NCBI GenBank assembly: GCA_934149405.1 | Contig: CAKPEV010000001.1 | Span: 552-64,551, forward strand | Direction: 5' to 3' | Source: an uncultured Clostridia bacterium | GTDB taxonomy: Bacteria; Bacillota; Clostridia; TANB77; UBA1234 | Length of the DNA: 64,000 nt | In this document: positions 1 to 64,000 of the stretch, piece by piece | Position numbering within the stretch: the first letter of the stretch is position 1 | How the letters are laid out: the number at the start of each line of letters is the position of its first letter | Notes under the pieces: model-generated | Told to the model about the DNA's origin: nothing | Database searches by the model: none | Seen by the model: only the letters and a program-made list of their open reading frames with translations | Translations under genes and position numbers: made by a program

Positions 1-236
1 TAAGTTTTGCCTTATGTAAACCACATTTTATCATGTTTTTTTCTACTTTGCAAGTATTTTTGTAAAAATTTTTGATTATAGGGAGAAACAAATAGGGACA
101 GTCCTTTTTGTTAATTTTTTAAGCTTTTGTGTTGTAATTTCTTATTAAATAAAAAATATGGTTTTGTTCATCTCCCATCCACTTAAAATTTGGGGGTGGA
201 CAAAACCATATTTTTCTTGTATTAAAATCTTTACAA

Positions 237-1592
237 CTATTGATTTTTCAAGGTTAGTAGTACACAAGTCTCCACATGACTCGTCTGTGGGAACATGTCT
301 ACTGGTTGTACTTCTTTTATTTCTAATCCGTTTTCTGTTAGATACTTTAGGTCTCTTGCTAGTGTTGCTACATTACAACTGATATATACGATTTTTGATG
401 CTTTCATTTTTACTATTGTTTCTAGCAGCTCTATACCACAGCCTTTTCTTGGTGGGTCGATGAATACTACATCTGCCTTTATTCCTTTTTGATACATCTC
501 AGGCACTATTTTTTCAGCTTCTCCACATATGAATTCTGCATTTTTTATTTCGTTCATTTCTGCGTTTATTTTTGCATCTTCTACCGCTGGTTTTACTATT
601 TCTACTCCATACACTTTTTTAGCATGTTCTGCTACAAATATTGAGATTGTTCCAATTCCGCAATACAAGTCAAATACTGTTTCTGTTCCAGTTAAACCAG
701 CATATTTTAGTGCTATATTGTACAATACTTCTGTTTGAGTTGGATTTACTTGATAAAATGATAATGGTGATATTTTAAATTTGTAATCGCCTAGTCTATC
801 CTCTATATAGCCCTTTCCATATTGTGTTATGCATTTTTCGCCTAGTATTACATTGCCGTTTTCTTTGTTTATGTTTTGTACTATTGTTGTTATTTGTGGA
901 TATTTTTCTACTATTTCTTTTACTATTTTTTCTTTATTTTTTAGATCTGTTTCATTTGTTACAAGCATTAGCATTGTTTCACCAGTGTTTTTTCCGATTC
1001 TTGTTACTATGTGTCTTAGAACGCCTTTGTTTGTTTTTTCATTATATGATGGTACACCATTTTTCTTTATCACTTCAAATGCTATTCTTGCTATTTTGTC
1101 TGCCTCTTGGTTTTGTATTGCACATTCTTTATTTTCTATCAAGCTATGACTTCTGTCTCTATAGAATCCTATCTTTCCATCTACTACTGGATACCCAGCT
1201 TTATTTCTATAATTATATGGTATTCCCATTCCTATGACTTTATTTACTTCTACTTCATGTCCTAATGCTTTTTTTAATGTGCTTTTTACTATATTTTCTT
1301 TATGTTCAAGTTGTGCTTCGTATGACATGTGTTGCAAGTTACAACCTCCACATTTTGAAAAGTTTTCGCAAACAGGTTCTTCTCTATCTCTACTTTCCTC
1401 TATTACTTCTAATAGTTTTGCAAAACCGTAGTCTTTATTTACTTTTAGCATTTTTATTTTTGCTTTTTCACCTTTTAATGCGCCTTTTACAAATGTTGTA
1501 TAACCATTTATTTTTGTTATTCCTTCGCCTTCATAACCCATATCAATTATATCTACATCATAGTCTTGGTTTTTCTCTATCATATAATTCAT
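237..1592 (-). CDS. rlmD: 23S rRNA (uracil-C5)-methyltransferase, RlmD/RumA family. N-terminal TRAM domain, Cys cluster CENFSKCGGC for a 4Fe-4S centre, C-terminal SAM-dependent methyltransferase fold (DLYCGIGTIS).
   Basis: 451-aa ORF. Motif recognition in the translated protein. Confidence 0.8.
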   Translation of the reverse strand: MNYMIEKNQDYDVDIIDMGYEGEGITKINGYTTFVKGALKGEKAKIKMLKVNKDYGFAKLLEVIEESRDREEPVCENFSKCGGCNLQHMSYEAQLEHKENIVKSTLKKALGHEVEVNKVIGMGIPYNYRNKAGYPVVDGKIGFYRDRSHSLIENKECAIQNQEADKIARIAFEVIKKNGVPSYNEKTNKGVLRHIVTRIGKNTGETMLMLVTNETDLKNKEKIVKEIVEKYPQITTIVQNINKENGNVILGEKCITQYGKGYIEDRLGDYKFKISPLSFYQVNPTQTEVLYNIALKYAGLTGTETVFDLYCGIGTISIFVAEHAKKVYGVEIVKPAVEDAKINAEMNEIKNAEFICGEAEKIVPEMYQKGIKADVVFIDPPRKGCGIELLETIVKMKASKIVYISCNVATLARDLKYLTENGLEIKEVQPVDMFPQTSHVETCVLLTLKNQ

Positions 1593-1674
1593 CCTTTCAA
1601 TTTAAACTTTTATTTCCTTGTTTAAATTATCCCATAGTTGTTTTTTATTATCAAATTTTTTCATCTTCATAATG

Positions 1675-2496
1675 TTACAAAATAATTTCTCTTTTCAAAA
1701 AATTATCTTCTATTTTACCTATTCCGATATATTCATTTGTATATAAATTATAGATTCCATCTGGCAGTTCATATCTTAATTTCATACCGTTTAGAAGTTT
1801 ATCCAAGTCTTTTTCTATTGTTATTTTTTTGTCGAATAGTTTTTCCATCGACACTATTTTTTCTTCTGATATTTCTTCGATTTCACATGCATTTTCTATG
1901 CTAAATTTTCCACTTCTTACTCTATTTAATTTTGTCATTGTTCCGCATGTGCCTAGTTTTTTAGCAATGTCTTCGCATAGTACTCTTATATATGTACCCT
2001 TTGATACATGCGCTTTGAAGCTTATTATATCATCTTTTATTTTTATATCTGATATATCAAATATTTCTATATCTCTTGCTTCTCTTTCGACTTCTATGCC
2101 TTTTCTTGCAAGCTCATAAAGTTTTACTCCATTTTGTTTTATCGCTGAATACATTGGTGGTATTTGCTTTTGCTTACCTACAAATGATTTTATTATTTCT
2201 TCCATATTTGTTAGTCTGCTAATTGTTTCTGTACTAACTATTTCTCCTGTTATATCACCTGTACTAGTTTGAATTCCAAGTTTCATTTCTACTTCATAAA
2301 TTTTGTCATCACATGTTAAAAGTTCGACAAGTTTTGTTGCCTTTCCAACGCATACTACAAGCACACCTGTTGCTAGAGGATCCAATGTTCCTGTATGTCC
2401 TACTTTTTTTGTTTTTAATATTTTTCTACACTTTGCAACCACATCATGTGATGTAATGCCTTGTGGTTTATTTATTATTAAAATTCCATCTAACAT
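1675..2496 (-). CDS. truB: tRNA pseudouridine(55) synthase TruB
   Basis: N-terminus GILIINKPQGITSHDVV...GHTGTLDPLATGVLVVCVGKATK is the canonical TruB catalytic region. Operon context after nrnA/rbfA. Confidence 0.9.
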   Translation of the reverse strand: MLDGILIINKPQGITSHDVVAKCRKILKTKKVGHTGTLDPLATGVLVVCVGKATKLVELLTCDDKIYEVEMKLGIQTSTGDITGEIVSTETISRLTNMEEIIKSFVGKQKQIPPMYSAIKQNGVKLYELARKGIEVEREARDIEIFDISDIKIKDDIISFKAHVSKGTYIRVLCEDIAKKLGTCGTMTKLNRVRSGKFSIENACEIEEISEEKIVSMEKLFDKKITIEKDLDKLLNGMKLRYELPDGIYNLYTNEYIGIGKIEDNFLKREIIL

Positions 2497-2561
2497 TTTT
2501 GCCTCCTTTTCTACCTAGCAAAACTTTTCATCTTTCGACATATTTCGCTCCATTAGGCTCT

Positions 2562-2590
2562 AAAAAGGACGATTGTCTCTCGTCCTTTTT
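2562..2590. terminator. Bidirectional hairpin AAAAAGGACG-loop-CGTCCTTTTT between nrnA and truB
   Basis: Perfect 6-bp GC-containing stem flanked by A-run and T-run. Confidence 0.5.
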
Positions 2591-2606
2591 ATATGTATAA
2601 TTTTTA

Positions 2607-3557
2607 TTATTGTAGTTGTCTTTTTATTTCTACTACTAATTCTTCTTTTATTTCTTCTAGTGACTTGCTTGTTTCAAAACCTGCTGCTTTTACATGTCCG
2701 CCACCGCTATACTTTGATGCTATTAGCGATACATTTATGTATTCGTTTGAACGAAGGCTTACTTTTCTCATTCCATCTTTTTCTCTTACGAATATTGATA
2801 CTTCTACACCCTCGATGTCTCTACCATAGTTTACTATTCCTTCTTGGTCACCGTCTTGATTTCCTAGCTCTTCAAAATCTTTTGCTGTTACATATGTAAA
2901 TGCTATTTTTCCATCTGCTAAGATTTCTAATGTGTTTAACGCTCTTCCTAAAAGTCTTGTTCTTGCCTCTGTTGTAGTATCAAACAATATTCTATATATT
3001 TTAGCAATGTCTATTCCTGCTTCTAAAAGCATACCTGCAAATTCAAAAGTTTCTGATTGGACATTATATCTAAATCCACCTGTATCTGTAAGTATACCAG
3101 TATATATACAAGTAGCGATATCTTTGTTTATTGCAACATCCAAAGCTGCTAATATAACTATTATATTTTGGCATGTTGACGATGCAACTGCATTAACATA
3201 GTTTACATCACCAAAATTTTGATTTGTTATGTGATGGTCTATTACTATCGTTTTTTCTATTTTTTCAAATGCTGGTCTTAATGTTCCAAGTCTATCTAAA
3301 TCGCTACTGTCTAAGGCTATGCAAAGGTCATATTCTTCTTCATTTATCTCTTTTTTTAATAGTTCGAAACCTGGTAAGAATGAGTACATTTCATTAACTG
3401 CTGGAACTGCCACATCAACACTCTTTCCAAGCTTTATAAGTCCATTCATAAATCCAAGTGAACTTCCTATTGCGTCTCCATCTGGATTTTCATGAGTTAT
3501 TATCAATATTTTTGCTGCATTTAGAATTAATTCTTTTATTTGTTCTAAAACTGACAT
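2607..3557 (-). CDS. nrnA: DHH/DHHA1 phosphoesterase; bifunctional oligoribonuclease / pAp phosphatase NrnA
   Basis: ITHENPDGDAIGSS DHH motif, DHH and GGGH motifs. Conserved position downstream of rbfA. Confidence 0.8.
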   Translation of the reverse strand: MSVLEQIKELILNAAKILIITHENPDGDAIGSSLGFMNGLIKLGKSVDVAVPAVNEMYSFLPGFELLKKEINEEEYDLCIALDSSDLDRLGTLRPAFEKIEKTIVIDHHITNQNFGDVNYVNAVASSTCQNIIVILAALDVAINKDIATCIYTGILTDTGGFRYNVQSETFEFAGMLLEAGIDIAKIYRILFDTTTEARTRLLGRALNTLEILADGKIAFTYVTAKDFEELGNQDGDQEGIVNYGRDIEGVEVSIFVREKDGMRKVSLRSNEYINVSLIASKYSGGGHVKAAGFETSKSLEEIKEELVVEIKRQLQ

Positions 3558-3569
3558 TTCAACTCTCCT

Positions 3570-3965
3570 TTATTCTTCGCCTTCTCCATCTTCGTTTTCT
3601 ATAGGCTTAATGTCTAAATCTTTTATTATTTTTTGTATTTTTTCTCCATATTCCATTGAATCATCAAATTCAAATTTCACTTCTGGAGTTGAGTGCATTC
3701 TGATGTTTGCACCAATTTCTCTTCTAATTACGCCAGCACCTGATTTTAAAGCATCCATGACTTCCTTTTCGTCTTTTGCACCAATCATGCTTACAAATAT
3801 TTTGCAATACTTCAAATCTTTAGTTACTGATACTTTTGTTACACTTATTAAGCCAGTAAGTCTTGGATCTTTCAATTCTTGTGAAATAACTTTGCTTGCA
3901 ACTTTTTTAATTTCTTCTTCAATTCTATCTGTTCTATCCATTATATTTTCCTTTCTCATCTTCAT
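3570..3965 (-). CDS. rbfA: Ribosome-binding factor A
   Basis: RbfA-like core (KDPRLTGLISVTKVSVTKDLKYCKIFVS) directly downstream of infB. Confidence 0.85.
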   Translation of the reverse strand: MKMRKENIMDRTDRIEEEIKKVASKVISQELKDPRLTGLISVTKVSVTKDLKYCKIFVSMIGAKDEKEVMDALKSGAGVIRREIGANIRMHSTPEVKFEFDDSMEYGEKIQKIIKDLDIKPIENEDGEGEE

Positions 3966-4016
3966 CGCAAACGAAGTTCGTTTACTTCGTTTGCAATGAA
4001 TTATTTATCCTCAGCA

Positions 4017-7000
4017 TTATTTGTTTTCTGTTTTGCTGTTTGGTTTTATTTCTTCCATGATGTATGATTCTATCTTATCTCCAACTTTTATATCACTATA
4101 GTCTTCTATTTGAACACCGCATTCATATCCTTCTGCAACTTCTCTTGCATCATCTTTCATTCTCTTTAATGATGATAGTTTGCCTGTATGAATTACTACA
4201 TTGTCTCTTATTACTCTTAAGCCTGAGTTTCTAACTATTTTTCCCTCTAATACATAACATCCTGCTATCATACCAACATTTGTAATCTTAAACACTTGTC
4301 TTATCTCTGCTGTTCCTTGAATTACTTCTTTATATTTTGGTGTTAACATTCCGTTTAATGCTGCTGTTACATCATCTATTGCGTTATAAATTACTGAGTA
4401 TATTTTTATTTCTACGCCTTCTTTATCTGCAACTTGTTTTGCTGTTGATTCTGGTCTTACATTGAATCCTATTATTATTGCGTTTGTAACTTTTGCAAGT
4501 GTTACATCTGATTCTGTAATTCCACCAACGTTTGCGTGTATTATTCTAACTCTCGCTTCTTCATTTTGTATCTTTTCTAATGATTGACGAAGTGCTTGAA
4601 CACTACCTTGTACATCTGCTTTTATTATGATATTCAAGTCTTTTAACTTGCCTTGTTCTATTTGATTAAATAAGTTGTCTAGAGTAACTGGTGCTGCTTT
4701 TCTAATCATGTCTTCTCTTTGTTTGCTCTTTCTCTTTTCGATTAAGTGCTTAGCTACTTTTTCGTTTTCTACTTCGTAGAATATTTCACCTGCTTCTGGC
4801 ACTTCCGAAAGACCTATTACTTCAACTGGTGTAGATGGTCCTGCCGCTTTTACTTTTTGTCCTTTATCATCTACCATTCCTCTTATTTTTCCTATTACAC
4901 TACCTACAACTATTGTATCACCAATATTTAATGTTCCTCTTTGTACAAGCAATGATACTGTTATACCAGCATTCTTATCTAGTCTAGCTTCTAATACTGT
5001 TCCTTTTGATTGTTTATTAGGATTTGTTTTTAAATCTTTCATATCAGCAACTAGCAATACCATTTCTAATAGTGCATCTATGTTTTTGTGTTGTTTTGCA
5101 GATATAGGTACACAGATTGTGTCTCCGCCCCATTCTTCTGGAACTAAGCCATACTCTGTAAGCTCTTGCTTAACTCTATCTATATTTGCTCCCTCTTTAT
5201 CTATTTTGTTTATTGCAACTATTATTGAAACGCCTGCTGCTTTTGCATGGTTTATTGCTTCTACTGTTTGTGGCATTATACCATCATCTGCAGCCACTAT
5301 AATTATCGCTATATCTGTAACTTGAGCACCTCTTGCTCTCATTGCTGTAAATGCTTCATGTCCCGGTGTGTCTAAGAAAGTGATTTCTCTTCCATTGATT
5401 TCAACTTTATACGCACCAATATGTTGTGTGATTCCACCTGCTTCTCTTTCACTTACATTTGTTGAACGTATTGCATCAAGAAGTGACGTCTTACCATGGT
5501 CTACGTGTCCCATTACTACTACAACTGGTGGTCTTGGTACTAAGTCTTCTTCTCTATCATCTGTATCATCAAATAGTATATCTTCATCTGATACAACTTC
5601 TTTTTTATGTGCTGTTACACCAAATTCATTTGCCACTAAAAATGCTGTATCGAAATCTAATTCATTATTAAGTGTTGCAAGTATTCCATAACCCATCAAT
5701 TTCTTTATTACTTCTGATGCTTGTTTCTTTAATTTCTCAGCCAATTCTTTTACTGTTATCGTCTCTGGAATTTCTATATCTGTAAGCTCAAATATTTTTT
5801 GCTCGATATGTTCTTTGCTTTCTGTTGGTTTTTTCTTGTTTTTCTTGAAACCTTTTTGTCTGTTTGATAAATCATAATAATCAAACATCTTGCTTTCTGT
5901 ATCATTGAACATATTTGAAAAGTTGCTTTCAGATTGCAAATCTTTTAATTTTCCAAAGTTAATATCTTCATCCATTTCTCTAACAACTTTTGATTTTGAA
6001 ACTTTCTTTGTTGGCTCTTCAAATTTTCTGTTGTCTTTTTCTTTATCTTTATAACCTGTTCTAACAATCTCTCTAACTGGCTCTTTTGTAGTAGCTTCTG
6101 AACTTGCTATTACATCTTTTATTCCTTTTTCTATCTTGTTTTCTCTCGATTGATTTTGTTTATTAAAGCCACCTTGACCATTTGGTCTTCTTCCATCTTT
6201 ATTAAATGGTCTGTTTTCTCCTCTATTATCGCCTTTATTTCCGAACTTATTATCTCTGCCATTATTATAATCTTTTCTAAAGTCTCCACCTTGTCTATTT
6301 TGGTTTCTGTCTTTACCATCTCTATCTTGATAAGGTCTATTATTATATGGTCTTTGATTTCTATTTTGATTGTCATTATTTCTATTTTCAAATCTGTTAT
6401 ATGGCTTTTTATTTTCTTCTCTTTTAATTTCTTTCTTTTCTGTTTCTATTTTTTCAGAATTTACTACTGGCACTTTCTCAACAACCTTTTCTTTCTCAAT
6501 TTCTTTTTTTTCTACTGGCTTTTCTTCAATTGGTGCAATCACTTTCTTTTCTTCTACCACTTTTTTATCTTTAATCGTTTCTTCTACTTTTTTTATCTCT
6601 GGCTTTTCAGCGATTTTTTCTATTGTTTTATGTTCAACACTATTTACAACCGCTTTTTGCTCTTCTTTCGGTGTAATACTAGCAATTTTCTTAGGTGGTG
6701 TTCTATATTTTATATTCATTGAAGTATCGGTTCTTCTTTGAACAACTCCCAAATCATCTCTTATAGGTCTTTTTATATCTTTTTTAGTCTCTGGCTCATC
6801 TGTCTCGATTCTAGTAACCTCTCTACGAATAATAACGGGAGCAATTGGTTTTTTCTCTTTTTTGGCGTTATCTTTCTTTGGTTCTTTTCCACCTTTAAGC
6901 TGTTTTTTTATTCTTTCTATATCAGTCTCTTCTAATATTGACATATGATTTTTTACGTCATATTTTAAATCAATTAGTTTTTCAACTAATTCTTTACTTT

Positions 7001-7046
7001 GCATGCCCAACTCTTTTGCCAACTCATACACTTTCATTTTCCCCAT
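4017..7046 (-). CDS. infB: Translation initiation factor IF-2, with a long low-complexity N-terminal region
   Basis: GTPase G-domain [28 protein letters not shown]. 1009 aa. nusA operon context. Confidence 0.95.
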
Positions 7047-7366
7047 TACTTATTAGCCCCCTTTAATTCTTTAACCATTTGCAATATTTTATTACCAAAA
7101 CCTTCATCTAAAATTGTAAAGACCCCTTTGTTTGATTTTCCAATACACTTACTTAGTAAATCTATTTCGCCAAATATTACAATATTAATATTATACAAAC
7201 TAGCCAACTTTATAAATTTATCTTTTGTTTTATCCGAGATGTCTTCTGCAAGTATTACCAGATACGCGTTTCCGCTCTTTATTTTTTCTTCACACATATC
7301 TGCTCCAAACCCAACCTTGCCAGCCTTCATCGCAAGTCCAATCATAGAATATATTCTATTTATCAC
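7046..7366 (-). CDS. ylxQ: L7Ae-family ribosomal-protein-like RNA-binding protein YlxQ
   Basis: 106 aa, L7Ae fold signature, between ylxR and infB. Confidence 0.75.
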
Positions 7367-7631
7367 TATTTATATCGCTCCTTAATGAATCATATATATC
7401 TTCGCTTATCGTTTCTTCGAATTCTTTTTCCAATCTTTTAGCCTTAATAGCTTTTTCCAAACACTCCTTGTTGTAACATATATATGCTCCACGTCCATTT
7501 TTTTTGCCTGTTTTGTCTATGCAAATCTCCCCCTCTGAAGTTTTTACTACTCTTATAAGTTCTTTCTTTGGTTTCGATTCATAACAACCAAGGCATCTTC
7601 TCATAGGTATTTTTTTCAACATTCTTAACAC
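7356..7631 (-). CDS. ylxR: YlxR/DUF448 RNA-binding protein
   Basis: RRCLGC...GRGAYIC motif. Position directly after nusA. Confidence 0.8.
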   Translation of the reverse strand: MLRMLKKIPMRRCLGCYESKPKKELIRVVKTSEGEICIDKTGKKNGRGAYICYNKECLEKAIKAKRLEKEFEETISEDIYDSLRSDINSDK

Positions 7632-7640
7632 CTCTTCGTT

Positions 7641-8687
7641 TTAAGCTTCACCTTTTATTTGAGATTCTGATTTAATATCTATCTTCCAACCTGTAAGTTT
7701 TGCTGCAAGTCTAGCATTTTGGCCATCTTTACCAATCGCAAGTGATAATTGTGAATCTGGTACAACAACTTTTGATGTCATTTCCTCCGGATTCACATCT
7801 ACTGCAAGAACTGATGCTGGGCTAAGTGCTGATGCAATATATTGAACTGGATCTTCGCTCCATTCTACAACATCTATCTTTTCTTCTTTTAATTCGTTTA
7901 AGATATTTTGAATTCTTATTCCTCTAGGACCAACACAAGAACCAACTGGATCTATATTCATATCCTTTGAATAAACTGCAATCTTTGTTCTAGAACCTGC
8001 TTCTCTAACTATATTTTTAATCTCTATTAGCCCCTCATATATCTCTGGTATTTCAAGTTCGAATAGTCTTTTTACAAAACCTGGATGCGTTCTAGAAATC
8101 ATCATTTGAGGAACACCTTTGCTATTTTTTTGAACATCCACAACATATGCTTTTATTTTATCATTTACCGCATATGTTTCTGTAGGAATTTGTTCGTTTG
8201 CTGTCATTATTCCTTCAAGTCTTCCCAAATCAACTATAACGACATTTTTATCAACTTTTTGTATTAATCCACTAACAATTTCGCCTTGTCTATCTGAATA
8301 TTCTGTATAAACAATCTCTCTCTCAGCTTCTCTAATTTTTTGAACTATAACTTGCTTTGCTGTTTGCGCAGCTATTCTTCCAAAGTCTCTAGGAGTAATT
8401 TCAACTTCAACAGTGTCACCCATTTGAACCTTTTTGTCTATTTTTCTAGCATCATCCAAAGAAATTTCTATAGCTGGATCAAAAACTTCTTCGCAAACTT
8501 CTTTTATCGAATACACTTTTATAATAGCGTTTTTCTCATCTATTACTATTTTTACGTTTTCCTCTGCATTAAAGTTCTTTTTATACGCTGTAATTAATGC
8601 TGTTTCAATTGCATCTAGCAAATAATCTTTGTTTATTCCTTTTTCTATACTTAACTCTTCTAATGCTTCAAAAAATTCTTTATTCAT
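7641..8687 (-). CDS. nusA: Transcription termination/antitermination factor NusA. The likely start is MNKEFFEALEE, internal to the longer ORF.
   Basis: S1 and KH domains. Operon position. Confidence 0.9.
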   Translation of the reverse strand: MNKEFFEALEELSIEKGINKDYLLDAIETALITAYKKNFNAEENVKIVIDEKNAIIKVYSIKEVCEEVFDPAIEISLDDARKIDKKVQMGDTVEVEITPRDFGRIAAQTAKQVIVQKIREAEREIVYTEYSDRQGEIVSGLIQKVDKNVVIVDLGRLEGIMTANEQIPTETYAVNDKIKAYVVDVQKNSKGVPQMMISRTHPGFVKRLFELEIPEIYEGLIEIKNIVREAGSRTKIAVYSKDMNIDPVGSCVGPRGIRIQNILNELKEEKIDVVEWSEDPVQYIASALSPASVLAVDVNPEEMTSKVVVPDSQLSLAIGKDGQNARLAAKLTGWKIDIKSESQIKGEA

Positions 8688-9153
8688 TCTCGTTTTCCTC
8701 CCAATTATATAATATTTTTGCACTCGAAATATCATCTATATTTAGCTCATATACCTTGTCTTCTGAATCAATTTTAATTTTTCCATCTAAGACATCCCTT
8801 AAAACGCCTTCGAATTGTTTTCTTTTTTCAAACACCTTAAATAGCTTCACTTCAATGTTTTTACCAATTGCAGCCTTAAATTGTGCTTCATCTCTTAAAT
8901 GTCTTTCTAGACCACATGAAGAAACCTCTAACACGTATGCATTTTCAATAGGATCAACCTCATCAAGTTTTTCACCAACAGCATTGCTAACTTTTTCGCA
9001 ATCATCCAAGTCAATGCCTTTTTCACTGTCAATAAAAAGTCTCAAATACCAGTCGGCGCCTTCTTTAACATAAAGAACATCATATAGCTTATAGCCTAGT
9101 TCTTCAACCACTGGCAAAACTATATTATAATATTCTTGTTCTGTTCTCGTCAT
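8680..9153 (-). CDS. rimP: Ribosome maturation factor RimP
   Basis: 157 aa upstream of nusA. RimP-like sequence (ADWYLRLFID...LEVSSCGLERHL). Confidence 0.85.
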   Translation of the reverse strand: MTRTEQEYYNIVLPVVEELGYKLYDVLYVKEGADWYLRLFIDSEKGIDLDDCEKVSNAVGEKLDEVDPIENAYVLEVSSCGLERHLRDEAQFKAAIGKNIEVKLFKVFEKRKQFEGVLRDVLDGKIKIDSEDKVYELNIDDISSAKILYNWEENENE

Positions 9154-9174
9154 ATTTTTCCTCCTTACACAAGT

Positions 9175-9204
9175 AAAGAGTGAGGTTTGCCCTCACTCTT
9201 TTTG
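9175..9204. terminator. Hairpin GAGTGAGG-tttg-CCCTCACTC with flanking A/T runs, downstream of the SLH gene
   Basis: Stem-loop plus T-tract. Confidence 0.5.
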
Positions 9205-9285
9205 TATACTTTTATTATGCTACAGTTATTTTACTATAAATTCATAGTAAAATCAAGCATTTTTCATAAATTCGTGCCACTTTTT

Positions 9286-11607
9286 CTACATAACTTCTGG
9301 GGTTGGCTTTGGTTCAACAGGTAATTCAGCATCAGGTGTTGGAGTTATTTTCGAAATATTTCCAACAACTTGATAACCACACTCTGTGCATTTACCATCT
9401 GTTATTTTTTGATGTGAATGTGGTAATTTTGTAATTTCATTTCTCGTATATGCATATAAAATCGTTGCATCTTCTTCAGTTATTTTTCCATCTGCATTCA
9501 CATCCGCTACTTTTTCGTTTATTTTCGTACTGTTATTTTTTAAGTATGCATTCAATTTAGCAACATCGTAAAAATCAACCGTTCCATCTCCATTTACATC
9601 GCCATATAAAATTTCTTTTTGCTCGTATCCGCATTTTGCACATTTACCATCTTTTAGTTCGTGTTCTTCTTCTACTTTACCCAACGATAATCCGCAACCA
9701 CATGTATATACTATCTTATGTTTTTTCTCATTTAGTTGTTCAATCTCTATTTTATATGTTTGACAATCATGTGGTAATTTTTGAAATTCTGGCCATTCTG
9801 CAAAGTACATTCTCATTATTTGCAAATCGATTTCATTTACTTTTCCATCCATATTGACATCTGCTGCTTTTAAATCTATTTTTCCTACATCATAGCCTCC
9901 TTGCAAATATCTTGCTAATATTGTCCTATCTTTTGCTGTAACTACTCCATCTCCATTTACATCGCCATATAAAATTTCTTTTTCATATCCGCATTTTGTG
10001 CATTTATCATCTTTAAACTCATGATTTTCATCGCTTTCTGCTAAAGATAACCCACAACCACATGTATAAACTATTTTATGCTTTTCTGAATCAGCTTGCT
10101 TTATCTCTGTCTTGTATGGCTTTTTACAATCATGTGGCAACTTTGCGAAATCAGCCCATTTTGCAAGATGTTTTGTTAATATTATTAAATCAACTACATC
10201 TATTTTTCCATCTAAGTTTAAATCTGCTGCTTCTTTATCTATTTCTTCACTTGGATCTTGTATGTATTTTGTTAATGATAATCTATCTTTAGCTGTAACC
10301 TCGCCATCTCCATTTACATCACCGTATATGATTTCTTTTTCATATTCACATTTTGTGCATTTGTCATTTTTTAGTTCATGTGCTTCTGTAACCTGTCCTA
10401 AAGATAATCCGCAACCACATGTATAGACTATTTCGTGATTTTTAGCATCACTTTGTTTTATCGCTGTAGTGTATGGCTTTTTGCAATCGTGTGGCAACTT
10501 TGAAAAGTCAGCCATTCCGAAAATATTATTCATTATTATAAATGCATCTGCAATGTCTATTTTTCCATTCAAATTAACATCTGCGGCGTTTTTATCTATA
10601 TTTGCGACCTCACCCTTTAAATATTTTGATATAAGTGATACATCATCCGATGTAACTTTTCCATCTCTATTCGCATCACCATATAAAATTGTTAATTCGT
10701 GTTTACAACCTGTGCATACTTTATTTTTATATGTGTGCTCATGTGGCAATTCTTTTATATCTTTATTAACATACGCTTTTAGTACTATTGCATCAATTAC
10801 ATCAACATTGCCATCTTGATCTAAATCTAAATATTTATCTGCATTTTTTCTAATTTCATAAGGAATTTCATTTGCATAATCTTCTGGGAAGATTGAGTAA
10901 TTTTGTAAAAGTAGTGCATCTTCTTTCGTAATCTTGCCATCTCCATTTACATCGCCAATACTAAATGACTCAAGTTCACCTATCGCAATTTTTTGAAACA
11001 CATTATACATAAGTTGTGAAACTTCTGCTCTTGTTAAATTACCTTGTGGATCAAAACGTCCTTCTTTTCCTCTCATTATTTCATTTTTTACAGCTATTGC
11101 TACATATTTTTTAATGCCTTCTGAAATTTCACCACTATCTGAAAATTTGTTTAATAGCGTATAATCAGGTTTTTCATTTTGAAGCCCTTCTGCTTGGACA
11201 ACTGCTACAGCTACATCTTCTCTTACTGATGCTTCAGTTGGTCTAAAAAAGTACTTTCCATTGTTTTCATATCCAGTTAAATATCTACTAGCCCTATATA
11301 TGTAATCTTTTGACCATCTATCTTCTTCGATATCTACAAATTTTATGTTTGTTGTATTTCCTGCTATTTTTAGTGTTTCTACTAATATTTTTGCAAATTG
11401 TTCTCTTGTTACGCTTTCATCTGGTCTAAATGTTCCATCTTCGAAACCATTTAGCACTCCTTTTACTGCCATTTCTTCTACTACGGTTTTTGCCCAGTGT
11501 CCTTCAATATCGCTAAATGTTGTAGCGGCGAATGACAATGTTCCTAATGTAACCATAACAAATGAAATTATCGCTGTTACGATTACTTTCAACTTCTGGT
11601 TCATCAA
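9286..11607 (-). CDS. Secreted SLH-domain surface protein carrying five dockerin-like Ca-binding modules interleaved with Cys/His-rich (zinc-ribbon-like) modules
   Basis: Signal peptide. SLH motifs FSDIEGHWAKTVVEEM...REQFAKIL. Paired loops DVNGDGKITKED / DLDQDGNVDVID repeated five times. Repeated module LPHDCKKPY...YTCGCGLSL...H...C.KC. Confidence 0.7.
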   Translation of the reverse strand: MMNQKLKVIVTAIISFVMVTLGTLSFAATTFSDIEGHWAKTVVEEMAVKGVLNGFEDGTFRPDESVTREQFAKILVETLKIAGNTTNIKFVDIEEDRWSKDYIYRASRYLTGYENNGKYFFRPTEASVREDVAVAVVQAEGLQNEKPDYTLLNKFSDSGEISEGIKKYVAIAVKNEIMRGKEGRFDPQGNLTRAEVSQLMYNVFQKIAIGELESFSIGDVNGDGKITKEDALLLQNYSIFPEDYANEIPYEIRKNADKYLDLDQDGNVDVIDAIVLKAYVNKDIKELPHEHTYKNKVCTGCKHELTILYGDANRDGKVTSDDVSLISKYLKGEVANIDKNAADVNLNGKIDIADAFIIMNNIFGMADFSKLPHDCKKPYTTAIKQSDAKNHEIVYTCGCGLSLGQVTEAHELKNDKCTKCEYEKEIIYGDVNGDGEVTAKDRLSLTKYIQDPSEEIDKEAADLNLDGKIDVVDLIILTKHLAKWADFAKLPHDCKKPYKTEIKQADSEKHKIVYTCGCGLSLAESDENHEFKDDKCTKCGYEKEILYGDVNGDGVVTAKDRTILARYLQGGYDVGKIDLKAADVNMDGKVNEIDLQIMRMYFAEWPEFQKLPHDCQTYKIEIEQLNEKKHKIVYTCGCGLSLGKVEEEHELKDGKCAKCGYEQKEILYGDVNGDGTVDFYDVAKLNAYLKNNSTKINEKVADVNADGKITEEDATILYAYTRNEITKLPHSHQKITDGKCTECGYQVVGNISKITPTPDAELPVEPKPTPEVM

Positions 11608-11707
11608 AATTCCCCCTTAATATAAATTTTTAAAACTTACACTTATTTTATTATAACTTATTAGACATAAATAAGCAATATTTTCCATATATTTGTTGGG
11701 TTCATTT

Positions 11708-12718
11708 TTACCATCTGGATTTATGCTTGCGTGGTATTCTTCTCACACACTCTCTGTCAATGCAAATATTCACCACGCATTTTGACATTTTTAAGATAGT
11801 TTTTAAATTATTATAATTTTTTAAATTTGTTTTACTAATAATTTCCAGCTCAGTTTTTTCAAATTTTCTCTTTACTTTTTTAGTTATACCAAAAAGCGTA
11901 GCATATATTAAACATTGTTCAAAAAATTTAGTGTCTAATGTTGTTCCATTTGAAATCTTTGCATAATTTTCTAAATAGTTTTTAAACTCTTTTATTCTAA
12001 TCGCATCATCTAGAATAAGTTTGTATTCATTTTCTTTTTGCTTTAAGATACTACTAAACCAGTTATATAAATACTTACTATTTTTTCTAGCGCATCGCTT
12101 CAACTCTCTTTTAGTTAAAGTGCCATCCTTGCTCGGTATCATTATTCTATAATACAATTCCTTTTCTAATTCGTTTTCAAAACTTTTATTTAAAATAATA
12201 TCTTCTATTTTGCAGCCTTCATATAACAGAGGAAACTCACCATATTCTGCAATTAATCCGCCTATCTTATTACCCTCTATTGTTATTTTTCCATCAATAA
12301 CCCACTTTAATAATATTGCGTCCAAGATATCCGTTCTGCTTTTTAGCATGCCATATTGGTACGCAATATAATATATAGAAAAAATATATTCTGTATCTAT
12401 TCCATTAGTGCTATATTCTTTATACTTTTTTATTTGCATTCTTTCTTTTTTACTCGTTTTTCTTCCTATTGAACCGATAATTTTTTCAAGCACTATTATA
12501 ATTGTTACACACGATACTGTAAAAGTTAAGGGAAACATGTATTCATTTGAAACAATCGTCACTCCTATAGTTGCTAAGTTGCTAGCAATTGTAGGGACAA
12601 ATAGTGGTGCAAACCATAGGAAAGTATAAGTTAAACTGTTCTTTATATCTGTTTTTTTCAGTATATACCTTTCATATGCTATGAAATATGTAACTAACAA
12701 TACGATACATATGCCCAA
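11708..12718 (-). CDS. Hypothetical membrane protein: N-terminal TM helices, then a basic/Cys-containing C-terminal domain
   Basis: 336-aa ORF. Hydrophobic N-terminal segments. No recognisable family. Confidence 0.45.
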   Translation of the reverse strand: MGICIVLLVTYFIAYERYILKKTDIKNSLTYTFLWFAPLFVPTIASNLATIGVTIVSNEYMFPLTFTVSCVTIIIVLEKIIGSIGRKTSKKERMQIKKYKEYSTNGIDTEYIFSIYYIAYQYGMLKSRTDILDAILLKWVIDGKITIEGNKIGGLIAEYGEFPLLYEGCKIEDIILNKSFENELEKELYYRIMIPSKDGTLTKRELKRCARKNSKYLYNWFSSILKQKENEYKLILDDAIRIKEFKNYLENYAKISNGTTLDTKFFEQCLIYATLFGITKKVKRKFEKTELEIISKTNLKNYNNLKTILKMSKCVVNICIDRECVRRIPRKHKSRW

Positions 12719-13005
12719 AAAATAGTTTTCCAGCTGTCATTCCTCCCTTCATTTATTAAGACTTATAATTTTATATATTTTCTAACAATTTTTGTTTCTC
12801 CGCCTTTTAATTGATTGTGTTTGCCTATCTTTTACGGAACACATCTAAACATACTCCACTTTTTATAAGCTAATTTTGCCATCTACTTATGTAGTCATTT
12901 TATCACAAAATTAGCTATTTTTCTATATTTTTCTAGCTTGTAAGTTCTTATAATACTTTGTTAAGTTACGTTTGTTACGTTACTTTTCTTAAGGTAAACA
13001 TAATA

Positions 13006-13034
13006 TTGACAAATTTGCTTAAATATGCTATAAT
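13006..13034 (+). promoter_or_regulatory. Consensus sigma-A promoter: TTGACA, 17-nt spacer, TATAAT
   Basis: Exact match to both hexamers with optimal 17-nt spacing, 55 nt upstream of the ATG of the small GC-rich gene. Confidence 0.65.
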
Positions 13035-13089
13035 ACACGATGTAAGTAATTCAATTATATTATACAACCTTAAGGAGGGTTTCACAATT

Positions 13090-13374
13090 ATGAACAACAA
13101 CTACTTCAACAACAAGCGGTATCTGACCAGCGCTCGTACTTTACCGGACGGTTGCGCATTGCGGTTCACTTTCCCCAACGGCTATGCCGCTAGCGTCTCA
13201 AGAGACTCCGTAAGTTACGGTGGTTCTCAAGGACTATGGGAAGTTGCCGTTATACACGGTAAAGAGTTTGTCTATGACACTCCTATCACCGATGACGTCC
13301 TCGGTTGGCAGACCGACGATGATGTCGAGCAGGTTCTCAAACGGATTCGTGAACTTCCAAAGCGCGTTAACTAA
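13090..13374 (+). CDS. Small (94 aa) protein of unknown function encoded with atypical GC-rich codon usage
   Basis: AAGGAGGG RBS 11 nt upstream of the ATG. About 50% GC against about 28% in neighbours. Codons AAC/TTC/CTG/CGG/GAC preferred. Followed by a terminator. Confidence 0.6.
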   Translation: MNNNYFNNKRYLTSARTLPDGCALRFTFPNGYAASVSRDSVSYGGSQGLWEVAVIHGKEFVYDTPITDDVLGWQTDDDVEQVLKRIRELPKRVN

Positions 13375-13382
13375 CAACCAAC

Positions 13383-13429
13383 GAGGGAGACCCTCACCAC
13401 CAAGAGTTAATTCTCGAGGTGGTTTTTTT
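13383..13429 (+). terminator. Rho-independent terminator(s): GAGGGAGACCCTC hairpin plus CCACC..GGTGG followed by T7
   Basis: Stem-loops then TTTTTTT. Confidence 0.55.
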
Positions 13430-14156
13430 ATCTTATCTCTTCCACATAATATATATATTCAAGCGTACTTAGTGCTTTTATTATTTCACTATGTTTTTTG
13501 TATTTTTTTAGTTCTTTACTGTCTATTGTTATTGATATTGAATATACGCTAAGGCCTGAGTTTATATATGCTGGATTTAGTTCGATGTCATCTATTCTAA
13601 GTCCCAATTTTCTGATTGTTGTTACAAAGTCTTGTAGATAGCTTTTGTTTTTTAATTCTAGATGGATTTCAAAATGATTTGAACTATCTTTCAGTGTTGC
13701 TTCGAATTTTGGAAATATGTATAGTATGCATATTAGTGCTATAAATGATACTGTTGTTACTGTGTATAATCCTGCACCTATTGAAAGCCCTATTATTCCG
13801 GCAGTCCACAAGCCAACTGATGTTGTTAATCCTTTTATTTGATTTTTTGATGTGAATAGTATTGAGTTTCCACTAAGCATTGCTGTGCTTATTATTGTTG
13901 CTGTTGATAAGAACGCAAATACTACTCCAAAATCTTGCATTAAATATAAGTCTATTAACATTGCTATTGTTGAAGCAAGCGATACTAATATGAATGTTCT
14001 TAATCCTGCTGAGTGTCTTTTTATTGAACGCTCACAACCTATTATTGCTGAAAATATAATTGATATTATTATTCTAAATATTATCGCTCCTGCTCCAAGT
14101 TCTGATGACCAATCGCCAAGCATTGTAGCTATCGGATCTTCTAACATATAATACAT
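13428..14156 (-). CDS. mgtC: MgtC/SapB family membrane protein
   Basis: GAGAIIFRIIISIIFSAIIGCERSIKRHSAGLRTF is the MgtC signature. Confidence 0.8.
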   Translation of the reverse strand: MYYMLEDPIATMLGDWSSELGAGAIIFRIIISIIFSAIIGCERSIKRHSAGLRTFILVSLASTIAMLIDLYLMQDFGVVFAFLSTATIISTAMLSGNSILFTSKNQIKGLTTSVGLWTAGIIGLSIGAGLYTVTTVSFIALICILYIFPKFEATLKDSSNHFEIHLELKNKSYLQDFVTTIRKLGLRIDDIELNPAYINSGLSVYSISITIDSKELKKYKKHSEIIKALSTLEYIYYVEEIR

Positions 14157-14196
14157 TTTTCTCTCCTTTTCTGCCTTCTCTTCGGCTTATCTTCTA

Positions 14197-15639
14197 TTAT
14201 TTTTTCTTATTGCTCCGAAGTGATGCATATTGTTCTTCGGCAGCATCTAGAAATGCTTGCTCTTCATCCGACAATACATTTTCACCATGTTCAGGTAATT
14301 CTTCTTGTATTTTGTGTATTCTGTCTATTAAAAGTTCTATTTCTGTTTTCTTTTCTCCCTCTTCTGTAACTTCGCTTTCTGGCACTAGGTCTTCTAATTT
14401 ATCGCTATATGATTTTGATAAATATAGTGCAAGCTTTGCACAACCTGGTCCTATTAGCTCATAAAGTACACTTGATGCTAGTATTATTGTTTGTAGTGCA
14501 TTTCCTATTTCCCCTCCTAATGTTCTAGCTCCAAGTGCTGCAAGACCTATTGCAACTCCCGCTTGAGGAATTAGTGCAAGTCCTAAATAGTTTCTAACCT
14601 TACTATCTTTTTTTGTAACTAAACATCCTAAATATGCACCTAAATATTTTCCAATTATTCTTACTATAAAATATAATACACCCACGGTTAAAAGTGATAC
14701 GCTTCCGACTGCTGATGATGTATTTACAAGTGCATCTAGTTTAAAACAGATACCTGATCTTACGAAAAATAATAATAGAATTGGTGGACTAAAGTAATTT
14801 AATTGTTTAAATAATTTATCATCATTTGTTATATTTATATATATCATTCCCATTGACATACAACCTAATAGTGGCGAAACATCAAGTAATGCACATATTC
14901 CACAAAATGCAAATAGTAATGATATAAGTATTATAAGTCTATTATCTGTTGAACGTTTTTGAGGCATTAAAAGTTTCATCACGACACCAAACAATGCTCC
15001 TGCTAATAAAACAACGATATTTGTTGCTATTGGTATCATTATATTCCTTATGCTGAATGCTCCTGCACCTGGCGCTATTGCAAGTGCAATTGATATTGCG
15101 ACGCTATATAGTATTAAACCTACAACATCGTCTAGTGCAACAACTTGCAACAGTGTATCTACGAAGTCGCCTTTTGCACCTGTTTGTCTTATTGTCATAA
15201 CAGTTGATGCTGGTGCAGTTGCAGACGCAAGTGCAGCAAGCACAAGTGAAAATGCCAAGTCTAAGCCCAAAATAAAATACGTTAAGCAAAATATTAAAAT
15301 CGATGCCAAGACAGATTCTAATATTGTTATTATTACAACTTTTGCTCCATTTTTTTTGAGCGTTTCAAATTTAAAGAACTCGCCTGTGCTAAAAGCTATA
15401 AACGCAAGTGCTATGTCTGCCAAAAATTCCATTCCATCTGTAACTATACTTGGTACTAAGTTTAAGCAAAATGGCCCAAGTAAAATTCCTGTTATAATAT
15501 AAGCCGTTACATTCGGCAATTTTAATAGCTTTGTGATTCTAGTCATTGCAAAGCCAAAAAACAGCATAAATGCTATTGATATTACGACTGATGCAACCGA
15601 TGATGAACCTGCAATTATGCTATGTAATGCTCCAAGCAT
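14197..15639 (-). CDS. Monovalent cation:proton antiporter (CPA family, Na+/H+ or K+/H+ exchanger) with a hydrophilic C-terminal tail
   Basis: About 12 TM helices. Na_H_exchanger-like N-terminus (ITKLLKLPNVTAYIITGILLGP). Confidence 0.75.
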   Translation of the reverse strand: MLGALHSIIAGSSSVASVVISIAFMLFFGFAMTRITKLLKLPNVTAYIITGILLGPFCLNLVPSIVTDGMEFLADIALAFIAFSTGEFFKFETLKKNGAKVVIITILESVLASILIFCLTYFILGLDLAFSLVLAALASATAPASTVMTIRQTGAKGDFVDTLLQVVALDDVVGLILYSVAISIALAIAPGAGAFSIRNIMIPIATNIVVLLAGALFGVVMKLLMPQKRSTDNRLIILISLLFAFCGICALLDVSPLLGCMSMGMIYINITNDDKLFKQLNYFSPPILLLFFVRSGICFKLDALVNTSSAVGSVSLLTVGVLYFIVRIIGKYLGAYLGCLVTKKDSKVRNYLGLALIPQAGVAIGLAALGARTLGGEIGNALQTIILASSVLYELIGPGCAKLALYLSKSYSDKLEDLVPESEVTEEGEKKTEIELLIDRIHKIQEELPEHGENVLSDEEQAFLDAAEEQYASLRSNKKK

Positions 15640-15794
15640 TATATCTCCTCCTTATTTTGATATATTTAAAAATATATGCCTTTCATGTTTGTATTAATTC
15701 ATTTTTAATACACAAATTTATATTTATTCTATATTCATTCTAACATTAATTTATATTTAGGGCAAATGTTTAAATTTGGTGGCAAATAAAATTT

Positions 15795-15840
15795 TAAAGA
15801 CGGAGATAGTAGATTTCCTTTCTTTACCTCCGTCCCTTAT
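15795..15840 (-). terminator. Hairpin GACGGAG...CTCCGTC plus U-tract, downstream of mrnC
   Basis: 7-bp stem followed on the minus strand by TTTAAAATTTT. Confidence 0.45.
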
Positions 15841-15850
15841 TTTAAAATTT

Positions 15851-16228
15851 TTATTTTACGCACTCTGCTAGTATTTCATTTAATCTTTTTTCTTGCCCAG
15901 TAAGATATAGATATCCTATCAAAGCTTCAAAACCTGTTGCATATTTATATACTATTACATCTGCATTTTTAGCTGTTGAATGTGGATTAGAGTTCCTTCC
16001 TCTCCTTACTATGTCTAGCTCTTCTTCTGTAAGATTTGGTTCTAGTCTTTCTAATATTTCTGCTTGTCCCTTTGCACTTACATATTTGATGCTTTTTTTA
16101 TGTAATAAACCATTTTTGCATAAGCCTTGTCTTATAACATATTCTCTTATATATTTTTCATACACAGCATCACCCATATATGCAAATACAAGTGGAGACA
16201 TTTGCTTTATATCACTTTCTGTTATCAT
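15851..16228 (-). CDS. mrnC: Mini-ribonuclease 3 (Mini-III)
   Basis: 125 aa, AYMGDAVYE...RRGRN...EALIGYLYL RNase III-like catalytic motifs without a dsRBD. Confidence 0.85.
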   Translation of the reverse strand: MITESDIKQMSPLVFAYMGDAVYEKYIREYVIRQGLCKNGLLHKKSIKYVSAKGQAEILERLEPNLTEEELDIVRRGRNSNPHSTAKNADVIVYKYATGFEALIGYLYLTGQEKRLNEILAECVK

Positions 16229-16240
16229 TTTTTCACCTCA

Positions 16241-17155
16241 TTATTCTAATGTTATTAAGCCTATCTTTCCAGTTCTAAAATCATCTAAAATTATATTAGC
16301 AACCTTTGTGTAATCTACTTCTCCGCCTCTTACCAAACAGCCTCTTTTTCTTCCTATTTCCTCCATTAGTTCAACTGTCATTTCATATGTGAAGTTTTCA
16401 TCTATTTTATATCTTTCATAAACATTCTTTTTATATTTTAATACAAGTTCTTCAAGAAGGCTAAGTGCTAATTCTTCAACATCTAATATTTCATCTTTTA
16501 TTGTACCGATGTATGCCAAATGTCTTGCTGTTATCGCATTATCAAACTTTGGCCACAATACACCTGGTGTATCTAATAATTGTATTTTATCATTTAATCT
16601 TACCCATTGATTTTTTCTTGTAACACCTGGTTTGTTGCTAACTTCTGCAGTTTGCTTTCCTGCTATTTTATTTATAAAGGTTGATTTTCCAACATTAGGT
16701 ATGCCAACTATCATTGCTTTTATTGAAATTCCAGTTCTTCCCTTAGCTGATTGCTTTTCTATCTTGTCTTTCATTAGTGATAATGCTGCTTCTACAACAT
16801 CATTTACCCCTTTTCCTTTGTTGCTATCCGCAATTATAGCTGTTTGGTTATTGGATTTTAACTTTTGAACCCACTTTTTATTTGCATCACTATCTGCCAA
16901 ATCCGCTTTGTTTAAAACAACTATTCTAGGTCTGTCTCCTATTATTTCGTTTAGTATTGGATTTCTACTTGCTACTGGTATTCTAGCATCTATTATCTCT
17001 ATAACCACATCTACAAGCTTTACACTTTCTGATATTTCTCTTCTGGCTCTAGCCATATGACCAGGATACCAGTTGATACTCGTAGATGGTAAACTTTTTG
17101 TATCTTCGTTAATTTTTTTATTTTTTCTCATTTCTCTTTTTTGATACATATCCAT
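16241..17155 (-). CDS. rbgA: Ribosome biogenesis GTPase A (YlqF/RbgA). The true start is probably internal to the ORF.
   Basis: INWYPGHMARA..., circularly permuted GTPase motifs VLNKADL and GIPNVGKST. Confidence 0.85.
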   Translation of the reverse strand: MDMYQKREMRKNKKINEDTKSLPSTSINWYPGHMARARREISESVKLVDVVIEIIDARIPVASRNPILNEIIGDRPRIVVLNKADLADSDANKKWVQKLKSNNQTAIIADSNKGKGVNDVVEAALSLMKDKIEKQSAKGRTGISIKAMIVGIPNVGKSTFINKIAGKQTAEVSNKPGVTRKNQWVRLNDKIQLLDTPGVLWPKFDNAITARHLAYIGTIKDEILDVEELALSLLEELVLKYKKNVYERYKIDENFTYEMTVELMEEIGRKRGCLVRGGEVDYTKVANIILDDFRTGKIGLITLE

Positions 17156-17236
17156 TATTTATCACTTCCATTCTCTATCATTCTTGTTTCATTAATCTCT
17201 TCTTTATTATTAAAAGCAATTTCAATCATGCAATAC

Positions 17237-18106
17237 TTACTCATTCGTCCCTCCAATTAATTTTTGATCATCTAATTTCGTTATACCTATTATATTATTA
17301 TCGCTTGCTAAAATAGTTATTTGTCTTTTAGCAGTTTCATTTAATTTTTCTAATCTATCTTTTTGACCAATATTATTTTCTATCATACTGGCATTTAATA
17401 CCTCTAAATTAGATAAGACAACTAAATGTAAAATATCTGTATAATCTCTTATATTACCCTCCAATTTTGGATTATTTTCTCTCCACTCTTTTGCAGTCAT
17501 TCCAAACAATGCTACATTTATTACATCTGCTTCGTTAGCATAAACAAAAACTTTTTGTTTATCTGTTAAAGTAGGAACTAAATTTTCTTTAATACTATCA
17601 GTATGTATTCTATAATTTGTTTTTGATAAGCTTCTTCTAACAGACCATTCTATTTTTTCTTGATATGTTTCATTATATTTTAATCTTTCAAATTCTTGAA
17701 TCAAATATAATTTAAATGCGGGATCTATCCAAGACGCAAATTCTAAGGCAATATCTGGATGCGCAAATGTGCCACCATCATATTTTCCTCTTTTACTTAC
17801 AAAACCTTTAGCATTTGTAGTACTTATCCATCTAGAAGGACTCATTGTAAAAGAATTATTTGCAGAGTCATTTTTAAACTCGCGAGATTCCGCTAGTTTA
17901 AAATTTTCATTAAACAGTTCTTCCCAAAGTGAATAAAAATCAAAAGAACTTTTATTGCTCATCCACTTAATAACAACATCACCAGGATTATCAGGATTTT
18001 TGTATCTTGCCAAATCTGTTAAAGATATATAATCTATATTATCAACTCTCATTACGTTTATCAAATTATCTTTTACATTCATTTTTGTTGTAATTTTATT
18101 ATTCAT
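17237..18106 (-). CDS. KilA-N domain-containing protein (phage-associated DNA-binding family)
   Basis: VMRVDNIDYISLTDLARYKNPDNPGDVVIKWM...FTMSPSRWI matches the KilA-N family. Confidence 0.7.
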   Translation of the reverse strand: MNNKITTKMNVKDNLINVMRVDNIDYISLTDLARYKNPDNPGDVVIKWMSNKSSFDFYSLWEELFNENFKLAESREFKNDSANNSFTMSPSRWISTTNAKGFVSKRGKYDGGTFAHPDIALEFASWIDPAFKLYLIQEFERLKYNETYQEKIEWSVRRSLSKTNYRIHTDSIKENLVPTLTDKQKVFVYANEADVINVALFGMTAKEWRENNPKLEGNIRDYTDILHLVVLSNLEVLNASMIENNIGQKDRLEKLNETAKRQITILASDNNIIGITKLDDQKLIGGTNE

Positions 18107-18134
18107 ATATTATCCTTCCTTTCTATTTTATATT

Positions 18135-18473
18135 TTAGATGCTGCAAGAAAAATATATATCTGTTATTTTTTGATAAAACCTTCTCTCACTTGAACGAAT
18201 ATTCCTAATTCTTTCAAGTATTTCCTCAAAATAATCTTCTCCAAATATGTAATTAGGATTTTTTAATCTTTCATCATCCATAACTACACCTTTTATCATA
18301 TATTCTTTTAATATTTTAGTAGCCCAAATTCTAAAGTTGGTTGCTTTTTTTGAATTTACTCTATATCCAACTGCAATAATCATATCAAGGTTATATATCT
18401 TTACAGGTTTTTCAGAATTATCAACGTCGGTTTTTCCGACGGTATTATTTTCTTCATTCTTTTCTCCTTTCAA
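18135..18473 (-). pseudogene. Internal fragment of a RhuM-family (virulence protein RhuM-like) gene
   Basis: YNLDMIIAVGYRVNSKKATNFRIWATKILKEYMIKG is the conserved RhuM core, but the ORF is only 112 aa. It lacks the family's N- and C-terminal regions. Confidence 0.55.
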
Positions 18474-18530
18474 CTATTCACATTTTAACATAAGAGCAAG
18501 CGATTTTCAATAAATTCGCTTGCTCTTCAT

Positions 18531-18734
18531 TTATACTTTATTAAATATTATCTTTTTTTCTTTCATTGATATTTTGACAATTTCATAACCATATTCTTGC
18601 AATTCTTTTTTATATTTTAAGAATGAGTGATCTATTTCAAATCCTAAAATATTTTTAATTTCTTCATATGTTAGCTCATAATGTTCTTTCTTATTTGCAT
18701 ATATGTATTCCCATAAAGGCTTATATTTGCTCAT
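18531..18734 (-). CDS. Hypothetical 67-aa protein
   Basis: ORF only. No family recognised. Confidence 0.3.
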   Translation of the reverse strand: MSKYKPLWEYIYANKKEHYELTYEEIKNILGFEIDHSFLKYKKELQEYGYEIVKISMKEKKIIFNKV

Positions 18735-18884
18735 ATGCCACCCTCTTTTTTACATATTTCTGATATTTTTTTCATTGTGTTTGCAGTTCTTATGGTAATT
18801 TTATCTTTTATACTTATATTTACTCCTCTTAATAATGCTATATATTTCATATATCAAGCCTACTTTCTGCTTAGTAATAAGTAT

Positions 18885-19495
18885 CTATTTTTTCATGACC
18901 TTTTTTGCCCATGTCTTTTCGTGACATTTTGGACATTTTAAATATCTTGTTGTTCCCATATGAAGCGAAAATATTACTTCTTTGTATGTTGGAACAAATC
19001 TATATTTGCACTCCTTGCACTCATAATAGCCTGCATCTAATTCGATTTTTACCATCATAAAACACACTGCTATAAAAAATGCTGTTGAGGCAGCTATTAT
19101 TATTCCACCTATCAATTTTTCTTTTAGCAATAGCACTGCTAAAAGTACTATACCTATGTAAAACGCCGTACTCGCTATTAGCACTATCCACATTGCTGTA
19201 AGTAATTTTTTGTTTTTTAGCTCATCTTGACTTGCAAGCTCTAGTAACAATTCTTCTGTTTTTTTGTCATGTTCTTTCATATCAATCATCTCCCCACTTA
19301 ACAATTCATTTACACTTATTTTTAGTTCACTGCACAAATCTAACATTATAGATGAATCAGGTAACGATTTTCCGTTTTCCCATTTTGATATTGCCCTATC
19401 TGTAATGTTTAGTTTTTCTGCCAATTGCATTTGAGTTAAATTGTTTTTCTTTCTACATTCTGCTATAAATTTTCCGATTTTAATTTGATCCACTA
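18885..19495 (-). CDS. XRE-family HTH regulator fused to a TM segment and a C-terminal Cys4 zinc-ribbon. Start reassigned to GTG, preceded by AAGGAGGG.
   Basis: HTH LTQMQLAEKLNITDRAISKWENGKSLP. Hydrophobic helices. CKECK...CPKCH. Confidence 0.7.
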
Positions 19496-19589
19496 AATTT
19501 CCCTCCTTATATCTCAAGTGTAAAATGTTGCTTTTAAAAAATCTACATACCGTTGGTTGAGTGGAGATATCAACCAATGGTTGTTTGGT

Positions 19590-20069
19590 TTAGGCTCTTA
19601 CGTAATCAATGATTTGCTGTAAGTTTGACTCAGAAACAAAATTTTCACCGTACTTAAATAATTTTATCATTTCTTGATTTTCTGGCTTATTGTCTATCTC
19701 CATCATTTTTCCAACCCACATAAAAAGCTTCTTTGTAAAGTATCCTAATTTGTCATAATTCAATCCACCTCTTAAATAAAATAATGGCTTATCTAATTTA
19801 TTTTTTGTAGCCAAACTAGCTATGTATGCATCTTCCTTTGGATATATTCCGACTGCTCCTACGCATTTAACATTGTATTTTTTCACTTTAGCTAGACCTT
19901 TTATTTTAGTAGCCGCTATCCATCCTAGAAATATAATTTCATCGTTTCTTTTAAGCTGTTTTCTCGCTTCTTTAGCAGTTAATGCTGGAACTTTGATTTT
20001 CTCACTTAACATTTCGGCATATTGCTTAGTATGACCTGTACTACTTTCATATACAATTGCTTTTAACAT
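19590..20069 (-). CDS. Flavodoxin-like fold protein
   Basis: 159 aa. N-terminal KAIVYESSTGHTKQYAEML resembles a flavodoxin FMN-binding loop. Confidence 0.5.
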   Translation of the reverse strand: MLKAIVYESSTGHTKQYAEMLSEKIKVPALTAKEARKQLKRNDEIIFLGWIAATKIKGLAKVKKYNVKCVGAVGIYPKEDAYIASLATKNKLDKPLFYLRGGLNYDKLGYFTKKLFMWVGKMMEIDNKPENQEMIKLFKYGENFVSESNLQQIIDYVRA

Positions 20070-20473
20070 TTTTACTACCTCTCTTTAATCAAATTGTGTT
20101 TGCCAATCTTGCTTATTCTATTTTTTCGCATCTTACTTGCAAGTTTTAATAAACTTCTATGTATGCTTTGCAAGTCCATTTGAAAATCTTTTTGCTTTAG
20201 TTGGATTGCCTGTGTCAAATATAGTTTTTTTCATGGTTAATCTTCTTTTTTCTTTTAATTTTACTTTTTTTACCATATCTAATATTTTTCTAATATCTAT
20301 TGTTCATTTATATAAGTCCATTTACAGTATAAATTTTATTACACTTTATATGCTTTTTCAACAAGTCTGTAAATTTGAGGACATATTTACAATATTTGTA
20401 GCTTTACATAGATTACATAAAAACGTTACAATTATATTGTACGAGACTAAGACTAATGAAGGAGGTTTTAATT

Positions 20474-21569
20474 ATGTCAAATACAAAACTTAAGTTATTA
20501 ACATGTCTGACACTTGCATTTTCATTTCTATTCTTTGCATGTTTAACTAATGTCTCTATGGCGAGTTATTCTAGCAGTTATGCTGAACCACACGTATTAG
20601 TTCGCAAAGGTTCAAGTGGCAACTCAGTTAAGTGGGTTCAAGATATGCTAAATCATTCTCGGCTATAACCTATCTATTGATGGTATATTTGGCACAAAGA
20701 CATACAATGCTGTTATTAGTTTTCAAAGAAACAAGGGGCTTGTAGTTGATGGTATTGTTGGAGCAAAAACCCGTAGCGCATTAAAAAACGCTTCTACATC
20801 TTCTGTTTCTTCAGGCACGATAAATGCATACAGATATGTAACAACTAATGTTAACTTTAGAAACGGTCCAGGAACATCTTATTACAGCAAGGGAATTTTA
20901 AGTAAGAACACCCAAGTGTATGTTTACCAAATCAGAAAGGATGGTTGGGCATATGTAAAACATAACAATTCTTATGGATATATTTATTCAAAATATTTGT
21001 CTACAAATCAAGTAAGTACTGTAACGCAGTCAACTTCCTTACCTGCATTTTCTAGGACAAATACATCTATTACTGGAATAGCTAAAGCATGTAAATCTTA
21101 CATTGCTCAAAATAACTTTGTTTATAGCCTTGCTGCAGGTGCTAGAACTATCCCAATGGATAAAAGCAAGCTATATAATGGTAACTATTGTGTTGACTGC
21201 AGTTCTTATGTTTCATGGGTTCTTTATGAATATGCTTTAATAAATGGCAAAACAAGTATGCAGAACTATTTTAATTATCAAAGAAACAGTGGCACTTTTG
21301 CAAGTATAGGTGCAAGCGGTGGAAATAGTTATTTATCAGTAGTATCTTCAAAAGGAAATTCAAATGTAGATTTATCAAAAGCAAAGGCTGGAGATATTTT
21401 AGTAAGTCCTGGACATGTTGAAATTTTTAGCTCTTACACTACAATTGGAAATAATGTAAGTATAAAAGTGTATAACTGTGGTTCTAATTCAAGCATAAAA
21501 TATGCTGGTCTTACAACCTCTGCAACAAGAAACATAAGTGAAATAACATATATATTAAGAGTAAAATAG
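20474..21569 (+). pseudogene. Secreted cell-wall hydrolase (signal peptide + PG_binding_1 + SH3b + NlpC/P60-like Cys/His domain), interrupted by a frameshift near 20655-20665
   Basis: Frame 2 gives ...VKWVQDMLNHSRL*. Frame 0 continues GYNLSIDGIFGTKTYNAVISFQ...GIVG (PG-binding). Then an SH3b-like segment and VDCSSYVSWV...GHVEIF catalytic motifs. Confidence 0.6.
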
Positions 21570-21620
21570 GAAAAATCAAAATTTTTTATTTTCATTTTTG
21601 ACTATTTTTAAATAATGTAA

Positions 21621-21665
21621 AAAAATACCCCTCAGCATAATAAATGAGCTAAGGGGTATTCTTTA
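21621..21665. terminator. Bidirectional terminator AAAAAATACCCCT-loop-AGGGGTATTCTTT between the hydrolase gene and the MYG1 gene
   Basis: Hairpin with an A-run on one side and a T-rich run on the other. Confidence 0.55.
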
Positions 21666-21710
21666 TACAACAAAGAGAGCATTCATAATGAATACTCTCT
21701 TTTGGGATTA

Positions 21711-22622
21711 TTAAGCTTCGATTGCAAGCTTTGCAAGTCGGATTGCTCCGTCCTTAGACATTGCTGCACCAATAAATCCATTTGGGTGACAGAAAGTAGC
21801 ATCACTTACTCCTGTCAATTCTTGGAGTTCTTTTGCCGGAGCTCCCCACCATTCCTTAGGTGTAGATTTGCGAACGGCAAAATTACCCAGACTTTCAGGG
21901 ACGGCTTGCCAATTAAAGCCTCCTCTGTTAGAAGGAAATACTACAAACAGTATTTCTGCTGCCTTCGGATTATCAGAAGCAAACAACGCATCCTGCCACG
22001 GCACGAATGTCTCCAGAACCATAATATGGTCTTTGGAATTTTCAATCGCCGCCTCAACTATCCCAATGGCTTTAACCTTTGAAATAGTATTCGACAGAAG
22101 CCTATCGAAGATTCTCTTTGCCTCGTCAACGGCCTTTACAAAAGCCTCATCCGGTGTTTCTGTGCTGTCCCATGCAGGATTGAAACTTGAAATGATAGCA
22201 GAAATCGTCATAGGCTTGACCACAGCTTCACATCTTGGTATTGCACCGCAATCAATTGCATCGATACCAGATATCAACTGCTCATCAATCAGCCGCCATA
22301 CGTTTTCTACGTCTTCGACCTCTTTCAAGAGTTCTTTACCAAACTCTCTCCAGATAAGTCCACACGAAGCGTACGGTACGCCGTTTTCTCTTGCGCCATT
22401 TCCTCCACGCTGATGATGGTCATATTTACCTCCACCAATGTCGAGTACAATAGTGCCATCGGGAAGGTCATTCGGAACCTTAAAGACCCTTGAGACCTTC
22501 ATCTCCCGGCCGAAAATTTCCGAAAGAATGGCAACTGCCATTACCTCATCTGCATGGAACACACCTCCATGAGTTACAACCTGAGCTTCTGCGGGGTTCT
22601 TCGTAATAATAATGTTTTCCAT
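21711..22622 (-). CDS. MYG1/UPF0160-family metal-dependent protein hydrolase. The gene is markedly GC-rich (about 47%).
   Basis: THGGVFHADEV N-terminal motif and length (303 aa) typical of the MYG1 family. Codon usage atypical for the window. Confidence 0.7.
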   Translation of the reverse strand: MENIIITKNPAEAQVVTHGGVFHADEVMAVAILSEIFGREMKVSRVFKVPNDLPDGTIVLDIGGGKYDHHQRGGNGARENGVPYASCGLIWREFGKELLKEVEDVENVWRLIDEQLISGIDAIDCGAIPRCEAVVKPMTISAIISSFNPAWDSTETPDEAFVKAVDEAKRIFDRLLSNTISKVKAIGIVEAAIENSKDHIMVLETFVPWQDALFASDNPKAAEILFVVFPSNRGGFNWQAVPESLGNFAVRKSTPKEWWGAPAKELQELTGVSDATFCHPNGFIGAAMSKDGAIRLAKLAIEA

Positions 22623-22837
22623 AACATTATCCTCCTAGAATTAAATTATGTGCTGTTTCTAATATATTTTATAACTAATGGTATATATCATTTCAACCAT
22701 GTTAATAAAAGAATAGAAACAACTAAAAAAATTTGCATACAAATGATATTATACAATACTTAACATAATTTGTCAACTAGCATTTTATTTTTTCTTTATT
22801 CACCCTAATACTGCTCCCCAAAAGCTATACTCAAAAT

Positions 22838-23080
22838 TTATTTTACCTCTTCCAAAGCCCTTGCCAATTGGTCTCCACAAGATGTTCCTTTTGTACCACA
22901 ATTTATTCCCTTTAATAATTTAATAACCTTTTCCTTTGGTTGTCCCTCCACAAGAGCTGCTACAGCCTTTAAATTTCCATTACAGCCTCCTGTAAATCTT
23001 ACATTTTTAACTATTCCATTTTCTATTTCAAATTCAATTTTTCTTGAACATGTTCCATTTGTTTCATAAGTATATTTCAT
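22838..23080 (-). CDS. TIGR03905-family Cys-containing small protein. The likely start is MKYTYETNG, after an AAAAGGAGAG RBS.
   Basis: GTCSRKIEF...GGCNGNLKAVAALVEGQ...GTSCGDQLA resembles the TIGR03905 family. Confidence 0.55.
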   Translation of the reverse strand: MKYTYETNGTCSRKIEFEIENGIVKNVRFTGGCNGNLKAVAALVEGQPKEKVIKLLKGINCGTKGTSCGDQLARALEEVK

Positions 23081-23545
23081 TTTTACTCTCCTTTTATATT
23101 TTGGTGTGTCCATTAATTTTATGGAGCACGCCTAAGCTTAAGCTGAATTTTTGCAGCATATTTTATTCTTTCATAAATTAATTTACACTACCTTATATTT
23201 ATTTTGAGGCATTTGGAATAATTTATTTGCAATAGATTAAAATTTTTATATTTTCTCTTTTCCATTGCCATAAATACCCTGCCATTAATACTAGCAAATT
23301 TATTTTACTTTTCAGGATAAGTATTGTCAAGAGACCAAAATTTTATATAATATAATGTGATATAATATAACACGCTGTAATTAATATAAATATAAGTACA
23401 TTAACGATTGCCTTAATTTTCACAAAGAAATTGATGCGTTATCTTAAAAAATATAAATTATTTTAGTTTTCGACAAATTTCGACAAAATATAATCCTTAT
23501 AACTATTAAAATTGAAATATATTTTAATTTAAAGGAGGAATTGTT

Positions 23546-23998
23546 ATGTCAAGATATGTTGAAAAAAATTTAGGAAAAGACGAAGAAATTGTTGGAAAAG
23601 GAGAAGTACATAAGATATGTCTTTTGCCACACATTTTACTATGCTTTATTTACATTGGTTTTTTTACCATTTGGGCCGCTATTATCAGAATATGTACTAC
23701 CGATTTAGCTTTCACAAATAAGCGATTACTTGGAAAAGTAGGCCTAATTAACACCAAAGTATTGGATACGCCACTTAATAAAATTAATAATGTTTCAATT
23801 GAACAAGGTTTGGGCGGAAAACTATTTGGATATGGTACAATTGTTGTTTCAAGTTCTTCAGCTCAGTATAATTTTAAAGGAATTAAAAATCCTGAAGTAT
23901 TTAGAAGTAGATTAATGGAACAAATTGATAAATTTGATGAAGACAGAATCAAAAAGCAAGCTATGGAAATGGCAAAAGCAATGAAAGAAAACAATTAA
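23546..23998 (+). CDS. Bacterial PH-domain (bPH_2/YdbT-like) membrane protein
   Basis: Two TM helices followed by NVSIEQGLGGKLFGYGTIVVSSS, characteristic of the bPH_2 family. Confidence 0.6.
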   Translation: MSRYVEKNLGKDEEIVGKGEVHKICLLPHILLCFIYIGFFTIWAAIIRICTTDLAFTNKRLLGKVGLINTKVLDTPLNKINNVSIEQGLGGKLFGYGTIVVSSSSAQYNFKGIKNPEVFRSRLMEQIDKFDEDRIKKQAMEMAKAMKENN

Positions 23999-24031
23999 AG
24001 TTGTTAAAAAAAAGATAGGTGATGAAATTAG

Positions 24032-24514
24032 ATGAACAGTAATAAGCCAAAGATAACTCGTCTAATGCTATTAGGTTTAATAATACTTTTACCTTTTATA
24101 ATTATGATGAAAAATAGTTTTTCTGACTTGCAACAAAGTAAATTAGAAGATACTCTACTAACAAGTGAAAATTATACATCTGCTTCAAGTATTGTAGAGA
24201 AGGCTATCGATTGTTTAAAAAGTGGAGATATTGTTTCTATGGAAAATTTATTAAGTAGTGATTGTGAATTTTATAACATCAGTACTAAATATTCCTTAAG
24301 CTCATGCTTAGAAAATTTATCTGAGTATGAAAGTTGTTGGTATGAAGAACGTGGAAACTCAATAGGAGATGAAAAAACATATAGAATATATTGGAATGGA
24401 TACAACCTAGATAATGCTCAACAAATAATAACACTAATTTTAAAGAAAAAAGTGACTCAATCAGAAATCACTTATGAAATTAAAAATATTATTTTATCTA
24501 ATAATACTATTTAA
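24032..24514 (+). CDS. Hypothetical membrane-anchored 160-aa protein
   Basis: N-terminal signal-anchor (LMLLGLIILLPFIIMM). No recognisable family. Confidence 0.4.
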   Translation: MNSNKPKITRLMLLGLIILLPFIIMMKNSFSDLQQSKLEDTLLTSENYTSASSIVEKAIDCLKSGDIVSMENLLSSDCEFYNISTKYSLSSCLENLSEYESCWYEERGNSIGDEKTYRIYWNGYNLDNAQQIITLILKKKVTQSEITYEIKNIILSNNTI

Positions 24515-24614
24515 TATTTTGTCTTCCAGCAAAAATTCGATATAATTATAAATATTAAATAAAAAAGGATAACGATTGGAACTATAGCAAGATTAAAGTG
24601 AAAGGAAAGAATTT

Positions 24615-25346
24615 ATGGAAGAAAATAATGAACTAATAAAATTAGAAGAAAAATTAAAAGCAATTGAACATAAAGATAACTCTTTGAAAAGACTAGATAT
24701 GTCATTTGGTAAGCACATCGAATTGAAGGAATATAAGAAGAGCCATCTTCTTGCCTATTGGATAGCTGATTTTTCAGAATACCACGATGTTGAACGAAAT
24801 TTTGATTATAGTAAATTAAAAACATTTAAACGCGGAGACATAATAAAAGTTAATTTAGGCTTTAATATAGGTAGCGAATTAGGCGGTTTACATTATTGTG
24901 TTGTTTTAAACAAATACGACAACCCACATTCGAAAGTACTGAATGTTATCCCACTAACCTCAAAAAAGGATAATAAAAAATATGATTCAAAAGCTTGTAT
25001 CGATTTAGGAGACGAAATTTACACGCTACTAAATAACAAATTTGAAAAAGATTTAAAAGAATGCGAAAAAGAATTACAAACCGTAAAAGACCTCCTTACT
25101 GCTACCCCGTCGTCATCCCAAAATGAACGATTAAATAGTCTTTCAATGAAGCTAATGTATTTAGGAAAAATAAAAGAAGAATTGCAAAAGATGAAACACG
25201 GTTCGATTGCAAAAATTGACCAAATCACAACCGTTAGTAAAATCAGAATATTCAACACTAAAAACAATATATTACTTGGCATTACAGCTACGAACCGAAC
25301 TCTAGACCTAATAGATAGCAAAATAAAGAAGCTATATACAAAATAA
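24615..25346 (+). CDS. Atypical MazF/PemK-fold protein (243 aa) with an N-terminal extension and a roughly 50-aa coiled-coil insertion
   Basis: KRGDIIKVNLGFNIGSELGGLHYCVVLN...VLNVIPLTSK matches the PemK/MazF core. C-terminal GSIAKIDQITTVSKIRI resembles the second MazF conserved block. Confidence 0.55.
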   Translation: MEENNELIKLEEKLKAIEHKDNSLKRLDMSFGKHIELKEYKKSHLLAYWIADFSEYHDVERNFDYSKLKTFKRGDIIKVNLGFNIGSELGGLHYCVVLNKYDNPHSKVLNVIPLTSKKDNKKYDSKACIDLGDEIYTLLNNKFEKDLKECEKELQTVKDLLTATPSSSQNERLNSLSMKLMYLGKIKEELQKMKHGSIAKIDQITTVSKIRIFNTKNNILLGITATNRTLDLIDSKIKKLYTK

Positions 25347-25447
25347 TTTTGTATAATTTATTTGACAATGAGCATATTATATATTATAATCTAATTATAA
25401 CTTAGCCACTTGTTATGTTAAGTAACGAGTCGGTCATAATAAGATTT

Positions 25448-25477
25448 AGAGTGTCTCATTGCAGACACTCTTTTTTA
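25448..25477 (+). terminator. Rho-independent terminator AGAGTGTCT-cattgc-AGACACTCT followed by TTTTTT
   Basis: Perfect 9-bp stem plus T6, immediately after the MazF-like gene. Confidence 0.7.
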
Positions 25478-25640
25478 TTTCAAAATAAATTATAAAAAAG
25501 ATAACATATTAACTTGGCGGAAGGCATGTTATCTCTTCTCTATTCACAAATGATAACCCACTTGTAAGATAACTACATTTTAAGCTATTTTTTATCCTCT
25601 TACAAGTGGAACAAATATTCTAACTCTAGGAGGTATTTTT

Positions 25641-26761
25641 ATGTCTAAAAGAAATTATAACGGTGAAGGAACTGTTTATTATCACCCAAAACTCAAAAGA
25701 TGGGTTGGACAGTTCACAGACCCTTTTACACACAAAAGAAAAGCCTTATATGATAAAGATGAAAAAGCACTTAGGAAAAAACTTAGACAAGCTATAAATG
25801 ATGCAGAAAAAGGAAAATTTGTTGAAAAATCAAAGGATACCATACCCGAAATTGCAGAGCGAATTATTGAACGCAAGCATCAAGCCAATATTACTGGTTC
25901 TTCTGCTTAACTTAGAAGCTTAGGAACTCTTGCTATTATTAAAAAATCCGAACTAGCAGACATATTCCTATTCAAAATGTTACTAAAGATGATTTGCAAG
26001 ACTTTTTCTTTACTTTAAAAGACTATTCTAATTCGTACATATTTAAAATATATCAAATTGTTAAGATATCTTTTGAGGAGGCTATAAAAGATGAATTGAT
26101 TGTTAAAAATCCTATGATATATGTTATAAAGCCAAAGTCCAATAAGCAAGATAAAAAAGTAGAGGCTCTCACACTGGAACAACATCAGCTCTTTATCAAG
26201 TCACTTGAAAACGAAAATTACAAGAATATATTTTTAATAGCAATAAATACGGGTATGCGTTGTGGTGAAATTCTAGCTTTAAAACCTAGTGACATTGACT
26301 TAGATAATAAAATCATAAAAGTGTCGAAAACTATCACCAGAAATGATTATGACAGCTATACAATTAAAGACGGTGGTAAGACATATGCTAGCACGCGTGA
26401 AATTCCTTTTGATAACGATTTAAAGCAAGTACTGATAACTTCTATAAATGAAATGAAAAATAACGAATTGGGGCTCTTATTTGCATTAGACGGAAAGATT
26501 ATTCGTCCCACTTCTCTTAACTTGGTTTTCAAACGAATTCGCAAGGACTTAAAGTTTGAAGGTAGCTATAATTTTCATATGTTACGTCATACGTTTGCTA
26601 CTAGGTGTATTGAAAGTGGTATGCCTGCTCATGTTCTACAAAAATTATTAGGTCATACCGGTGTATCTGTTACGATTAACACATACACTTCAATATTTGA
26701 CAAATATAAAAAAGAAGAATTTAACAAGTTTCTAGAATATAAAAGATTAAATAACATTTAG
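25641..26761 (+). pseudogene. Phage-type tyrosine integrase, inactivated by an in-frame TAA (25908) and a frameshift around 25960
   Basis: N-terminal arm-binding domain ORF ending at 25910. Catalytic domain ORF with R...HMLRHTFAT...Y. Intervening ...IPIQNVTKDDLQDFFF is readable only after a shift. Confidence 0.75.
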
Positions 26762-26787
26762 TAGGTTTTATGCCTACTTTTTTATTG

Positions 26788-26850
26788 CAAATTTTACTGC
26801 AATTTACAGCAATTTATAGCAATTATCAGCAATTCGTAGCAACTAAAAAC
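26788..26850. repeat. Six tandem degenerate decamers (ACTGCAATTT, ACAGCAATTT, ATAGCAATTA, TCAGCAATTC, GTAGCAACTA, AAAACAACTA)
   Basis: Visible 10-bp periodicity with an AGCAAYT core, between the integrase 3' end and tRNA-Leu. Confidence 0.55.
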
Positions 26851-26939
26851 AACTAATAAAAAGCCTTGTAAGTACTGATATATCAACAAGATATAACAAA
26901 ATAGCCATTTTGAAGATTTACTTCAAAATGGCTATCAAA

Positions 26940-27023
26940 TGGTGCGGGTGAGAGGACTTGAACCCCCACGTCTGTGACACTAGATCCTAAGTCTAGCGCG
27001 TCTGCCAGTTCCGCCACACCCGC
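26940..27023 (-). tRNA. tRNA-Leu (anticodon UAG), class II with a long variable arm, genomically encoded CCA
   Basis: Reverse complement reads GCGGGTGTGGCGGAACTGGCAGACGCGCTAGACTTAGGATCTAGTGTCACAGACGTGGGGGTTCAAGTCCTCTCACCCGCACCA. Anticodon loop CTTAGGA. Confidence 0.85.
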
Positions 27024-27251
27024 ATGTCGTTTCGACATTTTCAATATTAGCACATTTTTATCTAATCTGTCAATATTTATTTTGCAATTTGCGAATTTTT
27101 TAGGAGGAGAGCTTATTATGTTCTCCTCCTATTATTTTATATAACAAAAACTTGTTAAATTTTTTCATTTATAACTAATTGCATCACATATTTGCTTAGC
27201 ATTTTAAAAGCTTTCAAACTAAAAATCCTTGTTTTCTAAATACTCTTTTTC

Positions 27252-29948
27252 TTATTCTTCATCTTTTAACGTGTTTATTTTAAATGCTTTAAATAATTCA
27301 ACTATTGCTACTGGTGATATTATTAAAAGTGTTACTAATTCTATGTCGTTTAGTGGTAGTTGTGTTACTTCAAATATATTTTGCAAGAACGGTACATTTA
27401 AAACGATTATCATCAATAGCATTGATATTAGCGTTGCACCTATCAATGTTCTATTTGTTAATAGTCCAACTTTAAATATCGATTTTTTATTAGAACGCAA
27501 ATTGAACACATGAGTCAATTGTGACATCGCAAGCACTGCAAAAGCCATTGTTTGTGCTGTTTTGCCTACATTTGTTATTTCTCCATTTGCATCTACTAAT
27601 GCATCAAATTTGAAGCCACAGCCTATGCAAAATGCAAGAAGCGTTATCGCTCCAACCATTATACCTTGATATACTATTCTCCATATCATGCCTTTTGTGA
27701 ATATGTTTTTATTTTTCTTAGCTTTTCTCTCCATTATATCTTCTTCTGCTGGATCTACGCTAAGTGCAAGTGCTGGAAGGCTATCTGTTACCAAGTTTAT
27801 CCATAATATGTGTATTGGCATTAGTGGCTCAATTGCCCAGCCTAGCATTGTTCCTACAAATAATGTTATTATTTCGCCTATGTTTGATGATAACAAATAT
27901 GCTACTGCTTTTAATATGTTATCATATATTCTTCTTCCCTCTTCAACTGCTGATACTATTGTTGCAAAGTTATCATCTGTTAATACTACATCTGCAGCCT
28001 CTTTTGCCACATCTGTTCCGACAATTCCCATTGCGGCGCCTATATCTGCTGTTTTTAATGCTGGTGCATCATTTACACCATCGCCTGTCATTGCTACAAC
28101 CTCGCCATGTGATTGCCAAGCTTTCACTATTCTTACTTTATGTTCTGGTGATACTCTTGCATATACTGATATATCTTTTACATTCTTTGCAAGTTCTTCA
28201 TCTGACATTTTTTCTAGCTCGGCCCCTGTGACTGCTTTATCCCCATCATTTAATATTCCTATTTGTTTAGCAATTGCTACCGCTGTTATTTTGTGGTCTC
28301 CTGTTATCATTACAGGTCTTATGCCTGCTGTTTTACATTTATGAACGGCTTCTTTTACTTCTGGTCTTGCTGGGTCTATCATTCCAACCATTCCTATAAA
28401 TACTAGGTCATTTTCTAATGTTGCTATTTCATTTTTATTTGGAACATTATCTATTTTCTTATATGCCATTGCAAGTACTCTTAGAGCATTTGTTGCAAGT
28501 TCTTCGTTTACTCTTCTTATATAGTCTTTGTGTGCTTCTGTTATAGCCACTGGAGTTCCATCTAACAAAATTTTAGAACAACGCGCAAGCAGTTCATCTA
28601 CTCCACCTTTTGTATAAACCATTAAACTGTTTCCATTTTTGTTTACTGTTGTCATTAGCTTTCTTTCTGAATCAAATGGAATTTCTTCAACTCTTTTATT
28701 TGAATTTTCTATTTCTGTTTTTATGAAATTACTTTTTATTCCTAAGTCTACAAGTGCTGTTTCTGTAGGGTCTCCAGTAACTTTATATTCATTGCCATTT
28801 TGTGCCATTTTTGAATCATTACAAAGTATCATTGAATTTAATAATAATGCATAATGATCATCTACATTGTTATATTTTTCTTTTGCATCAAATGTTTCAT
28901 TGTTATAAAATATTTTTTCAACCGTCATTCTATTTTGAGTCAATGTTCCTGTTTTATCTGAACATATAACCGTCGCACTACCAAGTGTTTCAACTGATGG
29001 AAGTGTTCTTATAATAGCATTTCTTTTTACCATTCTTTGGACACCTATTGAAAGTACGATTGTAGATATCGCAGGTAATCCTTCTGGTATTGCTGCAACC
29101 GCAAGGCTTACCGCTGTCATAAACATTGATAGCAAGTCCTTTCCATGAACAAGCGAACCAACTGCAAAAATCACTAAACAAATTACAAGAGCAGCTATTC
29201 CTAATGTTTTACCTAAAGCTTCAAGCCTTCTCTTTAATGGTGTTTCGCTTTCATCCACAGAGTCTAACATCTTTGCTATTTTTCCCACTTCTGTATCCAT
29301 TCCAATTGCTGTAACTATTCCTTTTCCTCTTCCGTATGTTACCATACTGCTTGAAAATGCTAGGTTTGTCCTATCTCCAATCCCTACATCTTTCTTTTCT
29401 ATTGTGTACACAGATTTTTCAACTGGAACAGATTCACCAGTAAGTGCTGCCTCTTGTATTTTTAAATTAACAGCTTCTATTAGTCTTAAATCTGCCGGAA
29501 CATAGTCCCCTGTCTCTAATATTACTATATCTCCTGGTACAAGTTCTTTTGAACTGATTGTTTCTATTTTTCCTTCTCTTATTACTTTACATGTTGGAGC
29601 ACTAAGATTTTTTAATGCGTCTAATGATTTTTGTGCCTTTAGCTCTTGTATCACGCCAATTACAGCATTTAAAACAACTATTATTAAGATTATTACTGAA
29701 TCAGTAAATTCTTTACTAACTAATCCAGAAACAAGTGCTGCAAGAAGCAAAACAATTATCATAAAATCTTTAAATTGCTCTATTATCATTTTCATAACAC
29801 TTTTTTTCTTTTTTGATGTTATTTCATTACTCCCATAATAGCCATGAAGCTTAGAAATTGCTACTGAATCTAAACCACTTTCTATATTTGTGCCAAGCTC
29901 TTTTGCCACTTCTTCAAAAGACATTGAATACCAGTTTTTTTGATCCAT
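27252..29948 (-). CDS. Calcium-translocating P-type ATPase (type IIA/IIB). The likely start is MDQKNWY, after an AAAGGAGGG RBS.
   Basis: CSDKTGTLTQNRM phosphorylation site, TGDGVNDAPAL, about 10 TM helices. 899 aa from the proposed start. Confidence 0.9.
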   Translation of the reverse strand: MDQKNWYSMSFEEVAKELGTNIESGLDSVAISKLHGYYGSNEITSKKKKSVMKMIIEQFKDFMIIVLLLAALVSGLVSKEFTDSVIILIIVVLNAVIGVIQELKAQKSLDALKNLSAPTCKVIREGKIETISSKELVPGDIVILETGDYVPADLRLIEAVNLKIQEAALTGESVPVEKSVYTIEKKDVGIGDRTNLAFSSSMVTYGRGKGIVTAIGMDTEVGKIAKMLDSVDESETPLKRRLEALGKTLGIAALVICLVIFAVGSLVHGKDLLSMFMTAVSLAVAAIPEGLPAISTIVLSIGVQRMVKRNAIIRTLPSVETLGSATVICSDKTGTLTQNRMTVEKIFYNNETFDAKEKYNNVDDHYALLLNSMILCNDSKMAQNGNEYKVTGDPTETALVDLGIKSNFIKTEIENSNKRVEEIPFDSERKLMTTVNKNGNSLMVYTKGGVDELLARCSKILLDGTPVAITEAHKDYIRRVNEELATNALRVLAMAYKKIDNVPNKNEIATLENDLVFIGMVGMIDPARPEVKEAVHKCKTAGIRPVMITGDHKITAVAIAKQIGILNDGDKAVTGAELEKMSDEELAKNVKDISVYARVSPEHKVRIVKAWQSHGEVVAMTGDGVNDAPALKTADIGAAMGIVGTDVAKEAADVVLTDDNFATIVSAVEEGRRIYDNILKAVAYLLSSNIGEIITLFVGTMLGWAIEPLMPIHILWINLVTDSLPALALSVDPAEEDIMERKAKKNKNIFTKGMIWRIVYQGIMVGAITLLAFCIGCGFKFDALVDANGEITNVGKTAQTMAFAVLAMSQLTHVFNLRSNKKSIFKVGLLTNRTLIGATLISMLLMIIVLNVPFLQNIFEVTQLPLNDIELVTLLIISPVAIVELFKAFKINTLKDEE

Positions 29949-30109
29949 TAAAGACCCTCCTTTAAAGATAATATACGTATAAATTATATTAAATATGATT
30001 GTTTTAGTCAATTGCTTCACTAAATTTTAAAAATTATTGAATTTTTTTTAATTTAGTGTTAAAATAATTAATTGTATACATTTTATGTTATTAAAGGAGT
30101 TTATTTTCT

Positions 30110-31051
30110 ATGAATTCTCAGCCCACCTATGACATTACTGCACACGAACCATCAGATGAAATTCTAAGAAAGATTGAATCAAAAAATGTACCATTCTCCA
30201 TGCCAGCTAAACTGGTTGGAACTTCTCTTGCTTTATATTATAGAGAAGCCAAATCTCATCCTCTTCTTTCGCATGAAGAATGTATAGAATTATTTAAACG
30301 CAAAGAAAATGGTGACGAAAAAGCTCGAGATATTATCGCATCTTCTAATCTTTTTCTGGTAATAAAATTTGCCCACAGATATTCAATTAAATATAGTAGC
30401 ATATCAGAAGAAGATTTGATTCAAGAAGGTAATATCGGGTTACTCATTGCGATTGATAAATTTGACTATAAAAAAGGGTACCATTTTTCCACCTATGCTA
30501 GCTATTGGATTATGCAGACAATAGTAAGAGCAATTGCTGATAAAAGCAGAGTAATTCGTCTTCCGTCATATGTGCACGAGAATATTCACAAGGTTCTTCG
30601 AGCAGAAACAATCTTTCTTCAAGAAAATGCCAGACAACCATCGTTAAGCGAACTTGCTGAAATTACCGGCTTATCACAAGAACAAATTATTAAGCTAAAA
30701 ACTTCTTACGCTGATGTCGTCTCATTGTCAACACTCATTAATGACGAGGAGGATTCTGAGTTGGAAGATTTTATTCCAAATTCTGAGATATCTGATCTTC
30801 AAGATGAGTACGAGCATAGAAACCTAAATGCACCTCTTTGTGAAGCAATTTCAGCAACTCTCAGTGAACGCTCGGCATTTATAATAAAGAAAAGATTTGG
30901 ACTTATTGATGGTATTCCTAGCACTCTAGAAGAAATTGGACAAGAACTTGGCCTATCTCGCGAAAGAGTTCGGCAAATTCTAGAAAAAGGGCTTAGCAAA
31001 TTAAGAAAAAACAAAGAGTTTTGTAAATTATTTAAAGCATATGCCGAATAA
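30110..31051 (+). CDS. Sigma-70 family RNA polymerase sigma factor (primary-like, regions 1.2-4, no region 1.1)
   Basis: DLIQEGNIGLLIAIDKFDYKKGYHFSTYASYWIMQTIVRAIADKSRVIRLP (region 2) and a C-terminal region 4 HTH (LEEIGQELGLSRERVRQI). Confidence 0.8.
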   Translation: MNSQPTYDITAHEPSDEILRKIESKNVPFSMPAKLVGTSLALYYREAKSHPLLSHEECIELFKRKENGDEKARDIIASSNLFLVIKFAHRYSIKYSSISEEDLIQEGNIGLLIAIDKFDYKKGYHFSTYASYWIMQTIVRAIADKSRVIRLPSYVHENIHKVLRAETIFLQENARQPSLSELAEITGLSQEQIIKLKTSYADVVSLSTLINDEEDSELEDFIPNSEISDLQDEYEHRNLNAPLCEAISATLSERSAFIIKKRFGLIDGIPSTLEEIGQELGLSRERVRQILEKGLSKLRKNKEFCKLFKAYAE

Positions 31052-31082
31052 TAATATGTAAATGAAAGCAAAAAGAGCAAAT

Positions 31083-31794
31083 TTATTTTTGCTCTTTTTG
31101 CTTTCTATCTTCTAATTCACTAAGTACAAGGTTATATCCCTCTTCTTCATTTTCATAGCTTATTTCCTTCGTCTTTATTTTATTTTGCTTACATATCGTA
31201 TCTACTAACACTTTTAATAGCTCTGGATTTCTAACTAAAATAGGACCAGAAACATGAGTACCATATAAATTCTTATATTTTACGCCTTCATAATCATTGT
31301 TTTCATTCTCGCCTATTCCAAATTCAACTTCGAAAAATGGATTCATATTATGATACATTTTTGTCATTTTATTTACAAAGCCTACAACCGGCTTACTTAA
31401 AAACTTCGACTTGTATATTATGTCCGATGTCTCCCTATCTTTATCTCTAGTTGTTTCAAAATCAAATATTCCAAGGCATTCTTCATTGTCTATTTTCTTA
31501 CCAAGCATTTCAAAACTATTTCCTGTCATCAAAATTACCTTTTCACTATCTATGTATTTTTTTAATTCTTCTTTTCTTTTTTGCAAATCTTCTAAAACGA
31601 CATCTAAATTTTTCTCTGTGCCACTTCCTATAAATATAAAATTATATTCATTAAAATCGACTTCTTCATCAATTGTTTTTTTATCTAAAATAACCTCTAA
31701 GCCTTGATCTTCTAAATGTTTCTTTAGTATACTAACATTTCCGATAATCTCCATATAAATTCATTATATCGTAGTATAGATGCAATATTTTCAT
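31083..31794 (-). CDS. gatD: Lipid II isoglutaminyl synthase glutaminase subunit GatD. It has an apparent 1-nt insertion near 31745 separating the true N-terminus (MKILHLYYDIMNLYGD) from the body.
   Basis: Glutamine amidotransferase-like body. Upstream GGAGG-ATG at 31794 encodes MKILHLYYDIMNLYGDYRKC* in the other frame. Deleting one T in GATTATCGG restores LYGDIGNVSIL. Confidence 0.65.
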
Positions 31795-31798
31795 AGTC

Positions 31799-33113
31799 TT
31801 ACCTCCTATTTAAAAACTTCATTCTGTCTGAAAAACATGTTATAACATATATCTTTCCTATCGAATTCTCTTTTGTTTCTTTCATTAGTTCATCTAAGTC
31901 ACTCTTTGCAACAACTTTGTCCATGTTAATTCCTGCGAACTCCATTCTCGTAACCAAGTCATGCACATATTTTCCACCTAAAATAACTTTTTTCACATTC
32001 TCACTTTTTAAAAGTTCGAAGTCTATATCCCAAAGCCATGAAGTCTCGCTTGTAAAATATTTTCTACTTACAGCATCAACAATTATAACCACAGTGCAAT
32101 CTTCTTTTTCTCTTGTCACATATAAAAGAGATTGGTTATACGATATTGAATTTTCATGCTTTGATGTAAGTAACATTGCATCATGCCCATTTAATTCAAA
32201 CTTTTGTATTCTATCATTTTTTATAACATAGTTATTCAAAGATTCAACTATTTTATCATCTTTTATTCCAACTAATCTACATACCGCAAATGTTGCAAGA
32301 AGATTATATGCATTATATATGCTTCTTAAATTCATTTGAAGTTTATATTTTCTGTTTATTGTCATCTCGCCAACATCAAAATTGAAATCTGTTACTGCAT
32401 AATCTGGTTCTTTTCTAGCATGTCCACAATTTTCACATTTGTATGAACCTATGTGGTTGTAGTGATAATAATCATATTTTAATGGCTTTTTGCAGTTAGG
32501 ACAGTACTTTCCATCATCATATGCACTATCGTTTACTTTCTTTGAAAACTTATTTTCATTCATTCCAAAGTATGTAACATTATTCTTTTTGTATCCATAT
32601 AGAGAAGAAAGAGGATCATCTGTGTTTAAAATCAAATGTATGTCATCTGTTATCGCTTCTTTTATGATATCATAAATAAGCTCAGGATGGCCATTTCGCG
32701 TCATTTGGTCTCTGTATAGGTTAGTTACAACTAAATATTTAGGTCTAAAAAACTTTAAAGTATGTCTTAAATATCTTTCATCACTTTCTATTAAAAGTAC
32801 ATCTTTTTTTACTTCTCCATGTAAATTGCAATTATTTAAAATCATTGTTGTAACGCCCTCGGTTTGGTTTGAACCTTCTAAATTACAAGCAACCGTCTTC
32901 CCATTTTCGGTTAATACGCTATTTATCATTTCAACCGTTGATGTCTTCCCATTGCTACCTGTTACAACTATTATATCATCTGGAAGCTTTATCTTCTTTA
33001 ATATGTTTCTATCTAACTTAAGTGCAATTTTTCCGTGGCATGCTACTTCCCTTGCCTACTAGCTTTCCTAGCCAGTATATAAATTTATTTAATAAAATAA
33101 TAAATGTTTTCAT
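31799..33113 (-). CDS. murT: Lipid II isoglutaminyl synthase ligase subunit MurT (Mur-ligase family plus DUF1727), with an apparent 1-nt insertion at about 33035
   Basis: AAGGAGAG-ATG at 33113 encodes MKTFIILLNKFIYWLGKLVGKGSS. After a shift it continues ..GKIALKLD...VVTGSNGKTST (P-loop). Cys-rich CPNCKK...CENCGH. Confidence 0.7.
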
Positions 33114-33128
33114 ATCTCTCTCCTTAAT

Positions 33129-34760
33129 TTACAAACCTGCCGGACCATTGTACATGATTTCTGCATAAGTTGTTGTATACAATTTTATATTATCTACTCC
33201 GTATTCATTTTCTTTAAAGTGCACAATAACAACGCATTCAAGATATCCTTTATCTTTTTCTATATCATATTTTATGCTTTCAACTTCTAGTTCACAATTT
33301 ATTGTAGGATAAGTTTCTGCTAATTTTGCTTTAATTACATTATTTAAAAACTCTCTATATTCTTCGTTTTCATTATAATATTTTTCTATATCTATCTTTT
33401 CTAATGTTTTTAAATCATACCATTCAACTGGTTCAGAAACTATTTTTGCAGGATTATTATAATCATAATAATAATCTCCTGCACTATCATAAAACGAAAC
33501 ATTAGGATATCTATATTGCTCTTTGATTTGTTTCATATTAACTTCTTTTGATTCTTGATTTTCTGCTAATTTTATATCTAACTGTGTATTTATAAAATAT
33601 GTGTTTTCTGCATTATTTTCAAAATCTAATATACTTACTAATGGTCTTATTATTGCAACATAGAATTTATCTGGATTTTTGCTTGCTAATTCTTTGTATT
33701 CTTCTAATTTTTTATATGATTTTTTCTTTAATAATTCACACATTTTTTCGTTTACACCTGCTGCATTTATCCTATTCCATATCACAGTATCACTTTCTTT
33801 TATCGCCACATCATAAAACAAATTATCTCCAAGCATTTTATAGTCTTGGTATTTTACAACATTTGAACAAGAAAATGCACATGTAAATAGATTTTTTAAT
33901 CCTATGTCATCCCTCTCGTATAGACTTTCATCTGTCAAGTATTTATCATAAATCACAATATTATCAGCTATATCAGTAAAGTTGACAAAATAGTTATATG
34001 TTTTTAAGTAAACTCCTTGTGATGAAAAGAAAAAATCTTTTCTTGATGAATTTATAAAGTTTGCTATATTTTGGGCAACTTCATCTTCATCTATAACAAA
34101 TTCAACTTTCTTTTTTTCAGAACTCTCTGTGCTAGTATTCCATTCATATCGATAGATATACCAAGTATTAGTTGTTGGATCATATTTAGGTTCTTCTATA
34201 TCCTCATTCCTTACAGCAGAACCTGCTGCAGCTCTATAAAAAGCCTTTCTAACTACTGTATAGATATCTGTATTTTTGCTTAATAAATCGTCTAATTTTA
34301 ACTCTTCGCCATTTATCAATTCATAATTAAGGTAGATTTCTTTCCAATCATCTTTCAATCCGCAAGTGCAGATTATTGAAAGAACATTTGAGAAATTTGC
34401 ATTTGTATAAAATGACATATATTCAATATCTGAATATTCTTTTAGAGAACTATAAATCTTTTCTCTTATGCTATTGTTTACTTTTGTTTCAATAGCTTTA
34501 TTCTTTAGTCCACTTATCTGTGGGATTTGTATCTCAACACTATTAAAAATCTCTGCATTCTCACTTATGATAATGTCATTTTCATTATATGTTCCATTTA
34601 AGTCTAGAGTCTTTTCTTGTTCTTCTTTATTTCCATTACTTTTATTTTCTTGATTATTGTCTTTTGCTAGAATTTCTTCATTATGCTTATATATTAATAC
34701 ACCTGTTGCAGCAAAACACACAATACCAAAAGCTATTAGACCAAATATTATTTTCTTCAT
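33129..34760 (-). CDS. Membrane-anchored extracytoplasmic protein of unknown function (543 aa)
   Basis: N-terminal TM anchor, large hydrophilic Asn/Tyr-rich domain. No confident family assignment. Confidence 0.45.
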   Translation of the reverse strand: MKKIIFGLIAFGIVCFAATGVLIYKHNEEILAKDNNQENKSNGNKEEQEKTLDLNGTYNENDIIISENAEIFNSVEIQIPQISGLKNKAIETKVNNSIREKIYSSLKEYSDIEYMSFYTNANFSNVLSIICTCGLKDDWKEIYLNYELINGEELKLDDLLSKNTDIYTVVRKAFYRAAAGSAVRNEDIEEPKYDPTTNTWYIYRYEWNTSTESSEKKKVEFVIDEDEVAQNIANFINSSRKDFFFSSQGVYLKTYNYFVNFTDIADNIVIYDKYLTDESLYERDDIGLKNLFTCAFSCSNVVKYQDYKMLGDNLFYDVAIKESDTVIWNRINAAGVNEKMCELLKKKSYKKLEEYKELASKNPDKFYVAIIRPLVSILDFENNAENTYFINTQLDIKLAENQESKEVNMKQIKEQYRYPNVSFYDSAGDYYYDYNNPAKIVSEPVEWYDLKTLEKIDIEKYYNENEEYREFLNNVIKAKLAETYPTINCELEVESIKYDIEKDKGYLECVVIVHFKENEYGVDNIKLYTTTYAEIMYNGPAGL

Positions 34761-34788
34761 ATCATCTCTCCAATTTATTATATATTGA

Positions 34789-35787
34789 TTAATTTACAGC
34801 AACATAACCATTATCTTCTATTATTTTTGTTCCTCTTTCAGATAATACTGTATCTACCCATTTTAGTACATTTGAGTCTTCTTGCTCATCAGCTCTATAT
34901 ACTATAAAACCATTTGTGTATATTGGATATGTTCCATTTTTTATTGTTTCTATTGTTGGCTTTACTCCATTTATTGCAAGCATTTTAACAGTATCTTTTT
35001 TATACATTGTATTTACATAGTAAAAATATGAATATCCAATTGCATTTTTCGCATTATCATATTCTGCAATTGCATCTATTAATCCGCCCATCTCTGCTTC
35101 AATTTTCATTTTTGGTGCAGTCATTAAATTTTCATCTTTCATTACAAGTGAAATCATTGCTGTTTGGCTTCCGCTTCCATTTGGTCTTTGATAAGGAATT
35201 ATTTCTTCATCATTTCCGCCAACTTCTTTCCAATTGGTTATTTCACCTTTATATATCTTTTGAACTTGTTCTAAAGTTAAATTGTCTACTGGATTTTCAG
35301 TATTTACGATAAATACGAAAGCGCTACTTGTTGTTGGAATTATTTTCAATTCTACATTTTGAGATTTCGCATATTCTAAATCTTCTTTTGCAGCTTCAGC
35401 AGCAAATATTACATCAACTTTTTTGTCTATTAAGTTTTTATATACTGTACTTGAACGAGTCTTTGTGTATTCAAAATTCAACTCTGTTTTTGGAATGCCC
35501 AAAAAATTCGAAGCTATACTGTTTACTAGTGGGTGAATTGCAAGTGAAGCATCTACTTTTGGATAATTTTCTAATGTAAATATAGGTGTTTTATCTTGCT
35601 CTTTTTCAGTATCTTTATCTATAACTTCTGGATTGTCTACTATTGTTTGCTCACCACTTTTATCGCCAGATATTTTGCTAGGTTCTTCTACATTTGGTTT
35701 TGTGGCTGATTTATACCATACCATACACCCAAAAACAATACCACATGCACAAATAATCGTAACTAAACATATTAAAAATTTTTTCAT
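34789..35787 (-). CDS. PstS-like (PBP superfamily) substrate-binding lipoprotein, with no cognate permease genes adjacent
   Basis: Lipoprotein-type N-terminus. The periplasmic-binding-protein-like segment RPNGSGSQTAM resembles phosphate-binding-family proteins. Confidence 0.45.
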   Translation of the reverse strand: MKKFLICLVTIICACGIVFGCMVWYKSATKPNVEEPSKISGDKSGEQTIVDNPEVIDKDTEKEQDKTPIFTLENYPKVDASLAIHPLVNSIASNFLGIPKTELNFEYTKTRSSTVYKNLIDKKVDVIFAAEAAKEDLEYAKSQNVELKIIPTTSSAFVFIVNTENPVDNLTLEQVQKIYKGEITNWKEVGGNDEEIIPYQRPNGSGSQTAMISLVMKDENLMTAPKMKIEAEMGGLIDAIAEYDNAKNAIGYSYFYYVNTMYKKDTVKMLAINGVKPTIETIKNGTYPIYTNGFIVYRADEQEDSNVLKWVDTVLSERGTKIIEDNGYVAVN

Positions 35788-36069
35788 TTTTATTCCCCCT
35801 TGTATTCATTTGCTGTGTTCAAGTCCTTTTATAACACGCTTAAAACTAAGCCACTTTTGCCGTAATGCATTTTATTTTTTCATAAATTAGTTTAAAATGC
35901 CTATCCATTTTTACGTGACTCAATTTAAATTTAATCTATTTTTTATAATGTTTTTTCTTTTTTATAAGTTAATACAACCCTATTCGTATTAATTCATAAC
36001 ACATACAGTATATACTAAATATATAAAAATTGGAATTAAAATTGTTATATCTTTTATTAGAATATTTTG

Positions 36070-36112
36070 AATATAACATAAAAGGAGCTTTGAATTTCAT
36101 CAAAGCTCCCTT
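36070..36112 (-). terminator. Terminator GGAGCTTTG-loop-CAAAGCTCC plus U-tract, after the metallophosphoesterase gene
   Basis: 9-bp perfect stem followed on the minus strand by TTTTATGTT. Confidence 0.6.
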
Positions 36113-36115
36113 ATT

Positions 36116-37039
36116 TTAATACCTAATTATATTCTTTTCCTTTGTTACTTCTCCTCTCACGAAAATTCCGGATTCGTAAGGATTTTCTGTTACTATTAAT
36201 GAACCAGGTTGTATCACATAAACGTTACATTTTGAACTAAATAGTTCCATAGTAAGATGAATATGACCACACTCTAAGAAACGTATTGGTGCAGTTTCAA
36301 AGTCATTCACCTTAACCATTAATCCACCATGCCGTTCAAATTCATAAAGGCGTTCCATAGAATTACAAACCGTCTTTCTTTCGTAGTAACTTTCTAGGTG
36401 CATAACACGCTTAACCACACCAGCAACTAAAAAATCCACTATGTATGTATCATACGAGTTGAAGTTAATTCCTTCACATTGTAGCTTTTCTTCAAGTTGC
36501 TTAAGTGGGTTCATTATCCCAAGCTGTTCGTAACCATATTCATGATTGCCATTTATTGCGTAGTAGTTGAGATTGTACTCTCGAAGAATCTTAAAAATCG
36601 TATAAAGCTGGCTCTTGAAACACTTTTCAACCTGCTTTTGCTTCTTTAAGTTCATAATCCTAAAGTCGTACTGTGTAACATCGTACACCGCCTCAAAAAT
36701 GTCCCCCGCAATAAACACTTGCCTAACTTCACGTTCAACCGCTCTTTGCAATATTTCATGCAACTTGTCCGGATTAAAATCATTGTTTCCAACATGGAAA
36801 TCAGAAACATCTAGGAAATTAAACGTGTTATCTTGGTCTCTTGAATATAGCTGAACTAACGGTATTCCTTTCTTTTTTAATTTGAATTTCTTATGAACCT
36901 CTTCTTTTCTTTCTTGAACTAAAAACCCACACCGGCTGGCAATACTCTTAAATAATTCATAATCAATTCCTAGTTCGTCCGAATTCGTAGTTAGCACTTG
37001 GCAATTCGCTTTCTCCATAAGTTTTAAAGCATTGACCAC
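36116..37039 (-). CDS. Calcineurin-like metallophosphoesterase
   Basis: GDIFE...GNHEYG...GHIH metal-ligand motifs. GC content (about 38-40%) above the local background. Confidence 0.65.
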   Translation of the reverse strand: MVNALKLMEKANCQVLTTNSDELGIDYELFKSIASRCGFLVQERKEEVHKKFKLKKKGIPLVQLYSRDQDNTFNFLDVSDFHVGNNDFNPDKLHEILQRAVEREVRQVFIAGDIFEAVYDVTQYDFRIMNLKKQKQVEKCFKSQLYTIFKILREYNLNYYAINGNHEYGYEQLGIMNPLKQLEEKLQCEGINFNSYDTYIVDFLVAGVVKRVMHLESYYERKTVCNSMERLYEFERHGGLMVKVNDFETAPIRFLECGHIHLTMELFSSKCNVYVIQPGSLIVTENPYESGIFVRGEVTKEKNIIRY

Positions 37040-37269
37040 TGAAATTATCCTCCGTGATATTATAGATTTATTAGTTACTTGCTAGTTCACATTATATAAC
37101 CCAATTTATATATTCGTCAACAAAAAAATGTAGGTAATATATGGATGTAAGCTAGACATTCTAGGCTTTCTGCAATTATTACCATACGCAATAACTAATA
37201 GAACAATTATATCTCAATGCATAATACTCCCAAAGTATAACTTTACTTTGGGAGTACTCTTAAATTAAT

Positions 37270-37304
37270 AAAAAAGCCGCTTATTATTAAAAATAAGCGG
37301 TTTC
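37270..37304 (-). terminator. rplS terminator GCCGCTTAT-loop-ATAAGCGG(T) plus U-run
   Basis: Stem-loop directly after the rplS stop. On the minus strand it is followed by TTTTTTATT. Confidence 0.6.
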
Positions 37305-37314
37305 AATAGCACAA

Positions 37315-37686
37315 CTATGCGTTTTCTTCTGTTGCATTTTTTGTTGCGATATCTTCTTTAACTTTTGTTGCTTTACCAACTCTGTCTCTTAGGTAATAAA
37401 GTTTAGCTCTTCTTACTTTACCATGTCTAACGATTTCAACTTTTTCTACCTTTGGTGAGTTTACTAAGAAAGTTCTTTCAACTCCTGTACCGTAAGCAAT
37501 TCTTCTAACTGTGAATGTTTCGTTTGAACCACCACGTTGTCTTTTAATAATTGTTCCTTCGAATACTTGGATTCTTTCTCTGTTTCCTTCCTTAATTTTA
37601 ACATGTACTTTAACTGTATCACCAACATTTAATTCAAGCTTGTTAGCTCTTAATTGTTCGTTTTCAATAGCTTTTATTTTATCCAT
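37315..37686 (-). CDS. rplS: 50S ribosomal protein L19
   Basis: Canonical L19 sequence. Confidence 0.95.
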
Positions 37687-37721
37687 TTTTTTCTCCTTTC
37701 TACTATGGCTTTATGTCATAG

Positions 37722-38396
37722 CTATTTTATTAAATCAGGACGGTTTGCCCTCGTTATCTCCTCCGATTGCTCGCGTCTCCATTTTTCAATATTTGCATGA
37801 TGCCCAGAAAGTAAAACCTCTGGTACTCTTCTGCCCATAAATTCTTCTGGTCTTGTGTATTGTGGGTATTCTAATAATCCATCGTTAAAAGATTCATCTT
37901 TTATTGATTCATTATTTAATACACCTTCTATATTTCTGCTTATTGCATCTATAACTACCATTGAAGGAAGCTCGCCTCCTGTTAAGACATAGTCACCAAT
38001 CGATAATTCTTCTGCTCCAATCTCATCAAGAACTCTTTGATCAACACCTTCATAATGACCACAAAGTAAAATCAAATGATTTTCTTTTGATAAGTCTTTA
38101 GCAATGCTTTGATTAAAAACTCTTCCTCTTGGAGAAAGATATATAACCTTTGGTTTATATTCTAAGTCTTTTGTTATAGAAACATATGCATCATATATTG
38201 GTTCTGGCTTTAAAACCATACCTGCACCGCCACCATAAGGGCAATCATCAACATGCCTTTGTTTGTCTTTTGAAAATTCTCTAAAGTTTATTAAATTCAA
38301 TTCAATTAACCCATTTTGCATTGCTCTTCCAATTATGCTTTGCTTTACTGGCTCAAACATTTCTGGAAAAAGAGTTAATACATCAAATTTCATCAT
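37722..38396 (-). CDS. trmD: tRNA (guanine37-N1)-methyltransferase TrmD
   Basis: SPOUT-fold motifs and conserved rimM-trmD-rplS order. Confidence 0.9.
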   Translation of the reverse strand: MMKFDVLTLFPEMFEPVKQSIIGRAMQNGLIELNLINFREFSKDKQRHVDDCPYGGGAGMVLKPEPIYDAYVSITKDLEYKPKVIYLSPRGRVFNQSIAKDLSKENHLILLCGHYEGVDQRVLDEIGAEELSIGDYVLTGGELPSMVVIDAISRNIEGVLNNESIKDESFNDGLLEYPQYTRPEEFMGRRVPEVLLSGHHANIEKWRREQSEEITRANRPDLIK

Positions 38397-38892
38397 CTAA
38401 CCCCCTAGGAATCTCCACATCTATTCGCTTGTTTTCTATATCAATGTTTTTTATAACACTTTCAATAGCAGGAATAAGCAAATCTTTTTTTCCTTTTCTT
38501 TTAATAACATATACATCGCTAGCCCCTGCTGTAAATACATCATCAACAACTCCAATTAAGTCGTTTTGATATACCATGCAGCCAATAAGGTCTGCTATAA
38601 AAAACTCATCTTTTTCTGTCTTTTTAGCATCATCTCTAGGTATCTTTATGTAATTACCTTTTAATTTTAAAGCCTCATCAATATCATCTATGCCTTTAAG
38701 CTTTAAAAGCACAATATCATTTTGATATCTTATTTTTTCAATATCATATTTTTTTAATTCACCTTTAAAATCAACAAGTATAGAACTTAATTCTTCAAAT
38801 CTCTTTTTACTTTCGGTAAAAGGTCTAACTTTAAGTTCTCCCTTTAGTCCGTGTGTATTAGATATTTGACCAATCTCAAAATATTCTACCAT
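38383..38892 (-). CDS. rimM: 16S rRNA processing protein RimM
   Basis: N-terminus GQISNTHGLKGELKVRPFTE. Operon position. Confidence 0.9.
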   Translation of the reverse strand: MVEYFEIGQISNTHGLKGELKVRPFTESKKRFEELSSILVDFKGELKKYDIEKIRYQNDIVLLKLKGIDDIDEALKLKGNYIKIPRDDAKKTEKDEFFIADLIGCMVYQNDLIGVVDDVFTAGASDVYVIKRKGKKDLLIPAIESVIKNIDIENKRIDVEIPRGLDDEI

Positions 38893-38900
38893 AATCTCTC

Positions 38901-39131
38901 CTATTCAATGATTTCAACATTAAGTCTTTTATTTTCTTTAGTTGCATATGCTTTCATTAAAGTTCTAACCGCTCTAATGATTCTACCTTGTCTTCCAATA
39001 ATTTTTCCCATATCAGATGGATCAACCCTTAATTCTAAAGTTGTAAATTTATCTCCTTCGACTTCGTTTACAGAAACTTTATCTGGGAAATCTACTAAAC
39101 TTTTAACAAGTGCTTCTAACATTTCCTTCAT
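38901..39131 (-). CDS. KH-domain RNA-binding protein (YlqC family)
   Basis: 76 aa with GKIIGRQGRIIRAVR KH motif, between rpsP and rimM. Confidence 0.8.
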   Translation of the reverse strand: MKEMLEALVKSLVDFPDKVSVNEVEGDKFTTLELRVDPSDMGKIIGRQGRIIRAVRTLMKAYATKENKRLNVEIIE

Positions 39132-39157
39132 TTAATTTTCCTCCATCTTTTATAAAA

Positions 39158-39394
39158 TTATTTAGAAACTATATCGTATAATCTCTTAACTGTGTCTGAT
39201 GGTCTTGCGCCATTTTTAACCCAAGTATTATACTTTTCAGTATCGATTTTGATTATAGCAGGATCATTCATTGGATCATAAGAACCAATCTCTTCTATAA
39301 ATCTACCATCTCTTGGATATCTTGAATCAGCAACAACTACCTTGTAGTAAGGTGCTTTTTTTGCTCCATCTCTTCTAAGTCTGATTTTTACCAT
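39158..39394 (-). CDS. rpsP: 30S ribosomal protein S16
   Basis: [25 protein letters not shown] is canonical S16. Confidence 0.95.
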
Positions 39395-39427
39395 TTAATT
39401 CACCTCCCCCAAATGTATCTAAATTAA

Positions 39428-40801
39428 CTAATCATCTAATTTTAAGTCTTCCATCTTAAGATTACTATTTTTTGCAACATTTCTAACTAATCTATTCATT
39501 GCACTCTTGTTACCAAGAACTCTCTTCATCATAAGTCTTGTATCATTATATTGTTTTAAGAACTTATTAACTTCTTGAACCGTTGTACCACTACCATCTG
39601 CAATTCTTCTCCTTCTTTGACCATTTATGATATCTGGATTATTTCTTTCTTTAACAGTCATTGATTGAATTATAGACTCTGCTAGGACAAATTGCTTGTC
39701 ATCTATTTTAGCTTGCTCAATTGCCTTTTCATCAATACCAATCATTCCTAAAATCGATTTCAATGAACCCATTTTTTTGATTTGTTTTAATTGATCTAAG
39801 TAATCTTGCAAAGTAAAATCTTGTTTATGAATCTTCTTTTCAAGTTTTACAGCTTCTTCAAAATCAAAAGCTTCTTCTGCCTTCTCAATAAGTGTAAGAA
39901 CATCTCCCATGCCAAGAATTCTTTGTGCCATTCTGTCTGGGTGGAATACTTCGATGTCATTCATCTTCTCACCTATACCAACAAACTTGATTGGCTTGCC
40001 TGTAACTGTTTTTACTGATAGTGCTGCACCACCACGAGTGTCACCATCTAGTTTTGTAAGAATAACTCCGTTTATTCCAAGTTGCTCATTAAAGCTTTCT
40101 GAAACCGTCACAGCATCTTGACCTGTCATTGAATCAACTACTAATAATATTTCGTTTGGTTTTGCAAACTCTTTCAAGTTTTGTAATTCTTTCATTAGTG
40201 TTTCATCAATATGAAGTCTACCTGCTGTATCTATGATTACTACATCATTCAATTTTGAATTTGCTTCTTTTAGCGCTGCTTTTACTATTTCTGTAACATC
40301 CTTTTCTTCTCTATTTGAGAAAACTGGAATACTAAGTTGTTTTCCAATAACCTCTAATTGATCTATAGCTGCTGGTCTATATATATCGCAAGCAACCATC
40401 ATTGGCTTTTTGCCTTGTTTTCTAAGCAAGTTTGCAAGCTTTCCAGCCATAGTTGTTTTACCAGAACCTTGAAGACCAACAAGCATAATAATTGTTGGTG
40501 GATTTGATGAAAGATTTAATCCTTCTGTTTCTTTTCCACCTAATAGCTCAACTAATTCTTCATGAACTATTTTAATAATTTGTTGACCTGGAGTTAAGCT
40601 TTTTAAAACATCTTGTCCTAATGCTTTTTCTCCAATTTTGTTTGTAAAATCTTTTACTATTTTATAGTTAACATCTGCCTCCAATAAAGCAAGCTTAACT
40701 TCTCTTGTAATTTCTTTGACATCTGCTTCTGTAATTCTCGACTTTCCCTTAAGCTTATTTACAATACCTTTTAGCTTCTCGCTTAAACCTTCAAAAGCCA
40801 T
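39428..40801 (-). CDS. ffh: Signal recognition particle protein Ffh
   Basis: NG domain GLQGSGKTT and Met-rich M domain. Confidence 0.95.
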   Translation of the reverse strand: MAFEGLSEKLKGIVNKLKGKSRITEADVKEITREVKLALLEADVNYKIVKDFTNKIGEKALGQDVLKSLTPGQQIIKIVHEELVELLGGKETEGLNLSSNPPTIIMLVGLQGSGKTTMAGKLANLLRKQGKKPMMVACDIYRPAAIDQLEVIGKQLSIPVFSNREEKDVTEIVKAALKEANSKLNDVVIIDTAGRLHIDETLMKELQNLKEFAKPNEILLVVDSMTGQDAVTVSESFNEQLGINGVILTKLDGDTRGGAALSVKTVTGKPIKFVGIGEKMNDIEVFHPDRMAQRILGMGDVLTLIEKAEEAFDFEEAVKLEKKIHKQDFTLQDYLDQLKQIKKMGSLKSILGMIGIDEKAIEQAKIDDKQFVLAESIIQSMTVKERNNPDIINGQRRRRIADGSGTTVQEVNKFLKQYNDTRLMMKRVLGNKSAMNRLVRNVAKNSNLKMEDLKLDD

Positions 40802-40822
40802 AAAGTTTTCTCCTTTCGTTTC

Positions 40823-41128
40823 TTAAAGTAGTTTACTAAGCTTATCTTTTAAAACATCATCATCCAAACTTTTAATTACTTCTTTTATAATTTCGTCATT
40901 TTCTAACTTTTGCTTTAAAAAACCTAATTTTTCTTCAAAATCAAACAGCTTCTTTTCTGCATAAACTAAATTTTTTCTAACGCCTTGCCTTGTAATATTT
41001 AATTCTTCTGCGATTTCACCAAGAGATAAGTTCTGGTTATAATATAAATCTACAGTATCTGCTTGTGTATTTGTAAGAAGCTTTCCGTAAAGCTCTAATA
41101 ACATGCTAACTTCGATACTTTTCTCCAT
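40823..41128 (-). CDS. ylxM: YlxM/UPF0122 putative DNA-binding protein (sigma-70 region-4-like HTH)
   Basis: 101 aa directly upstream of ffh. Confidence 0.8.
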   Translation of the reverse strand: MEKSIEVSMLLELYGKLLTNTQADTVDLYYNQNLSLGEIAEELNITRQGVRKNLVYAEKKLFDFEEKLGFLKQKLENDEIIKEVIKSLDDDVLKDKLSKLL

Positions 41129-41242
41129 ACTATGCCCCCTTCCTCGTGTAAACCATTGATAGTTTACAACGGTTTTGCCTATTTGTCAAGCATTTTCTTA
41201 AGTTTGGGCAAAAAATAATTTCAACTATATCACATATTGATA

Positions 41243-41288
41243 ACAAAAATTACCTCATAGAGTTAGTTCTCTATAAGGTAATTTGATT
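41243..41288 (-). terminator. Terminator ATTACCTTATAGAG-loop-CTCTATGAGGTAAT plus TTTTTG
   Basis: 13-bp near-perfect inverted repeat and U-tract downstream of the 41353-41907 gene. Confidence 0.55.
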
Positions 41289-41352
41289 ATGTGTTAACTT
41301 TTATTATGTACTTTAATTTGCCAAATTTAGGTTTTTCATAGCTATTATTTTC

Positions 41353-41907
41353 TTAATCTGGCATTTCCATCATGAGTTTTATAAAACCTATGAAAAAAGC
41401 CCAACACAAGCCTATAATCAAAATGAATATAGCAAATCCTACTATTATAAAAGAACCTATATAATCCCATGCCGCTTCAAGACTCGTTCCACCTTTTTTT
41501 CTTGTTTTAGATATTATGGGCTTTTCAGCTACATGGATTGGCCCCATATTTGCTTCAGCCTCTTCTTCACAAGATGATAATTGCTCTTCTGACAGGTTGT
41601 TTGAAGATAACATCATTTTTCTTACTTTTCTTTTAACATCCCACAAATATAATTTATTAGCAGTAAACAAATAAATAAAAAATCTTATTATAGGATATGC
41701 AAACTTTATTCCAAGATCAACTGTAATTCCAAAAAGAACGGTTGAGCCGTACAATAATATAAATCCTAGCAAATATGATTTTCTATAAAAGAACCATATC
41801 GGGCCCAAGAATGCACCTAATATTGCTGCAGGCCAATTTAGTTTTTTATTTACAATTTTATCTGCATTTTTGCCTATGTATTCTAGTACTAATTTTTCTT
41901 CCATTTG
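41353..41907 (-). CDS. DUF2628-like small membrane protein. Likely start MEEKLVLEY.
   Basis: NWPAAILGAFLGPIWFFYRKSY motif and hydrophobic segments. Tentative family call. Confidence 0.45.
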   Translation of the reverse strand, partial: QMEEKLVLEYIGKNADKIVNKKLNWPAAILGAFLGPIWFFYRKSYLLGFILLYGSTVLFGITVDLGIKFAYPIIRFFIYLFTANKLYLWDVKRKVRKMMLSSNNLSEEQLSSCEEEAEANMGPIHVAEKPIISKTRKKGGTSLEAAWDYIGSFIIVGFAIFILIIGLCWAFFIGFIKLMMEMPD

Positions 41908-41981
41908 TTTTCCACCTTTCTTTTGGTTGTGTTCGCTAATTATAATATTTTTCATATTTTAATATTCTGCTATCAATTGAT

Positions 41982-42060
41982 TTTTATGGAGCACACTGTG
42001 CTCCGCTGCATGCCTACCTTTAATATTGAGTTAACTCTATTTGGTTTTTATGGAGCACGC
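41982..42060 (-). promoter_or_regulatory. Two tandem copies of the recurring leader motif TTTTATGGAGCAC(A/G)C. The first lies inside the perfect palindrome GGAGCACA-C-TGTGCTCC.
   Basis: Same 15-mer also at 23117-23131 and 46559-46573. All four copies sit upstream of minus-strand genes in the same orientation. Confidence 0.4.
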
Positions 42061-42067
42061 TTACATT

Positions 42068-43739
42068 TTACATTGTATTTTGTTTTTCGGCAACTTTTTT
42101 CATTCTTTCTATATACATTTTTGCATCTTCTGGCAAATCGAAGTTTGGAACATGTTTTGTCTTATAACTTAACGGATTTGTATTTGCACTTGTTTCGTCT
42201 ATTATGTCTTCTATTTCAAGCACAGCTTGCGCAAACATTTGAATATTTTTTTCATCGTTTTTTTGAACATAGTATGAAAATCCTTCACTTAAAAATGATA
42301 AGTATTCTAGATAATTTCTCATTACATATTTATTTAATAATAATCTTTTTTTCTGATAATATATGGCCTCATCATATTTCTTTTCATTTACTAATTTGTT
42401 AGAAAAAGCCTCATATATGCCACTTATATTCTTGTTGTATTTATATGCCATGTTTGCTATTTCAAGTTGTTCTGATGGCGATGTAACAGTATATAATTCT
42501 TCTTGGAGCGCATCTGTATAAAATGGCAAAATGCTATATGCTGTTTTATAATCTTTAATTTCATAAGCTAATGCTGCAATTGCAACTATAAAGAAACTAC
42601 ATAATAATGCACCTATCACTACATTAAACACCTTTTTCGATAAAAATGTTTTTGTATTAAATTTCGACATGATTATGAATAACAATATGAAATATATATA
42701 TTCAAAGTCTATATCTATCATCGAATGGCCTAATATTAAAATCATTATTAGTCTACTGATGACATTTTGTTTTTTATCAAAGAAAGTTAATACGGCAAAA
42801 ATGCTCAAGCAAATCATTGGGACTATACCAACATCAAGCATTATTTGTAGCAATGAGCAATGCACATATTTTGCATCATATATTCCTGTTTGTATTTCTG
42901 TTTGCTTATAGTACCAACCCATATATCCATACCCAAATGGATTATTCTTTATCATATCTATTGCATCTTTATAATAAAGTAATCTTGTTGTCATTTCTCC
43001 ACTTTGCATCATGTCTTTTGTTATTCTTTTTTCCATGTGAAATAGATTGTTTGCTACTAATAATCCGCAAGACTGAAATCATAATTATTACAAATATTCT
43101 TTTTTTGTTTTGATGAGAAAGAAACAATAAAGATATTTCACATAGTACCATTAAAATGATGATAGCTCTACTATTAGTCATTATTATTCCTGTGATTAGT
43201 ATGCCTGTACAAATATGTGCTCTTATGCCTTTCTTTTCTTGAAACAATTGTACTACCAAGGCTACTACTAAAAATAAACCATATGAGTTGGCATACTCAA
43301 ATAAACCTTGTAACCTATCATTAAAAAAATACAAATCTGATTTAAAAATCATTGAAAGAAAACTTATGATTACAGATACTGTCCCAGACATAGGAATTAC
43401 ATTTAAAATATGTACTACATCATCATCTTTATATTCGTACTGCAAGAATAAAATTGTAAAAAGGATTATACTTGAATTTTTTATAAAACCTATTACAGCC
43501 ATTCCTTTATCTACAGCATAAAAGCTAGTTACAATAAATGCAATTATATATACACTTAAAAGATAGAATTTAGTATCTTTGGGCAATATAATTTTTCTAT
43601 TTTTATTGATTTTGTATATTAAACCAATTAAACAGATTATGCTTAACATGACATTCGAGAATAAGCTTAAAAAACCTCCAAATATCGGCGCCATGAATAT
43701 AATTATTTTTATCAAATCTATTTTTCTACTTTTTTGCAT
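42068..43739 (-). CDS. O-antigen ligase (Wzy_C)-like polytopic membrane protein with a C-terminal TPR-like domain. Two overlapping ORFs imply a frameshift near 43045-43060.
   Basis: Upstream ORF is all TM helices (TNSRAIIIL). The downstream frame opens upstream of its ATG with GLLVANNLFH continuing a helix, then RLLYYKDAIDMIKNNPFGYGYMGWYY (ligase-like). C-terminal helical repeats. Confidence 0.55.
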
Positions 43740-43800
43740 ATTATACCTTTCTATTTTTTCATAAGAGCTGCCTTAAACAAGACAGCTCTTATGTTAGTGT

Positions 43801-46521
43801 TTATTCATCTAATTTAATTTCAATGTATGAATTCATGTTCTCTTTTAAATATATTAAAACACTCTGATGAGGAATCTCCACTCCGCTATCACTTATATAT
43901 CCTAAATAAGCATCACCGACAAAAAGCTCCTCTTCGGTTGCATTTACGAGATTTTTATCACTATCATAATAAACAAATTTTTCATAGGAATCTCCAAGGT
44001 TTATATACTCGCTCGATCCTTTTTTATAATAATAGACATCTCTGAAAAGATTATTAGAAGTTTTGATTTCTTTATATATACTTCTATCATTTTTATCAAT
44101 TACATACACTGTATTTCCCATAAAATACTCTGTTGTTCCATCAACTTTTGCATCAAAATCTATTCTTCCGCCAATAATTTGAAAAGCTTTATCTTCTGGT
44201 ATTATTCTTCTATAGTTTAGCACCCTTGCCGATGGTGTATATAAACATTCAGCATAAGAAATTAATTTGCTTTGCCAATCTTCTCCTAAATCAAGAGTTC
44301 CTTTTTTACTATTATAATTGTATCTTAAAGGAACTATATCCTTTATGCAATACTTAACATCTAAATTTTTAGCTAAAGCTATTGTTAAAAACTTACCATT
44401 ATATGTTGAATTGCTTTCTTGTTCAGAAAAATGCAGACCATTTTTACTAGGCTTTTTATAAGCTGACATATTATCTTCACTATTTCCATAGCAATATACA
44501 AAATCTTTATAATTAGGACCTAAATATACTGCTAAAGAGGCTTGGAAAAAATGTACCGAAGCAAAAGGATTTTTTACTTTAATTTTCACATAGTTGTTAG
44601 GATTCTTTTTATTTAAAATGTAAAAATAATATACTGTACGATCTCCTTGATAGTTACAGGATAACACTCTTTGCGATGGTGTATACATAGAATTTTTAAA
44701 ACTTGAAGAAAGCACGTCCGAATCTATGGCAGTATATATATAATCTTTCCAATTTTCACCTAAATCCACAGTGTAGGTTTCATTATCGTATGTATACAAT
44801 ATGTTTGACATATTATAACATACTCTTGAATTAGGATTAGCCTTTAATGAAATCCACACGTACATTGCATTGAATGTTGAATTTTTGTCTCTGTTATTTG
44901 AATTAGAATAATTTATCGTCTTTTTGTTTGGTGTATATTTTTCAAAATCAGAAAAACCATCAACATCATTTCCGTAACTAAACAAAAACTTAGTGTAATC
45001 CTTGCCCAAATATATTGTGCCACTCATTCTATCAACTTTTATTTCTGCGAAAGGATTTTTGGTTTCTATTTTAACAGAATCATTTATATTATTTTTTTTC
45101 ATTACAAGCACATAATTTCCGCAAAAAACATTTTTAGATTTTACCAAGATTTCTCTTTTGCATTCACCCTCAACATTATACTTCGAAGGTTCAAAATAAA
45201 AAGTTCTTTCAAGCTCTTCTGTATATGTTAAATATCTTTGCGACGGAGTATACTTAGTACCACGCTCTATACTTGCGTTATACTCATCTAAATAAACATA
45301 TTGATTCCAATTCTCCCCTAAGTCAAGTATACCTGTATTTACATCATATTTGATATCTGTTTTACTTGTATTAGTTTCTTCATTTTCCTTTGTTTGAGTT
45401 TCAATCTCAAAGTATGTATAACATGCTTTATTTTGTTTTAGAGCCACAAAAATATATTTCTTACCAAATGTTGTTCCACTATTATCTTTGGCATCTTCTG
45501 AGTAAGTTAATATTTTTTTGCTTGGTGTATAAGATATTTTCACATCATCTAGTGAATCTGAATATCCATATTTAAAATTCTTATAACCGCTTCCTAAATT
45601 TAATGTATTTTTCTCGCTGTCATAAGATACATCATCAAATGGGTTAACTATTTTGATTTTTACATAATTATCTTCATGTTGTGCATCTATTATAAAAAGA
45701 TATTTGCCACTAAAATAATCATTTCCTTCTTCTAATTCATTAAAAGTCAAAACTTGACTAGATGGTTTTCTTATTTTCTTTATTTTAGTGCCATATGAAT
45801 ATTTATATTTTTTCCAGTCCTTACCTAAGTCAACTGTACCTGTCTCTTCATCATATTCAAATGTAGGAAATTTTATTTTTTCTTCATCTAATACTATCTT
45901 TTCTAATACACTTAGCGAATTATGCATCAATTGGCAAACTTCTGCTCTTGTTAATTTGCCTTTTGGATTGAATGTGCCATCTGTGTTTCCTCTCATCAAT
46001 TCATTTTCAACAGCTATTGCTACATACTTTTTTAAATTTTCTGATATATTTTCTTTATCAGAGAATTTATTTAATGTAGAAAGTTTGTAAGAAGAATCTT
46101 GAAGACCAGCTGCCATTACAACAGAAACTGCTACATCTTCTCTCACAGCTTCATCTAATGGTCTGAAAAATAGTGTATCGTTTTCTCCTCTGTATGCTGA
46201 CAAATACTTACTAGCAACTTCGATATAATTATATGCCCAATGTTCTTTTTTAACATCTTGGAACGAAATATTATTTTTCTCCTTTAAATTTAATGTCAAA
46301 ACCAAAATTTTCGCAAACTCTGCTCTTGTTATTGATTTATTGGGCATGAACGTATTATCTGGATATCCAGACAATATTTTTTTAGTTGTCATGTCCATTA
46401 TTACACTATATGCCCAATGACTTTTATTAAGATCTGAATAATCTACTGCAAAAACGTTAGAAGAAAAAATCATGATTAAGCATATTAAAAATAAAAATAA
46501 AATTTTAAAATTCTTTTTCAT
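43801..46521 (-). CDS. SLH-domain S-layer-associated protein with about seven tandem ~100-aa modules carrying the conserved core (V/L)(D/N)LG.(D/N)(W/Y).(K/N)(Y/F).(Y/F)...YTPS...L.Y. Paralogous in its SLH region to 9286-11607.
   Basis: Signal peptide. SLH repeats. Repeated motif visible in the translation. Start placed at MKKNFKI, after an AAGAGGGG RBS. Confidence 0.65.
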   Translation of the reverse strand: MKKNFKILFLFLICLIMIFSSNVFAVDYSDLNKSHWAYSVIMDMTTKKILSGYPDNTFMPNKSITRAEFAKILVLTLNLKEKNNISFQDVKKEHWAYNYIEVASKYLSAYRGENDTLFFRPLDEAVREDVAVSVVMAAGLQDSSYKLSTLNKFSDKENISENLKKYVAIAVENELMRGNTDGTFNPKGKLTRAEVCQLMHNSLSVLEKIVLDEEKIKFPTFEYDEETGTVDLGKDWKKYKYSYGTKIKKIRKPSSQVLTFNELEEGNDYFSGKYLFIIDAQHEDNYVKIKIVNPFDDVSYDSEKNTLNLGSGYKNFKYGYSDSLDDVKISYTPSKKILTYSEDAKDNSGTTFGKKYIFVALKQNKACYTYFEIETQTKENEETNTSKTDIKYDVNTGILDLGENWNQYVYLDEYNASIERGTKYTPSQRYLTYTEELERTFYFEPSKYNVEGECKREILVKSKNVFCGNYVLVMKKNNINDSVKIETKNPFAEIKVDRMSGTIYLGKDYTKFLFSYGNDVDGFSDFEKYTPNKKTINYSNSNNRDKNSTFNAMYVWISLKANPNSRVCYNMSNILYTYDNETYTVDLGENWKDYIYTAIDSDVLSSSFKNSMYTPSQRVLSCNYQGDRTVYYFYILNKKNPNNYVKIKVKNPFASVHFFQASLAVYLGPNYKDFVYCYGNSEDNMSAYKKPSKNGLHFSEQESNSTYNGKFLTIALAKNLDVKYCIKDIVPLRYNYNSKKGTLDLGEDWQSKLISYAECLYTPSARVLNYRRIIPEDKAFQIIGGRIDFDAKVDGTTEYFMGNTVYVIDKNDRSIYKEIKTSNNLFRDVYYYKKGSSEYINLGDSYEKFVYYDSDKNLVNATEEELFVGDAYLGYISDSGVEIPHQSVLIYLKENMNSYIEIKLDE

Positions 46522-46695
46522 ATATTCCCCTCTTTTCAATATAGATTGTGCTCTACAATTTTATGGAGCACACTTTGTTGGCTGATGCTAGTTGTCTTGC
46601 CTATTTTAACGTGCAAAAAGCTAGCATTATGTTTTACATAATACTAGCTATCTCTTATTTTATTTGAAGTTTTTTTATTTATTAAGCAATATATC

Positions 46696-46717
46696 GTGTG
46701 TGTGTGTGTGTGTGTGT
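46696..46717. repeat. (GT)11 dinucleotide microsatellite
   Basis: cgtgtgtgtgtgtgtgtgtgtgttac read directly, about 175 bp upstream of the SLH gene start. Confidence 0.9.
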
Positions 46718-46780
46718 TACAGCCTCAAGGGTTTTAGCGTTCATATCTTTTTTCCTTTCTTAGTCCATCATTATTTTGTA

Positions 46781-46880
46781 TTATATACTAACCAGTTTTA
46801 CTTTGCAACCACATTTCTCTTACTACTTCACCTGTTTCTGTATCAATTATATACTAACCAGTTTTATTTCGCAATCACAT
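46781..46880. repeat. Two copies of a 34-bp direct repeat, TTATATACTAACCAGTTTTAYTTYGCAAYCACAT, 66 bp apart
   Basis: Copies at 46781-46814 and 46847-46880 differ at 3 positions. Confidence 0.8.
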
Positions 46881-46970
46881 TATATTCTGTACTCGCAAAA
46901 GGCCCTCAAGTAATAATTTGAAATCCGCATATAATAAATAATTATAGTTTGCTAGTATTTTTAAGCCAAA

Positions 46971-48713
46971 TTACGATAGTTTTATATGCACTTCTCTTAA
47001 TTGTTTTTGTGTTACTTCTCCTGGTGCTCTCATCAATAAATCTTCTGCATTTGCTGTCATAGGGAATGCTATTACCTCTCTTATGCACTCTTCACCTAGT
47101 AAAAGCATTACTATTCTATCAACTCCTGGTGCCATTCCAGCATGAGGTGGTGCACCAAATTTGAAGGCTTCATATAAAGCTCCAAATTTCGTTTGTAATT
47201 CCTCTTTTGTATATCCAGCTATCTCAAATGCCTTTTCCATTACATCGATTCTGTGATTTCTTACAGCTCCCGATGAAAGCTCAACTCCATTACATACGAT
47301 ATCATATTGATATGCCTTAATCTCCAAAGGATCTTTGTTTTGTAAATCATCAATTCCACCTTGTGGCATTGAAAATGGATTGTGCATAAAATCTATTTTG
47401 CCTTCATCATTTCTTTCATACATTGGAAAGTCTGTAATAAAGCACAATTCAAATTTGCTATTATCTATCAAATCCATTCTTTTTCCGAGTTCTGTCCTAA
47501 TTTCGCCAGCCAATTTGTCTACAAATTTTGGTGCATCACTTATGAAAAATAAAACGTCGCCTTGTTTCAAAGAAAGTAATTTCTTTATTTCTTCAGATTG
47601 CTCATCAGTAAAATACTTGGCAATCGGACCTTTGTACGTCATATCCTCTTCTACTTCTATATATCCAAGACCTTTCATACCGATTCCAAGAGCATATTCT
47701 AACATTTTTTCAAAAAATGATTTTGACATCTTTGTACAATCTGGCACAACAATACCTCTTACAGGTTTTCCTTTAAATGGTTTAAATTCGACTGTTTCAA
47801 AGAATTTTGTCAAATCCTCTATCACAAGTGGATTTCTTAAATCTGGTTTATCTGTTCCGTACTTTTTCATAGCCTCTTCGTATGGAATTCTTCTAAATGG
47901 TTTTTCAGAAACTTTTTTATCACTAAATTTAGAAAATATATCATATAATACCTCTTCAGCCGTATCAAAAACATCTTCTTGAGTGGCAAATGCCATTTCA
48001 AAATCCAATTGATAAAACTCTCCAGGAGAACGGTCTGATCTTGCATCCTCATCTCTAAAACAAGGTGCTATTTGAAAGTACTTATCAATTCCCGATGTCA
48101 TAAGCAATTGTTTAAATTGTTGCGGTGCTTGTGGCAAAGCATAAAACTTTCCTTTATGCTTTCTTGATGGAATTATATAATCTCTTGCACCTTCAGGCGA
48201 AGATGAAGTTAAGATAGGTGTTGTTATCTCTGTAAAGCCCATATCTTCCATCTTTCTTCTCATATAACTTACTACTTTTGATCTAAATAATATCTTGTCT
48301 TGAACTTTTTTGTTTCTTAAATCTAAAAAACGATATTTAAGTCTGACATCTTCTTTTGTCTTTAATGATTCTGCAACCTCAAATGGCAATGCACTTTGGC
48401 ATTCTCCAAGTATTTCTAATTTGTCAGCTAAAACCTCAACTTCGCCTGTTGAAATTTTTAAATTTATTGTGTCTTCGTCCCTTTCTATAACTTTTCCCAT
48501 TACTGATATAACAGTTTCTCTGTGAACATTTTTCAACATAGTTTCATCATGTATAACAATTTGAGAGACGCCATATTGATCTCTCAAATCTATAAACATG
48601 ACGCCACCATGGTCTCTAATGTTTTCAACCCAACCTGCTAATTTTAAAACTTTGCCAATATCACTTTTGCTAATTTGACCGCATGTGCAATCTCTGTAAA
48701 TGTTTCCTTTCAT
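46971..48713 (-). CDS. aspS: Aspartate--tRNA ligase
   Basis: Class II aaRS motifs. N-terminal OB anticodon-binding domain. 580 aa. Confidence 0.95.
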   Translation of the reverse strand: MKGNIYRDCTCGQISKSDIGKVLKLAGWVENIRDHGGVMFIDLRDQYGVSQIVIHDETMLKNVHRETVISVMGKVIERDEDTINLKISTGEVEVLADKLEILGECQSALPFEVAESLKTKEDVRLKYRFLDLRNKKVQDKILFRSKVVSYMRRKMEDMGFTEITTPILTSSSPEGARDYIIPSRKHKGKFYALPQAPQQFKQLLMTSGIDKYFQIAPCFRDEDARSDRSPGEFYQLDFEMAFATQEDVFDTAEEVLYDIFSKFSDKKVSEKPFRRIPYEEAMKKYGTDKPDLRNPLVIEDLTKFFETVEFKPFKGKPVRGIVVPDCTKMSKSFFEKMLEYALGIGMKGLGYIEVEEDMTYKGPIAKYFTDEQSEEIKKLLSLKQGDVLFFISDAPKFVDKLAGEIRTELGKRMDLIDNSKFELCFITDFPMYERNDEGKIDFMHNPFSMPQGGIDDLQNKDPLEIKAYQYDIVCNGVELSSGAVRNHRIDVMEKAFEIAGYTKEELQTKFGALYEAFKFGAPPHAGMAPGVDRIVMLLLGEECIREVIAFPMTANAEDLLMRAPGEVTQKQLREVHIKLS

Positions 48714-48739
48714 TTTTTATACCTCCAAATTAAGTTATT

Positions 48740-49118
48740 TCAAGGACGAAAAATCCCTAGCATGCAAACTTTATGCATACTAGGGACGATTTTTCCGTGG
48801 TACCACCCTGATTTAATATTCCAAAATATAAGGTTTAATACTACAAAAAACCTAGCATTGTAACAATGCTAGGGACGAATTTTTTCGCGGTACCACCCAA
48901 TTTCAATATCATGGATATCCTTAAGTAGCCTTTAACGCCAGCTATGCGAACTTGCTTTGCACAAGCCTACTCGAAAGGTGTTCTTTCATCAGTTTCGTTT
49001 ATGAAAACTCTCAGCTACGGTTAATTTTCACTCTCTTTAAACTACCTCTAATTACTTTTCCTTCGTCAACGCATTTTCAATGTGTTTCAATTTTAACATT
49101 TTATATAGTATATGTCAA
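48740..49118 (-). promoter_or_regulatory. T-box riboswitch leader of aspS. It carries its own TTGACA-17-TAAAAT promoter, Stem I with an AGAGAG box and a putative GAU specifier. It ends in two tandem antiterminator/terminator modules.
   Basis: Minus-sense T-box sequences TTGGGTGGTACCGCG (48886-48898) and AGGGTGGTACCACGG (48795-48809). Each is followed by a hairpin plus U-run (CCTAGCATTGTTACAATGCTAGG-TTTTTT and CCCTAGTATGCATAAAGTTTGCATGCTAGGG-ATTTTT). Confidence 0.75.
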
Positions 49119-49205
49119 ACAAAATTTTATTCTTTCAAAACATAGCCATGGTTAATACTTAAATTTGTTGTCAGCCTTACCATTCTAATTCTAGTAAACA
49201 GCTAA

Positions 49206-49667
49206 CTACTTTAATCTATTTTTTATCATTCTCCACGCTGTGCCCAAATCTGAAAATAGAAAATCACTCCAATCAAATCTTTTTACTACTGTGAGAGATT
49301 TGCAAGTGTTGTTTTCCGGTATAGGAATAACAACTGTCTCCATTAAATTTTCTGAAATCAAATCAGAGATTTTATATATCTTCAACTTTTCAGGTTCAAG
49401 TTGTGTAACTGTTTTTACATCTTTTTCTACTGGTATTTTATTTGAAAAAGCCATACCCTTTATGGCATCTTCAATATCAACACTCTTATTTAGATACAAA
49501 TCTTTTTGAGGTGCAGTAGTCATTTTAAATACTTTATCATTTCCTTCTTTTTCAAAGGCATCTGATGAATAATATTTTGTTGCATCAAAAAACTTTTTAT
49601 TATCTAATTGATTATTTAATTCTTTTGCTAAGTTTTGGCGTATTTCTTCCGTCCACACGAAAATCAC
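49206..49667 (-). CDS. Hypothetical protein (153 aa)
   Basis: ORF only. Confidence 0.35.
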   Translation of the reverse strand: MIFVWTEEIRQNLAKELNNQLDNKKFFDATKYYSSDAFEKEGNDKVFKMTTAPQKDLYLNKSVDIEDAIKGMAFSNKIPVEKDVKTVTQLEPEKLKIYKISDLISENLMETVVIPIPENNTCKSLTVVKRFDWSDFLFSDLGTAWRMIKNRLK

Positions 49668-49801
49668 CCCTTTTAATCTTTTGTACCAATATTATTCTAT
49701 CCTTTTTAGGATGTTTTTTCAATTACATTTTCTTTACAGTTACATTACAAAGATGTTACAAATATATTTTTACATGTTTTATAATACTGCCATTGTTGCT
49801 A

Positions 49802-49997
49802 CCCTCAAGTAGTGCTTGACTATTTGGCAATTTACATGAAATTAGAAATATTTAAAGAAGCAATGATAAATATTCCGTTAAAACTTTCCGTATGTCCTAA
49901 GGAGCTGTTTAGGAAAGTTAAGGAATATATCATTGCTTCTTTTAAGATTTCTTTAAAATGTAACTCTTGCCGAATAATCAAACACTACTTGAGGGGG
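49802..49997. repeat. Nested imperfect palindrome (about 195 bp) with three concentric inverted-repeat tiers
   Basis: Outer tier CCCTCAAGTAGTGCTTGA / TCAAACACTACTTGAGGG. Middle tier AAAGAAGCAATGATAAATATTCC / GGAATATATCATTGCTTCTTT. Inner tier AAACTTTCC...GGAAAGTTA. Confidence 0.75.
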
Positions 49998-50017
49998 CAT
50001 TTACTATTCTTCATTTA

Positions 50018-52444
50018 TTAGACTATTTTCACTTCTCCATCTTGATAAGTTAATTTTACTTTGTCTCCATCTTTAATTTTTCCATCTAAGATTTCTTCTG
50101 CCAATTTATCTTCAACAAGATTTTGAATTGCCCTTCTTAAAGGTCTTGCACCATATGTTACGTCAAAGCCTTTCTTTGCAATATACTTCTTAAGCTCATC
50201 TGTAACAGAAACTTCGATATCTCTATCCTCAAGTCTCTTTGTAGATGCAGTAAGCATAAGATCAACAATCTTCTCAATTTCTTTTTCATCTAATGGTTTA
50301 AATACTATAATCTCATCTATTCTGTTTAAAAATTCTGGTCTGAATTCTTTCTTTAATTCTGACATTACATTTTCTTTAATTTGATCATAGTTTTTCTTCT
50401 TGCTCTCTTCGCCATTAAATCCAATTGTCTTATTCTCAACAATACTTCTTGCGCCTATATTTGATGTCATTATAATTACTGTATTTTTGAAATCTACTGT
50501 TCTTCCTTGAGAATCTGTAAGTCTACCATCTTCCAAGATTTGAAGTAATATGTTGAATACATCTGGATGCGCTTTTTCAATCTCATCGAATAGAATTACA
50601 CTATAAGGTTTTCTTCTAACCTTTTCAGTTAATTGTCCACCTTCTTCGTATCCAACATATCCTGGAGGTGCACCTATTAGTTTAGCAACCGTGTGTTTCT
50701 CCATATACTCAGACATATCAACTCTTATCATTGCATTTTCGTTTCCAAATAAGCATTCTGCAAGTGCTTTACAAGTCTCAGTTTTACCAACACCTGTAGG
50801 TCCTAAGAAGATAAATGAACCAATTGGTCTCTTTGGATCTTTTAGACCAACTCTTCCTCTTCTTATAGCCTTTGCAACTGCAACAATTGCTTCATCTTGG
50901 CCAATTACTCTCTTATGAAGTTCAGCCTCCAAATTCTTTAATTTATCGGCTTCGGCCTCTGTTAATTTTACAACAGGAACTCCAGTCCAGTTTGAAACAA
51001 TTCCTGCTATATCTTCTTCTGTTACTTTTGTTTCTTTGATTTGGTTCTTTTGCTCCCATTCTAGTTTAACTTTTTCTAATTTTTCTTTTTCTTTTTGCTC
51101 TTTATCTCTTAATTTTGCTGCTTTCTCGAAATCTTGAACGTTTATTGCATCTTCTTTTTCTTTTACAATTTCGCCTATTTTTTCTTCAATCTTTTTAACT
51201 TCTTTTGGAGCAGTTAATGAAGCTAGTTTTACTTTTGATGCCGCTTCATCCATTAAGTCGATTGCTTTATCAGGCAAATATCTATCATTTATATATCTTG
51301 AAGAAAGCTCTACTGCTGCCTTAATAGCCTCATCAGTTATTTTTACTTTGTGATGTGCTTCATATTTATCTCTAATACCTTTCAAAATTTCTACTGTCTC
51401 TTCTTGAGTTGGCTCGCCAACTGTAACTGGTTGAAATCTTCTTTCAAGAGCAGCATCTTTTTCTATATACTTTCTATATTCGTTTAAAGTTGTTGCACCA
51501 ATTACTTGTATTTCAGCCCTTGCTAATAGTGGTTTTAAAATATTAGCCGCATCTATTGCACCTTCTGCAGCACCTGCACCAACAATTGTATGAATCTCAT
51601 CTATGAACAATATAACATTTCCACTCTTTTTAATTTCAGCAAGACATTTCTTAAGTCTGTCTTCGAAATCACCTCTGTATTTTGCACCTGCTACCATTGA
51701 AGAAACATCAAGTGAAACCACTCTTTTATCCTTTAGATTTTCAGGAACTTCACCACTTACAATCTTTTCTGCTAAAGCCTCGACAACAGCTGTTTTACCA
51801 ACACCTGGTTCACCTATTAAGCATGGATTGTTTTTAGTTCTTCTGCTAAGTATTTGAATAATTCTTTCGATTTCATTTTCTCTGCCTATGATTGGGTCAA
51901 GTTTTCCTTCGATTGCCTCATTAGTCAAATCTTTACCGAATTGATTTAATGTTGGTGTTTGATTATAACTTTGTTTGCTTTTAGCATTTGGATTTGGATT
52001 GCCTGCATTTTCTTCTGTTAATGTTTTTAAAAGTTCTGAAAACATTTTTTGAATGTCTACACCTAAATCCATTATAATCCTTGCTGCAACACTATCTCCC
52101 TCTTTCATTATACCAAGCAAAATATGTTCTGTACCTATATAATTATTGTTTAATCTTTTCGCTTCCATAAAGCTTATTTCAAAAACTCTTTTTGTTCTTG
52201 GTGTGAATCCTTCTGGAAGTTCCTCTAGTGGTTCTCCTCTTCCTATTAATTCTTCTATCATCTCTATTATTTTATCTTCTGTCACGCCTTGATTTGTAAG
52301 CACTTTATATGCAAGTCCACTGCCTTCTCTAACAAGTCCACATAGTAAATGTTCTGTGCCTACATAATTATGTCCTAACTCTGCCGCAATTTCTTGTGCC
52401 ATTTCTATTGCTTTTTCGGCTCTATTTGTGAATTTGTATACCAT
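50018..52444 (-). CDS. clpC: ATP-dependent Clp protease ATP-binding subunit ClpC (double AAA+ ATPase with N-terminal Clp repeats)
   Basis: Two Walker A sites ([16 protein letters not shown]), UVR-like linker. ctsR-mcsAB context. Confidence 0.95.
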
Positions 52445-52462
52445 ATTTATTCCTCCTTACTT

Positions 52463-53467
52463 TTATTTACTCTCTATTATCTGTTTTATTACTTTTGCTC
52501 TTTCTATATCTCTTTCTTCAGCACTTAGCTCTTTCTTCAAGTATTTTTGAAGCGTAGCTGGTTTAGTTAGAATACTTATTTTATTTAATTTTTTATTATC
52601 AATCTCCGTTATTATTCCCATACTTATGCCCAATCTAACAATCGATATAATTTTTGCACATTCAGAATATGTCATTTTTCTTGCATATACCAAATTTCCA
52701 TAAGTTCTACTAATTTTATCTTCGAATGTTTCGCCTTGATTTTTCAAATATTCTCGAGCTTTTCTCTCTTGTTCAATTAGCTTTTGAACAATCAATTTGA
52801 CATTCTCAACAATTTCTTCTTCAGTCACTCCCAAACTTATCTTATTAGAAACTTGATACAAATCGCCAATCGCTTCTGTTCCTTCGCCGTATACACCTCT
52901 TACATTCAAGTTAACTTTATTTACAACTTCAAGTACTTTTTCAATCTTTCCTATAAGTCTAAGTGCAGGTAAATGCAACATAACTGACGCTCTAAGCCCT
53001 GTTCCTAAATTTGTTGGACAAGCCGTCAAAAATCCATATTTATCATTATAGGCATAATTAATCTTAGAAGATATTTTTTCATCGACTTTTATCGCATCGC
53101 TCAATGCCTCATCTAAATTAAAACCAGGTTTCATAACTTGTATTCTAAAATGATCTTCTTCATTAATCATGATAGAAATGTCTTCAGTATCATTTAGCAA
53201 AATACCTGTTTCTTTCATTTCTAACAAATCTCTACTTATCACACGCTTTTCGACCAAACTATTTTTCATAAGTTCATCCAAGTCAGATAAATTTATAAAA
53301 CGCAAATCACTATCTATGTTAGAATTTTTTATAGTCATCAAAACATCTTTTAATTCTTCATCTGAAGCAGTGCTAACGAACTTTTTGCCAGCAATATTTC
53401 TCGCTATTCTAACTCTACTACTAACTACAACATCGCTATCTTTACCATCTTCTAAGTACCAACTCAC
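52463..53467 (-). CDS. mcsB: Protein arginine kinase McsB
   Basis: ATP:guanido phosphotransferase motif CPTNLGTGLRASVMLHLP. Confidence 0.9.
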   Translation of the reverse strand: MSWYLEDGKDSDVVVSSRVRIARNIAGKKFVSTASDEELKDVLMTIKNSNIDSDLRFINLSDLDELMKNSLVEKRVISRDLLEMKETGILLNDTEDISIMINEEDHFRIQVMKPGFNLDEALSDAIKVDEKISSKINYAYNDKYGFLTACPTNLGTGLRASVMLHLPALRLIGKIEKVLEVVNKVNLNVRGVYGEGTEAIGDLYQVSNKISLGVTEEEIVENVKLIVQKLIEQERKAREYLKNQGETFEDKISRTYGNLVYARKMTYSECAKIISIVRLGISMGIITEIDNKKLNKISILTKPATLQKYLKKELSAEERDIERAKVIKQIIESK

Positions 53468-53470
53468 CTA

Positions 53471-54016
53471 TTACTCACCTCTTTCTACATCTTTTGATTT
53501 CGATTCTATTTTTTTTATTTTATCTCTTATAACAGCTGCCTTCTCGTATTCTTCTTTTTCAATACAAGTTTTTAACTCATCTTGCAATTTTTCAAGTTCT
53601 GTCTTCTCTTTTTTACTCTTTGAATTTACCACGTTTGCAGGTTTGTTTATATTATTTAATCTTCTACCAACATGTCTATTGGCACCTTGTAATCTTGGCA
53701 AAACATTATCAATCCTATCCGAGAAAACATTGTAACAATTGTCACATCCAAACATTCCTGTATTAGCGAATTCATCGTAAGTTGTTCCACATTTATCACA
53801 AGCAATAGGCTCCGCTTGTGTTAATGTTTTCACTAAACTTGGTTCGTTGAAAAATGCACCCAAAACATCATTAAAATTAAAATCGAAATTCATATTCATT
53901 CCAATATTCATTTCATTTGCACATTTGTCACATAGAACAACATGCATCTTCTTTCCGTTTATAATTTCTGTATAACTAACGTTAGCCTCATTCATTCCAC
54001 AATTTTGACATTTCAT
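53471..54016 (-). CDS. mcsA: McsA (zinc-finger plus UVR motif activator of McsB)
   Basis: CQNCG...CDKCA zinc fingers and C-terminal UVR-like helix. Confidence 0.85.
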   Translation of the reverse strand: MKCQNCGMNEANVSYTEIINGKKMHVVLCDKCANEMNIGMNMNFDFNFNDVLGAFFNEPSLVKTLTQAEPIACDKCGTTYDEFANTGMFGCDNCYNVFSDRIDNVLPRLQGANRHVGRRLNNINKPANVVNSKSKKEKTELEKLQDELKTCIEKEEYEKAAVIRDKIKKIESKSKDVERGE

Positions 54017-54072
54017 AAAAATCACTCCAATCCCATAAATAACAATCTATTATTTTCTAAACTAAAGCATAC

Positions 54073-54519
54073 TTACACTAAATTAATAAGCATATTTTTT
54101 AAGATTCTCGTTCTAACATCATCTTTATATTCAACCGGCAATCCAAGAACTTTATCGTTAGTCGCAATCTTAATAAGTTTTGCCATATCCTCATTTATCA
54201 CATTATAATCCAACATGTTCTTTATAATTATGCCCGCCTCTTGCTGTGTTAAACTTCCATGTATAGAATTAATTATATGCGTGATGTAATCATTTTTTGT
54301 CATATCTACTCTTCTAATTTTTATATTACCGCCTCCGCCTTTTCGGCTTTCTACATAATAGCCTTTTTCAGGATTAAATCTAGTAGATATAACATAATTT
54401 ATTTGCGATGGCACACAGTTAAAGTATTCAGCTAGCTCATTTCTGCCAAACTCAAAAAAATCATCATTATCATCCATCATCTTCTTAATATATGCTTCAA
54501 TTACTTCTGAAAGCCTCAT
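54073..54519 (-). CDS. ctsR: Transcriptional repressor CtsR
   Basis: Conserved CtsR N-terminal HTH and glycine-rich loop (RKGGGGNIKI). Confidence 0.9.
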   Translation of the reverse strand: MRLSEVIEAYIKKMMDDNDDFFEFGRNELAEYFNCVPSQINYVISTRFNPEKGYYVESRKGGGGNIKIRRVDMTKNDYITHIINSIHGSLTQQEAGIIIKNMLDYNVINEDMAKLIKIATNDKVLGLPVEYKDDVRTRILKNMLINLV

Positions 54520-54561
54520 TGGTCTCGCCTCCTTTTTATTTTTTCATCGCCTTATGTTTTA

Positions 54562-54580
54562 CTTTGACTTTCTTTGACTT
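54562..54580 (-). promoter_or_regulatory. CtsR operator. Minus-sense AAAGTCAAAGAAAGTCAAA is a tandem heptad matching the (A/G)GTCAAA-NAN-(A/G)GTCAAA consensus.
   Basis: Read directly on the plus strand as TTTGACTTTCTTTGACTTT, 45 nt upstream of the ctsR start. Confidence 0.7.
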
Positions 54581-54817
54581 TCAATTTATTATTTTATACG
54601 TTTAAAAACAAATGTCAATAGTTTTTTAAAAATTTTTTAAATTCTTTCTATATTTCTTTATTTTTTGCCCATATTTCGGCATTTTAACGACAATTTTTTT
54701 GCTGTTACAAAAGCAATATGATAATTATCCCCTAATATCACTGAAGATTTACTCTTAAATTAATAAAGAGCTATTTGCAACACTTCAAATAGCCCTTGAC
54801 TCATTATATTTATTTTA

Positions 54818-57436
54818 TTAATGCGCCTCATACCATGTCTTGCCTATTCCGGCTTCTGCTTTTAGTGGCACTTTCATTTTTATTACATTTTGCATGTTTC
54901 TAACCAATAATTCTTTTGATATTTCAATTTCGTCCTCTGGTGCTTCAATTACAAGTTCGTCATGGACTTGTAATATCAGTTTTGATTTTAGTTTTCTCTC
55001 TTCTAATTCTTTTTCGATGTTTACCATTGCTATTTTTATTATATCTGCTGCTGTTCCTTGAATAGGAGCATTCATCGCTACTCTTTCTCCAAATTGTCTA
55101 ACATTATAATTATTAGATTTTATTTCTGGCACATACCTTCTTCTGCCCCACAATGTTTCAACATATCCTTTTTCTTTGCAATGTTCTACAGCATTATCCA
55201 TGTATTCTTTTATTTTAGGATATTTTTCAAAATATTTTTCTATATATTCTTTTGCTTTTTTTCTACCTATTCCTATATTTGTAGCCAAACCAAAATCACT
55301 TATTCCATAGACAATTCCAAAGTTTACAGCTTTTGCTTCGCTTCTCATTTGCTTTGTAACTTCTTCTAGTGGCACATTGAATACTTGTGAAGCAGTCATT
55401 GCATGTACATCAACATCATCGTTAAAAGCTTTTATCATTGTTTCGTCACCTGACATATGTGCTAGCACTCTAAGTTCAACTTGTGAGTAATCCGCATCAA
55501 TTAACATACAGCCCTCTTTTGCTACAAATATTTTTCTAAGCTCTCTTCCTATTTCTGTTCTTATTGGTATGTTTTGAAGATTAGGATCTGTGCAACTTAT
55601 TCTACCTGTCGCTGTAACAGTTTGATTAAATTTTGCATGTATTCTTTGTGTTTTTTCATTTATAAGTGGCAACATTCCATCAACATATGTTGCCTTCAAC
55701 TTGCTAAGTGTTCTATACTCTAATATTTTATCTATTACTGGATGTTCTTCTTTTAATTTTTCTAGCACATCTCCATCGGTTGAATATCCTGTTTTTGTTT
55801 TCTTTATTATTGGTAAATTCAATTTTTCAAATAGCACCTCTCCAAGTTGCTTTGGCGAATTTATATTAAATTCTATTCCTGCCGTTTGATATATGTCTTT
55901 TGTAAGCTCATCAACCTTTTGATTTAACGATACAGAATACTCTTTAAGCATTTCTTTATCCACATATACACCAATGTATTCCATCTCTGCAAGCACTTTT
56001 ACAAGTGGCATTTCAACTTCACTAAACAATTTTAATTGCTCTTTTTCTTTTAGCTCTTCTTCGTATTTTTCTTTACACTTGTATATATATCTAGCATATT
56101 TAGCAAGCTCTTCTTTATTATCTTTTACCTCATCGCCAAAACCTTCAAACGATATTTGCTCATTTGATGTTTTATTTTCTACGATAATATTTAATTCTTC
56201 CATTATGATATCATCTAGCTTATATGTTGATTTAGATGGATTCATTATATATGCCGCAATTTCCAAATCAAACATCAAATTATTTGGAATAATGTCCATT
56301 TGCTTAAGTTTTAAATACATTTCTTTTTCTTTAAAGCCTATTTTTAAAACATCACTTGCAAATATTTTTTCTAAATCTTCTTTTGAAGGATTCTTTTTAT
56401 AATAAGCTTTTTCATTTGCATATACTGCTAAACCATCGACATAATAATATGCCAACTCTTTTATTTCTTTCAATTCTAACTTTTCTAAATCTTCTATTTC
56501 TATTTTAGAATCATCAAATATTGAAACTACTCTATTTTCATTTGCTTTCAAATTCATGCTTTCTATAAATTTCTTTAATTGAAGCTTTGCAAAAAGATTA
56601 TAAAGTTCATCATTGTTAGGCTCTACTCTTTTAATATCTTCAATAGTTATTGCAAGTGGGACCTCTTTATAAATTGTGCCAAGCTCTCTTGAAAGATATG
56701 CTAAATCTTTGTTTTCAACTAATTTTTCTTTAAGCTTGCCTTTTATTCCTTCTAGCTCTTCACCACTATCGAGTGCATTATAAATTGTATCTAGGTTTTT
56801 GTATTTTGTTATTAGTGAAAATGCTGTTTTCTCGCCCACTCCTGGAACTCCTGGGATATTATCTGATGTATCTCCCATAAGACCTTTTATTTCAATAAAT
56901 TGCATTGGTTCTATTCCAAACTTTTCATAAATAACTTCTGGGGTATAATCAGCATAATCTGTTTTTCCCATTTTTGTTGTTGGAATTCTTACTGTAACTT
57001 TATTTGTTGCAAGTTGCAAATAATCTCTATCTCCTGTAAGAAGCAACACCTCCATACCATTTTCATCACCATACTTTGAAATCGTACCTAAAATGTCATC
57101 TGCTTCATAACCTTCTAATTCTAATATTTTAATATTCATTGCTTTTAAAATATCTTTAATTATTGGCATCTGTACTCTAAGTTCGTCCGGCATTCCTTTT
57201 CTTGTCGCCTTGTATTCTTCATACTTTTTATGTCTAAATGTAGGTGCTTTCATGTCAAAAGCAACACATATATAATCAGGATTTTCATCCTGCAATAATT
57301 TATTCAAAATTGATAAGAAACCATATATCGCATTTGTATAAATACCATCTGATGTCATAAGAAGCTTAGAATTCATAATTCCATAAAAAGCTCTATTCAT
57401 AATACTGTTTCCGTCAATTGCAACTAATTTACTCAT
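54818..57436 (-). CDS. polA: DNA polymerase I
   Basis: 5'-3' exonuclease, 3'-5' exo-like and Pol A-family palm motifs (DYSQIELR, QVHDEL). Confidence 0.95.
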   Translation of the reverse strand: MSKLVAIDGNSIMNRAFYGIMNSKLLMTSDGIYTNAIYGFLSILNKLLQDENPDYICVAFDMKAPTFRHKKYEEYKATRKGMPDELRVQMPIIKDILKAMNIKILELEGYEADDILGTISKYGDENGMEVLLLTGDRDYLQLATNKVTVRIPTTKMGKTDYADYTPEVIYEKFGIEPMQFIEIKGLMGDTSDNIPGVPGVGEKTAFSLITKYKNLDTIYNALDSGEELEGIKGKLKEKLVENKDLAYLSRELGTIYKEVPLAITIEDIKRVEPNNDELYNLFAKLQLKKFIESMNLKANENRVVSIFDDSKIEIEDLEKLELKEIKELAYYYVDGLAVYANEKAYYKKNPSKEDLEKIFASDVLKIGFKEKEMYLKLKQMDIIPNNLMFDLEIAAYIMNPSKSTYKLDDIIMEELNIIVENKTSNEQISFEGFGDEVKDNKEELAKYARYIYKCKEKYEEELKEKEQLKLFSEVEMPLVKVLAEMEYIGVYVDKEMLKEYSVSLNQKVDELTKDIYQTAGIEFNINSPKQLGEVLFEKLNLPIIKKTKTGYSTDGDVLEKLKEEHPVIDKILEYRTLSKLKATYVDGMLPLINEKTQRIHAKFNQTVTATGRISCTDPNLQNIPIRTEIGRELRKIFVAKEGCMLIDADYSQVELRVLAHMSGDETMIKAFNDDVDVHAMTASQVFNVPLEEVTKQMRSEAKAVNFGIVYGISDFGLATNIGIGRKKAKEYIEKYFEKYPKIKEYMDNAVEHCKEKGYVETLWGRRRYVPEIKSNNYNVRQFGERVAMNAPIQGTAADIIKIAMVNIEKELEERKLKSKLILQVHDELVIEAPEDEIEISKELLVRNMQNVIKMKVPLKAEAGIGKTWYEAH

Positions 57437-57550
57437 ACATTTTCTCCTTAAGATTTATTTCTATTTATTATTTTCTTTTTTAACATTTATAATTATACAT
57501 CATATAACATGCTATGGACAGTGAATTTGCAAAATGTTTTTGGTATAAAA

Positions 57551-64000: not shown

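What the first reader, a model, noticed from the sequence alone, without database searches (positions are those of the whole stretch)
12990..13430. Moron-like expression module: consensus sigma-A promoter, AAGGAGGG RBS, 94-aa ORF with 50% GC codon usage and a terminator, dropped into a 28% GC chromosome
TTGACA-17-TATAAT (13006-13034) is an exact consensus promoter. The RBS is ideal. The 285-nt ORF (13090-13374) uses AAC/TTC/GAC/CTG/CGG/GTC codons that are rare in every neighbouring gene, whose preferred codons are AAT/TTT/AAA/AGA. The gene ends in GC hairpins plus T7.

The protein (MNNNYFNNKRYLTSARTLPDGCALRFTFPNGYAASVSRDSVSYGGSQGLWEVAVIHGKEFVYDTPITDDVLGWQTDDDVEQVLKRIRELPKRVN) matches nothing I can recognise. 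A strongly expressed, compositionally foreign single gene between a membrane-protein gene and mgtC is typical of horizontally acquired morons. Candidates include anti-defence or small regulatory proteins. An engineered or contaminant insertion is also possible.
Basis: seen in the sequence. Interest (0 to 1): 0.65.

Follow-up and report, generated by a model that had tools for sequence, protein, structure and literature searches.

The report
GC-rich phage-family gene cassette
A real 94-residue protein gene from a very large, uncharacterised phage protein family sits in this AT-rich bacterial chromosome as a self-contained promoter-to-terminator cassette, and the same cassette occurs in at least six independent chromosomal sites and a conjugative element while keeping an abnormally GC-rich coding sequence.

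Summary
Window 13006-13429 holds an exact TTGACA-17-TATAAT promoter with a TG extension, a GGAGGG ribosome-binding site, a 94-codon ORF and a hairpin plus T7 terminator. ORF GC3 is 0.55 against a host mean of 0.215 (z = 6.9).

It is not an artefact, an engineered insert or an RNA gene. The identical protein occurs on many independent contigs with the same junctions. dN/dS within its clade is 0.03-0.25. AlphaFold2 gives pLDDT 93.6.

The protein belongs to phrog_4074 (unknown function). The family has about 4,900 clusters at 50% identity, is common in early and DNA-metabolism modules of phages from many phyla, has no Pfam model and matches no solved structure.

The unusual part is the cassette. 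The about 425-bp unit is conserved across six independent housekeeping slots (seven host backgrounds) and an ICE, and it is antiparallel to its neighbours in 6 of 6 chromosomal slots. Only this clade is GC-rich: other family members track local GC. That GC is maintained, since third-position GC-to-AT and AT-to-GC changes are balanced (24:23 and 50:49, against about 3.6:1 expected).

The 3'UTR is as conserved as non-synonymous sites and carries an anti-SD-like CCCUC. Protein function is unknown; my best guess is a ligand- or partner-binding effector.

The parts
12993..13005 (+). Conserved A-rich block (GGTAAACATAATA) just upstream of the -35 hexamer. It marks the left edge of the conserved cassette and may act as an UP-like element.
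   Evidence: Homology between unrelated insertion contexts starts here. The promoter block has mean pairwise identity 0.61, against 0.30 for DNA further upstream.
13006..13034 (+). Sigma-A type promoter: TTGACA, 17 nt, TGnTATAAT (extended -10). The predicted transcription start is about 13040-13042.
   Evidence: Scores 12/12 with a TG extension. The hexamers and part of the spacer (CTTAAATAnGCTATAAT) are conserved across slots. The start site is inferred, not measured.
13040..13089 (+). 5'UTR of about 50 nt containing the Shine-Dalgarno AAGGAGGG (13072-13079).
   Evidence: GGAGGG(T/C) is near-invariant in the clade. The SD is predicted to be paired with probability 0.6-0.94.
13090..13374 (+). 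CDS for a 94-aa acidic protein (pI 5.7) of family phrog_4074. GC is 0.50 and GC3 is 0.55.
   Evidence: - Family match: phrog_4074 at E = 1.9e-15.
- Homologs: 29 in the first search. A profile search found 4,914 representatives.
- Selection: dN/dS 0.03-0.25. Variable columns by codon position are 31/28/80.
- Structure: AlphaFold2 pLDDT 93.6.
- Longer calls of 122 aa or 138 aa by gene callers read through the promoter and are artefacts.
13383..13395 (+). 3'UTR hairpin 1: GAGGG-AGA-CCCTC. Its 3' arm is an anti-SD-like CCCUC (CCCTCACCACC at 13391-13401). It begins 8 nt after the stop codon.
   Evidence: - CCCTCACCACC is near-invariant in the clade and occurs once in the window.
- RNAalifold pairs it with the SD in 10 of 10 sequences.
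- The hairpin is kept by compensatory change in L286 (AGAGC..GCTCT).
- On the minus strand it scores as a terminator-like site for the convergent mgtC.
13395..13429 (+). Intrinsic terminator: stem CACCACCAAGAG / CTCGAGGTGG, a TTAATT loop, then T7. It marks the right edge of the cassette.
   Evidence: - Read directly from the sequence.
- Compensatory G-C to A-U in 3 sequences. The internal loop is closed in L005.
- L014 diverges from the window exactly at 13429.
- Mean 3'UTR identity is 0.74, against 0.45 at 4-fold sites.
- The mgtC stop codon (13428-13430, minus strand) overlaps the T-run.

Best explanation
Window 12993-13429 is an autonomous promoter-to-terminator gene cassette of about 435 bp.

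Shown:
- It encodes a real 94-aa single-domain protein with a five-stranded beta-sheet and a C-terminal helix. The protein belongs to a very large, uncharacterised phage protein family (phrog_4074).
- In phages, family members lie in early, recombination and replication modules and have host-like base composition.

Shown for the cassette lineage:
- One lineage of the family became a free-standing cassette: consensus promoter, GGAGGG RBS, CDS, and a conserved two-hairpin 3'UTR.
- This lineage spread among AT-rich Firmicutes. It is found in a conjugative element and in six independent chromosomal housekeeping slots (seven host backgrounds).
- In the chromosomal slots it is retained under purifying selection while the DNA around it turns over.
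- The coding sequence is held at about 45-51% GC by a sustained force, not by recent import.

Inferred:
- The force holding GC is selection on the mRNA (structure or stability) and/or GC-biased gene conversion among alleles.
- Expression is driven by a maximal promoter. It is probably tempered after transcription by an anti-SD-like CCCUC in the 3'UTR. That element can pair either with the SD or with a local GAGGG arm that lies within the footprint of a terminating ribosome. Very rare codons would also reduce output.
- The protein is acidic, has no obligate partner gene, and carries invariant polar residues (N30, Y32, S35, Y43, E51, Y62-D63-T64, T67, D69) across phyla. It most likely binds or sequesters a universally conserved ligand or host factor, as small phage counter-defence or host-takeover effectors do.
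- The chromosomal copies are host-retained derivatives.
For: Coding gene:
- dN/dS is 0.03-0.25 with saturated dS. Variable columns by codon position are 31/28/80.
- AlphaFold2 pLDDT is 93.6 and pTM 0.85.
- phrog_4074 matches at E = 1.9e-15. A profile search found 4,914 representatives at E <= 1e-3.
- At least 572 viral loci carry a homolog, as do phages of Firmicutes, Actinobacteria, Proteobacteria, Bacteroidota and Cyanobacteria.

Phage context:
- Homologs lie between a cro-like repressor and recombinase, RecT or SSB genes.
- Neighbour genes are diverse and no partner recurs.

Cassette unit:
- Homology among contexts begins about 15 nt upstream of the -35 and ends at the T-run.
- Mean pairwise identities: promoter 0.61, 3'UTR 0.74, 4-fold sites 0.45, flanks 0.28-0.30.

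Contexts:
- DUF2207_C / mgtC (this window)
- Peptidase_S66 / acetyltransferases (L005 and L183)
- HAD hydrolase / UvrC region
- CobW
- aminotransferase / tRNA synthetase
- Sua5
- an ICE with PcfK, PcfJ and TraG

GC anomaly:
- It is specific to this clade. Across about 155 loci gene GC tracks flank GC, except for this clade.
- The nearest phage-borne relative has GC3 0.25.

GC maintenance:
- Third-position S-to-W and W-to-S counts are 24:23 on shallow branches and 50:49 on deep ones. About 3.6:1 is expected (binomial p = 3e-5 and 7e-10).
- In the shared L005/L183 slot, flank dS is 0.31-1.10 with flank GC3 0.11-0.17, while cassette GC3 is 0.43 and 0.41.

mRNA level:
- Consensus-fold z is -2.49 on the sense strand (3 of 400 shuffles as good) and +1.22 on the antisense strand.
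- SD:CCCUC pairing is predicted in 10 of 10 sequences, with one compensatory pair.
- The pairing probability is 0.5-0.8 in 8 of 12 variants.
- Precedents are icaR (PMC3868564), hbs (PMC5737220) and distal anti-SD sequences in B. subtilis (PMC12697547).

Other:
- The cassette is antiparallel to its neighbours in 6 of 6 chromosomal slots.
- Family members are acidic, with pI mostly 4-5.7.
Against: - Protein function is entirely inferred. Nothing matched in Pfam, NCBIfam, PADLOC, or the PDB by sequence or fold, and no informative domain fusions were found.
- The mRNA-structure signal is modest (z about -2.1 to -2.5). It comes from a mononucleotide column shuffle. Single-sequence fold z is about -2 on both strands.
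- The anti-SD idea is not uniformly supported. In L286 the hairpin is kept but CCCTC is lost. In the L097 group the local hairpin dominates. L005 lacks the GAGGG arm.
- Balanced substitution counts could partly reflect recombination between alleles (the mosaic patch), which parsimony reads as symmetric changes.
- No mobility signature was found, so how the cassette reaches new slots is unexplained.
- Expression level, transcription start and termination are all predicted, not measured.
Confidence: 0.6

Rival explanations
1. Simple recent horizontal acquisition. The gene was imported from a donor with about 50% GC (phage, plasmid or ICE) and has not yet ameliorated. The GC excess has no functional meaning.
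For: - A GC difference plus an own promoter and terminator is the classical signature of acquired DNA and of morons (PMC3594210).
- Copies occur in an ICE.
- The flanks of the window copy are rearrangement-prone.
Against: - All 36 clade loci lie in flanks of 23-32% GC. No member was found in a GC-neutral background.
- dS between subclades is at least 1, yet GC3 stays at 0.41-0.60.
- Third-position S-to-W and W-to-S changes are balanced.
- The L005/L183 slot shows residence over flank dS of 0.3-1.1.
- The non-coding parts of the cassette are AT-rich and Firmicute-like, and are conserved together with the CDS.
Confidence: 0.15
2. The functional product is a structured non-coding or dual-function RNA. 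On this view the ORF is incidental, or secondary to an RNA role such as a C-rich regulatory 3' element acting in trans on SD regions.
For: - GC-rich islands with a strong promoter and terminator in AT-rich genomes are typical of structured RNA genes.
- The consensus-fold signal is specific to the sense strand.
- The 3'UTR is more conserved than synonymous sites and contains a C-rich motif like those of Firmicute sRNAs.
- The codons used are among the rarest in the host.
Against: - No Rfam family matched at E <= 1.
- Protein-level purifying selection is strong.
- The protein family spans phyla with indels in loops, and the model is high-confidence.
- Only 9 of 82 predicted pairs show double-sided changes, and the covariation term is -3.6 of -57.5 kcal/mol.
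- A purely non-coding reading is excluded. A dual role is not.
Confidence: 0.1
3. GC is maintained by GC-biased gene conversion rather than by selection. Frequent recombination among cassette alleles in chromosomes and ICEs drives GC up passively.
For: - The window and L008 differ by a clustered patch of 21 substitutions in about 120 nt, inside otherwise near-identical DNA. This is a recombination tract.
- Conserved cassette ends could serve as homology arms.
- The substitution flux is balanced.
Against: - Within the cassette only the CDS is GC-rich. The promoter and 5'UTR stay AT-rich although they would be co-converted.
- The enrichment is in C more than G and avoids A at third positions. 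This looks strand-specific, that is, at the mRNA level.
- The degenerate copy L183 has the lowest GC3.
Confidence: 0.15
4. Artefact: a chimeric assembly, a contaminant or an engineered insert.
For: A perfect consensus promoter and SD with a sharp compositional step look synthetic.
Against: - The exact protein is indexed in 39 blocks of the collection. 22 contigs from independent samples were read, and the contigs shown have the same neighbours.
- Natural allelic series of 98%, 88% and 84% identity sit in the same slot.
- Diverged cassettes with the same architecture occur in other genomes.
Confidence: 0.01

Closest known systems
Phage morons (for example the HK97 gp15 element; defined in PMC3594210)
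   Same: An independent transcription unit with its own promoter and terminator. [quoted passage not shown] It is a single accessory gene of phage ancestry.
   Different: It is not inside a prophage: the flanks are housekeeping genes. The same unit recurs in six chromosomal slots and an ICE. The GC difference is maintained over dS > 1 rather than being a transfer scar. Only one IMG/VR contig carries this cassette form.
PHROG family phrog_4074 (phage proteins of unknown function)
   Same: The HMM matches at E = 1.9e-15 over residues 9-89 of a 90-position profile. The conserved motifs are shared: FPNGYxASV, SYGG..GLWE.AV and VYDTPITDDV.G.
   Different: Phage members are embedded in early operons with host-like GC3 and no private promoter or terminator. 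The window gene belongs to a small subclade, about 1-2 of roughly 4,900 clusters at 50% identity, that became a free-standing GC-rich cassette.
icaR mRNA 5'-3' UTR interaction in S. aureus (PMC3868564) and distal anti-SD sequences in B. subtilis (PMC12697547)
   Same: A C-rich anti-SD-like motif in the 3'UTR, several hundred nt downstream, is complementary to the gene's own SD (GGAGGGUU: RRCCCUC). It is predicted to pair in 10 of 10 aligned sequences.
   Different: The evidence here is in silico only. The motif doubles as the 3' arm of a local hairpin whose 5' arm mimics the SD, and it abuts the terminator. It is not conserved in the most distant cassette, L286. RNase III dependence is unknown.
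Small phage counter-defence 'sponge' or inhibitor proteins (Tad1/Tad2, Acb2, Ocr, ArdA and similar; recalled from general knowledge)
   Same: About 90 aa, acidic, stand-alone, encoded in early regions of very diverse phages and on conjugative elements. Polar residues are strongly conserved, which suggests a binding pocket.
   Different: There is no sequence or fold similarity to any solved structure or Pfam family. No activity was tested. This is a functional analogy, not membership.

Membership tests
Moron (phage 'more DNA' element, PMC3594210) | Own promoter and terminator forming an independent transcription unit | tested here: met
   12/12 promoter with TG extension. Hairpin plus T7 with compensatory changes. 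This is sequence-level evidence only.
Moron (phage 'more DNA' element, PMC3594210) | GC content differs from surrounding genes | tested here: met
   GC 0.50 against 0.31. GC3 z = 6.9.
Moron (phage 'more DNA' element, PMC3594210) | Inserted between genes of a phage or prophage genome | tested here: not met
   Flanks within +/-10 kb are the nusA-infB operon, an SLH/dockerin protein, DUF2207_C, MgtC, a Na/H exchanger, Mini-III and RbgA. Other slots are also housekeeping.
Moron (phage 'more DNA' element, PMC3594210) | Expressed from the repressed prophage and confers a host phenotype | not testable with these tools
   No expression or phenotype data are available.
phrog_4074 protein family | Significant full-length match to the family HMM | tested here: met
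   E = 1.9e-15, 57.7 bits, residues 9-89 against profile positions 9-89 of 90.
Known RNA families (Rfam 15) | Covariance-model match | tested here: not met
   No match at E <= 1 in 12000-14500. None at gathering threshold in the whole window at this site. No tmRNA or tRNA here.
Structurally characterised anti-defence proteins (Tad, Acb, Gad, Ocr, ArdA, Acr and similar) | Sequence or fold similarity to a solved member | tested here: not met
Known anti-phage defence systems (PADLOC-DB) | HMM match of the protein or of adjacent genes | tested here: not met
   No match for the protein or three homologs. Neighbours gave only weak HD/Cas3-like and primase-like partial hits in the ICE.
icaR-type 5'-3' UTR anti-SD control | 3'UTR motif complementary to the gene's own SD, predicted to pair | tested here: met
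   Seven base pairs in 10 of 10 sequences, 97% of cells paired, one pair with U-A to C-G change. Pairing probability 0.5-0.8 in 8 of 12 variants.
icaR-type 5'-3' UTR anti-SD control | Motif conserved for that role across relatives | tested here: inconclusive
   CCCTC is invariant in the core clade and is kept in L005 without the hairpin arm. It is replaced by GCTCT in L286, and the local hairpin out-competes it in L097 and L098.
icaR-type 5'-3' UTR anti-SD control | Pairing blocks translation and/or triggers RNase III decay | not testable with these tools
   This requires reporter, structure-probing or rnc-mutant experiments.
Transposable or integrative mini-elements (IS, MITE, integron cassette) | Terminal inverted or direct repeats, target-site duplication, or attC-like site at consistent positions | tested here: not met
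   Only 7-11 nt matches at inconsistent offsets in AT-rich DNA across 10 loci, consistent with chance.

The most novel reading that the evidence does not exclude
The cassette is a previously unrecognised kind of minimal, host-retained genetic unit. On this reading the GC-rich mRNA is itself under selection, for example as a structured, nuclease-resistant and self-limiting messenger or as a dual-function RNA that uses its C-rich 3' element. It encodes the founding chromosomal member of a new-fold phage effector family that binds a universal cellular ligand. Its strict head-on, antiparallel placement and its maintained compositional disequilibrium would then be functional design features rather than history.
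Probability: 0.15. Interest if true: 0.75.

Novelty: new variant of a known kind. Interest (0 to 1): 0.5.

Why it matters
- It flags a very large phage protein family (about 4,900 clusters at 50% identity, present across bacterial phyla). The family has no Pfam model and no solved or similar structure, and the model is confident and compact. This makes it a tractable target for functional and structural work on phage early genes.
- It gives a clean natural example of a coding sequence held far from its host's base composition: GC3 of about 0.5 against 0.2, over saturated synonymous divergence and with balanced substitution flux. That bears on how amelioration, mRNA-level selection and biased gene conversion shape acquired genes.
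- It cautions against reading 'foreign GC' as 'recent'.
- The cassette could serve as a portable, self-insulated expression unit for AT-rich Firmicutes: consensus promoter, SD, conserved 3'UTR with an anti-SD-like element, and bidirectional-looking terminators.

Tried and rejected
- RNA-gene hypothesis: Rfam with the evalue threshold found nothing, and ARAGORN found no tmRNA. Single-sequence folding gave z of about -2 on both strands, which is uninformative.
- Function by homology: Pfam, NCBIfam and PADLOC gave no hits. The PDB profile search found nothing significant. Foldseek against the PDB found nothing significant. BFVD returned only uncharacterised phage proteins.
- Domain fusions: ten longer family members showed no Pfam domains.
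- Guilt by association: neighbours in about 136 loci are diverse. The only recurrent ones are a phrog_624 'DNA binding protein' and a DNA ligase in a few phages.
- ICE neighbours: not a recognisable defence system.
- Diversity-generating retroelement (DGR) style hypervariation for the clustered central differences: rejected, because the changes are not adenine-specific.
- Mobility signatures (target-site duplications, inverted repeats): none consistent.
- DNA-level search in isolated phages and plasmids: no match, or only distant protein hits.
- IMG/VR scan for the 3'UTR signature: 98 of 99 hits were chance matches.
- Literature search for the PHROG id or the motif: nothing.
GTDB representatives held only two distant CPR homologs, but the search pattern was narrow, so this says little about rarity.
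- Translational-optimisation explanation for GC: rejected, because the ORF is enriched in the host's rarest codons (CGG, CTC, TCC, CCC, GTC, GCC, ACC).
Full report
OBSERVATION

TTGACA (13006-13011), a 17-nt spacer and TATAAT (13029-13034), preceded by TG, give a 12/12 promoter score. It is the only perfect match in 12000-14500. AAGGAGGG lies at 13072-13079, the ATG at 13090 and the TAA at 13372-13374.

Downstream there is a GAGGG-AGA-CCCTC hairpin (13383-13395). It is followed by a longer stem (13395-13422) and T7 (13423-13429).

ORF GC is 0.50 against 0.31 for the window. GC3 is 0.553 against 0.215 +/- 0.049 for 40 window genes (z = 6.9). The amino-acid sequence with host codon usage predicts GC3 of only 0.207. 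The ORF is enriched in the host's rarest codons.

The SD-to-ATG spacing is 11 nt, which is long. The protein does have relatives.

NOT AN RNA GENE AND NOT AN ARTEFACT

A GC-rich island with a strong promoter and terminator in an AT-rich genome is the usual look of a structured RNA gene, so I tested that first. Rfam gave nothing at E <= 1, and there is no tRNA or tmRNA here. The evidence instead points to a protein-coding gene:
- The ORF matches PHROG family phrog_4074 (unknown function) at E = 1.9e-15.
- It has 29 homologs in the word-indexed search, ranging from 98% to 38% identity.
- A profile search found 4,914 representatives at the 50%-identity level.
- At least 572 confirmed loci exist in IMG/VR.
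- Isolated phages of Streptococcus, Mammaliicoccus, Listeria, Streptomyces, Microbacterium, Pseudomonas, Vibrio, Polaribacter and Synechococcus carry homologs.
- Within the close clade, dN/dS is 0.03-0.25 with saturated dS. Variable columns by codon position are 31/28/80.
- AlphaFold2 gives pLDDT 93.6 and pTM 0.85. The model has five beta-strands and a C-terminal helix.

The identical protein is indexed in 39 blocks of the collection. 22 contigs were read, and the contigs shown keep the same neighbours. Alleles of 88% and 84% identity sit in the same slot, and a 98% allele shares its right flank, inside DNA that is 96-98% identical. Chimeric assembly, contamination and engineering are therefore excluded. 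The longer 122-aa and 138-aa gene calls read through the promoter and are artefacts.

WHAT THE PROTEIN IS

Conserved motifs are FPNGYxASV, SYGG..GLWE.AV and VYDTPITDDV.G, plus a C-terminal I...LP. Many invariant residues are polar. Members are acidic, with pI mostly 4-5.7.

In temperate Firmicute phages the gene lies between the cro-like repressor and SbcC-like, RecT, SSB or DnaD genes. Across about 136 loci no partner gene recurs. Longer members carry no recognisable fused domains. Function therefore cannot be assigned by homology.

THE CASSETTE

The surprising result concerns the unit, not just the gene. Clade members with 60-98% protein identity, plus the degenerate L183 copy (about 50%), all carry the same architecture:
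- an A-rich block and TTGACA
- a CTTAAATAnGCTATAAT-type spacer and -10
- GGAGGG(T)
- the CDS
- a 3'UTR of the form CACCAAC-GAGGG-loop-CCCTCACCACC-stem-loop-GGTGG-T6-7

Homology between contexts begins about 15 nt upstream of the -35 and ends at the T-run. Outside those bounds the sequences are unrelated.

The contexts are:
- DUF2207_C / mgtC (this window)
- Peptidase_S66 / acetyltransferases, in two diverged hosts (L005 and L183)
- HAD hydrolase / UvrC region
- beside CobW
- aminotransferase / tRNA synthetase
- Sua5
- a conjugative element with PcfK, PcfJ and TraG

Among seven subclade representatives the mean pairwise identities are:

| Part | Identity |
|---|---|
| Flanks | 0.28-0.30 |
| Promoter block | 0.61 |
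| 5'UTR | 0.48 |
| 3'UTR | 0.74 |
| Codon position 1 | 0.77 |
| Codon position 2 | 0.81 |
| Codon position 3 | 0.49 |
| 4-fold sites | 0.45 |

The non-coding elements are therefore selected as part of the unit.

The terminator stem shows compensatory changes, and hairpin 1 is kept by compensatory change in L286. No consistent repeat or target duplication marks the borders.

The flanks are rearrangement-prone while the cassette persists:
- L096 lacks 3.65 kb, ending 65 nt upstream of the -35.
- L178 has a 1.2-kb insertion at 12793-12826.
- L014 diverges exactly at 13429.
- In the UvrC slot, two contigs diverge about 220 bp downstream.

In 6 of 6 independent chromosomal slots the cassette is antiparallel to the surrounding genes. 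It lies on the strand with negative GC skew, meaning head-on to replication. In the ICE it is co-oriented with its neighbours. The mgtC stop codon overlaps the cassette's T-run. On the minus strand, hairpin 1 scores as a terminator-like site, so the 3' region may terminate both convergent genes.

Only one IMG/VR contig carries this cassette form. Isolated phages have no DNA-level match.

THE GC ANOMALY IS CLADE-SPECIFIC AND MAINTAINED

Across about 155 loci, family-member GC tracks flank GC. In AT-rich phages GC3 is below the flank GC. The exception is the cassette clade, which has GC 0.41-0.51 and GC3 0.41-0.60 in flanks of 0.23-0.32. The nearest phage-borne relative, L283, sits in an AT-rich phage operon and has GC3 of 0.25.

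Four results show that the GC is maintained:
- dS between subclades is at least 1.
- Parsimony on 14 distinct CDSs gives third-position GC-to-AT: AT-to-GC counts of 24:23 on shallow branches and 50:49 on deep ones. About 3.6:1 is expected if host mutation bias acted on a GC3 of about 0.5 (p = 3e-5 and 7e-10).
- In the slot shared by L005 and L183, flank genes have dS of 0.31-1.10 and GC3 of 0.11-0.17, while the cassette CDS keeps GC3 of 0.43 and 0.41.
- L183 has lost the VYDTPITDDV motif, and it has the lowest GC3 in the clade.

So the GC excess is not a fresh transfer scar.

Translational optimisation is unlikely, because the rarest host codons are used. A column-shuffle null for RNAalifold gives z = -2.49 on the sense strand (3 of 400 shuffles as good) and +1.22 on the antisense strand. 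With six representatives the values are -2.13 and -0.89. This is modest, strand-specific support for conserved mRNA structure.

A recombination patch keeps GC-biased gene conversion alive as an alternative. Against that alternative, the AT-rich promoter and 5'UTR and the C-rich, A-poor third positions argue for an mRNA-level cause.

A BUILT-IN BRAKE?

RNAalifold pairs the SD (GGAGGGUU) with RRCCCUC of the 3'UTR in 10 of 10 sequences, with one pair changed compensatorily. Partition functions give a pairing probability of 0.5-0.8 in 8 of 12 variants. In the L097 group the CCCUC instead closes the local hairpin with GAGGG. That GAGGG arm begins 6-8 nt after the stop codon, within the reach of a terminating ribosome (an inference from the sequences).

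Precedents exist. The icaR 3'UTR UCCCC motif pairs with its own SD, blocks initiation and recruits RNase III (PMC3868564). The hbs mRNA has a 5'/3'UTR interaction (PMC5737220). In B. subtilis, distal anti-SD-like sequences pair with the RBS, promote decay and are normally depleted from genes (PMC12697547).

The support is incomplete. L286 keeps the hairpin but not CCCTC, and L005 keeps CCCTC but not the hairpin. I rate this mechanism as plausible (about 0.35-0.4), not shown.

INTERPRETATION

Shown:
- This is a real protein gene of a huge phage family.
- It is packaged as a conserved promoter-to-terminator cassette that recurs in many chromosomal slots and in an ICE.
- The protein, the promoter and the 3'UTR are all under purifying selection.
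- The GC-rich coding composition is maintained and specific to this clade.

Inferred:
- The cassettes were delivered on larger mobile elements. Only the selected unit was retained, which would imply a benefit to the host.
- The mRNA itself is under selection.
- Expression is high at the level of transcription but is self-limited.
- The protein binds a universally conserved ligand or host factor, by analogy with small phage counter-defence or host-takeover effectors.

It is moron-like in design but fails the defining 'inside a prophage' criterion. I class it as a new variant of a known kind, with moderate interest (0.5). Protein function remains the main open question.

Noticed in passing
window 13428-13430 (minus strand) and 13379-13399: The stop codon of the convergent mgtC gene overlaps the last bases of the cassette's terminator T-run. 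Hairpin 1, read on the minus strand, scores as a terminator-like site. The cassette's 3' region may therefore act as a bidirectional terminator, and it may have reshaped the 3' end of mgtC.
   Followed up: partly
window 9285-12940 and 12793-12826; loci L096, L178, L014: The DNA left of the cassette varies between strains. L096 lacks the SLH/dockerin and DUF2207_C genes (3.65 kb). L178 and L011 carry an extra DUF3137 gene. L014 has duplicated fragments of upstream sequence right after the terminator. This is a local rearrangement hotspot.
   Followed up: partly
window 9286-11607 (minus strand): A 773-aa surface protein with an SLH domain and several dockerin/EF-hand-like repeats separated by Cys-rich modules. 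Its internal repeats are about 70-80% identical, and its length differs between strains (773 aa against 864 aa).
   Followed up: no
window 48868-49078 (minus strand) and 26940-27023 (minus strand): A T-box leader (93.1 bits, just above the gathering score) and a tRNA-Leu gene are the only Rfam or ARAGORN hits in the window.
   Followed up: no
window about 17800-20100; L178 and L179 14148-16465: A small strain-variable island just beyond the RbgA gene encodes KilA-N, RhuM-like and HTH_3/HTH_19 proteins. It looks like a mobile-element remnant and lies about 4-5 kb from the cassette. KilA-N is truncated or absent in L178.
   Followed up: no
L183 5838-6143: A degenerate cassette copy in the Peptidase_S66 / acetyltransferase slot. 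The VYDTPITDDV motif is replaced by VDDFYIIHTYLGWRYNP, Y43 is lost, dN/dS against L005 is 0.31, and its GC3 (0.41) is the lowest in the clade. It is probably decaying.
   Followed up: partly
L097 about 6552-6573; L104 6556-10390; L255 2145 onward: About 220 bp downstream of the cassette in the UvrC-region slot, related contigs diverge. L104 has a 3.8-kb insertion there, and the contig called viral by IMG/VR diverges at the same point. This suggests an integration hotspot next to the cassette.
   Followed up: partly
L001 6418-10129 and L015 2125-2487: In the conjugative-element copies the cassette is followed by a conserved trio of genes: 196 aa, 865 aa with an HD domain (weak Cas3-HD-like and phrog_10007 matches), and 123 aa. 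Their function is unknown.
   Followed up: partly
window 13180-13300 against L008 and L011: There are 21 substitutions, both synonymous and non-synonymous, clustered in the central 120 nt or so of the ORF. The promoter, UTRs and ORF ends are identical. This is an allelic recombination tract inside the gene.
   Followed up: yes
window 21711-22622 (minus strand): The MYG1-family exonuclease gene has the highest GC3 (0.39) among the 40 ordinary genes of the window. A MYG1 gene also lies near the cassette in the unrelated L183 slot.
   Followed up: no

What the first reader, a model, noticed from the sequence alone, without database searches (positions are those of the whole stretch)
23500..25480. 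Self-contained three-gene cassette (bPH_2 membrane protein, small membrane protein, atypical 243-aa MazF/PemK-fold protein) inside a decayed integrative island
The three plus-strand genes 23546-23998, 24032-24514 and 24615-25346 are separated by 33 and 100 nt. They follow a 430-bp AT-rich non-coding stretch and end at a near-perfect terminator (25448-25477). They lie between a GC-rich foreign gene and a dead integrase abutting tRNA-Leu.

The last gene has the PemK/MazF endoribonuclease core (KRGDIIKVNLGFNIGSELGGLHYCVVLN...VIPLTSK, GSIAKIDQITTVSKIRI). It carries a roughly 70-aa N-terminal extension and a roughly 50-aa coiled-coil insertion. There is no small MazE-like antitoxin gene upstream. 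The partners are instead a bacterial PH-domain membrane protein and a signal-anchored protein. That architecture does not match canonical type II TA modules. It is more reminiscent of membrane-coupled abortive-infection / defence modules.
Basis: partly seen in the sequence, partly recalled or inferred. Interest (0 to 1): 0.6.

Follow-up and report, generated by a model that had tools for sequence, protein, structure and literature searches.

The report
Sma-like MazF defence gene in prophage remnant
The odd 243-residue MazF-like protein belongs to a phage and satellite family that includes Sma, a known single-protein anti-phage system, and the two membrane genes beside it are unrelated cargo of a decayed prophage rather than its partners.

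Summary

The "three-gene cassette" reading does not hold.
- DNA comparison splits the region into three separately exchangeable modules with sharp junctions.
- None of 143 other loci encoding a relative of the 243-aa protein has a homologue of ORF1 or ORF2 nearby.
- ORF1 and ORF2 homologues occur elsewhere without the MazF-like gene.

The 243-aa protein is a full-length member of phrog_1412. The family has a helical N-terminal extension, a split MazF core and a helical hairpin insertion. An invariant His replaces the catalytic Arg.

In Staphylococcus, Streptococcus and gut Clostridia temperate phages the gene sits between the cI repressor and the integrase. [quoted passage not shown] It aligns with the window protein at hhalign probability 99%.

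Best reading: a solitary Sma-family abortive-infection RNase kept in a prophage remnant, next to two independent membrane morons. This is a new, distant member of a known kind. No function was tested here.

The parts
23114..23545 (.). AT-rich non-coding leader. The left breakpoint of the prophage remnant lies at about 23440-23447. Contains a promoter-like site at 23324-23351.
   Evidence: No ORF. GC is 23%. Similarity to prophage loci L017, L007 and L112 begins only at 23439-23475. In L017 that point is the last ~10 nt of the cI gene. The site TTGTCA-16-TATAAT is a consensus match only.
23546..23998 (+). ORF1, 150 aa: membrane protein with a bacterial PH domain (bPH_2). An independent moron.
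   Evidence: Pfam bPH_2 E 5.7e-10. phrog_3707 'membrane-flanked domain', moron category, E 7.7e-22. The block 23447-23996 is 83% identical to L017. Homologues at 60-65% identity are solitary chromosomal genes with no PemK neighbour.
24032..24514 (+). ORF2, 160 aa: N-terminal membrane helix plus an NTF2-like domain. A rare phage moron.
   Evidence: No Pfam, NCBIfam or PHROG family. Only 6 homologues were found in 5.8 billion clusters. AF2 pLDDT is 87, and the top Foldseek hits are NTF2-like/ketosteroid-isomerase-like proteins. The block 23995-24578 is 97.6% identical to L013, where it follows cI and precedes KwaB/KwaA with no PemK.
24515..24614 (+). Intergenic gap and module junction, with a promoter-like site at 24519-24546 and a ribosome-binding site. 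No antitoxin ORF.
   Evidence: The ORF2-module similarity ends at 24578, and the PemK-module similarity starts at 24588-24599. No credible ORF. No tandem repeats. The promoter is a consensus match only.
24615..25346 (+). 243-aa Sma-family (phrog_1412) protein. It has N-terminal helices (about residues 1-70), the N-half of the MazF core (72-130), a helical hairpin insertion (132-192), the C-half of the MazF core (193-215) and a C-terminal helix.
   Evidence: Pfam PemK_toxin E 1.5e-11. phrog_1412 E 1.8e-50 over residues 17-242. AF2 pLDDT 75, with top Foldseek hits to S. aureus and B. subtilis MazF (TM to target 0.73). hhalign to SaPIpT1028 ORF005 gives probability 99%, E 2.6e-18. dN/dS is 0.075 against L001.
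25448..25477 (+). Intrinsic terminator closing the PemK module, ahead of the integrase.
   Evidence: 9-bp stem, 4 G-C pairs, a 6-nt loop and a T-run. It lies inside the block that is 98.9% identical to L017. The same order, PemK then terminator then int, is annotated in phage B236.
25641..26761 (+). Tyrosine integrase pseudogene.
   Evidence: Phage_integrase E 1.3e-27 on the C-terminal piece. Stop codon at 25908-25910 and a frame change near 25965.
26940..27023 (-). tRNA-Leu (anticodon TAG), the likely integration landmark. Its 3' end faces the integrase.
   Evidence: ARAGORN. Rfam tRNA, 53.8 bits.

Best explanation
The region is the integrase-proximal end of a temperate phage that has lost its repressor and everything beyond it. 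What survives is the variable cargo slot that normally lies between the cI repressor and the integrase, plus a dead integrase next to tRNA-Leu. The slot holds three independent cargo genes.

The important gene encodes the 243-aa protein. It is a member of the family (phrog_1412) that includes Sma of the S. aureus island SaPIpT1028. Sma is a single-protein MazF-like anti-phage system that is expressed while the element is integrated.

Proposed mechanism, inferred by homology and not shown here:
1. The protein is made constitutively in the lysogen. Transcription comes from the repressor operon in intact phages, and here perhaps from promoter-like sites at 23324 or 24519.
2. Its own helical N-terminal extension and helical hairpin hold the MazF-type RNase core inactive, so no separate antitoxin is needed.
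3. An infecting phage triggers the protein.
4. The protein cleaves RNA, using an invariant His in place of the usual catalytic Arg. Translation stops and the infection aborts.

ORF1 (bPH_2 membrane protein) and ORF2 (membrane-anchored NTF2-like protein) are separate morons. They may act as superinfection-exclusion-type envelope proteins, but that role is speculative. They are not partners of the RNase.
For: **Family and fold**
- phrog_1412 is the best and near full-length hit for the window protein (1.8e-50), SaPIpT1028 ORF005 (4e-67), phage B236 ORF02 (5.8e-86) and the Javan166 protein (1.2e-46).
- hhalign of the window-family profile against ORF005 gives probability 99% and E 2.6e-18 over residues 45-243. 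hmmsearch gives 2.8e-35.
- ORF005 is the only PemK-domain ORF in SaPIpT1028.
- The MazF fold is supported by AF2 and Foldseek and by a profile match to B. subtilis MazF.

**Conserved core**
- E88, G91, P113, S116 and K209 are present in 86 of 86 relatives.
- H93 is present in 85 of 86, at the position of B. subtilis MazF R25.
- T or S at position 115 is present in 81 of 86, at the position of T48.

**Single-gene nature**
- The gene has no conserved neighbour. Upstream genes differ between loci: a 57-aa membrane peptide, a DUF3862/BLIP lipoprotein, bPH_2, or none. Most genomic copies are solitary with long intergenic flanks.

**Position**
- The order cI, then gene, then terminator, then integrase is seen in B236, Javan166 and gut prophages.
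- In 63 IMG/VR contigs, a cI-like gene lies upstream in 45, and the gene lies within 2.6 kb of the contig end in 43.

**Defence hotspot**
- The same slot holds Kiwa in L013, and Abi_alpha is adjacent in L046 and L048. This matches the reported FS_Sma/AbiAlpha/AbiD cluster in phage genomes (bioRxiv 10.64898/2026.05.06.722914).

**Selection**
- dN/dS is 0.075 (18 synonymous, 6 non-synonymous differences) against L001 and 0.19 against L011. The neighbouring integrase, by contrast, is broken.
Against: - No experiment was done here. Anti-phage activity, RNase activity and autoinhibition are all inferred.
- That ORF005 equals Sma is deduced from its being the only MazF-like ORF of SaPIpT1028. The original Cell 2022 paper could not be read.
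- Identity to ORF005 is only about 30-36% over the core, so function could have diverged.
- The catalytic Arg is replaced by His, and whether that supports cleavage is untested.
- The model of the N-terminal region has low confidence (pLDDT 45-72), so the cis-inhibition idea has no structural support yet.
- The repressor promoter that drives the gene in intact prophages is missing here. Expression rests on consensus promoter matches, which are no more frequent than in shuffled sequence.
- The roles of ORF1 and ORF2 are guesses.
Confidence: 0.7

Rival explanations
1. One reading: the three genes form one membrane-coupled abortive-infection or toxin-antitoxin-like module, in which the bPH_2 protein and the signal-anchored protein sense or restrain the MazF-like RNase.
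For: The genes share a strand, have short gaps and end at one terminator. ORF1 and the PemK gene are also adjacent in one other prophage lineage, L017-L019.
Against: - The region is made of three separate DNA modules with junctions at 23995/23996 and 24578-24599. Each module is found without the others.
- 0 of 80 genomic loci and 0 of 63 viral loci encoding a relative have an ORF1 or ORF2 homologue nearby.
- ORF2 pairs with Kiwa or another module elsewhere.
- ORF1 homologues are solitary.
- The nearest PemK copy (98% identical) is preceded by a 57-aa peptide instead.
Confidence: 0.06
2. A fused (cis) toxin-antitoxin that serves mainly to keep the prophage or island in the cell. The N-terminal extension or the hairpin would act as a labile intramolecular antitoxin. 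In this reading the gene is an addiction element rather than a phage defence.
For: The protein has a MazF core with no separate antitoxin. It carries conserved extra helical parts, with W49 and E60 invariant. It is linked to integrases and mobile elements.
Against: The homologue in SaPIpT1028 is described as an anti-phage system (PMC12409344). Many genomic copies are solitary, with no recombinase within 6 kb (58 of 80). The gene is kept intact here although the element it would 'stabilise' is already dead.
Confidence: 0.12
3. An inert leftover. The three ORFs are simply undecayed debris of a dead prophage and have no current function in this host.
For: The integrase is broken, and the repressor and the rest of the phage are gone. 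The native cI promoter is absent.
Against: All three ORFs are full length. The PemK gene differs from an intact-prophage copy by 2 substitutions in 732 nt, so the deletion may simply be recent. This rival cannot be separated from 'retained because useful' on sequence alone. The purifying selection is a property of the family, not evidence for this particular copy.
Confidence: 0.1
4. A conventional type II MazEF system, or a type III (ToxIN-like) system, whose antitoxin was missed.
For: PemK_toxin Pfam hit. ToxN-type toxins share the fold (general knowledge).
Against: - There is no ORF in the gap, no tandem repeats and no Rfam family.
- No conserved small neighbour appears across 143 loci.
- NCBIfam MazF and ChpB equivalogs score far below their cut-offs, at 12-13 bits against 120-129.
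Confidence: 0.02

Closest known systems
[quoted passage not shown] ORF005 of AY954948 is inferred to be Sma.
   Same: - Same PHROG family (phrog_1412), matched near full length.
- Same layout: a short helical N-terminus with the conserved Trp, the MazF N-half with the GGH[YF] motif, a long helical insertion, the MazF C-half (SK..R) and a C-terminal helix.
- A single gene with no antitoxin.
- Placed next to the integrase of a mobile element.
   Different: - Only about 30-36% identity over the core.
- The Sma insertion is about twice as long.
- The host is an uncultured gut Clostridia lineage rather than Staphylococcus.
- The carrier is a prophage remnant rather than a satellite.
- No phenotype is known for this clade.
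'PemK-like phage protein' of S. aureus phietaviruses (B236 ORF02, phage 92 ORF020, SA12, SA13) and of Streptococcus Javan prophages
   Same: Same family, and the same position: cI repressor, then gene, then terminator, then integrase.
   Different: Identity is 24-44%. In the window the repressor has been deleted and two membrane morons lie upstream instead.
Canonical type II MazF/PemK/EndoA toxins (for example B. subtilis MazF, PDB 4MDX)
   Same: Same fold (Foldseek E 1e-4, TM to target about 0.72). The conserved E, T/S, Q, K and R positions of the RNA-binding surface are kept.
   Different: About twice the size, with a split core. His replaces the catalytic Arg25. There is no MazE or PemI partner, and the protein fails the NCBIfam equivalog cut-offs.
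GajC of type II Gabija (a split MazF-like domain with a five-helix insertion; PMC13069673)
   Same: A MazF-like core interrupted by a helical insertion and used as a defence effector.
   Different: GajC needs a GajB helicase partner, and no helicase is linked here. No sequence comparison was made.

Membership tests
Sma / FS_Sma family (phrog_1412) | Sequence homology to SaPIpT1028 Sma over most of its length | tested here: met
   hhalign probability 99%, E 2.6e-18, aligning window residues 45-243 with ORF005 residues 26-262. hmmsearch 2.8e-35. Both proteins have phrog_1412 as their best hit. Caveat: that ORF005 is Sma is inferred from its being the only PemK-domain ORF of the island.
Sma / FS_Sma family (phrog_1412) | Single protein with a MazF-like domain and no cognate antitoxin gene | tested here: met
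   MazF fold. No ORF or repeat RNA in the gap. No conserved neighbour in 143 loci.
Sma / FS_Sma family (phrog_1412) | Carried by a phage or satellite near the integrase and expressed in the integrated state | tested here: inconclusive
   The position is met: next to the integrase here and in B236, Javan166, gut prophages and SaPIpT1028. Expression cannot be tested, and the cI promoter is deleted in the window.
Sma / FS_Sma family (phrog_1412) | Protects against phage infection | not testable with these tools
   Needs a plaque or growth assay.
Type II MazEF/PemIK toxin-antitoxin | Adjacent small antitoxin gene (MazE/PemI) | tested here: not met
Type II MazEF/PemIK toxin-antitoxin | Compact toxin of about 110 aa that reaches the curated equivalog score | tested here: not met
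   The protein is 243 aa. NCBIfam MazF scores 12.9 bits against a cut-off of 120, and ChpB scores 11.8 against 129.
Type II MazEF/PemIK toxin-antitoxin | Catalytic Arg in the beta1-beta2 loop (B. subtilis MazF R25) and Thr (T48) | tested here: not met
   Arg is replaced by His93 in 85 of 86 family members. Thr or Ser is kept at position 115. That R25 and T48 are the catalytic residues is my own recall of the literature.
Type III ToxIN-like toxin-antitoxin | Tandem-repeat RNA antitoxin upstream of the toxin gene | tested here: not met
   No array in 22800-27200 apart from short two-copy matches and the array beside the integrase. No Rfam hit.
Type II Gabija (GajB + split-MazF GajC) | Linked UvrD-type helicase GajB | tested here: not met
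   No helicase in the window region or among the recurring neighbours.

The most novel reading that the evidence does not exclude
The Sma family as a whole may be a cis-autoinhibited MazF RNase. It would use an invariant His, not Arg, for catalysis. Its conserved Trp/Glu N-terminal helices and variable helical hairpin would serve as a built-in antitoxin and phage sensor, analogous to fused toxin-antitoxin defences.

The family has more than 1,200 representatives at 50% identity and is present in at least 248 species genomes. The gut-Clostridia clade would then be a large, unstudied reservoir of such sensors. The repressor-to-integrase slot of these prophages would be a two-tier hotspot, with a membrane-protein position followed by a cytoplasmic Abi position that alternately holds Sma-like, Kiwa or AbiAlpha genes.
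Probability: 0.3. Interest if true: 0.5.

Novelty: new member of a known kind. Interest (0 to 1): 0.3.

Why it matters
Sma-type single-protein MazF defences are named in the literature mainly for Staphylococcus. The family is labelled "PemK/MazF toxin", "hypothetical" or even "antitoxin mazE-like" in databases. PADLOC-DB v2 has no model that recognises it.

The family turns out to be abundant in prophages of uncultured gut Clostridia. Its features are sharply conserved: His for Arg in the active site, an invariant Trp and Glu in the extension, and a variable hairpin. These give concrete residues to mutate and a natural set of variants for finding what triggers the RNase.

For annotation, the result warns against reading co-directional prophage cargo genes as an operon-level system.

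Tried and rejected
- PADLOC scan of the three proteins found nothing. Sma itself also gets no specific PADLOC hit, so the library lacks the family.
- NCBIfam gave only sub-threshold MazF and ChpB hits.
- Pfam on the N-terminal extension and on the insertion alone found nothing.
- The search for a type III RNA antitoxin or any ncRNA found none.
- The search for att direct repeats of the tRNA-Leu region within 19500-27200 found no convincing pair, so the left end of the element is not defined by a repeat.
- The look-up of the flanking TSCPD protein, meant to find an empty site in related strains, found that the protein is not on record.
- The original Sma paper (Cell 2022) is not held, so its trigger and mechanism could not be checked.
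- Staphylococcal Gp05 was rejected as a lead. It is a 55-aa protein and unrelated.
- PdpSau, the S. aureus prophage Abi protein, was considered and set aside. Its abstract describes it as a membrane-anchored protein. That its gene is linked to the lysis module rather than to int/cI is my recollection of that paper, which I did not check.
Full report
**1. What is in the sequence**

The three plus-strand ORFs are at 23546-23998 (150 aa), 24032-24514 (160 aa) and 24615-25346 (243 aa), separated by 33 and 100 nt. A 432-nt non-coding stretch precedes them, and the 23000-23499 window has 23% GC. A hairpin with a T-run at 25448-25471 follows them.

Downstream lies a tyrosine integrase split into 25641-25910 and 25994-26761. 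It carries a stop codon at 25908-25910 and a frame change near 25965. tRNA-Leu sits at 26940-27023 on the minus strand.

Pfam assigns bPH_2 to ORF1 (E 5.7e-10) and PemK_toxin to ORF3 (E 1.5e-11, in two stretches). ORF2 matches nothing.

**2. The three genes are not a unit**

blastn against loci recovered through homologues splits the region into three blocks with sharp junctions.

| Window block | Content | Best match | Context in that locus |
|---|---|---|---|
| 23447-23996 | ORF1 | 83% to L017 | cI, bPH_2, PemK, integrase |
| 23995-24578 | ORF2 | 97.6% to L013 | cI, ORF2, then KwaB and KwaA (Kiwa), integrase; no PemK gene |
| 24588-25643 | ORF3, terminator and spacer up to the integrase start codon | 98.9% to L017, 96.7% to L001 | in L001 the upstream gene is a 57-aa membrane peptide |

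A third ORF2 context is L112. There the first codons of ORF1 are fused to ORF2, and an unrelated small ORF follows.

The wider survey agrees.
- In 80 species-representative genomic loci encoding a relative of ORF3, none has an ORF1 or ORF2 homologue within 6 kb.
- The same is true of 63 IMG/VR viral contigs.
- ORF1 homologues at 60-65% identity are solitary chromosomal genes. Some are divergent from a small HTH regulator.

It is met for the trio and for ORF2 with ORF3. ORF1 and ORF3 co-occur in just one other prophage lineage.

**3. What ORF3 is**

The protein has more than 1,000 close relatives, all about 230-260 aa. A profile search finds 1,257 representatives at 50% identity, and 248 species genomes encode one.

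The AF2 model (pLDDT 75) has these elements:
- two N-terminal helices (3-36 and 44-56);
- a beta core;
- a helical hairpin (132-161 and 167-192) inserted into the core;
- a C-terminal helix.

The best Foldseek hits in the PDB are S. aureus, B. subtilis and E. coli MazF, with TM to target of about 0.73. A profile match to B. subtilis MazF aligns GSEQGGVRP with GNELGGLHY.

Across 86 diverse relatives the following hold:
- His93 is present in 85 and sits where B. subtilis MazF has Arg25. That Arg25 is catalytic is my recall of the literature.
- Thr or Ser at position 115 is present in 81 and sits where MazF has Thr48.
- E88, G91, P113, S116 and K209 are invariant.
- Trp49 and Glu60 in the N-terminal extension are also invariant.
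- Every member has the extension (55-90 aa) and the insertion (48-80 aa).

The architecture is therefore not a peculiarity of this copy. It defines a family.

That family is phrog_1412. The window protein matches it at E 1.8e-50 over residues 17-242. The PHROG label for it, "antitoxin mazE-like", looks like a misnomer.

**4. Where the family lives**

tblastn finds relatives in 112 cultured-phage records, 63 from Staphylococcus and 48 from Streptococcus.

- In phage B236 the annotated order is cI-like repressor, "PemK-like phage protein", terminator, promoter, integrase, attP.
- Javan166 has the same order.
- So do the gut prophages that carry the nearest relatives.
- In IMG/VR, 45 of 63 contigs have a cI-like gene just upstream, and 43 of 63 have the gene within 2.6 kb of the contig end.
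- Among genomic loci, 22 of 80 have a tyrosine or serine recombinase within 6 kb. The rest are solitary genes with long intergenic flanks and no recurring neighbour.
- Two loci have an Abi_alpha gene next door.

**5. Link to a known defence system**

[quoted passage not shown] They say SaPIpT1028 carries it, that it is expressed while the island is integrated, and that it protects against non-helper phages (PMC12409344, PMC12829572). Both cite Fillol-Salom et al., Cell 2022, which I could not read.

SaPIpT1028 is GenBank AY954948. Its ORF005 (265 aa) lies beside the integrase. It is the island's only PemK-domain protein. It matches phrog_1412 at 4e-67. It aligns with the window family at hhalign probability 99%, E 2.6e-18, over residues 45-243, with the same parts in the same order.

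I therefore take ORF005 to be Sma and the window protein to be a distant Sma-family member.

An INPHARED survey reports FS_Sma in temperate phages, clustered with AbiAlpha and AbiD (bioRxiv 10.64898/2026.05.06.722914). This fits the neighbours seen here.

PADLOC-DB v2 gives no specific hit even for ORF005, which explains the empty PADLOC scan.

**6. The other two genes**

ORF1 is a bPH_2 membrane protein, phrog_3707, in the moron category.

ORF2 is rare, with six homologues, one of them in a Caudoviricetes MAG. It models confidently (pLDDT 87) as a membrane helix followed by an NTF2-like domain.

In other prophages the position just after cI holds a 57-aa two-helix peptide or a DUF3862/BLIP lipoprotein. 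A superinfection-exclusion-type role at the envelope is plausible for such genes, but this is speculation.

**7. Mechanism**

Shown here:
- the fold;
- the conserved core residues;
- the absence of any antitoxin gene or RNA;
- the single-gene distribution;
- placement in the lysogeny or cargo slot;
- interchange with Kiwa in that slot;
- purifying selection, with dN/dS 0.075 against L001 and 0.19 against L011, while the integrase beside it is dead.

Inferred:
- the protein is made in the lysogen;
- its own helical additions keep it inactive;
- an incoming phage activates it;
- it cuts RNA and aborts the infection.

The identity of the trigger and the competence of His93 are unknown.

**8. Verdict**

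The finding is real. It resolves into a known kind: an Sma-family single-protein MazF-like defence gene in a prophage remnant, flanked by unrelated membrane morons. The cassette idea is rejected.

The remaining interest lies in three things: the size of the gut-Clostridia clade, the conserved His-for-Arg active site, and the built-in helical parts, which invite a cis-regulation test.

Noticed in passing
window 26780-26858: About six tandem copies of a 10-bp unit (GCAATTTACA-like) lie between the integrase stop codon and the terminator of tRNA-Leu. They may be integrase arm-type binding sites or an att remnant.
   Followed up: no
window 25347-25640: The spacer between the MazF-like gene and the integrase folds much better than shuffled sequence (z -4.4). 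Besides the terminator it has inverted repeats at about 25498-25535 and 25556-25609, just upstream of the integrase start. Part of it (25492-25649) is 81% conserved in L013 despite a different integrase.
   Followed up: partly
L013 7001-10327: In a related prophage the same repressor-to-integrase slot holds the ORF2 homologue followed by a Kiwa system (KwaB 7600-8529, KwaA 8504-9061) in place of the MazF-like gene.
   Followed up: yes
L112 2137-2673 (protein P0123): An in-frame fusion of the first ~16 codons of ORF1 (MSRYVEKNLGKDEEIV) to an ORF2 homologue. It points to recombination between these cargo modules. A 36-aa ORF of unknown kind follows.
   Followed up: partly
phrog_1412 (database label): The PHROG family containing Sma-like MazF-fold proteins is annotated 'antitoxin mazE-like', and RefSeq phage records copy that label. 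It appears to be wrong, because the family carries the toxin fold.
   Followed up: partly
window 20456-20668 and 20916-21569: Two co-directional ORFs. The first looks by eye like a signal peptide followed by a peptidoglycan-binding region. The second has weak SH3, CHAP and NlpC/P60 matches. Together they look like one cell-wall hydrolase that has been split, so possibly a pseudogene.
   Followed up: no
window 21711-22622: The MYG1/UPF0160-family gene lies in a 45% GC patch within a background of about 30% GC. Its origin was not examined.
   Followed up: no
window 23468-23487: A perfect two-copy direct repeat, TTTCGACAAA, lies about 60 nt upstream of ORF1. It falls inside the block shared with prophage loci just downstream of their repressor genes.
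   Followed up: no
L017 6055-6976; L046 and L048: Other defence or toxin-antitoxin-type cargo lies near relatives of the MazF-like gene. A SocA_Panacea-domain gene sits beyond the integrase in L017, and Abi_alpha genes are adjacent in L046 and L048.
   Followed up: partly

What the first reader, a model, noticed from the sequence alone, without database searches (positions are those of the whole stretch)
41982..42060. Recurring palindromic leader motif TTTTATGGAGCAC(A/G)C in four 5' regions
The 15-mer occurs at 23117-23131, 41982-41996, 42046-42060 and 46559-46573. All four copies are upstream of minus-strand genes (a TIGR03905 Cys protein, a DUF2628-like membrane protein with two copies, and the SLH S-layer-associated protein). 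All share the same orientation relative to the gene.

In gene-sense orientation the core is G(C/T)GTGCTCCATAAAA. It is embedded in dyad symmetry each time: GGAGCACA-C-TGTGCTCC at 41988-42004, GTGCTC-N12-GAGCAC at 46548-46571, and GTGCTCCAT-N7-ATGGACAC at 23113-23136. It does not match operators I know (CtsR, CIRCE, Rex, CodY, Fur/Zur, cre). It therefore looks like the binding site of an uncharacterised regulator of envelope genes, or a small dispersed repeat.
Basis: seen in the sequence. Interest (0 to 1): 0.55.

Follow-up and report, generated by a model that had tools for sequence, protein, structure and literature searches.

The report
Small mobile repeat before start codons
The recurring 15-base motif is not a shared regulator site but the conserved core of a family of tiny mobile DNA repeats (MITEs) that in this uncultured gut Clostridia species sit, in one orientation, just upstream of the ribosome-binding sites of unrelated genes.

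Summary
TTTTATGGAGCACRC occurs four times in the window, against 0 expected, always in sense with a minus-strand gene.

It is not an operator of an envelope regulon. It is the 3' arm and A-tail of a GTAG-tagged hairpin (ATGTAGC-GGAGCAC-NNN-GTGCTCC-ATAAAA). That hairpin forms the centre or right inverted repeat of a family of 75-135-bp palindromic repeats.

- **Mobility:** the elements have terminal inverted repeats and 8-bp target-site duplications. One window copy (23102-23192) is absent, leaving a clean empty site, in 5 of 10 conspecific strains.
- **Copy-number variation:** the 41982/42046 pair is a 64-bp tandem repeat with 2 to 4 units in different strains.
- **Abundance:** the species' reference MAG holds at least 21 exact copies, upstream of unrelated genes such as spoVT, blaI-like and copZ-like.
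- **Orthologs:** DUF2628 orthologs in other lineages lack the motif.
- **Fifth copy:** a degenerate copy lies at 35808-35901.

One feature is unusual. Every copy with the right terminal repeat ends 5-13 nt before a Shine-Dalgarno sequence, in sense orientation (about 20 independent sites). This explains the constant distance of about 36 nt to the ATG. It suggests targeted insertion or a carried function such as an outward -10 or a 5'-UTR hairpin.

No transposase partner was found.

The parts
23102..23192 (-). Complete 91-nt 'class D' element upstream of the TSCPD gene. Sequence: GGTAGTGTAAATTAATTTATGAAAG...GCGTGCTCCATAAAATTAATGGACACACCA. The 15-mer (23117-23131) is the inner part of its right terminal inverted repeat.
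   Evidence: Read. In one search the element is present in the window and 5 strains and absent, with a clean empty site, in 5 strains. Full-length relatives are shown. The arms pair.
23193..23200 (-). Left copy of the 8-bp target-site duplication AAATATAA.
   Evidence: The empty-site strains carry one copy only (CAAAATAAATATAAAAGGAGAG).
23094..23101 (-). Right copy of the target-site duplication AAATATAA. It is followed by AA and the SD GGAGAG (23086-23091), then ATG at 23080.
35808..35901 (-). Fifth, degenerate family member (core decayed to GCGTGTTATAAAA) upstream of the PBP_like_2 lipoprotein gene (ATG 35786). Flanking repeats are AATGGATA / AATGAATA, followed by CAAGGGGG (SD).
   Evidence: 70% identity over the whole 91-nt query. 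Alignment, sequence, nhmmer E=5e-4. Other strains carry a two-core version at the same site.
41924..42012 (-). Last repeat unit plus the 'class E' right end upstream of DUF2628. It contains GCAGC-GGAGCACA-G-TGTGCTCC-ATAAAAA (hairpin 41988-42004, 15-mer 41982-41996), then a 45-nt segment ending TATAAT-TAGCGAACACAACC(A) (right inverted repeat 41925-41939). AAAAGAAA and the SD GGTGG follow.
   Evidence: The same right-hand segment lies upstream of unrelated genes in L057, L073, L126, L148 and L158.
42013..42067 (-). First (5'-truncated) 64-bp tandem unit, starting 8 nt after the Wzy_C gene stop. Contains the 15-mer at 42046-42060.
   Evidence: In one search the unit number is 2 in the window and 7 strains and 4 in L133 and L138. 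In one search strain L169 has 3 units.
46544..46577 (-). Right-half fragment of a class D-type element upstream of the SLH gene: AAAGTGTGCTCCATAAAAT-TGTAGAGCACAATC. The 15-mer is at 46559-46573 and the remnant of the right inverted repeat at 46544-46558. TATATTGA-AAA and the SD GAGGGG follow, then ATG at 46521.
   Evidence: In strain L133 the same right end closes a multi-unit array.

Best explanation
**What it is.** The 15-mer is the most conserved piece of a lineage-specific family of non-coding, palindromic, non-autonomous transposable elements (MITE-like repeats). The host is an uncultured, low-GC (31%) human-gut Clostridia species and its relatives.

**Anatomy (shown).**
- The shared core is ATGTAGC-[GGAGCACA | GGAGCTTA | TTAAGCTTA]-G-Y-GTGCTCC-ATAAAA, a GTAG-tagged hairpin with an A-tail.
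- In the minimal elements (75-91 nt), the sequence GTGCTCCATAAAA-TTAGTGAACACAACC(A) is the right terminal inverted repeat. It mirrors the left end (T)GGTAGTGTAAACTAATTTATG.
- Longer versions add a 45-nt segment ('class E').
- Others place the core inside a different 125-136-bp element with the ends GTTACTATTCAG...CTGAATAGTAAC ('class A').
- The core-bearing unit also occurs as head-to-tail arrays with a 64-90-bp period.

**Mechanism.**
- Shown: elements are flanked by 8-bp target-site duplications, and one has an empty site in conspecific strains.
- Inferred: a transposase acting in trans makes 8-bp staggered cuts. The ends GGTTGTGTT... and the 8-bp duplication recall IS6/IS26-family elements, but that is only a lead.
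- Inferred: array units expand and contract by slippage or unequal recombination.

**Placement (shown) and effect (inferred).**
- Copies that carry the right inverted repeat end 5-13 nt upstream of a Shine-Dalgarno sequence, always in sense. This puts the core about 35-40 nt, or 77-85 nt in class E, before the start codon.
- Inferred: the elements are co-transcribed in 5' UTRs. Any effect on the genes is a cis by-product, such as a hairpin or a -10-like TAAAAT/TATAAT 14-15 nt from the element end, rather than control by a dedicated regulator.

**The four reported copies.**
- One recent, polymorphic insertion (23117).
- A two-unit tandem repeat with a class E end (42046 and 41982).
- One decayed right half (46559).
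For: **Longer units.**
- The motif sits inside longer homologous units.

**Inverted repeats and 8-bp duplications.**
- Class A: perfect in L058, L061 and L076; 7 of 8 in L072, L098 and L117.
- Class D/E: AAATATAA (window), AATAATTA (L144), CCATAAAA (L158), AAAAATAA (L141), and others at 7 of 8.

**Variation between strains.**
- Filled versus empty site at the TSCPD gene among strains of one species.
- A further presence/absence difference in L007.
- Tandem-unit number of 2, 3 or 4 between strains.
- An array versus a single copy at the SLH site.

**Abundance and distribution.**
- At least 21 exact copies in the species-representative MAG CAKPEF01 from a truncated scan. Unrelated taxa show single chance hits inside GC-rich coding DNA.
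- 28 further metagenome loci carry the exact 28-mer core.

**Downstream genes and orthologs.**
- The downstream genes are unrelated: TSCPD, SLH (twice), DUF2628, PstS-like, spoVT, BlaI-like, CopZ-like, a histidine-kinase-like protein, LD-carboxypeptidase-like, rpsB.
- There is no motif upstream of DUF2628 orthologs in other lineages.

**Structure and database searches.**
- The elements fold as long imperfect palindromes, with z = -5.4 for L163 and -4.3 for L061.
- No Rfam family matches.
- No literature, plasmid or phage match.
Against: - No autonomous element or transposase with matching ends was found in the sequence held. Mobilisation in trans is therefore inferred.
- Only one clean empty/filled pair exists. 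It co-segregates with a nearby integrase island, so it could reflect two old haplotypes rather than recent movement.
- The strict placement next to the SD and the single orientation are not what purely parasitic MITEs show. Pneumococcal BOX, RUP and SPRITE are only about 61% co-oriented and are enriched between convergent genes (PMC3049150). This hints at a targeting rule or a selected function that I could not identify.
- The core is shared by element classes with different ends. That is easier to explain if the core itself does something.
Confidence: 0.82

Rival explanations
1. Mobile promoter or 5'-UTR module. This is compatible with the MITE reading but adds function. The element carries an outward-facing -10 (core ...CCATAAAAT, or TATAAT in class E) 14-15 nt from its right end. 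Transcription would then start in the last ~8 nt of the element and give a ~30-nt leader with the host SD. ATGTAGC lies at the -35 position with a spacer of 15-17 nt of variable sequence. Alternatively, the hairpin next to the SD changes mRNA stability or translation.
For: - The hexamer sits at the same position in all three window ends: TAAAAT-TAATGGACACACCA (23117), TAAAAT-TGTAGAGCACAATC (46559) and TATAAT-TAGCGAACACAACCA (41982).
- L057 has TGGTATAAT, an extended -10, at that place.
- All SD-adjacent copies are in sense orientation, with a start codon 17-24 nt after the element end.
- Correia and other MITEs are known to carry sigma70-like promoters and to lie immediately upstream of genes (PMC10969869).
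Against: - There is no -35 match and no TG extension in class D (read directly from the sequence).
- The consensus promoter scan of 41300-47100 finds no more sites than shuffles do (42 vs 38.7).
- The TSCPD gene keeps its own TTGACA-17-TAAAAT promoter about 130 nt upstream in both filled and empty alleles.
- The SLH gene has two strong promoters further upstream.
- MFE folds leave the SD unpaired with or without the element.
- A promoter would not need to sit within 0-5 nt of the SD.
Confidence: 0.25
2. Operator of an uncharacterised transcription factor that controls cell-envelope genes. This includes the version in which a MITE has spread the operator.
For: - The sequence is palindromic (GGAGCACA-N-TGTGCTCC).
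- It lies close to the start codons.
- Two SLH genes carry it (window 46559 and L029).
- The core is more conserved than the rest of the repeat across element classes.
Against: - The left half of the dyad is replaced by unrelated sequence (TTAAGCTTA, GGAGCTTA) in about half of the copies, and the partner arm is upstream in some copies and downstream in others.
- Up to 5 tandem copies occur.
- Strains lack or gain copies with no change in the gene.
- The downstream genes are unrelated.
- Orthologs elsewhere lack it.
Confidence: 0.07
3. REP/REPIN-type repeats spread by a RAYT (Y1/HUH) transposase. The core has the REP hallmark of a GTAG tetranucleotide at the foot of a short GC-rich hairpin. In the rumen MAG locus L122 the units alternate in orientation like BIMEs/REPINs.
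For: - GTAGC precedes the stem in most copies.
- L122 has alternating GTAGC-GGAGCAC-NNN-GTGCTCC-AT and its inverse.
- Tandem clusters occur.
- GTAG-tagged REPs form dimers and clusters (PMC3733652).
Against: - Elements that carry the core have terminal inverted repeats and 8-bp target duplications. Single-strand Y1 transposition does not produce these (established knowledge of IS200/IS605 and RAYT).
- REPs lie mainly downstream of genes, between unidirectional and convergent ORFs (PMC3733652), whereas these lie upstream at the SD.
- The hairpin is not maintained: left-arm variants carry no compensating change.
- No Y1 gene was seen next to any copy. The one gene flanked by inverted copies is a ToxN/AbiQ-like toxin.
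- PMC3733652 reports no Firmicutes examples.
Confidence: 0.06
4. A structured cis-regulatory RNA (riboswitch or leader) or an intrinsic terminator shared by the four 5' regions.
For: The sequence has hairpin potential and lies in 5' UTRs. In the DUF2628 leader the middle arm could pair with either flanking copy.
Against: - No Rfam hit at gathering threshold or at E<=1.
- No U-tract follows the hairpin on either strand.
- No covariation.
- Presence/absence and unit-number variation within the species.
Confidence: 0.03

Closest known systems
Correia elements (CREE/NEMIS) of Neisseria
   Same: - Small (about 100-155 bp) palindromic MITEs with terminal inverted repeats.
- Many copies, mostly immediately upstream of genes.
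- Co-transcribed.
- Can supply promoters or processing sites (PMC10969869).
- Polymorphic between strains.
   Different: - Correia duplicates TA, not 8 bp.
- A different phylum, with no sequence similarity.
- The present elements are tied to the 5-13 nt before the SD in one orientation, and they also form tandem unit arrays.
BOX / RUP / SPRITE repeats of Streptococcus pneumoniae
   Same: - Firmicute intergenic repeats under 200 bp with stem-loop structure.
- BOX is modular, with a variable number of internal boxB units, like the 64-bp unit arrays here.
- Likely mobilised in trans by IS transposases.
- Affect co-transcribed genes (PMC3049150).
   Different: - The pneumococcal repeats are only about 61% co-oriented with genes and are over-represented between convergent genes (PMC3049150). 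The elements here are upstream, SD-adjacent and in sense.
- The sequence, ends and 8-bp duplication differ.
REP / BIME / REPIN with RAYT transposases (GTAG-tagged palindromes)
   Same: - GTAG at the foot of a short GC-rich hairpin.
- Occur as singletons, inverted dimers and tandem clusters (PMC3733652, PMC3116915).
   Different: - Here the hairpin lies inside elements with terminal inverted repeats and 8-bp target duplications.
- Location is 5' of genes rather than 3'.
- No RAYT was identified.
- PMC3733652 reports no Firmicutes examples.
IS6/IS26-family insertion sequences (IS257, IS1216, ISS1), as a candidate mobiliser
   Same: - 8-bp target duplication (PMC6952201, PMC4471558).
- The family's inverted repeat starts GGTTCTGTTGCAAAG (string found in 10.1101/2020.09.30.320143). 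The element's right end reads GGTTGTGTTCACTAA, so 8 of the first 9 bases agree.
   Different: - The resemblance covers only 9 bases and comes partly from memory.
- No IS6-type transposase was looked for or found in this genome.
- IS6 elements are not known to target ribosome-binding sites.

Membership tests
MITE (non-autonomous DNA transposon) | Small (<300 bp), non-coding, multi-copy | tested here: met
   Elements are 75-136 bp. There are at least 21 exact cores in MAG CAKPEF01 and 5 family members in the 64-kb window.
MITE (non-autonomous DNA transposon) | Terminal inverted repeats | tested here: met
   Class A has GTTACTATTCAG / CTGAATAGTAAC. Class D/E has (T)GGTAGTGTAAACTAA / TTAGTGAACACAACC(A). 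The arms pair in folds.
MITE (non-autonomous DNA transposon) | Target-site duplication of constant length | tested here: met
   The duplication is 8 bp. It is perfect at window 23102-23192, L058, L061, L076, L144, L141 and L158, and 7 of 8 at six further copies.
MITE (non-autonomous DNA transposon) | Insertion polymorphism with an empty site | tested here: met
   At the TSCPD upstream site, 6 sequences are filled and 5 are empty with a single AAATATAA. L007 has a further presence/absence difference.
MITE (non-autonomous DNA transposon) | A related autonomous IS with the same ends in the same genome | tested here: inconclusive
   No widely spaced pair of ends, and no transposase next to a copy, was found in the roughly 1 Mb of loci held.
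REP/REPIN-RAYT system | GTAG (or GTGG) tag at the foot of a short palindrome | tested here: met
   GTAGC precedes GGAGCAC-NNN-GTGCTCC in most copies.
REP/REPIN-RAYT system | No target duplication; location mainly 3' of genes or between convergent genes | tested here: not met
   8-bp duplications are present. Copies lie upstream of start codons, unlike the distribution in PMC3733652.
REP/REPIN-RAYT system | Single-copy RAYT (Y1_Tnp) gene flanked by the repeats | not testable with these tools
The only gene flanked by inverted copies is ToxN/AbiQ-like.
Transcription-factor operator / regulon | Site conserved upstream of orthologs across strains and species | tested here: not met
   The site is absent in 5 of 10 strains at TSCPD and absent upstream of the DUF2628 orthologs L170, L171 and L172. 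It is conserved only within the species at the SLH gene.
Transcription-factor operator / regulon | Functionally coherent target genes | tested here: not met
   Targets include spoVT and genes for TSCPD, SLH, DUF2628, BlaI-like, CopZ-like, PstS-like and peptidase-like proteins.
Intrinsic terminator | GC-rich hairpin followed directly by a U-tract | tested here: not met
   The hairpin is followed by AUAAAA in sense. In antisense the U-run precedes it.
CRISPR array (considered because of the 64-67-bp period) | Conserved repeats separated by unique spacers | tested here: not met
   The whole 64-bp unit is repeated and there are no unique spacers.
Known RNA families (Rfam 15) | Covariance-model match | tested here: not met
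   There is no hit at the motif in the window or in 9 loci at E<=1.

The most novel reading that the evidence does not exclude
The class D/E elements may be MITEs that are directed to ribosome-binding sites. Their right end always lands 0-5 nt (plus the 8-bp duplication) upstream of a Shine-Dalgarno sequence, in sense orientation. They bring a conserved block, ATGTAGC-N15-17-CCATAAAAT or TATAAT, that acts as a portable outward promoter or 5'-UTR hairpin module. A parasitic repeat would then rewire the expression of dozens of unrelated genes in a gut Clostridia lineage, and it would do so differently in different strains. Asymmetric recognition of an SD-like target by a transposase would itself be a new targeting rule.
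Probability: 0.2. Interest if true: 0.65.

Novelty: new member of a known kind. Interest (0 to 1): 0.4.

Why it matters
- **Annotation:** motif scans in this lineage will keep 'discovering' this sequence as a regulon signal. It is a repeat family, not an operator.
- **Strain variation:** the family provides strain-level markers in an uncultured human-gut Clostridia species, through insertion presence/absence and a 64-bp tandem repeat with 2 to 4 units. It places 75-150 nt of hairpin-forming sequence directly in front of ribosome-binding sites. This is a plausible source of strain-specific expression differences for genes such as S-layer-type (SLH) proteins, a PstS-like lipoprotein and spoVT.
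- **Placement rule:** the strict SD-adjacent, single-orientation placement is not seen in the well-studied Firmicute repeats. If it reflects target choice, it would be a new insertion specificity.

Tried and rejected
- **Rfam:** scans of the window and of 9 related loci found nothing at the motif.
- **Terminator:** rejected because no U-tract follows the hairpin.
- **Sigma-54 (-24/-12):** one copy has GG/GC at the right spacing on the + strand. That is the wrong orientation, and the other copies lack it.
- **SigK, SigE and SigD -10 consensus sequences:** compared from memory. Only partial matches, and no -35.
- **CRISPR:** rejected because the whole unit repeats.
- **Translational sequestration of the SD by the CUCC in the core:** MFE folds leave the SD open.
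- **RAYT or transposase:** the only ORF flanked by inverted copies is a ToxN-like toxin. A search for widely spaced terminal repeats found none.
- **BLAST of a class A element:** no match against plasmids or phages.
- **The 28-mer against viral contigs:** no match.
- **Literature search for the sequence:** no hit.
- **Strain comparison at 35808-35901:** the first attempt used the wrong gene as anchor and was uninformative. It was redone.

Full report
**1.

TTTTATGGAGCACRC occurs exactly four times in the window, at 23117, 41982, 42046 and 46559, all on the + strand. None appeared in 100 dinucleotide shuffles. From base composition the 13-mer core is expected 0.0018 times in 64 kb; the window is 30.8% GC.

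In gene sense the motif reads GYGTGCTCCATAAAA. It lies upstream of three minus-strand genes:
- a TSCPD-domain gene (ATG 23080);
- a DUF2628 gene (two copies of the motif, 64 nt apart);
- an SLH-domain gene (ATG 46521).

The motif ends 36 and 37 nt before the ATG at the 23117 and 46559 copies. No Rfam family covers any copy.

**2. The motif is part of something longer and variable**

I fetched the same chromosomal region from other assemblies of the same species. These are human-gut metagenomes and two MAGs titled 'uncultured Clostridia bacterium'.

*TSCPD site.* The TSCPD upstream region exists in two forms.
- Six sequences, including the window, carry a 91-nt segment: GGTAGTGTAAATTAATTTATGAAAG...GCGTGCTCCATAAAATTAATGGACACACCA.
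- This segment is flanked on both sides by AAATATAA.
- Five sequences lack it and have a single AAATATAA directly in front of AAGGAGAG (SD).
- This is a filled site and an empty site with an 8-bp target-site duplication.

*DUF2628 site.* The two motif copies belong to a 64-bp head-to-tail unit. Most strains have two units, L133 and L138 have four, and another strain has three.

*SLH site.* The motif is kept in all strains that have the gene. In L133 it is the last unit of a longer array.

*L007.* This strain belongs to the species-representative MAG. It has an extra ~74 nt carrying the motif between two genes that are 28 nt apart in 15 other sequences.

**3. The family**

- It already showed mostly single hits in unrelated, GC-rich taxa, often inside coding sequence.
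- MAG CAKPEF01, the same species, contributed 13 separate 8-kb stretches with at least 20 exact copies.
- Several related Clostridia MAGs had one or two copies.
- A metagenome scan for the 28-mer GTAGCGGAGCACAGTGTGCTCCATAAAA gave 28 more loci.

*Common core.* Aligned on the motif, the copies share ATGTAGC-[GGAGCACA / GGAGCTTA / TTAAGCTTA]-G-Y-GTGCTCC-ATAAAA.

*Forms of the element.*
- **Minimal and 'class D' elements (75-91 nt).** The left end is (T)GGTAGTGTAAACTAATTTATGAAAAA. The right end is GTGCTCCATAAAA-TTAGTGAACACAACC(A). The 15-mer is therefore the inner part of the right terminal inverted repeat, and the whole element is one long imperfect palindrome. The fold z-score is -5.4 for L163.
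- **'Class E' elements.** These carry an extra ~45 nt between the core and the right end, finishing in TATAAT-TAGTGAACACAACC. Examples are window 41924-42012, L057, L073/L126, L148 and L158.
- **'Class A' elements (125-136 bp).** These have different ends (GTTACTATTCAG...CTGAATAGTAAC) and the core in the middle.
- **Tandem arrays.** Core-bearing units repeat with a 64-90-bp period. There are five units upstream of spoVT in L047. L122, from a rumen MAG, has units alternating in orientation.

*Target duplications.* The 8-bp duplications are perfect at L058, L061, L076, L144, L141, L158 and the window's 23102-23192. They match at 7 of 8 at six further copies.

*Fifth window copy.* With the 91-nt element as query I found a degenerate member in the window at 35808-35901 (-), upstream of a PstS-like lipoprotein gene. 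Other strains hold a two-core version at the same place.

*The 46559 copy.* This is a right half...GTGTGCTCCATAAAAT-TGTAGAGCACAATC.

**4. Why it is not a regulon operator**

- The left half of the palindrome is replaced by unrelated sequence in about half of the copies, with no compensating change on the right.
- The partner arm lies upstream in some copies and downstream in others.
- Copies come and go between strains with no change in the gene.
- The downstream genes include spoVT, rpsB, a BlaI-type repressor, a CopZ-like protein, a histidine-kinase-like protein, an LD-carboxypeptidase-like protein, two SLH proteins, TSCPD, DUF2628 and PstS-like.
- DUF2628 homologs in other lineages (L170/L171 from GCA_964447615.1, and L172) have no motif upstream.
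- The envelope theme in the window is therefore a coincidence of the genes that happen to lie there.

**5. The unusual part**

Every copy that still has the right terminal repeat ends just before a ribosome-binding site and is in sense with the gene.
- With strict criteria, 11 distinct downstream contexts have the SD 5-11 nt (median 9) after the element end and the start codon 17-24 nt after it.
- Counting the more decayed ends, about 20 independent sites follow the rule: an 8-bp duplication, then 0-5 nt, then GGAGG.
- Of 60 distinct core copies, 26 have an SD-preceded start of a long ORF within 100 nt downstream, against 7% for random positions in the same loci.

Well-studied Firmicute repeats behave differently. 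BOX, RUP and SPRITE are only about 61% co-oriented and are enriched between convergent genes (PMC3049150). Correia elements do sit immediately upstream of genes and carry promoters (PMC10969869).

I see two explanations and cannot separate them. The first is an asymmetric target preference of the unknown transposase for an A-rich octamer followed by an SD-like G-run. The second is selection for something the element brings.

One candidate for the second explanation is a -10-like hexamer at a fixed 14-15 nt from the right end. It is TAAAAT of the core in class D and TATAAT in class E, and L057 has TGGTATAAT. The conserved ATGTAGC lies at the -35 position, separated by a variable 15-17-nt spacer. 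Several points argue against this:
- there is no -35 consensus;
- the promoter scan is not above background;
- TSCPD and SLH have their own good promoters further upstream;
- predicted folds do not occlude the SD.

**6. Relation to known systems**

The features that define a MITE are met: small size, terminal inverted repeats, a constant 8-bp duplication, multiple copies and an empty site. The exception is a matching autonomous IS, which I did not find in the sequence available.

The GTAG-plus-hairpin core and the alternating arrays recall REP/BIME/REPIN elements (PMC3733652, PMC3116915). Three observations argue against membership:
- the target duplications;
- the location 5' of genes;
- the unmaintained hairpin.

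A RAYT could not be searched for.

The ends GGTTGTGTT... and the 8-bp duplication resemble IS6/IS26-family elements (PMC6952201; GGTTCTGTTGCAAAG found in 10.1101/2020.09.30.320143). This is a lead, not a test.

The sequence has no match in the literature library, in plasmids or phages, or in viral contigs.

**7. Verdict**

The finding is a real and highly non-random motif. Its best explanation is a previously undescribed, lineage-specific MITE-like repeat family, with confidence of about 0.8. It is a new member of a known kind. The SD-adjacent, one-orientation placement is the one feature that deserves follow-up.

Noticed in passing
window 46612-46880 (minus strand), upstream of the SLH gene: This looks like a phase-variable attenuator.
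- Two sigma70-like promoters lie inside ~66-nt direct repeats: TTGCGA-17-TATAAT (46874-46846) and TTGCAA-17-TATAAT (46808-46780).
- An SD follows, then a tiny leader ORF (ATG 46744, MNAKTLEAV(TH)n...) containing (AC)11 at 46696-46717.
- An intrinsic terminator comes next (AGCTAGTATTATG-TAAAA-CATAATGCTAGCT + T5, about 46615-46649).
- Among 10 strains (AC)n is 5, 9, 10, 11, 13 or 14.
- With n=10 or 13 the leader ORF runs to a stop 3 nt inside the terminator's 5' arm. In the other frames it stops 28-35 nt upstream.
   Followed up: partly
L109:2100-3250 (MAG CAKPEF01, contig 18): Two class A elements in inverted orientation flank a cassette. The cassette holds three ~36-nt tandem repeats, a terminator-like hairpin and a 167-aa ORF that looks like a ToxN/AbiQ type III toxin (judged by eye, no domain search run). 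The arrangement resembles a composite transposon.
   Followed up: no
window 41353-46539; compare L137: The four-gene block SLH - 256 aa - Wzy_C (313-322 aa) - DUF2628 is missing in strain L137, where aspS is followed directly by the UPF0122/ylxM gene. L133 lacks aspS at this position. L169 has two tandem DUF2628 paralogs, each preceded by repeat units.
   Followed up: partly
window 23546-26761 (+ strand): A ~3.7-kb island (bPH_2, a 160-aa ORF, a PemK-like toxin, a 125-aa ORF and a tyrosine recombinase that is split in some strains) lies between the cation ATPase gene and the TSCPD gene. It is present only in the strains that also carry the 91-nt insertion. The two differences co-segregate in all 11 sequences.
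   Followed up: no
window 42068-43739 (minus strand): The 256-aa and Wzy_C-domain ORFs overlap by about 40-70 nt in different frames in all strains examined. This is either a conserved overlapping gene pair or one O-antigen-ligase-like gene with a conserved frameshift.
   Followed up: no
window 48868-49078 (minus strand): A T-box leader (93.1 bits, right at the gathering score) lies upstream of the aspartyl-tRNA synthetase gene. A tRNA-Leu gene is at 26940-27023.
   Followed up: no
window 41976-42011 (minus strand): The second repeat unit contains an SD-like AAAGGTAGG followed by ATG and a 12-codon ORF (MQRSTVCSIKIN*) that runs through the hairpin. It is probably meaningless, because the ATG is ATGTAGC in other strains.
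   Followed up: partly

What the first reader, a model, noticed from the sequence alone, without database searches (positions are those of the whole stretch)
46540..46970. (GT)11 microsatellite and 34-bp direct repeats in the promoter region of an S-layer-associated protein gene: candidate phase-variation switch
The 430-bp region upstream of the SLH repeat-protein gene contains, moving away from the ATG:
- the recurring GGAGCAC palindrome motif (46548-46573)
- a perfect (GT)11 tract (46696-46717)
- two copies of a 34-bp direct repeat (46781-46814 and 46847-46880)

Dinucleotide tracts next to surface-protein promoters are a classic slipped-strand mispairing device that alters promoter spacing or transcript stability. 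A (GT)11 run is improbable by chance in a 28% GC genome.
Basis: partly seen in the sequence, partly recalled or inferred. Interest (0 to 1): 0.55.

Follow-up and report, generated by a model that had tools for sequence, protein, structure and literature searches.

The report
Hypervariable repeat switch before surface-protein gene
A run of (GT/AC) repeats upstream of a cell-surface protein gene in an uncultured human-gut Clostridia bacterium changes length between otherwise identical strains, and it sits inside a tiny leader reading frame just before a transcription terminator, the same layout as a proven stochastic on/off switch in Streptococcus gallolyticus.

Summary
All three observed features are real. 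The (GT)11 tract (46696-46717) is the only long simple repeat in 64 kb. On the gene's strand (-) the region has this order:
- two copies of a sigma-70-like promoter, which are the "34-bp direct repeats";
- a Shine-Dalgarno sequence and ATG;
- a 20-codon leader ORF that contains the (AC)n tract;
- a 14-bp hairpin with a U-tract (intrinsic terminator, -18.4 kcal/mol);
- a second hairpin, then the SLH gene.

In 22 assemblies from human gut metagenomes the tract has 5, 8, 9, 10, 11, 12, 13 or 14 units. It differs between contigs that encode identical SLH proteins, while the rest of the intergenic region is identical. Four contigs break exactly at the tract.

Two reading frames stop 25 or 32 nt before the hairpin. 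The third frame (n = 10, 13) stops inside the hairpin's 5' arm. This matches the pil1/pil3 switch of S. gallolyticus, where a repeat in a leader peptide controls attenuation (Danne 2014).

The tract is not a promoter-spacing device. Hypervariability is shown; the regulatory effect is inferred. I file it as a new member of a known kind, evolved independently. The window allele (n = 11) is predicted to be low/OFF.

The parts
46846..46881 (-). Direct-repeat copy 1, the distal promoter-like site P1 (-35 TTGCGA 46874-46869, 17-nt spacer, -10 TATAAT 46851-46846)
   Evidence: Sister lineages carry only one copy.
46780..46815 (-). Direct-repeat copy 2, the proximal promoter-like site P2 (-35 TTGCAA 46808-46803, 17-nt spacer, -10 TATAAT 46785-46780). 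The predicted transcription start is near 46773.
   Evidence: Conserved in all 20 or so related contigs.
46753..46758 (-). Shine-Dalgarno-like AAAGGA, 8 nt before the leader ATG. It reads GAGAGGA in L088-L090.
   Evidence: Read directly from the sequence and the alignment.
46682..46744 (-). Leader ORF of this allele (n=11): MNAKTLEAVTHTHTHTRYIA*. Its stop TAA at 46684-46682 lies 32 nt before the hairpin.
   Evidence: The long-frame version was called as a 34-aa gene in L091 and L103 and is present in the protein collection.
46696..46717 (.). (GT)11 on the + strand, (AC)11 on the coding strand: the hypervariable tract, codons 10-17 of the leader ORF
   Evidence: Lengths of 5-14 units occur in related contigs.
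46675..46677 (-). Stop codon TAA used when n mod 3 = 0 (n=9, 12), 25 nt before the hairpin
46644..46646 (-). Stop codon TAG used when n mod 3 = 1 (n=10, 13). It occupies positions 4-6 of the 5' arm of the terminator hairpin.
46614..46649 (-). Intrinsic-terminator-like hairpin (14-bp stem 46649-46636 / 46632-46619, 3-nt loop) followed by a U-run
   Evidence: I5.: -18.4 kcal/mol, z = -5.4, 0 of 200 shuffles fold as well. The terminator scan recognised the same hairpin in L083. It is identical in all related contigs.
46547..46572 (-). Second hairpin GTGCTC-N12-GAGCAC containing the recurring GTGCTCCATAAAA motif, 37 nt before the SLH ATG. Its role is unknown; it may be a 5'-UTR element or an operator.
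   Evidence: same motif and same spacing before an unrelated gene at 23079.
46527..46534 (-). Shine-Dalgarno AAGAGGGG of the SLH gene
   Evidence: Sequence
43801..46521 (-). Gene for the SLH-anchored surface protein (906 aa), the presumed target of the switch
   Evidence: Orthologues at 84-88% identity appear. The part after the first 900 nt is the most divergent.
41220..46915 (.). A 5.7-kb strain-variable island carrying the whole cassette: promoters, leader, SLH gene, a 256-aa gene, a Wzy_C (O-antigen-ligase-like) gene and a DUF2628 gene
   Evidence: L009 and L008 match the flanks (98.4-98.6% identity, except 95.3% for L008 on the aspS side) but lack this segment.
46971..48713 (-). aspS (aspartyl-tRNA synthetase), the upstream neighbour, with its T-box leader at 48868-49078. 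No terminator-like site was found between its stop and the leader.

Best explanation
The tract is the variable element of a stochastic (phase-variation) switch that acts through a leader peptide and a transcription terminator.

Proposed sequence of events:
1. Transcription starts at one or two sigma-70-type promoters, which are the direct repeats.
2. The transcript first encodes a short leader ORF that contains the (AC)n run. It then forms an intrinsic terminator hairpin before it reaches the SLH surface-protein gene.
3. Slipped-strand mispairing during replication adds or removes AC units. Each 2-nt step shifts the leader's reading frame.
4. In two frames (n mod 3 = 2 or 0) the ribosome stops 32 or 25 nt before the hairpin. 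The terminator then forms and most transcripts end there, giving a low/OFF state. The window allele, n=11, is in this class.
5. In the third frame (n mod 3 = 1, for example 10 or 13) the ribosome reads on to a TAG inside the hairpin's 5' arm. This masks the arm, suppresses termination and lets RNA polymerase continue into the SLH gene, giving a high/ON state.

Shown here: the anatomy, the frame geometry, and tract-specific hypervariability in natural populations.
Inferred: the promoters are used, the leader is translated, the hairpin terminates, and SLH expression follows the frame.
For: - Order of elements on the - strand: two promoter matches at 10 of 12 positions with 17-nt spacers, SD plus ATG, a leader ORF that contains the tract, a hairpin of -18.4 kcal/mol (z = -5.4) followed by a U-run, then the SLH gene.
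- Frame geometry was computed for n = 4-16. Stops fall 32 nt or 25 nt before the hairpin, or inside it.
- The tract has 8 different lengths in 22 assemblies. Groups with identical SLH protein differ: 13/9/9/12, 13/14, 10/14, and 11/10/10.
- In the window's group (window, L001, L002, L091-L094) every other position of the 449-nt spacer is identical.
- Four contigs end or begin exactly at the tract. L104 starts with TGTA(AC)13G, which is exactly one 31-mer. This is what a graph branch between coexisting alleles would produce.
- The promoter-to-terminator module is 97-100% identical across lineages. The stretch after the terminator is 78-96% identical in the diverged lineages (L101 is identical there), and the rest of the SLH gene (beyond its first 900 nt) about 90% except in L090 (98.8%).
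- No promoter-like site usable for the SLH gene lies between the hairpin and its ATG; the only match there (9 of 12 positions) runs into the coding region.
- An experimentally proven precedent has the same layout. In S. gallolyticus pil1/pil3 the order is promoter, leader ORF with (GCAGA)n, hairpin (-18.7 kcal/mol), pilus genes. Expression is low when the stop lies 28 nt or more before the hairpin and high when the stop lies within or beyond it (PMC3894217).
Against: - There are no expression data, no TSS mapping and no 3'-end mapping.
- An open third frame across about 16 A/T-rich codons could arise by chance (my rough estimate is 0.15-0.35).
- The leader's SD is modest (AAAGGA).
- All three frames occur at about equal frequency (6, 8 and 8 assemblies). 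A neutral repeat would give the same distribution.
- The sister lineage carries short tracts, (AC)5 and (AC)8. All 7 one-promoter contigs are in predicted-OFF frames, so the switch may be dispensable or bypassed there.
- The recurring GTGCTCCATAAAA element, 37 nt before the SLH ATG, could belong to an unrecognised promoter or operator that makes SLH transcription independent of the leader.
- Tight coupling of transcription and translation is not universal in Firmicutes (my own knowledge).
Confidence: 0.55

Rival explanations
1. The tract is a neutral hypermutable microsatellite. It slips readily but lies in a leader where its length has no consequence. The small ORF and the frame geometry are coincidental.
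For: The three frames are about equally populated (6, 8, 8). (AC)5 alleles exist. The open third frame has only modest statistical weight. There are no functional data.
Against: Long dinucleotide runs are otherwise absent from this 64-kb window. A perfect tract of 8-14 units is kept across lineages whose island genes have diverged by 2-10%, except that two sister-lineage contigs have only (AC)5. Every element and distance matches the proven pil1/pil3 switch.
Confidence: 0.2
2. Promoter, small ORF and terminator form an independent unit, either a phase-variable small peptide gene or a roughly 160-nt small RNA. The SLH gene is transcribed from its own unrecognised promoter near the GTGCTCCATAAAA element.
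For: The unit has its own promoter, SD, ORF and terminator. The motif lies 37 nt before the ATG of two unrelated genes. Sister strains carry 2-4.6 copies of an 88-bp unit containing the motif between the terminator and the SLH gene, one of them with a weak promoter-like match.
Against: The peptide's C-terminus is not conserved in frame across strains, so the peptide itself is unlikely to be the product. No Rfam family matches. At the second locus the only good promoter lies about 170 nt upstream of the motif, so there the motif sits in a 5' UTR rather than acting as a promoter. The module always travels with the SLH gene.
Confidence: 0.15
3. The tract acts without translation. Its length changes the DNA (for example alternating purine-pyrimidine Z-DNA near the promoter) or the folding and stability of the 5' UTR. 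The effect would then be graded by length rather than set by frame.
For: The tract lies at about +56 to +77 of the predicted P2 transcript.
Against: (AC)n is predicted to be unpaired in all folds, so 2-nt steps should change structure little. The tract is outside the promoter hexamers and spacer. No precedent was found in the paper library.
Confidence: 0.07
4. The length differences are assembly or sequencing artefacts at a dinucleotide repeat.
For: Dinucleotide runs stutter in PCR-based libraries. Several contigs break at the tract.
Against: The differences reach 5 units between contigs with identical SLH protein and 9 units overall. The tract is 10-28 nt long, far shorter than a read. Four independent samples of one lineage all give n=9 and two give n=5. 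Different assemblers (NODE_, k141_, Logan) each give several lengths. Other low-complexity runs in the same spacer, such as A7, never vary.
Confidence: 0.03

Closest known systems
[quoted passage not shown] 2014, PMC3894217)
   Same: The order of elements is the same: promoter, SD/ATG, short leader ORF containing a simple repeat whose unit is not a multiple of 3, stops in the short frames 25-39 nt before a hairpin, a long frame ending within or beyond the hairpin, a hairpin of about -18 kcal/mol, then a surface-structure gene. Repeat number differs between strains. Both organisms are gut-associated Firmicutes.
   Different: The repeat is AC (9-14 units, 18-28 nt) rather than GCAGA (13-22 units). 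The target is an SLH-anchored wall protein, not a sortase pilus operon. The host is an uncultured Clostridia. There is no sequence similarity, so the origin is independent. The promoter is duplicated here. Nothing has been tested experimentally.
Clostridioides difficile cwpV switch (Emerson et al. 2009, PMC2784873)
   Same: It gives phase-variable expression of a clostridial cell-wall protein. The promoter lies upstream of the variable element, and the proposed OFF state is formation of an intrinsic terminator in the leader transcript.
   Different: The variable element there is a 195-bp segment inverted by a site-specific recombinase. Here no flanking inverted repeats were found, no contig has the opposite orientation, and the variable element is a slipping dinucleotide repeat read by the ribosome.
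Promoter-spacer repeat switches, for example (TA)n between -35 and -10 of Haemophilus influenzae hifA/hifB (my own knowledge, not checked here)
   Same: A dinucleotide repeat upstream of a surface-structure gene changes length by slippage.
   Different: Those tracts lie between the promoter hexamers and act by changing their spacing. Here the tract starts 63 nt downstream of the -10 box, in transcribed and probably translated sequence.
Translation-coupled attenuation of E. coli pyrBI (my own knowledge, not checked here)
   Same: A ribosome translating a leader ORF that extends into the attenuator hairpin physically prevents termination.
   Different: In pyrBI the signal is the UTP-dependent distance between polymerase and ribosome. 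Here the signal would be a heritable, reversible frameshift.

Membership tests
Leader-peptide SSR / attenuation phase switch (pil1/pil3 type) | Promoter upstream of the leader ORF, not of the structural gene alone | tested here: met
   Two TTGCRA-17-TATAAT matches lie 36 and 102 nt upstream of the leader ATG. The only match between the hairpin and the SLH ATG (9 of 12) overlaps the start of the coding region. This is a consensus match only; the TSS has not been mapped.
Leader-peptide SSR / attenuation phase switch (pil1/pil3 type) | Short ORF with SD and ATG that contains the repeat, with a unit length that is not a multiple of 3 | tested here: met
   AAAGGA, 8 nt, ATG at 46744; the (AC)11 tract occupies codons 10-17. 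Translation itself has not been shown.
Leader-peptide SSR / attenuation phase switch (pil1/pil3 type) | Repeat number varies between and within closely related strains | tested here: met
   Lengths 5, 8, 9, 10, 11, 12, 13 and 14 occur in 22 assemblies. The tract varies within identical-SLH groups. Four contigs break at the tract.
Leader-peptide SSR / attenuation phase switch (pil1/pil3 type) | Stem-loop terminator between the leader ORF and the structural gene | tested here: met
   14-bp stem, 3-nt loop, U-run; -18.4 kcal/mol, z = -5.4. The terminator scan flagged it in L083. Termination activity has not been measured.
Leader-peptide SSR / attenuation phase switch (pil1/pil3 type) | Short frames stop well before the hairpin; a long frame stops within or beyond it | tested here: met
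   Stops lie 32 nt and 25 nt before the hairpin, or at positions 4-6 of its 5' arm. The published thresholds are 28 nt or more for low, and within or beyond for high. The 25-nt frame is slightly inside that limit.
Leader-peptide SSR / attenuation phase switch (pil1/pil3 type) | Translation-dependent increase in downstream transcription, with heterogeneous expression in a clonal population | not testable with these tools
   This needs reporters, RT-qPCR, flow cytometry or allele-resolved metatranscriptomes.
Leader-peptide SSR / attenuation phase switch (pil1/pil3 type) | Sequence homology to the S. gallolyticus leader | tested here: not met
   The repeat unit (AC versus GCAGA), the peptide and the hairpin are all different. 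The resemblance is in mechanism and architecture, not descent.
Promoter-spacing SSR switch | Repeat located between, or overlapping, the -35 and -10 hexamers | tested here: not met
   The tract at 46717-46696 lies 63-84 nt downstream of the P2 -10 box (46785-46780).
Translational SSR switch inside the structural gene | Repeat within the coding sequence of the regulated protein | tested here: not met
   The tract ends 174 nt upstream of the SLH ATG. The SLH ORF has no simple repeat of more than 5 units.
Invertible-DNA switch (cwpV / invertible promoter type) | Inverted repeats flanking a segment found in both orientations | tested here: not met
   Only weak, distant inverted matches were found. 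All of the 20 or so related contigs have the same orientation.
Known structured RNA leader (Rfam) | Match to a curated covariance model | tested here: not met
   Nothing in 46400-47100 reaches any gathering score. The best match scores 20.7 bits against a threshold of 35.

The most novel reading that the evidence does not exclude
This is an independently evolved leader-ORF/terminator phase switch driven by a dinucleotide repeat. It controls an S-layer-homology surface antigen in an uncultured human-gut Clostridia, and all three phases have been caught in wild populations (Hadza, Nepali and other gut metagenomes).

It is one layer of a multi-tier contingency locus. The other layers are presence or absence of the 5.7-kb island, one or two promoter copies, a variable-number 88-bp repeat in the 5' UTR, and a fast-diverging C-terminal surface domain.

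If this holds, the pil1-type mechanism is a recurrent design rather than a streptococcal curiosity, and it can be found from metagenome assemblies alone.
Probability: 0.5. Interest if true: 0.65.

Novelty: new member of a known kind. Interest (0 to 1): 0.58.

Why it matters
Phase variation in gut commensals has been charted mostly for invertible promoters and DNA-methylation switches. Repeat-driven switches in gut Clostridia, and in S-layer-type proteins, are barely described.

In the paper library searched here, the only described case of a repeat in a leader peptide controlling a terminator is S. gallolyticus pil1/pil3. A second, unrelated example would have three consequences:
- It would show that the design evolves repeatedly.
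- It would give a simple sequence signature for genome scans: promoter, SD/ATG, a repeat whose unit is not a multiple of 3, frame-dependent stops, then a terminator.
- It would point to a surface antigen that this uncultured bacterium turns up and down stochastically, presumably under phage or host immune pressure.

The natural allele series (n = 5-14) is already a ready-made test set.

Tried and rejected
- Rfam, at gathering thresholds on the whole window and at permissive E-values on 46400-47100, found no leader or sRNA family.
- The first metagenome scan, with the 5' flank of the tract, found nothing. The second, with the terminator sequence, gave one extra contig (L105, n=8).
- GTDB species representatives: the two closest genomes (L008, L009) lack the whole island, so they gave no comparison for the tract but did define the island borders. 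No dinucleotide run of 6 or more units was found in the roughly 9-kb aspS neighbourhoods of 37 relatives.
- Distant SLH homologues at 37-39% identity (L106, L107) have ordinary upstream regions without a leader or repeat. The module is confined to a narrow clade.
An exact look-up showed that only the n=10 and n=13 long-frame peptides had been called as proteins.
- Promoter-spacing, in-gene frameshift and invertible-switch readings were rejected on position and orientation.
- Long-range pairings in the full-leader fold (CCCUU with the SLH SD; GGCUG with CAGCC) and a 20-nt, 80% complementary match between the aspS 3' flank and the terminator's 5' side (I3) were considered as possible antiterminators. 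I set them aside as likely chance, because there is no variation to test covariation.
- The terminator and leader are too conserved to allow any covariation or dN/dS test.

Full report
**The observation**

All the listed features exist.
- (GT)11 is perfect at 46696-46717. A GT run of even 16 nt never occurred in 100 dinucleotide-preserving shuffles.
- A scan for simple repeats found nothing comparable in the 64-kb window. The next longest dinucleotide run has 5 units and there is no homopolymer of 9 or more.
- The direct repeats are 36 nt long (46780-46815 and 46846-46881), 92% identical and 66 nt apart.
- The palindrome GTGCTC-N12-GAGCAC lies at 46548-46571.
- The window is 30.8% G+C, not 28%.

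**Context**

All genes here are on the - strand. Their order is: a clpC-like gene, a 150-aa gene, a T-box leader (48868-49078), aspS (46971-48713), a 449-nt spacer, a 906-aa SLH-domain protein (43801-46521), a 256-aa protein, a Wzy_C protein and a DUF2628 protein.

The organism is an uncultured human-gut Clostridia. The nearest species representatives are the MAGs "Clostridiales bacterium UBA4698" and an "uncultured Eubacteriales bacterium". Candidatus Fimenecus follows at about 71% AspS identity.

Those two MAGs match the flanks (98.4-98.6% identity; 95.3% for L008 on the aspS side) but lack window 41220-46915. In them aspS has its own terminator and is followed directly by ylxM-ffh. The promoters, the tract, the SLH gene and three further genes therefore form a 5.7-kb strain-variable island.

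**Anatomy on the gene's strand**

1. The "34-bp direct repeats" are two copies of a promoter-like site: TTGCGA-17-TATAAT (46874-46846) and TTGCAA-17-TATAAT (46808-46780), each matching 10 of 12 consensus positions.
2. AAAGGA at 46758-46753 lies 8 nt ahead of an ATG at 46744.
3. That ATG opens a 20-codon ORF, MNAKTLEAVTHTHTHTRYIA* (46744-46682). The (AC)11 tract forms its codons 10-17.
4. A hairpin at 46649-46619 has a 14-bp stem and a 3-nt loop and is followed by a U-run. It folds at -18.4 kcal/mol (z = -5.4; none of 200 shuffles folds as well). The terminator scan flagged the identical hairpin in a related contig.
5. A second hairpin (46572-46547) carries the GTGCTCCATAAAA motif.
6. The SLH gene's SD, AAGAGGGG, and its ATG follow.
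7. No promoter-like site usable for the SLH gene lies between the first hairpin and its ATG. The only match there, at 9 of 12 positions, overlaps the start of the coding region.

The tract is therefore 63 nt or more downstream of the nearest -10 box. It lies in transcribed and probably translated sequence, not in a promoter spacer.

**The tract is hypervariable**

I fetched contigs that encode the identical AspS or SLH protein, or close SLH variants, from ENA, Logan, NCBI and JGI assemblies. This gave 22 complete tracts.

| Units (n) | 5 | 8 | 9 | 10 | 11 | 12 | 13 | 14 |
|---|---|---|---|---|---|---|---|---|
| Assemblies | 2 | 1 | 6 | 3 | 1 (the window) | 2 | 5 | 2 |

Groups of contigs with an identical 898- or 906-aa SLH protein differ in n:
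- 13/9/9/12 for P0122
- 13/14 for P0123
- 10/14 for P0124
- 11/10/10 for the window's own protein

In the alignment of the spacers, the window's group (window, L001, L002, L091-L094) is identical at every position except the tract. The variation is therefore specific to the tract and much faster than point substitution.

It is also reproducible. Four samples of one lineage all show n=9, and two samples of another show n=5.

Four contigs end or begin exactly at the tract:
- L003 and L005 end after (AC)11.
- L007 starts with (AC)10.
- L104 starts with TGTA(AC)13G, which is exactly 31 nt.

This is what a de Bruijn graph produces when two tract lengths coexist in one sample. That reading is an inference; library stutter is the alternative.

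**What the length changes**

I rebuilt the leader with n = 4-16.

| n mod 3 | Examples | Stop codon | Position relative to the hairpin |
|---|---|---|---|
| 2 | 5, 8, 11, 14 | TAA 46684-46682 | 32 nt before |
| 0 | 9, 12 | TAA 46677-46675 | 25 nt before |
| 1 | 10, 13 | TAG 46646-46644 | positions 4-6 of the 5' arm |

Automatic gene callers annotated the long form as a 34-aa gene in two assemblies. The 32- and 34-aa peptides are present in the protein collection.

**Comparison with known systems**

A full-text search for the combination of phase variation, simple repeat, leader peptide and terminator returned one mechanistic paper, Danne et al. 2014 (PMC3894217).

In S. gallolyticus, pil1 and pil3 are preceded by a promoter, a leader ORF containing (GCAGA)n, and a stem-loop terminator (-18.7 kcal/mol for pil1). 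Leader peptides that stop 28-39 nt before the hairpin give low pilus expression. Frameshifted, longer peptides whose stop lies within or beyond the hairpin give high expression, because the ribosome prevents the hairpin from forming. That work proved this with ATG, stop-codon and terminator-deletion mutants.

The present locus reproduces that architecture element by element, including the distances and the hairpin strength. It does so with an unrelated repeat, peptide, hairpin, target gene and host.

The C. difficile cwpV switch is a looser analogue. It also controls a clostridial wall protein through a terminator in the leader, but the variable element is an invertible segment (PMC2784873). 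No inverted repeats or flipped orientations occur here.

**Most likely mechanism (confidence about 0.55)**

Slippage in (AC)n cycles the leader ORF through three frames. One frame (n mod 3 = 1) carries the ribosome into the terminator and permits read-through into the SLH gene. The other two let the terminator form. The window allele (n=11) would be in a low state. In the sampled assemblies the three frames are populated 6, 8 and 8.

Supporting points:
- The promoter-to-terminator module is 97-100% identical across lineages. The stretch after the terminator drops to 78-96% in the diverged lineages, and the rest of the SLH gene (beyond its first 900 nt) to about 90% in most.
- One lineage strengthens the leader SD, from AAAGGA to GAGAGGA.

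Weak points:
- There are no expression data.
- The statistical weight of an open third frame is modest.
- The (AC)5 and (AC)8 alleles, and the fact that all seven one-promoter contigs sit in predicted-OFF frames, weaken the case.
- An unrecognised promoter or operator near the SLH gene remains possible.

**The GGAGCAC / GTGCTCC element**

- The 13-mer GTGCTCCATAAAA occurs four times in the window.
- It lies 37 nt before the SLH ATG. It lies at the same distance before the ATG (23079) of an unrelated small gene. There the hairpin is kept with a different 3' arm, and the only good promoter lies about 170 nt further upstream. This suggests a 5'-UTR element rather than a promoter.
- In sister strains it is part of an 88-bp unit repeated 2 to 4.6 times between the leader terminator and the SLH gene. 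The copy number differs between contigs with the same SLH protein.
- Its function is unexplained, and it is the main caveat to the model.

**Rivals**

| Rival explanation | Confidence |
|---|---|
| Neutral microsatellite | 0.20 |
| Independent small gene or sRNA, with a separate SLH promoter | 0.15 |
| Translation-independent effect of length | 0.07 |
| Assembly artefact | 0.03 |

**Verdict**

- The phase-variation idea is supported at the level of hypermutability.
- The promoter-spacing mechanism is rejected in favour of a leader-peptide/terminator switch of the pil1 type.
- It is a new, independently evolved member of a known but so far nearly unique kind.
- Interest is moderate to fairly high (0.58), mainly because the natural allele series makes the model directly testable.

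Noticed in passing
window 41220-46915: The whole cassette (promoters, leader, SLH gene, 256-aa gene, Wzy_C gene, DUF2628 gene) is a 5.7-kb island. It is absent from the two closest species-representative MAGs. Their flanks are 98.4-98.6% identical (95.3% for L008 on the aspS side), and in them aspS has its own terminator followed directly by ylxM-ffh.
   Followed up: partly
window 23117-23129, 41982-41994, 42046-42058, 46559-46571 (all - strand); palindrome GGAGCAC-AGT-GTGCTCC at 41988-42004: The motif GTGCTCCATAAAA recurs exactly four times. It lies 37 nt before the ATG of both the SLH gene and an unrelated small gene (ATG 23079). Each time it is part of a hairpin, but with a different 3' arm (GAGCAC versus ATGGACAC). 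It is probably a shared 5'-UTR element or operator.
   Followed up: partly
L083:2558-2963; shorter arrays in L084 and L095-L098: An 88-bp unit containing the GTGCTCC motif is tandemly repeated 4.6 times in L083 and about 2 times in L084 and L095, between the leader terminator and the SLH ribosome-binding site. The window has only a partial single unit. Copy number differs between two contigs encoding the same SLH protein (P0005). Logan contigs L085-L087 and L099 all start 91 nt before the SLH ATG, at this repeat.
   Followed up: partly
L083, L084, L095-L098 versus window 46916-49200: In sister lineages (clpC flank 91-96% identical) the island follows the 145-aa gene directly. The T-box leader and aspS are missing at this site, and only one promoter copy is present.
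   Followed up: no
window 43801-45621 versus 45622-46521: The first 900 nt of the SLH gene are 97-99% identical between lineages. The remaining 1.8 kb is about 90% identical with indels in five of the six contigs compared (98.8% in L090), even where the flanks are identical (L101). This points to a fast-diverging or recombining surface-exposed part.
   Followed up: no
window 49802-49995: A large imperfect palindrome lies between the clpC-like gene and the 150-aa gene. It has nested arms of 29 nt (90% complementary) and 28 nt (89% complementary). It also appeared as a reverse self-match in blastn.
   Followed up: partly
window 9926-10690 and 61798-63267: Long tandem repeats are present, with a period of 357 bp (about 2 copies) and periods of 93/180/273/366/459 bp (up to 4 copies). 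They are probably repeated protein modules. The region 11002-11433 is about 70% identical to the SLH-domain part of the gene studied here, which indicates a second SLH protein gene.
   Followed up: no
L105:770-790: A low-coverage contig (1.1x) of the one-promoter type has (AC)8 and lacks 2 nt (GA) just before the hairpin. With that deletion the long frame would stop at a TAG overlapping the first two bases of the stem. This may be a sequencing error.
   Followed up: no
window 46880-46970: No terminator-like site follows aspS in this strain, because the island replaced the terminator seen in L008 and L009. T-box-controlled aspS transcripts may therefore run into the leader and end at its hairpin.
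   Followed up: no
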